From positions 7,315 through 39,314 of the forward strand of contig CAYXLQ010000003.1 of NCBI GenBank assembly GCA_964465775.1: DNA of 32,000 nt, read 5' to 3'. The stretch is from an uncultured Clostridiaceae bacterium (GTDB taxonomy: Bacteria > Bacillota > Clostridia > TANB77 > CAG-465). Below, piece after piece: positions 1-32,000 of the stretch. The translations under genes and the position numbers were made by a program. Numbering within the stretch: position 1 is the first letter of the stretch; each line of letters starts with the position of its first letter. The notes under the pieces are model-generated. The model was given only the letters and a program-made list of their open reading frames with translations, ran no database searches and was not told the origin of the DNA.

Positions 1-305
1 CTTCTTTACCTGATTTAGATAAATAAGTGGCCTTACGTTTTTGGTTAGTATATATATTTAAACTTGCAATGCTAGGATCTATGCTTATTCCATTTAACCC
101 TTTTACCAAAAATAATCCATATCCTGATATTCTTGCGTACATATTATCTGTGTTTTTATCTATGTAAATTCCCATAGACCCTATAGGTAGATCTACTCTT
201 GTAGCAGAAGCTCCTATAATCCTATAAATTACATTATTTGAATTTCTAAAGTATACTCTTCTTTACCAACTGAATAAAACCCATAAAAGTATCCATTCCA
301 TCCTT
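1..305 (-). pseudogene. Out-of-frame 3' continuation of the 306..1295 gene (two further frame segments, runs off the window edge)
   Basis: After the TAG at 306-308 the minus strand stays protein-like in two other frames. One segment reads LYKKIEGNKIIPIEGWNGYFYGFYSVGKEEYTLE (about 232-335). The next reads NSNNVIYRIIGASATRVDLPIGSMGIYIDKNTDNMYARISGYGLFLVKGLNGISIDPS... (1 to about 250). Both share the Tyr/Gly-rich composition of the upstream ORF. The first break coincides with a T7 (sense A7) run at 333-339. Confidence 0.45.
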
Positions 306-1295
306 CTATTGGTATGATTTTGTTTCCTTCAATTTTTTTATATAATACCCCTCATAATCCGAATACCCGTGAGCGTATAAGTTACCCATGTCGTCTATAG
401 TTATACCAATATCATTATAATTATATCCTACATTAAATAATTCTTGTACCTCGATACCATTAAACCTATATAATGCTGAATATCCATTATTATAACTATA
501 TTTACTAATATATAAATTTCCATCTTTATAACTATATCTGCCATATGAATATCCTTGTCCATCAAGAATTTGGGTAACAGATAAGTTATCTATTATTAAT
601 GTTCCAGCATTTTCATCTTGAAATAATGTAATACCATTATATTCGATAAAACTCGGATAGTACGCATATGTCGGCAATTCTATCTTTGTAGCCGTTGCCC
701 CAGTTAGTTTAAATAACTCTCCAGTACCATAACCAAAATAAACTTCATTTTTACTAGTTTCATACACATTTGTATCCCATGCATAATAATTATTAAGATT
801 GAGTTTTGTAACGGTTGAACCATCATAATAGTAAAATTCATGATTATACGTATAATTGTCTTCAATAGAAAAATAAAAGGTTCCATCCCTTAAGTAGTAA
901 ATACCATACAGATATTCTGTTGCCATAATGCTTAACCCTGGTACTTCTATCATTTCTAACTCCATATCTTCTGGTGATTCTTGTGTTTTTTCGGACACAA
1001 ATGGGTATGGTTTTTTAATATAATATATATTCCTTGTTTTTTCTTCTATTATATATACATCATCTTCTGTTTCTCCGTATCCCTTAGTACCCTTGGGAAC
1101 TCCATAATTATTCACTAGCTTTTCCATATCTAAAATATAATATTTATATATAGATATATCATCATTTAGGTCTCCTCTTATAGTTGCTTTTAAATCATTG
1201 TCCATATTACTTATAGGATATTCACCAGAGGTATAGTTTTCAATGTTATCATAATCATAATTTTTTGCTACACCTATCATCATCTTGTATTCCAT
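306..1295 (-). CDS. Hypothetical Tyr/Gly/Asn-rich repeat protein (beta-repeat-like), apparently interrupted at its 3' end
   Basis: 329-aa ORF with recurrent YY/GY/NGxxxY patterns. I recognise no catalytic motif. No strong RBS precedes the ATG at 1295. The reading frame continues in shifted frames downstream (see 1..305). Confidence 0.55.
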   Translation of the reverse strand: MEYKMMIGVAKNYDYDNIENYTSGEYPISNMDNDLKATIRGDLNDDISIYKYYILDMEKLVNNYGVPKGTKGYGETEDDVYIIEEKTRNIYYIKKPYPFVSEKTQESPEDMELEMIEVPGLSIMATEYLYGIYYLRDGTFYFSIEDNYTYNHEFYYYDGSTVTKLNLNNYYAWDTNVYETSKNEVYFGYGTGELFKLTGATATKIELPTYAYYPSFIEYNGITLFQDENAGTLIIDNLSVTQILDGQGYSYGRYSYKDGNLYISKYSYNNGYSALYRFNGIEVQELFNVGYNYNDIGITIDDMGNLYAHGYSDYEGYYIKKLKETKSYQ

Positions 1296-1357
1296 AGCTT
1301 CACTTATTGCTTTTACTTCATTTATTAATACAGTTTTATCTGTTTCTTCTTGTATTT

Positions 1358-2152
1358 TTATTTTATATCAAAAAAACTCATACTGTTTTTATATACTTCT
1401 TTTGCTAATCCTTCAGGGTCCACCTGTTTTATTTCTGCAACTTTTTCTATAACAAAGTTTATATATTTAGATTCATTTCTTTTTCCTCTATGTGGTACTG
1501 GAGTGAGATATGGAGCATCAGTCTCAAAAAGTATTTGATTGATAGGTATTCTCTTTATAATTTCAATACTTTTCTCATTTCTATTATATGTAATATTCCC
1601 ACCTATGCCTATCATATATTTTCTTTCTATTATAAGTTTGGCTAATAGTTCTGATGGTTGAAAACAATGGAAAGCTATCTTACTGTCTTTATATTTTTCA
1701 CTTTTAATAATATTATACATATCTTCAGTTGCATCCCTGCAATGAATTACAATTGGCTTTTTATATTTTTGCGCTATCACTAATTGCTTATTAAACAATT
1801 CTTTTTGTTCTTCTTTATTTTCCTTAGTATAATAATAATCTAAACCTATTTCTCCAATCGCCACAAATTTTTTATCTTCTGCCTTTTCTTCTATAATCTT
1901 TTCTAATTCTTCCATATCTTTTTTTGTTACATTTGATGCAGTTTCAGGATGAAATCCAATAGTATAATATATATTGTCGTATTGTTCAGAAAGTTTGATT
2001 GATTTTTTAGAACTAGCAATATCAAAAGATGCATTAACTATCTTGTCTACTCCCTCTTCAAAGCATGCTTTTATTACTTCATCTAAATCTTCTTTATACC
2101 TTTCATCATCATAGTGTGCGTGTGTATCAAATATTCTATATTTGTTTTTCAT
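1358..2152 (-). CDS. tatD: TatD-family metal-dependent hydrolase/DNase (YabD type)
   Basis: Carries FDTHAHYDDERY near the N-terminus, plus GEIGLDYYY, VIHCRDA and ETDAPYLTPVPHRGKRNES. This is the classic TatD metal-ligand pattern. An AAGGTGA RBS lies upstream. Confidence 0.9.
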   Translation of the reverse strand: MKNKYRIFDTHAHYDDERYKEDLDEVIKACFEEGVDKIVNASFDIASSKKSIKLSEQYDNIYYTIGFHPETASNVTKKDMEELEKIIEEKAEDKKFVAIGEIGLDYYYTKENKEEQKELFNKQLVIAQKYKKPIVIHCRDATEDMYNIIKSEKYKDSKIAFHCFQPSELLAKLIIERKYMIGIGGNITYNRNEKSIEIIKRIPINQILFETDAPYLTPVPHRGKRNESKYINFVIEKVAEIKQVDPEGLAKEVYKNSMSFFDIK

Positions 2153-2241
2153 TTTTTCACCTTATTTTTTCTGTAGGAAGCGTAATAATCACTTCTGTAC
2201 CCTTACCTTGTTCACTTTTTATATCAATAGTTCCATCATTT

Positions 2242-3555
2242 TTATCTATAATTTCTTTTACAATTGATAATCCGCAGGCCGGTCCCCCCCATGTCTCTCG
2301 TTCTAGCCTTATCTACCCTGTAGAATCTTTCAAATATTCTGTCCAAATCTTTCTTCGGTATACCTATTCCATTATCAACTACTTTTATATACGCTTTTCC
2401 TGGTATACTACCAATATAAATTATGATTTCTCCTCCATCTTTAGTGTATTTTATACTATTACTAACAATGTTTATAATTACCTGTTCAATAGAATCTTTA
2501 TCTGCATAAATTGGTGGCGGAACCATATTTACAATACATTTAAGCATATGGCTTTTTTGTTCTGCAACAAAACTTAGCTTCTCAACTATTTCTTTTGCTA
2601 AATCATCTAAATTAAATCTAGCTGCATTAAATTTATTCATTTTATAGTCAAACCTAGAAAGTTTTAACAAATCTGCAACTAGCCTATCCATTCTGTTTGC
2701 TTCATTATTTATTACTTTAATAAATCTTTCTTTGTCACTGTCTGATAATCCACCTTCTAAAATAGTTTCTGAATATCCTTTAATAGATGTTAGCGGGGTT
2801 TTTAATTCATGTGATACGTTCGCTACAAATTCTTTTCTCATATCCTCTAATTTTATAGCTTCTGTAATGTTTTTTACTATCATTATTACTCCCATAGGCA
2901 TTAGCTTCTCACTATGATACGGCACAAACACCATGTTAATTTCATTTTCATTAACCTTTATTTGTTGCTCCATTCTTTTATAATTAGGCAAATACATTAT
3001 TTTTTCAAAATTTATTCTAATTCCTATTTTTTTCATTACCTTATCATAGGTATCTTCTTTTTCTGTCAATCCCAGCAACCTTATAGCTGCCTTATTTATA
3101 TGTATAACTTGCTTGTTTACAGAATATGCTACTACTCCGTCTGCCATATGCTCAAGGATAATTTCAGTTTTACTTTCTTGACTATCTAAATAAAAGTTTT
3201 TCTTTGTCATCATTTCTATCATTTCGTTAAAGGTTTCTACAAATTCTTTTATCTCGCTTGTTTTTATTTCTTCAATTAATGCCTTTTTACTAATTTTATT
3301 AACTTTACCTGCAATTAAATTTTGCATTGTTTTTTGCATTCTTTTCATAGGATGTGATACATTCCTTGATATCATTGACGATATAATAAGGCTTCCTAAA
3401 AGCAACACACCAATTGTTAAAACAATTAGTGTGTCAAAAGCAAATTCCGGTTTTCCTGTGTGCCTATATGACACTAAAAACATAGTAATTAATGATGATA
3501 TCAAAACTAGTGATGTTGTTAGCATTACAATGTTCCTCTTCATTGACTTAAACAT
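2242..3555 (-). CDS. Sensor histidine kinase, WalK/PhoR-like (2 TM, HAMP, PAS, HisKA, HATPase_c); 3' end frameshifted, true stop probably at 2157-2159
   Basis: It has two N-terminal TM helices, a PAS-like LEHMADGVVAY segment and the H-box FVANVSHELKTPLTSIKGYSETIL. N and G boxes are present (IVSNSIKYT, VVDNGIGIP, GGTGL). The ORF then ends abnormally as GGTGLRIINCKRNYR*. The next frame reads GLSIVKEIIDKNDGTIDIKSEQGKGTEVIITLPTEKIR*, the canonical kinase C-terminus. Confidence 0.9.
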   Translation of the reverse strand: MFKSMKRNIVMLTTSLVLISSLITMFLVSYRHTGKPEFAFDTLIVLTIGVLLLGSLIISSMISRNVSHPMKRMQKTMQNLIAGKVNKISKKALIEEIKTSEIKEFVETFNEMIEMMTKKNFYLDSQESKTEIILEHMADGVVAYSVNKQVIHINKAAIRLLGLTEKEDTYDKVMKKIGIRINFEKIMYLPNYKRMEQQIKVNENEINMVFVPYHSEKLMPMGVIMIVKNITEAIKLEDMRKEFVANVSHELKTPLTSIKGYSETILEGGLSDSDKERFIKVINNEANRMDRLVADLLKLSRFDYKMNKFNAARFNLDDLAKEIVEKLSFVAEQKSHMLKCIVNMVPPPIYADKDSIEQVIINIVSNSIKYTKDGGEIIIYIGSIPGKAYIKVVDNGIGIPKKDLDRIFERFYRVDKARTRDMGGTGLRIINCKRNYR

Positions 3556-4234
3556 AATACCCTATTCCTCTTTTTGTTATTATATATTTAGGATCTGCTG
3601 TATTTTCTTCTATTTTTTCACGTATTCTTCTTATTGTTACGTCTACAGATCTTAGGTCCCCATAATAATCATAGCCCCATACATTTTTTAATATTTGTTC
3701 TCTAGTGAATACTTGTCCTGCATGTGTTGCAAGAAGCTTTAATACTTCAAATTCTTTCATTGTAAGGTCAATAATAACGCCTTTTTTAATTACAACATAT
3801 TTTTCAGAATCAAGAACTATATCCTTTATTTTTATATTTATAGAATCTTCTATATTTTCTTCCTCTTGAACTGTATGTTTTCTAAGGTTTGCTTTTATTC
3901 TAGCTATCAACTCTCTTATGCTAAATGGCTTTGTCATATAGTCGTCTGCCCCAAGCTCAAGCCCAATAATCTTATCAACAACTTCTTCCTTTGCTGTAAG
4001 CATTATAACTGGACAAGATAACTTTTGCCTTATTTTCCTGCAAACGGTAAATCCATCCATTTTTGGTAGCATAACATCTAAGATTATTAAATCCGGTTTG
4101 GTTTCTAAGGCTAACTTAACTGCTTGCTCACCATCATAAGCTTCTACAGTTTTGTACCCCTCTTTTTCAAGGTTAAACTTTAATATGTCTACGATGGGTT
4201 TTTCATCATCAACAATTAATATTTTTTTATCCAT
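3548..4234 (-). CDS. OmpR-family response regulator, WalR/PhoP-like
   Basis: MDKKILIVDDEKPIVDILKFNLEKEGY...LDVMLPKMDGF...MLTAKEEVVDKIIGLELGADDYMTKPFS closely parallels Bacillus WalR/PhoP. The C-terminus is a winged helix (TIRRIREKIE...ITKRGIGY). It overlaps the kinase gene by 8 nt. A GAGGTG RBS is present. Confidence 0.93.
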   Translation of the reverse strand: MDKKILIVDDEKPIVDILKFNLEKEGYKTVEAYDGEQAVKLALETKPDLIILDVMLPKMDGFTVCRKIRQKLSCPVIMLTAKEEVVDKIIGLELGADDYMTKPFSIRELIARIKANLRKHTVQEEENIEDSINIKIKDIVLDSEKYVVIKKGVIIDLTMKEFEVLKLLATHAGQVFTREQILKNVWGYDYYGDLRSVDVTIRRIREKIEENTADPKYIITKRGIGYYV

Positions 4235-4264
4235 ATGACACCTCTTTTATATCAATTTGTATTA

Positions 4265-4273
4265 ATTATATCA
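4265..4273 (-). promoter_or_regulatory. Candidate extended -10 (TGaTATAAT on the minus strand) for the response-regulator/kinase operon
   Basis: The reverse complement of 4265-4273 reads TGATATAAT, about 30 nt upstream of the RBS. The -35 is weak (TAGTCA-like). Confidence 0.4.
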
Positions 4274-4310
4274 TAAAAATATAATTTGACTATACTTTTT
4301 GTATAAAACT

Positions 4311-4377
4311 TGTAATTTATATGTAACAAACTCAATAACTTGTCATAATAACATTATATATGTAACAATAATGTTAC
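4311..4377 (+). promoter_or_regulatory. Two hexamer-N5-hexamer direct-repeat boxes matching the WalR consensus TGTWAH-N5-TGTWAH
   Basis: Box 1 is TGTAAT-ttata-TGTAAC at 4311-4327. Box 2 is TGTAAC-aataa-TGTTAC at 4361-4377. Box 2 is also the core of a perfect 11-bp-stem palindrome (4355-4380). Both lie between the murD stop and the candidate promoter of the WalR/PhoP-like regulator. Confidence 0.4.
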
Positions 4378-4385
4378 ATATATCA

Positions 4386-5750
4386 TCATTTGGTATATGT
4401 TTCAACATATTCCTTAAACTTTTGTCCTCTTTCTTCAAAATTTTTGAAAAAGCCATAACTTGCTGAAGCAGGTGATAATATACAAGTTTTCCCTTTTCGC
4501 GTAACTTCAACTCCTTTTTTTACAGCCCTTTCTAAATCTTCTTCATAATACACATTAAACTTATCATTTTTTTTATTTATCTTTTCATATATTTTTTTTC
4601 CACTATCATACATTAAGATAACTTCCTCAATTTTACCGCTATTTATAAATTCTATAAGGTTATCATAATTAATACCCCTATCCATACCACCTATAAGTAC
4701 AGTCTGTGCATCCTTAACTGAATTTATTGCACTAATAGTAGCTTCAGGCACTGTTGAAATAGAATCATTCACATATTTTACACCTTTATATGTTCCTATG
4801 TTTTCAAGTCTATTATTAAGTCCTTTAAAAGTTTCTATTCCATTTACTATGCTCTCATCATCTATATCAATTAGTTTGCATACTGTTGCTGCAATCATAA
4901 TATTAAACCTATTATGTTTTCCTTCAAGATTTATTTTTTCAACATTGTACTTTAATGATCCTTTTTTGATAACTAAATTATAGTTAATCTCTCCATCTGT
5001 TTCTGTAACATTTACTTCATTATCAAATATATTATTGCTTACTCCTATTAAATTGCAATTAGGATTTCCTTTTACCAATATATCTTTTAAATCATAATTA
5101 TATATTAAATAGTCATTCATGTTACTATTTAAATAAATATTCTGCTTTGCTTTAACATAATCATCATAAGAAGAATAATAATCTAAGTGTTCTTCAAAAA
5201 CGTTTAATAAAACCGCTATATGCGGAGAGACATCAACAGATTGTATTTGGTGAGATGATAACTCATATACATAATAATCCGCATCTGCGTCATCTAAAAT
5301 ATCAAATACAGGTATTCCAATATTCCCGACAAGTTTCGTATCTAATTTAGCTTCATTTAGTATATGGTGTACCAGAGAAGTTGTTGTACTTTTCCCAACT
5401 GTACCTGTAACACCAATAGTCTTATTTTTATAATATTTTAAAAACAATTCTGTTTGAGACGTGATTTTGTGCTTGAAAGCTTCTATATTAATATCTTTTA
5501 GAGGGATTCCCGGAGATTTTATAACTATTTCAGCTTCGCTCATTATATCTAAATAGTTATCTCCTGTATATACTTTTGCCCCTTCCTTCTCTAACACTTC
5601 CTGTTCATATATAGTGTTTTTATCAGCAATTATAACTTCTGAAACTTGTACGTTGTTTTTTATAAATTCATACGTACTTCTTCCCTCTTTTCCAAAACCT
5701 AATATTAGTATTTTTCTTTCTTTTAACTCAGATATTATTCCCTGTTTCAT
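4386..5750 (-). CDS. murD: MurD-type Mur ligase (UDP-N-acetylmuramoyl-L-alanine--glutamate ligase)
   Basis: The N-terminal Rossmann-like segment KILILGFGKEGRSTYEF is typical of MurD. The P-loop is GVTGTVGKSTTTSL. The central and C-terminal Mur ligase domains end in ILSPASASYGFFKNFEERG. Confidence 0.85.
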   Translation of the reverse strand: MKQGIISELKERKILILGFGKEGRSTYEFIKNNVQVSEVIIADKNTIYEQEVLEKEGAKVYTGDNYLDIMSEAEIVIKSPGIPLKDINIEAFKHKITSQTELFLKYYKNKTIGVTGTVGKSTTTSLVHHILNEAKLDTKLVGNIGIPVFDILDDADADYYVYELSSHQIQSVDVSPHIAVLLNVFEEHLDYYSSYDDYVKAKQNIYLNSNMNDYLIYNYDLKDILVKGNPNCNLIGVSNNIFDNEVNVTETDGEINYNLVIKKGSLKYNVEKINLEGKHNRFNIMIAATVCKLIDIDDESIVNGIETFKGLNNRLENIGTYKGVKYVNDSISTVPEATISAINSVKDAQTVLIGGMDRGINYDNLIEFINSGKIEEVILMYDSGKKIYEKINKKNDKFNVYYEEDLERAVKKGVEVTRKGKTCILSPASASYGFFKNFEERGQKFKEYVETYTK

Positions 5751-5752
5751 AT

Positions 5753-7126
5753 TTAACCCCCAATATATTCTTTAATAATTTTAATATACTTTTCAGGTAT
5801 GAATATATCATTATCCCATGATGCATTAGCTTGCTTAATTTCTAAATTTATATCATTTTCTATTTTTCCATAATTCTGTAGTAACAATGGGACTTTTTTG
5901 TCTTTTTTTATGCAATCAGTTATTATCTTTTTAACTGCTAAATTTATTTCTTCTTTTGTCCCTACGCATTCAAATGGTTTATTGTCATCAGGATAAACTA
6001 ATCCATTAAAAAGTTTCCTGTGCTTTTCTTCATTTAACATCTCTGATTTAAATATAATTTTCATCTCTTTATCTGTCAAAAATGCTTTCATCATTATATA
6101 TACGTATAGACATTTAGGACAATTTTCACACCAAACATCTTCTTTTGATCCTACATTACAACTCTTGAACACAGGAAAGAATTCTTTTAACTTAGAAAAA
6201 GAATTTACAATTTGCCATTCACTTAAAGGCCTTAATATACTAAAATATTCCGGTCCATTATTACATATATAGTTTTCTATATATTCCTTAAAATCTTTTT
6301 CAAATTCTATACTTTTAGAATACTGATGATTTATATTTGTACCCTTAACATTTCCTTCATTAGCACTTGATTCATTTGATAAAATTATATATCTCTTATT
6401 TAGCATCACTGCTGTAATATATGATGAGAAAGCTAAAACAGCGGAAAAAGGCGTGTGACCATTTAGAAATCCTTGCGCATTTAGCTCTAAAAGTTTCTTG
6501 TCCAAAAACCTTTTTGCTTCATAAACCCCTGTTTCTTCATATCCAGATACTTTTGCGCTTTCTTTTGTAGCTCCTCTTGCATTCACAATATAACAAACAT
6601 TGTCTTTTTTGAAATCCTTTAATAAATCTAAAGTTACAAGAGAATCTTTTCCTCCGCCTATAGGTATTAGATTTCCTTTTATAACGTTATCCATTATAAC
6701 CTTTTCATACTTATAATTACTTTTCACTTTTATATCCATAAACGTGTCAATATTCATTGCTTCTAACAAATTATTTACGTAAAAAAATTCTCCTAAGCCA
6801 TTTATATATAGTTTTTTCCACCATTTAATTTGTGATTCATCTATATATCCAGCTCTAACTTTAAATACTTTTGGACATACACATTTAAAATAACTTACTG
6901 CTTCTACCATGCCCAAGTTGAATACTAAGTTTTCTATTAATTTTTCATTACCTTCATTAATAGTAAAACCTTGTGGTTTTCTAAATATCCATTTTGGTGT
7001 AAAAACAGTAAGTCCTACTATTTCAAAATTATATATTATTTCTATTTCATTTTCTTTTTCTTTTATTTCAAAGGAGTTATAAATAAATTCACTATATTGG
7101 TTTCTAAGGCTTAAGTATTTTTCCAT
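5753..7126 (-). CDS. PP-loop (SGGxDS-type) ATP-utilising protein, translationally packed between recR and murD; candidate MurL-type glutamate epimerase
   Basis: 457-aa ORF with LIPIGGGKDSLVTLDLL, a PP-loop motif of the adenine nucleotide alpha-hydrolase superfamily, and a Cys cluster (CNVGSKEDVWCENCPKC). Only 2-nt gaps separate it from recR upstream and murD downstream. The function is inferred, not recognised directly. Confidence 0.55.
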   Translation of the reverse strand: MEKYLSLRNQYSEFIYNSFEIKEKENEIEIIYNFEIVGLTVFTPKWIFRKPQGFTINEGNEKLIENLVFNLGMVEAVSYFKCVCPKVFKVRAGYIDESQIKWWKKLYINGLGEFFYVNNLLEAMNIDTFMDIKVKSNYKYEKVIMDNVIKGNLIPIGGGKDSLVTLDLLKDFKKDNVCYIVNARGATKESAKVSGYEETGVYEAKRFLDKKLLELNAQGFLNGHTPFSAVLAFSSYITAVMLNKRYIILSNESSANEGNVKGTNINHQYSKSIEFEKDFKEYIENYICNNGPEYFSILRPLSEWQIVNSFSKLKEFFPVFKSCNVGSKEDVWCENCPKCLYVYIMMKAFLTDKEMKIIFKSEMLNEEKHRKLFNGLVYPDDNKPFECVGTKEEINLAVKKIITDCIKKDKKVPLLLQNYGKIENDINLEIKQANASWDNDIFIPEKYIKIIKEYIGG

Positions 7127-7128
7127 AA

Positions 7129-7722
7129 TTACATTTCCCTTCTACCTTCCAAGGCTTTAATTAAAGTTATCTCGTCAGTATACTCTATATCCCCGCCAAC
7201 TGGTATGCCATGTGCAATCCTTGTAACAATTATTCCTAAAGACTTTAACAATCTTGAAATATACATTGCTGTTGCTTCTCCTTCAATAGTTGGATTAGTT
7301 GCAATTATTACTTCTTTTACCTTTCCATTAGATAACCTTTTAATTAATTCTTTTATTTTAATATCCTCAGCAGATATATTGTTCATTGGAGAAATTGCCC
7401 CGTGTAACACATGATATTTGCCTTTAAATTCATGTGTTTTTTCCATTGCTATAACATCTTTAACATTTTCTACTACACAAATAATTTCCTCATTCCTTTT
7501 TTGATTTGAGCAAATTGAACATGGATCTAAATCTGTAAGGTTATAACAAACAGAGCAAAACTTTACTTTACTCTTTGCTTCAATCAATGTTTCCGCCATA
7601 TTTTTTGCAAGTGTTTCATCTGATTCTAAAACATGGAAGGCTAAACGTACAGCTGTTTTATGTCCTATTCCCGGAAACTTTTCAAATTCTTTTATTAATT
7701 TTTGTATAGTTTCTGAATACAT
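7129..7722 (-). CDS. recR: Recombination protein RecR
   Basis: HhH N-terminus ([15 protein letters not shown]), C4 zinc finger ([16 protein letters not shown]) and a Toprim segment ([10 protein letters not shown]...[12 protein letters not shown]). Confidence 0.95.
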
Positions 7723-7732
7723 CTATTTTCTC

Positions 7733-8062
7733 CTACATTAATCCTGGGATATTAAAGTCTCCTAATCCATCCTGCATCATTGAGTCTGCTTTATTTAATG
7801 CTTCGTTAACTGCAGTAAGTATTAAATCTTGCAACATTTCGATATCATCATCATTCACTACTTCTTTATCAATTATTATTTCCTTTATTTTTTTATCTCC
7901 TGTTGCTTTAACTATAACTGCTCCTCCACCTGCAGATGTTTCAATTTCTTTTGAAGAAACGTCTGCTTGTTTTTTTTGCATTTCTGCTTGCATTTTTTGA
8001 GCTTGCTTCATTAGGTTTTGCATATTCATTCCACCACCTGGGAATCCTCCAAATTTAGCCAT
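7733..8062 (-). CDS. ybaB: Nucleoid-associated protein YbaB/EbfC
   Basis: 109 aa with [20 protein letters not shown]...SAGGGAV.V...G...I..I.ID and a conserved position between dnaX and recR. Confidence 0.93.
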
Positions 8063-8091
8063 TTTAAATCATCCTTTCTATTTTATATTTT

Positions 8092-9633
8092 TTAATTTAT
8101 CTCTGTAAATGTTACTCCATTGTTTATTAAATGTTCTTCAAATCTATTTGTTTCTACTTTTTTAGTAATATCTATATAACTTAAATTAATGGTATAATTT
8201 TCATCTATTTCATTTTTCATTATATCATTTAAGAGTTCAATATTAGTCTCTTTTTTCAAAATTGTATATGCGAAATTGTTTTCTGTTTCAAAAGTAATTA
8301 TATTATTGTTTTCATATGCTTTAACTCCTGATAAGGCAGAGTATAGTTGTAAATTATCTTTTTCTACTACCTTTTCTCTTATTATATCTATTCCTTTGAA
8401 ATTTTGTTTTTGTTTTGGCAATACTTTGTTTTCTTGTTTTGAATTTTCTTCTAATTCAGGTTTTTTTTCTGCTTTAAAAACTTCTCTAACAGTAACCTCT
8501 TCTTCTTTTCTTGGAATATTTATAACTTCTTGAGTTTCTATTTTATCTAGTCTTAATTCTAATAATCTTATTTTTTCTTCTAATTCTGCTTCTCTTTCAT
8601 AAGTCACACTCGTTGTTAATTCAAGAAGCTTAGCTTTTAATAATATATCTCCATTAACAGACTGCCTAATCTCAGAATCTAATTTCGATAATTCTTTTAT
8701 TATATAATTAAGTCTATTAATACCCGTTTCATTAGGTTTCTGTCCTTTGTCTATTATCATATTAATCAATATTGTTGTAAGTTCTGATACAATATATCTT
8801 GAATTTTTACCCTCAGATAATATCTTGTCAACTTTATCTATGATTCCTGTTACATTATATGATATTACTTGATTTAATAATCCTATTAATTTTTCAGTAT
8901 CTGTTTTTCCAACTATTAATTTAACTTTTTCAGATGTTAATACTTTTGTTTCTCCATCTACACATCTTTCTAGTATACTCAGTGCATCTCTAAGGCCTCC
9001 ATCAGATAGGCTTGCTATTTCCTCAAGTGCTTCTTTATCATATTTTATATTTTCATTTTTTAGTACTATTTCTAATCGTTTCACAATATCTTCAATATTA
9101 AACTTTTTGAATTCAAATCTTATACATCTAGAACGTATTGTAGGCAAAAGTTTATGTTCTTCTGTTGTGGCAAGAATAAATATTACATTTTCAGGTGGTT
9201 CCTCTAGAGTTTTTAGTAAAGCATTAAATGCACTAGTAGAAAGCATATGCGCTTCATCTATGATATATATTTTATACTTAAGATTTGTTGTAGCATACAT
9301 CACTTCTTGCCTTATTGCTCTTATATTTTCTACAGAGTTGTTTGAAGCCGCATCCATTTCAACAACATCTGTTGTTTCTCCACTTATTATTGATTTACAT
9401 GATTTACATTCATTGCATGGGTTCCCATTCTTTGGTTCCAAACAATTTACAGCTCTAGAAAAGACCTTAGCTGTAGATGTTTTGCCTGTACCACGGCTTC
9501 CACTAAAGATATATGCATGCGATACTTTATTGTTTATTATTTGCTTTTTTAATATTTCAATTATATGTTCTTGTCCTACAACTTCTTCAAAGTCCATAGG
9601 CCTATATTTCCTATATAATGCAACATATGACAT
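8092..9633 (-). CDS. dnaX: DNA polymerase III subunit tau (gamma/tau), DnaX
   Basis: Walker A is GSRGTGKTSTAK, with a Zn module CNECKSCKSI, Walker B IIDEAHMLS and sensor TIRSRCIRFEF. An in-frame A8 run sits at codons 389-391 (see findings). Confidence 0.93.
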   Translation of the reverse strand: MSYVALYRKYRPMDFEEVVGQEHIIEILKKQIINNKVSHAYIFSGSRGTGKTSTAKVFSRAVNCLEPKNGNPCNECKSCKSIISGETTDVVEMDAASNNSVENIRAIRQEVMYATTNLKYKIYIIDEAHMLSTSAFNALLKTLEEPPENVIFILATTEEHKLLPTIRSRCIRFEFKKFNIEDIVKRLEIVLKNENIKYDKEALEEIASLSDGGLRDALSILERCVDGETKVLTSEKVKLIVGKTDTEKLIGLLNQVISYNVTGIIDKVDKILSEGKNSRYIVSELTTILINMIIDKGQKPNETGINRLNYIIKELSKLDSEIRQSVNGDILLKAKLLELTTSVTYEREAELEEKIRLLELRLDKIETQEVINIPRKEEEVTVREVFKAEKKPELEENSKQENKVLPKQKQNFKGIDIIREKVVEKDNLQLYSALSGVKAYENNNIITFETENNFAYTILKKETNIELLNDIMKNEIDENYTINLSYIDITKKVETNRFEEHLINNGVTFTEIN

Positions 9634-9659
9634 GTAATATCACCTCTTATTTTTAAATA

Positions 9660-9752
9660 AATATCGCCCAGGCACATAAGGTAGTATGCTTATTGCTGCT
9701 TCCTTCCAGATCTGACAAGGTTCACAGACACCTTATTGCCTAAGCGACTACA
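9660..9752 (-). ncRNA. ffs: Signal recognition particle RNA, short (4.5S-like) form
   Basis: The minus strand reads GUCGCUUAGGCAAUAAGGUGUCUGUGAACCUUGUCAGAUCUGGAAGGAAGCAGCAAUAAGCAUACUACCUUAUGUGCCUGGGCGAU. It contains the conserved domain IV core GUCAG..CUGGAAGGAAGCAGC. The 5' and 3' ends form a roughly 19-bp closing helix. It sits immediately upstream of dnaX, as scr does in Bacillus. End coordinates are accurate to about 5 nt. Confidence 0.8.
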
Positions 9753-9793
9753 CGTATTATATATCATAATACAAAAATAATCAATATTGATTT

Positions 9794-10471
9794 TTAGTAT
9801 TTTACTTTAAATACTAAATCTTGTACATTTAATCTCTCAATTGTTGTTCCCTCTGTTATTACCTTTTCATTTGGGATTCTAATATCAAATTCACATTTAT
9901 TGATTTTACCTTCTGGCTCAAATATTACTAAGTTATATCTTAGTCTGAATATTACTTCTGAAGCTTTCACACCCGCTATGTTTAGCATAGTTCCATCATG
10001 CCTAACTACTTTTATATCTTCTGGGATAGTAAAATCAGTTACAACATCTTTGTTTATTATATCCAGCTCTACTAAATATCCATTTTCTTGTTCATCTGCA
10101 TATATATTAACTCTTTTGTTCTTTATTTCTTCATATTTATATGACAACTTATGATTTAATTGTTCAATATATATATTTATATCTTCCTTACCATTTACTC
10201 TTATCTTCTCTAAGTATATTTCTTTTATCTTAGTATTCTCCACTGATTGTATAAGTAGTGCCAGCTTATTATTTTGTGATATATCGAAAGTCCATTCTCC
10301 CTTTGTTTCCTCTTTTAAAATTGCAGAGCTCGTAAGCAATGCATCTGAAACACGAAACTTTCCTTGATTTATTTTAGAATTATTATTAAATATTAAATTG
10401 ATTACTATTACAAGTATTGCTAACGATATTATAATAGTTACCATAGCAATAAAAATCTTTTTCTTATCCAT
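9794..10471 (-). CDS. Hypothetical membrane-anchored protein (single N-terminal TM, beta-rich ectodomain)
   Basis: 225-aa ORF with the N-terminal anchor IFIAMVTIIISLAILVIVINLIF. I recognise no motif. Confidence 0.6.
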   Translation of the reverse strand: MDKKKIFIAMVTIIISLAILVIVINLIFNNNSKINQGKFRVSDALLTSSAILKEETKGEWTFDISQNNKLALLIQSVENTKIKEIYLEKIRVNGKEDINIYIEQLNHKLSYKYEEIKNKRVNIYADEQENGYLVELDIINKDVVTDFTIPEDIKVVRHDGTMLNIAGVKASEVIFRLRYNLVIFEPEGKINKCEFDIRIPNEKVITEGTTIERLNVQDLVFKVKY

Positions 10472-10557
10472 ATCTACACCCTTACCTTTATTTTGGTATT
10501 ATACTATGATATGTATAATATTTCAACAACTTGAGTATATTTTAATAGGTGATCAAT

Positions 10558-10767
10558 ATGAATAACTTTCCAGAAGGTTTGGATTATCCGTTCTTAAATA
10601 GTTTTCAAAATGATAATTTAAATAATTGCGATCGCAACATTTTTGATGGACTAGATCTAAACAAATTATTAGTTATAATCCTATTAATTACTGGTAACCT
10701 TACAGTTGAAGCTATAACCGTTTACCCTAATGATTTTGCTGTAACACTTGGGACTTTTAGATTATAA
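10558..10767 (+). CDS. Small hypothetical protein (69 aa from the ATG; the ORF track starts at a GTG at 10549)
   Basis: An AGGTGA RBS at 10547-10552 lies 5 nt before the ATG at 10558. No family recognised. Confidence 0.45.
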   Translation: MNNFPEGLDYPFLNSFQNDNLNNCDRNIFDGLDLNKLLVIILLITGNLTVEAITVYPNDFAVTLGTFRL

Positions 10768-10797
10768 TGAGTTTTAAAAAATATGCTATTTACCTTG

Positions 10798-10826
10798 TTG
10801 TATATTTTTTTTGTATTTGTTATAAT
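10798..10826 (+). promoter_or_regulatory. Candidate sigma-A promoter (TTGTAT-17 nt incl. TGn-TATAAT) for the HD-GYP regulator
   Basis: -35 TTGTAT at 10798-10803, a 17-nt spacer ending in TGT, and -10 TATAAT at 10821-10826. It is bracketed by a perfect 10-bp inverted repeat: ATGCTATTTA at 10784-10793 and TAAATAGCAT at 10829-10838. Confidence 0.45.
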
Positions 10827-10915
10827 TAAATAGCATAGATTTATATATGCATTTAATAGTTGGAGGCAAAACATGAATATTTTAAATAATAGTTCTATAA
10901 ATAGAAGGCGGCGTA

Positions 10916-11917
10916 TTGTTAATTGATGACGATATTGGTATGATGGAAGCAATGAGAGTTGTATTAAAAAAATACAGCATTATGGTTACTCCATTTACAG
11001 AGCCAATTGCTGCTCTTGAGAACTTAAAGACCAATCCAAAAAAATATGATATTTTAATTATAAATTATTTAATGAATCCTGTTAGAGGAGATGAAATAGT
11101 TAAACTTGTTCGCGAATTTAATAACGAAATATATATTATTCTTATGTCAGGGCATAAAGAGTTAACTCCATCAATCGATGTGATGCGTTCACTTGATATA
11201 CAAGCATATTTCGAAAAAAGTTCACGTATTGACCAATTAGTTTTATTAATAGAAAGCGGATTTAAATATATCGCTAGTATTGATAATATAAAAACAATGT
11301 CACGTACTATTGAACTCCATGCTGTGGAAATTGCAGATATTTTAAAAAACACTGTTGGTGCTAAAGACAATTATACCAAGTATCATTCTGATAGAGTTGC
11401 TTTGTATGCAAGAATGTTTGGTACATACTTAGGACTTAGCGAGGATGATTTAAATACTTTAGCGTTAGCTGCGCAATTCCATGACATAGGAAAAATTGGA
11501 ATAGCAGATAATATACTTTTAAAAAACGGAAAATTAACAGAAAGTGAATATGAACACGTTAAATTACATACTACCATTGGTCCAAGTATTTTATCTTCCT
11601 CTGAGGTTTTCAAAAAATCTTTACCTCTTATAAAACATCATCATGAACAATACGATGGCAATGGTTATCCAGATGGTCTAAAAGGAGATGAGATACCTTA
11701 TTTAGTTAGAATTCTTTCTATATGTGACACATTTGATGCTATTACTGGTGAAAGGCCATATAAAGAGGCTAAATCAATAGAGTTTGGTTTGGAAGAAATG
11801 GAAAAAAACATCGGAATACAATTTGACTCCGATTTAACTAAAAAGTTTATTAATTGTATAAATGAAAATATTGACGAAGTAAATAAAATACATAAATCAT
11901 CTATAAGAAATGCTTAA
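10916..11917 (+). CDS. Response regulator with receiver domain and HD-GYP c-di-GMP phosphodiesterase domain (RpfG-like); N-terminus uncertain
   Basis: REC signature LIDDD...ILIINYLMNPVRGDE...ILMSGH. HD motif AAQFHDIGKIG and HD-GYP motif HHEQYDGNGYPDGL. The longest ORF starts at a TTG only 3 residues before DDD. A GGAGG-ATG at 10862-10875 opens a different frame (see findings). Confidence 0.85.
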   Translation: MLIDDDIGMMEAMRVVLKKYSIMVTPFTEPIAALENLKTNPKKYDILIINYLMNPVRGDEIVKLVREFNNEIYIILMSGHKELTPSIDVMRSLDIQAYFEKSSRIDQLVLLIESGFKYIASIDNIKTMSRTIELHAVEIADILKNTVGAKDNYTKYHSDRVALYARMFGTYLGLSEDDLNTLALAAQFHDIGKIGIADNILLKNGKLTESEYEHVKLHTTIGPSILSSSEVFKKSLPLIKHHHEQYDGNGYPDGLKGDEIPYLVRILSICDTFDAITGERPYKEAKSIEFGLEEMEKNIGIQFDSDLTKKFINCINENIDEVNKIHKSSIRNA

Positions 11918-11931
11918 TATTTATAAACAAT

Positions 11932-11964
11932 AAAAGGTCCAGTTTATATTACTGGACCTTTTTT
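11932..11964 (+). terminator. Rho-independent terminator after the HD-GYP gene
   Basis: Perfect 8-bp GC-containing stem GGTCCAGT / ACTGGACC with a 7-nt loop, a T6 tail and an A-run upstream. Confidence 0.8.
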
Positions 11965-11990
11965 ACTTAAAAAAACCGAAATAAATAGAA

Positions 11991-12022
11991 GGAGTACAAG
12001 TAATTTTTATTACTTCTACTCC
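11991..12022 (-). terminator. Candidate terminator for the VanW-family gene
   Basis: Minus-strand hairpin GGAGTAGAAGTA-loop-TACTTGTACTCC with one mismatch, followed by a T-rich stretch. Confidence 0.55.
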
Positions 12023-12058
12023 AACATTTGACATTGAGCCCTTTTTATATATTTATTA

Positions 12059-13930
12059 TTAATCTTCTCCTTGAACGTTGCCTTCTCCACTTTCTATTGG
12101 ATCAACTATTGGTGGTTCAATTACTGGTGGTTCATCTGGCACATCAGGTTTTGTTGGTTCTGCAGGTGCTACCGGCTTTGATTCTTTTTTAGTTCCAACC
12201 TTTACTATTTTAGATACTGATTTATATGTGTCTTTCGATAAAAATGTAGTTGATACTACTTTCCCATTCAATTTTTTAGTAATATATGCTTCTGAAACAT
12301 ATCCATTTGAACCATTTTGTGTAACAACTTGTTTCCCTTCTTGAAGCGTAGAATCATTAACATATTCTGTTTTATATGGTATTGTCGAAAGAGTCCTTGA
12401 ACTTATGCTTACTTGATATTCATTTTCTTCTTTTGTTCCATATAAAGAAATAGTTAAGTTTCCTCCTAAATTTATACTAGTTGTTATTTTCACAGGATAT
12501 TTTCTTGTGTTCTTAAACTTAAAGTCAATTGATGGGTGATAAATTGTTGCATCCCTACTGCCTGGAACATATCCTACTGGTAAACTATGTGCTCTTCTTT
12601 GTACTATCTCTAGATTTGAAAATAGCGCTACATTGTATAGTGTTGATACTGTTTGACATACGCCGCCGCCTACTTCTCTTGTTACTCTACCGCCAACAAA
12701 TGTTGCAGCAGGTTTAAAACCTTGTGCTGCTGTTGCACCTCCTATTATAGCATTATATGAAAATGTTTCCCCTGGCATAAGTACTTTTCCGTTCAATAAA
12801 TCCAATGATATTTTCAAATTATTTACTCTGTTTGAGTCTGCTGTACTAAAGTATGTAGTATATGATGTTATTTTATAATCATAAGCGTCCCATTTTAAAT
12901 CTGTGGTTTTAACGCTTGGTTCTTTAACGTCAAGTTTATATTCTATTACTTTTCCTTCTACATTGTTTTCAGATTTATTTAATTGTTCTCTTAGTGTGTC
13001 TTTATTAAAGTCTAGGCCCACTTGATGTGGAACTAACTTAATTATCGTACTGGTCTTATCAATATATGCATCCTTAGGATCTTTTGATACCTCAGAATAT
13101 ACTATATCCACATCTAAAGCTTCTGGTTCTACAATAATAGTTTTAACCTTGTACTTGTTTTGTTTTGTTGTTAACGCACCTACAATATCCTTCTTAAAAA
13201 CTTCTTCTTCTATTGATTCTCCAGATTTACCTTTTGTAATTATTAACTTGTATTCCTTTTCATCTAATATATAATTATCTTTTATTGCTTTATTGTCCAG
13301 GGATTCTTTGACTTCTTTGGCTATCTCTGACAATTTATTAACATTGTATTTATATATATAATTATATTCTTTCTTTTTTAATAGCGCTGATAGAATTTCA
13401 ATATTGTTAATTATAATATTAGAATCTCTCCCAAATCCAAAAACTTCTTTTTCTGTTGCTACAATATCAATTTCAAGTTCAATATCTTCAGGTAATACTT
13501 TTATTATTTCTTCATTTTTTTGAAATATTGAAAGTTCAGCTTCTGAAACTTTTTCTTGTGTTTTTTTCAAATGTTCTTTTAATGATTCAATTGTCATTCC
13601 TGTAACAGATTCACCATTTAAATATACATTTTTATAAACAGTAGTGTTCAGTTTGTTTATAATTCCAATCGCTGCAAAAGAAATAACTAATGCTATTATT
13701 ATACAAATTATAATAATTAGTAGTTTTTTGCTTTTTTTTGCTTTTATTTTTATTTCCGAAGATTTTTTAACTGCAATATCTGAATCTTTACTCATATTTG
13801 GTTTTCTTTTTGCTTTTTTTGATTCAGTTTTATTTATTATCTCTTCTGTTTTCTCATCAATATATATATCGCTATCTTCGACATATTCTTCATTATTTAT
13901 CTTGTTTTTATCCTCTTGGTTCTCTTTCAT
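12059..13930 (-). CDS. VanW-family protein with N-terminal Lys-rich cytoplasmic tail, TM anchor, C-terminal G5 domain and Pro-rich tail
   Basis: VanW core PGETFSYN...GGGVCQTVSTLYNVALFSNLEIVQRRAHSLPVGYVPGSRDATI. The G5-like segment is TIPYKTEYVNDSTLQEGKQVVTQNGSNGY...KIVKVGTKK. The TM segment is LLIIIICIIIALVISFAAIGII. Confidence 0.85.
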   Translation of the reverse strand: MKENQEDKNKINNEEYVEDSDIYIDEKTEEIINKTESKKAKRKPNMSKDSDIAVKKSSEIKIKAKKSKKLLIIIICIIIALVISFAAIGIINKLNTTVYKNVYLNGESVTGMTIESLKEHLKKTQEKVSEAELSIFQKNEEIIKVLPEDIELEIDIVATEKEVFGFGRDSNIIINNIEILSALLKKKEYNYIYKYNVNKLSEIAKEVKESLDNKAIKDNYILDEKEYKLIITKGKSGESIEEEVFKKDIVGALTTKQNKYKVKTIIVEPEALDVDIVYSEVSKDPKDAYIDKTSTIIKLVPHQVGLDFNKDTLREQLNKSENNVEGKVIEYKLDVKEPSVKTTDLKWDAYDYKITSYTTYFSTADSNRVNNLKISLDLLNGKVLMPGETFSYNAIIGGATAAQGFKPAATFVGGRVTREVGGGVCQTVSTLYNVALFSNLEIVQRRAHSLPVGYVPGSRDATIYHPSIDFKFKNTRKYPVKITTSINLGGNLTISLYGTKEENEYQVSISSRTLSTIPYKTEYVNDSTLQEGKQVVTQNGSNGYVSEAYITKKLNGKVVSTTFLSKDTYKSVSKIVKVGTKKESKPVAPAEPTKPDVPDEPPVIEPPIVDPIESGEGNVQGED

Positions 13931-14158
13931 AATTTCCCTCCCCGATAAGACACACTAATATTATCATATGACAATAACTTTTATCAACTATTTTTTAATA
14001 TTATGCTATATTTTTACAACTTTTTTAACGTTCTGTTTTGTTTGTTTTTGTAATTCAATATCATTTTTTGTAATATTTTTTCTTCTTTTTTCTTTTTCTT
14101 TTTTTATTTTATCTTATTTTGTTATAATATCACTATCCTAATAACAGGAGGTGGTATT

Positions 14159-14716
14159 ATGAGATCGTTTGATGAAAACAAAGATAGAGCATGCGTATGT
14201 GAACTTTCAACTAATGAAGGAATACTTTTTAAAAGTTTTGAAAATTCAAGCTTTTCTATTTTTGGAACCTTAACAAAAGAAAAAAAAATTTTATTAAAGT
14301 ACACCGGAAAACTAGTTCCGGAAAGCGTGGAAGAACAGTGCAAATCTCCTAACATATATTTATATTATTGTTTTGATAATAATTGGGAAGAAAAGAAAAT
14401 AGTTAATATGAGTATCTGCCACAATAAATCAACCTACTGCTATTCTATATCTATTCCTCAATGTGAATACTTAAATGTTGTCTTTACAACTAATGACGAG
14501 AAGTGGGATACCGATGAAACTTCATCATACAATTTAAAAACTCACTCTGATATGGAAAAATCCATTATACAGAGATATGGTTTGGACGCCACTCCTCCTA
14601 TATTAAGTAACACTAGCACAACGATTAATACAATTTTAAAATCCAAGTTCCTTCAGTTTGTTAAGTCCTTTTTTTCAAATTTTAGTACCTTATTTCATTT
14701 TACTCTTTCAAAATAA
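14159..14716 (+). CDS. Hypothetical Cys-rich protein, possible carbohydrate-binding-module-like core
   Basis: AGGAGG RBS 7 nt upstream, and an upstream TGtTATAAT at 14120-14128. The segment NIYLYYCFDNNWEEKKIVNMS...LNVVFTTNDEKWDTDETSSYNLK resembles the starch-binding CBM25/53 pattern (..W......M........F.....WDNN....Y). This is a weak resemblance from memory only. Confidence 0.5.
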   Translation: MRSFDENKDRACVCELSTNEGILFKSFENSSFSIFGTLTKEKKILLKYTGKLVPESVEEQCKSPNIYLYYCFDNNWEEKKIVNMSICHNKSTYCYSISIPQCEYLNVVFTTNDEKWDTDETSSYNLKTHSDMEKSIIQRYGLDATPPILSNTSTTINTILKSKFLQFVKSFFSNFSTLFHFTLSK

Positions 14717-14722
14717 ATATAT

Positions 14723-14758
14723 AACAAAATCAGAGTTTAATTTTCCTCTGATTTTGTT
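14723..14758. terminator. Bidirectional hairpin between convergent genes
   Basis: 13-bp perfect stem AACAAAATCAGAG / CTCTGATTTTGTT with a 10-nt loop. The right arm overlaps the last codons of the J-protein gene. Confidence 0.6.
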
Positions 14759-15699
14759 ATCCTTGATTTTATTTTTTGTTTTTCAACCTTTAATAATTGC
14801 TCGTATAGTTTAATTTCTCTTTCTGAAAGTTCCTCCGGCATTACTATATTTATTTCTATTATTAGGTTACCTCTTGTAGTTTGATTGACTATATAACCTT
14901 TTGATTGAATTTCTATAGTATCACCCGTCTTGCTTTTTATGGGTATGTCTATTGATATCTTCTCTCCAAAAACTTTCAATAAGATTTTATCTCCTATTAT
15001 TGCTTGTACAGGAGTTACATCTAATACAATGTGAATATCTGAACCTTCTAATCTAAGTATTGAATGAGGTCTAAGTTTTACAAGAATTATTAGATCTCCG
15101 TTTTTCCCTCCGTTTTTACCCGGTTTCCCAAGCCCCGAAAGCCTTATTTTTTCTCCATCTCTTATCCCCATAGGAACGTTTACGCTATAATTTTTTAAGC
15201 TACCTCTTGTAGTTTTAAATGATATTTTTTTCTCCGCACCAAAAAAACCTTCTTCTAATGTAACATATAATGTTGTTTCAATGTTTTCACCTTTTTTTGG
15301 TTCTTTTGTAAGGTCAATCTTTTCTTTTATATCATCTTTAACATTTTCAGCTACAGAAATAACTTTATCTCTTGTATCTCTGCTAAATCCCAGTATAGTA
15401 CTCATAAGTTCACTTACAACATTACCACTTAGGTTTTTATTTTCTTGATTCAATACATTTAATTCTACACTTCCATAACCATACCTTGCTACCTGTTTGT
15501 CATATTTTTTCTTTTTGTCTTTATCCATCAATATGTTATATGCTTCATTTAAATCTTTAAATATGTTTTCGGCTTCTTCATTATTTATATTTGCATCAGG
15601 ATGATACTTTTTAGCGAGTTTTCTATATTTAATTTTTATTTCTTCCTGCGAGGATTTCTTATTAACTCCAAGCAGTTTATAATAATCTTTTTGTTTCAT
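14737..15699 (-). CDS. CbpA-like J-domain co-chaperone (J domain plus DnaJ C-terminal domains, no Zn-finger)
   Basis: DYYKLLGV...KYRKLAKKYHPDAN provides the HPD motif. There is no CxxCxGxG repeat region. The C-terminus is DnaJ_C-like: GENIETTLYVTLEEGFFG...GDLIILVKL. Confidence 0.85.
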   Translation of the reverse strand: MKQKDYYKLLGVNKKSSQEEIKIKYRKLAKKYHPDANINNEEAENIFKDLNEAYNILMDKDKKKKYDKQVARYGYGSVELNVLNQENKNLSGNVVSELMSTILGFSRDTRDKVISVAENVKDDIKEKIDLTKEPKKGENIETTLYVTLEEGFFGAEKKISFKTTRGSLKNYSVNVPMGIRDGEKIRLSGLGKPGKNGGKNGDLIILVKLRPHSILRLEGSDIHIVLDVTPVQAIIGDKILLKVFGEKISIDIPIKSKTGDTIEIQSKGYIVNQTTRGNLIIEINIVMPEELSEREIKLYEQLLKVEKQKIKSRITKSEEN

Positions 15700-15884
15700 G
15701 TTTACCTCTTTACTACTTCAATTATTACCTTTAGGTTTGTCCTTTGCACATTATATCATAGTTATATATTTTTTCAATAATTTATATGAATTTTGCAAAT
15801 GTAAACTAGAAGATTTATACCATCGTATAATCTTTTAAATAACTTGCGCTGTTGTTTTTAGGTGTCAATTTTACTTACTTTCCC

Positions 15885-15913
15885 TTGATTTTTCTTGTTT
15901 TTTCATATATAAT
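15885..15913 (+). promoter_or_regulatory. Candidate sigma-A promoter for gyrA (TTGATT-17-TATAAT)
   Basis: -35 TTGATT at 15885-15890, an exact 17-nt spacer and -10 TATAAT at 15908-15913. An AGGAGG RBS at 15925-15930 precedes the ATG at 15936. Confidence 0.6.
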
Positions 15914-15935
15914 AACTTTTATGTAGGAGGAAATT

Positions 15936-32000: not shown

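Follow-up and report, generated by a model that had tools for sequence, protein, structure and literature searches.

A MurL homologue coupled to a MurD2-type ligase in a gut Clostridia genome without murI

How does D-glutamate reach position 2 of the stem peptide in a gut bacterium whose genome gives no match to a glutamate racemase? MurI racemises free glutamate without ATP. Two adjacent genes of an uncultured Clostridiaceae bacterium, a member of the gut Clostridia, are predicted to supply the same residue as MurI and a canonical MurD, with the difference that inversion would take place after ligation and would consume ATP. The precedent is MurL of Xanthomonas, which dates from 2017 and is represented by the NCBIfam model NF041275 (reviewed in PMC8788868 and PMC5808125). 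Its hallmark, an ATP/Mg2+-dependent, unidirectional L-to-D epimerisation accompanied by release of AMP, is predicted for the 457-aa protein described here.

The murL-murD2 locus

The window, the whole stretch of 32,000 nt that was analysed, belongs to contig CAYXLQ010000003.1 of assembly GCA_964465775.1 (97% complete). The genes and motifs considered are the following.

8092-9633, minus strand: dnaX (from the ORF list)
7733-8062, minus strand: ybaB (from the ORF list)
7129-7722, minus strand: recR, next gene upstream in the string, given for context
5753-7126, minus strand: murL, the 457-aa ORF (NCBIfam MurL, X. sacchari MurL, AF2 model and Foldseek)
6641-6661, minus strand: PP-loop-like nucleotide-binding motif IGGGKDS, MurL residues 156-162 (G157-S162 invariant in 54 homologues)
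6110-6160, minus strand: cysteine cluster CNVGSKEDVWCENCPKC, C323-x9-C333-x2-C336-x2-C339, MurL residues 323-339, a likely metal site
5960-5980, minus strand: KPFECVG motif, MurL residues 383-389, with the invariant Cys387, a candidate catalytic residue
4386-5750, minus strand: murD2, a 454-aa MurD homologue (TIGR01087, Glu187/Arg358, tree)
5190-5192, minus strand: codon of MurD2 Glu187, at the position of E. coli D182 and X. oryzae MurD2 E197
4677-4679, minus strand: codon of MurD2 Arg358, at the position of E. coli K348 and X. oryzae MurD2 R358

Gaps of 2 nt separate recR from murL (7127-7128) and murL from murD2 (5751-5752), as the first-pass annotation had stated, and each upstream gene contains, within its 3' end, a purine-rich stretch resembling a ribosome-binding site; murL and murD2, at the tail of the dnaX-ybaB-recR string, would be coupled in translation. 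A promoter scan returned 50 promoter-like sites where 48 were expected, and a terminator scan returned none; both are uninformative in AT-rich DNA of this kind.

A functional link between recR and murL was considered and rejected, since, of the 80 loci compared, only the two closest have recR ahead of murL; the linkage is lineage-specific and uninformative on function. Three other species of the genus hold murL-murD2 at the same site, and in one further genome of the genus, G138, a response regulator directly follows recR with no murL-murD2 between them.

The 457-aa protein is a MurL homologue

The 457-aa protein had been described as belonging to no classical family. This holds for Pfam, where a scan gives just a sub-threshold match to DUF6395, but not for NCBIfam, whose MurL model NF041275 is the sole curated family to match (E 1.9e-66, model positions 9-395 of 447). 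The score of 224 bits falls below the equivalog cut-off of 700 bits, which is set for a model built from Xanthomonadales only and is reached by no genome in this order; with a score so far under the cut-off, orthology to MurL rests on genomic context and motifs. A sequence search of the PDB returned nothing, and homologues of the protein carry precomputed assignments to PF26298 and PF26299.

BLASTP aligns 329 aa with the PGAP-annotated MurL of X. sacchari at 31% identity (E 3e-50), and the two proteins, similar in length, have all conserved motifs in common: IGGGKDSLV, NGH-P, SNE-SA, NHQ-SK, LRPLSE, SCN..WC..CPKC, and KPFECVG. The nucleotide-binding loop and cysteine cluster, both noted in the first-pass annotation, were located. 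Within the loop G157-S162 is invariant in 54 homologues and I156 varies, the whole IGGGKDS stretch being identical in X. sacchari; all four cysteines of the cluster are likewise invariant in the 54 and present in the X. sacchari protein. KPFECVG is also invariant in this set and is found in both X. sacchari MurL and a Pseudonocardia homologue. As in Xanthomonas, murL comes first and a murD paralogue follows directly on the same strand; the X. sacchari murL-murD2 pair was taken from a 508-kb replicon that is catalogued as a plasmid. The contig search for MurL loci returned Bacillota- and Bacteroidota-labelled contigs only, with no proteobacterial MurL among them. By sequence the 457-aa protein is a MurL homologue, with homology to no other family found, which bears out the earlier interpretation; it differs from Xanthomonas MurL in its Bacillota host, in its score on NF041275 and in the frequent fusion of its relatives to MurD.

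Fold and cysteine site of MurL

Foldseek searches with an AF2 model of MurL (pLDDT 91, pTM 0.91) give PP-loop enzymes as the best PDB matches, namely TtuA, QatC, QueC, NAD synthetase, and TrmU; the match to QueC (3bl5) has a probability of 1.00 and a TM score of 0.63 over QueC. The modelled fold thus agrees with the PP-loop reading already proposed. The central domain of MurL has in common with QueC, TtuA, QatC, and NAD synthetase both its predicted fold and a glycine-rich xGGxDS loop, which in MurL reads GGGKDS, with glycine in place of the first serine of the SGGxDS-type PP-loop. At the level of profiles the relationship is lost: PP-loop families of Pfam and NCBIfam, including QueC and ATP_bind_3, give no match to the 457-aa protein at E <= 1, which speaks against the tRNA-modifying or QueC-like enzyme that the first-pass annotation had named as a refuting match. 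An hhalign comparison of the MurL alignment with E. coli QueC is not significant (E 0.052); in that statistically weak alignment the MurL cluster, with its C-x9-C spacing, lines up with the C-x8-C-x2-C-x2-C of the QueC zinc site. The four cysteines of MurL most likely bind a metal in a structural role, as in QueC.

QueC and NAD synthetase make amides or nitriles through adenylates, using ammonia. MurL is unlike QueC in having additional N- and C-terminal domains, a nucleotide-muramyl dipeptide as substrate, and an outcome that is epimerisation, not the making of an amide or nitrile. It is like QueC in that its published chemistry opens by adenylating a carboxylate, with AMP as a product, and a PP-loop fold fits the AMP release reported for MurL (PMC8788868; PMC5808125). 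The reviews describe MurL as having no known domains (PMC8788868; PMC5808125); the predicted PP-loop/QueC-like fold and Cys4 site give the enzyme a concrete structural frame.

Specificity positions of the linked MurD

The adjacent 454-aa protein matches the MurD family (TIGR01087, 342 bits), has the Mur ligase architecture of Xanthomonas MurD2, and conserves the equivalents of the catalytic residues K115, N138, E157, H183, and K198. Its Glu187 and Arg358 align with D182 and K348 of E. coli MurD and with E197 and R358 of X. oryzae MurD2, where changing both residues, to Asp and Lys, turns an L-Glu ligase into one that takes D-Glu (PMC8788868). Of 21 MurL-linked MurDs in the order, 19 carry the Glu/Arg pair (one of the remaining two has Asp/Arg, and in the other the ORF is truncated before position 348), as do 71 of the 75 linked MurDs of the wider set of loci; the unlinked paralogue in this genome has Asn193 and Lys367 at the two positions. 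The linked MurD is therefore predicted to prefer L-Glu over D-Glu, in line with the ligase activity that the first-pass annotation had suggested for it.

Two other positions differ between the enzymes: Ala430, equivalent to E. coli A414, replaces the proline of Xanthomonas, and Tyr432, at the position of E. coli L416, replaces phenylalanine, so that the aromatic character of that position is kept. The corresponding X. oryzae MurD2 mutants, P433A and F435L, stayed L-Glu-specific, and these positions did not set specificity (PMC8788868). In a tree, a branch with an SH-aLRT value of 97 separates linked MurDs and X. sacchari MurD2 from the other sequences, in an analysis where the branch to X. sacchari MurD2 is long and a single canonical sequence serves as outgroup. 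MurD2 of this genome is further distinguished from that of Xanthomonas by its coexistence with a canonical-type MurD.

Supply of D-glutamate

As in other hosts of MurL, the usual sources of D-Glu are missing here: this genome has no match to MurI, Asp_Glu_race, or Aminotran_4 (class-IV aminotransferase/D-amino-acid transaminase, Dat), and tblastn with MurI of three relatives gives nothing better than E 1.6. An assembly gap was considered as the cause of the murI absence and rejected, because the pattern recurs in a closed genome from another family and in three congeneric genomes that are 100% complete.

The 151 genomes surveyed in the order include 39 with MurL and 96 with MurI, and none with both; MurI is thus present in 96 of 112 MurL-negative relatives, and the remaining 16 (about 10% of the survey) have neither protein. 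Both states occur inside each of five genera. MurI is also absent from ten more MurL-positive genomes outside this set, which brings the count to none of 49, and no genome among the 161 compared has both MurL and MurI. Dat matches are confined to two of the 151 genomes, both of them MurI-positive.

In many MurL-positive genomes the linked MurD is the sole MurD, but two MurDs are kept in 14 of the 39 relatives, and the present genome encodes its second, canonical-type MurD, of 471 aa, on another contig. The earlier proposal that the organism builds its stem peptide without free D-Glu agrees with the absence of murI and is too strong in view of this second enzyme (Asn/Lys), which has no explanation if free D-Glu is absent; it probably still takes free D-Glu, for example scavenged. 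G138 has neither MurI nor murL-murD2 and retains a canonical-type MurD only; either the pair is not indispensable in the genus or another source of D-Glu exists.

Distribution and fusions in Bacillota

Among 80 loci of diverse Bacillota, 75 have murD after murL. MurL-MurD fusions are common in relatives, and in a closed 1.8-Mb genome of another family the only MurD forms part of a 1019-aa fusion with MurL; family members that stand apart from MurD are found on Pseudonocardia plasmids and in one further family of loci (f4). The murL-murD2 pair occurs in more than 590 species-level gut and rumen Bacillota genomes, where the NCBI label is hypothetical. Hosts of MurL listed in reviews are Gamma- and Alphaproteobacteria and Actinobacteria (PMC8788868; PMC5808125). 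The pair is thus a new member of a known system, from a phylum, Bacillota, that is missing from the hosts given in those reviews.

Proposed route and alternatives

It is very probable that MurD2 adds L-Glu, that MurL inverts this residue to the D form, and that the pair replaces the racemase absent from the genome. In this route MurD2 would ligate L-glutamate, not D-glutamate, onto UDP-MurNAc-L-Ala; the PP-loop domain of MurL would then bind ATP and adenylate the α-carboxylate of the glutamate. Adenylation would acidify the Cα proton, possibly by way of an oxazolone-type intermediate, and reprotonation from the opposite face followed by hydrolysis would free AMP and the D-product.

The 457-aa protein might instead be an unrelated PP-loop enzyme, QueC-like or of the tRNA-thiolation type, that lies next to murD by chance, as could be argued from the fold matches to QueC, TtuA, and TrmU and from the lack of a Pfam match. 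This is highly improbable, and the data on linkage and fusion already contradict it: the order murL then murD recurs through diverse Bacillota, the two proteins are fused in many cases, HMMs of QueC, TtuA, and other PP-loop families give no match, and MurL is the only family that does. A MurL homologue could also adenylate the substrate for a different change to the stem-peptide glutamate, such as amidation of the α-carboxylate to iso-glutamine, while canonical MurD ligates scavenged D-Glu. The amide- and nitrile-forming fold relatives, the retained canonical-type MurD, and the existence of G138 without pair or MurI all speak for such a role, which is nevertheless very unlikely: the absence of MurI from every MurL-positive genome fits D-Glu supply and not amidation, a linked or fused MurD is the only MurD in many genomes (one of them closed) and carries the Glu/Arg signature of L-Glu use, and the homologous enzymes of Xanthomonas, Micromonospora, and Salinispora have been demonstrated as epimerases (PMC8788868).

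That the pair is redundant or decaying in this genome, with canonical MurD and gut-derived D-Glu as the working route, is very unlikely, even with a relative, G138, in which the pair was lost from exactly this site or was never there and a canonical MurD is the only one kept, and with two MurDs in over a third of the MurL-positive relatives of the order. Both ORFs are intact and retain all family-invariant and catalytic MurD residues, the 2-nt gaps keep the genes tightly coupled, the pair persists at the same site in three other species, and a D-Glu source or dedicated importer was not identified.

Wider significance

A broader reading of the survey, which combines wide replacement of murI, frequent fusion, two D-Glu entries, and a possible third source, is tentative, and somewhat short of an even chance. 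MurD2/MurL may be a major, repeatedly adopted racemase replacement in gut and rumen Bacillota, extending to hundreds of species that include Ruminococcus flavefaciens-type organisms, Lachnospiraceae, Oscillospiraceae, and Erysipelotrichales, and may often take the form of one fused, predicted bifunctional enzyme. In genomes such as the present one it would work beside a canonical MurD using scavenged D-Glu, giving two entries for residue 2. The relatives that have neither MurI nor MurL may conceal a third source of D-Glu, Dat being nearly absent.

The route would explain D-Glu-containing peptidoglycan in murI-less anaerobes and would correct how thousands of genes now labelled "hypothetical" or "D-glutamate ligase" are annotated. 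The MurL pathway has been promoted as a narrow-spectrum drug target against Xanthomonas and Stenotrophomonas (PMC8788868); its occurrence in a quarter of one gut Clostridia order and in the Bacillota genomes counted above changes the spectrum to be expected of an inhibitor. The natural MurL-MurD fusions offer handy material for structural and mechanistic work.

Gene arrangement in the window

The murL and murD2 candidates of the window very probably make up a functional MurD2/MurL route, in which ligation of L-Glu followed by epimerisation takes the place of glutamate racemase. This reading, put forward in the first-pass annotation, is supported by homology to MurL and MurD2, a PP-loop fold, Glu/Arg residues in MurD, gene linkage and fusion, and the exclusion of MurI. 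The pair closes a string of five consecutive genes:

8092-9633, - strand, dnaX (first)
7733-8062, - strand, ybaB (second)
7129-7722, - strand, recR (third)
5753-7126, - strand, MurL candidate ORF, 457 aa (fourth)
4386-5750, - strand, MurD homologue, 454 aa (last)
Residues 156-162 of the 457-aa protein, PP-loop-like motif IGGGKDS
Residues 323-339 of the 457-aa protein, Cys cluster CNVGSKEDVWCENCPKC

Coordinates and motifs were re-found as first described, including the 2-nt gaps at both the recR/457-aa ORF and the 457-aa ORF/murD junctions; purine runs resembling ribosome-binding sites lie within the 3' end of the gene before each junction. The proximity of recR to murL is restricted to the host's genus and its nearest neighbour. 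Elsewhere in the window, a histidine kinase ORF (2242-3555, - strand, and 2065-2577) downstream of a response regulator ends in '...GLRIINCKRNYR', and its C-terminus looks cut short compared with that of a normal HATPase.

Identity of the 457-aa protein

A Pfam scan (local copy) of the 457-aa protein returns nothing but a sub-threshold DUF6395 match, and a PDB sequence search finds no relative. Its sole NCBIfam match is MurL_Xanthomonadales (NF041275; E 1.9e-66, model positions 9-395 of 447), at 224 bits, below the 700-bit equivalog cut-off of that model. A tblastn search of a plasmid collection leads to a 508-kb Xanthomonas sacchari replicon with a PGAP-annotated murL, its product named UDP-N-acetyl-alpha-D-muramoyl-L-alanyl-L-glutamate epimerase, and with murD directly after murL, the two overlapping. 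The X. sacchari MurL is 31% identical to the 457-aa protein over 329 residues (E 3e-50), and both contain GLGEF-Y, IGGGKDSLV, NGH-P, SNE-SA, NHQ-SK, LRPLSE, SCN...WC--CPKC, and KPFECVG; these blocks are all invariant or nearly so across 54 Clostridial homologues. The family match, the identity and the common motifs support the MurL assignment. The replicon (NZ_CP010410.1, strain R1, 'plasmid unnamed'; locus L147) is filed as a plasmid; it also carries a bifunctional aspartate kinase/diaminopimelate decarboxylase gene and looks like a chromosome piece or chromid.

Fold and proposed mechanism

The AlphaFold2 model built from the 54-homologue alignment is confident (pLDDT 91.2, pTM 0.91), and the solved structures that match it best are without exception PP-loop ATP pyrophosphatases: TtuA (E 7e-4), QatC (probability 1.00), Bacillus subtilis QueC (probability 1.00; TM 0.63 normalised to QueC, 217 columns), NAD synthetase, and TrmU. 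Profile comparison of MurL with E. coli QueC falls short of significance (E 0.052); in that same comparison the C-x8-C-x2-C-x2-C segment of QueC aligns with the MurL Cys cluster. MurL is described as requiring ATP and Mg2+, releasing AMP, and lacking known conserved domains (PMC8788868, PMC5808125), biochemistry that a predicted carboxylate-adenylating, QueC-like PP-loop core would fit. In the proposed mechanism, MurD2 would add L-Glu, the Cys4 cluster would form a metal site of the QueC kind, and the acid/base may be Cys387 (in KPFECVG) or one among the invariant His and Lys residues.

Glutamate-site residues of MurD

The window MurD scores 342 bits, above the cut-off of the murD equivalog model, and has retained K115, N138, E157, H183, and K198 (E. 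coli numbering) as catalytic residues. X. oryzae MurD2 differs from E. coli MurD near the glutamate site at four positions (E197/D182, R358/K348, P433/A414, and F435/L416), and the double exchange E197D/R358K turns it into a D-Glu ligase (PMC8788868).

Residues at E. coli MurD positions 182, 348, 414 and 416
E. coli MurD: Asp, Lys, Ala, Leu
X. sacchari MurD2: Glu, Arg, Pro, Phe
Window MurD (MurL-linked): Glu187, Arg358, Ala430, Tyr432
Unlinked MurD of the same genome (contig C25, 471 aa): Asn193, Lys367, Ala444, Phe446

Among 21 MurL-linked MurDs of the order, 19 have the Glu/Arg pair, one has Asp/Arg, and one comes from an ORF truncated ahead of position 348. In the wider loci, 71 of 75 linked MurDs have the pair; unlinked MurDs of the family have Asn or Asp, with Lys. 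A maximum-likelihood tree places all 44 linked MurDs in one group (SH-aLRT 100). When X. sacchari MurD2 is added, it falls with them on one side of a branch separating them from E. coli and every unlinked MurD (SH-aLRT 97), a grouping to be read with caution given the long Xanthomonas branch. At the position of E. coli K319, MurDs of most lineages in the order, linked or not, have Ile, and Lys occurs only in two sampled unlinked MurDs of family f3 (G017, G034); in E. coli MurD, the K319T exchange is reported to confer some acceptance of L-Glu (PMC8788868).

MurL and MurI across genomes

Profile searches of the host genome (1.14 Mb, 106 contigs, 97% complete) give no match to glutamate racemase (TIGR00067), Asp_Glu_race (PF01177), or class-IV aminotransferase (PF01063), and tblastn with MurI queries from three relatives reaches a best E of 1.6, while a MurD control recovers both copies; neither the murI nor the D-amino-acid transaminase that the first-pass annotation proposed looking for was found. 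Across 151 genomes of the order, MurL occurs in 39, MurI in 96, and both in none, with the two states found side by side inside five genera (g2, g4, g6, g20, and g23); class-IV aminotransferases occur in two genomes, both MurI-positive. Other families of the class contribute five more MurL-positive genomes without MurI, in which MurD adjoins MurL. MurI is likewise missing from five named MurL-positive genomes: the Erysipelotrichales isolate A81 and four MAGs, two of them labelled R. flavefaciens, one Bacteroidetes, and one Alistipes. Overall, MurI is found in 0 of 49 MurL-positive genomes.

Many of the genomes with MurL (genus g3, parts of g4, g7, and others) have the MurL-linked MurD as their sole MurD, and all 14 two-MurD genomes of the order are MurL-positive. 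The second MurD of the host is of canonical type with intact catalytic residues, for which putative D-Glu salvage is the simplest reading.

Neither MurI nor MurL was found in 16 of the 151 genomes, several of them 98-100% complete (e.g., G029, G080, G124, G147, and G149); these relatives could scavenge D-Glu or use an undescribed route to it. G138, a 100% complete genome of the host's genus, has neither MurI nor MurL, and has one MurD, of canonical type. At its locus L145 (1501-2927, compared with window 4235-7128) a WalR-like response regulator directly follows recR and promoter-proximal intergenic DNA is conserved, so murL-murD2 is cleanly absent.

Host range, linkage and fusions

The MurD2/MurL pathway itself was already described by Feng et al. 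(2017), whose work is summarised in two reviews (PMC8788868, PMC5808125). Hosts named in the reviews are Xanthomonadales, Micromonosporaceae, and a few Alphaproteobacteria; orthologues of low similarity are also mentioned from cyanobacteria, a fungus, and an amoeba, and the pathway is said to be confined to relatively few genera (PMC8788868, PMC5808125). A full-text literature search returned no report of a Firmicutes MurL (nor one giving MurL a PP-loop fold), and NCBI names the Clostridial homologues 'hypothetical protein'; the host range therefore appears much wider than published. A scan of species-representative genomes finds at least 593 with a relative. Among 1.84 billion representatives, a search by profile recovers 3224 clusters, and 1439 have E <= 1e-30.

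MurD follows MurL on the same strand in 75 of 80 fetched loci, two of these being fusions. Roughly one in four of the 150 best clusters is a protein of 740-1250 aa, and all eight scanned have Mur ligase domains, before or after the MurL part. Natural fusions in both orders include L089 3986-6583, L109 4004-6520, P0124, P0132, P0148, P0162, P0215, and others; one of the five genomes from other families of the class, closed and 1.8 Mb in size (G183:C1; L141 2475-5534), has its only MurD joined to MurL within a single frame of 1019 aa. The P0162 fusion has an extra C-terminal M20 peptidase domain, and the ligase part of P0215 has the catalytic domain PF01225, which is typical of ligases of the MurC/MurE type.

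Family f4 (G004, G009, G014, G019; loci L137-L140, L048-L051) has a solitary MurL, with no adjoining MurD and no MurI; the one MurD in each genome falls in the unlinked clade and has, in E. coli numbering, Asp at 182, Lys or Arg at 348, and Tyr at 422. Either these MurDs take L-Glu through other substitutions or MurL has another role there. The wider family is not uniformly coupled to MurD, since mobilizable Pseudonocardia plasmids (P. alni pPaSha1, L148, 3872-5272, and two more) carry MurL-like genes without an adjoining MurD. Their products, annotated as hypothetical, are 25-28% identical, with a GGGRDS loop, the Cys cluster, and KPFECVG, and may represent another use of the same enzyme family.
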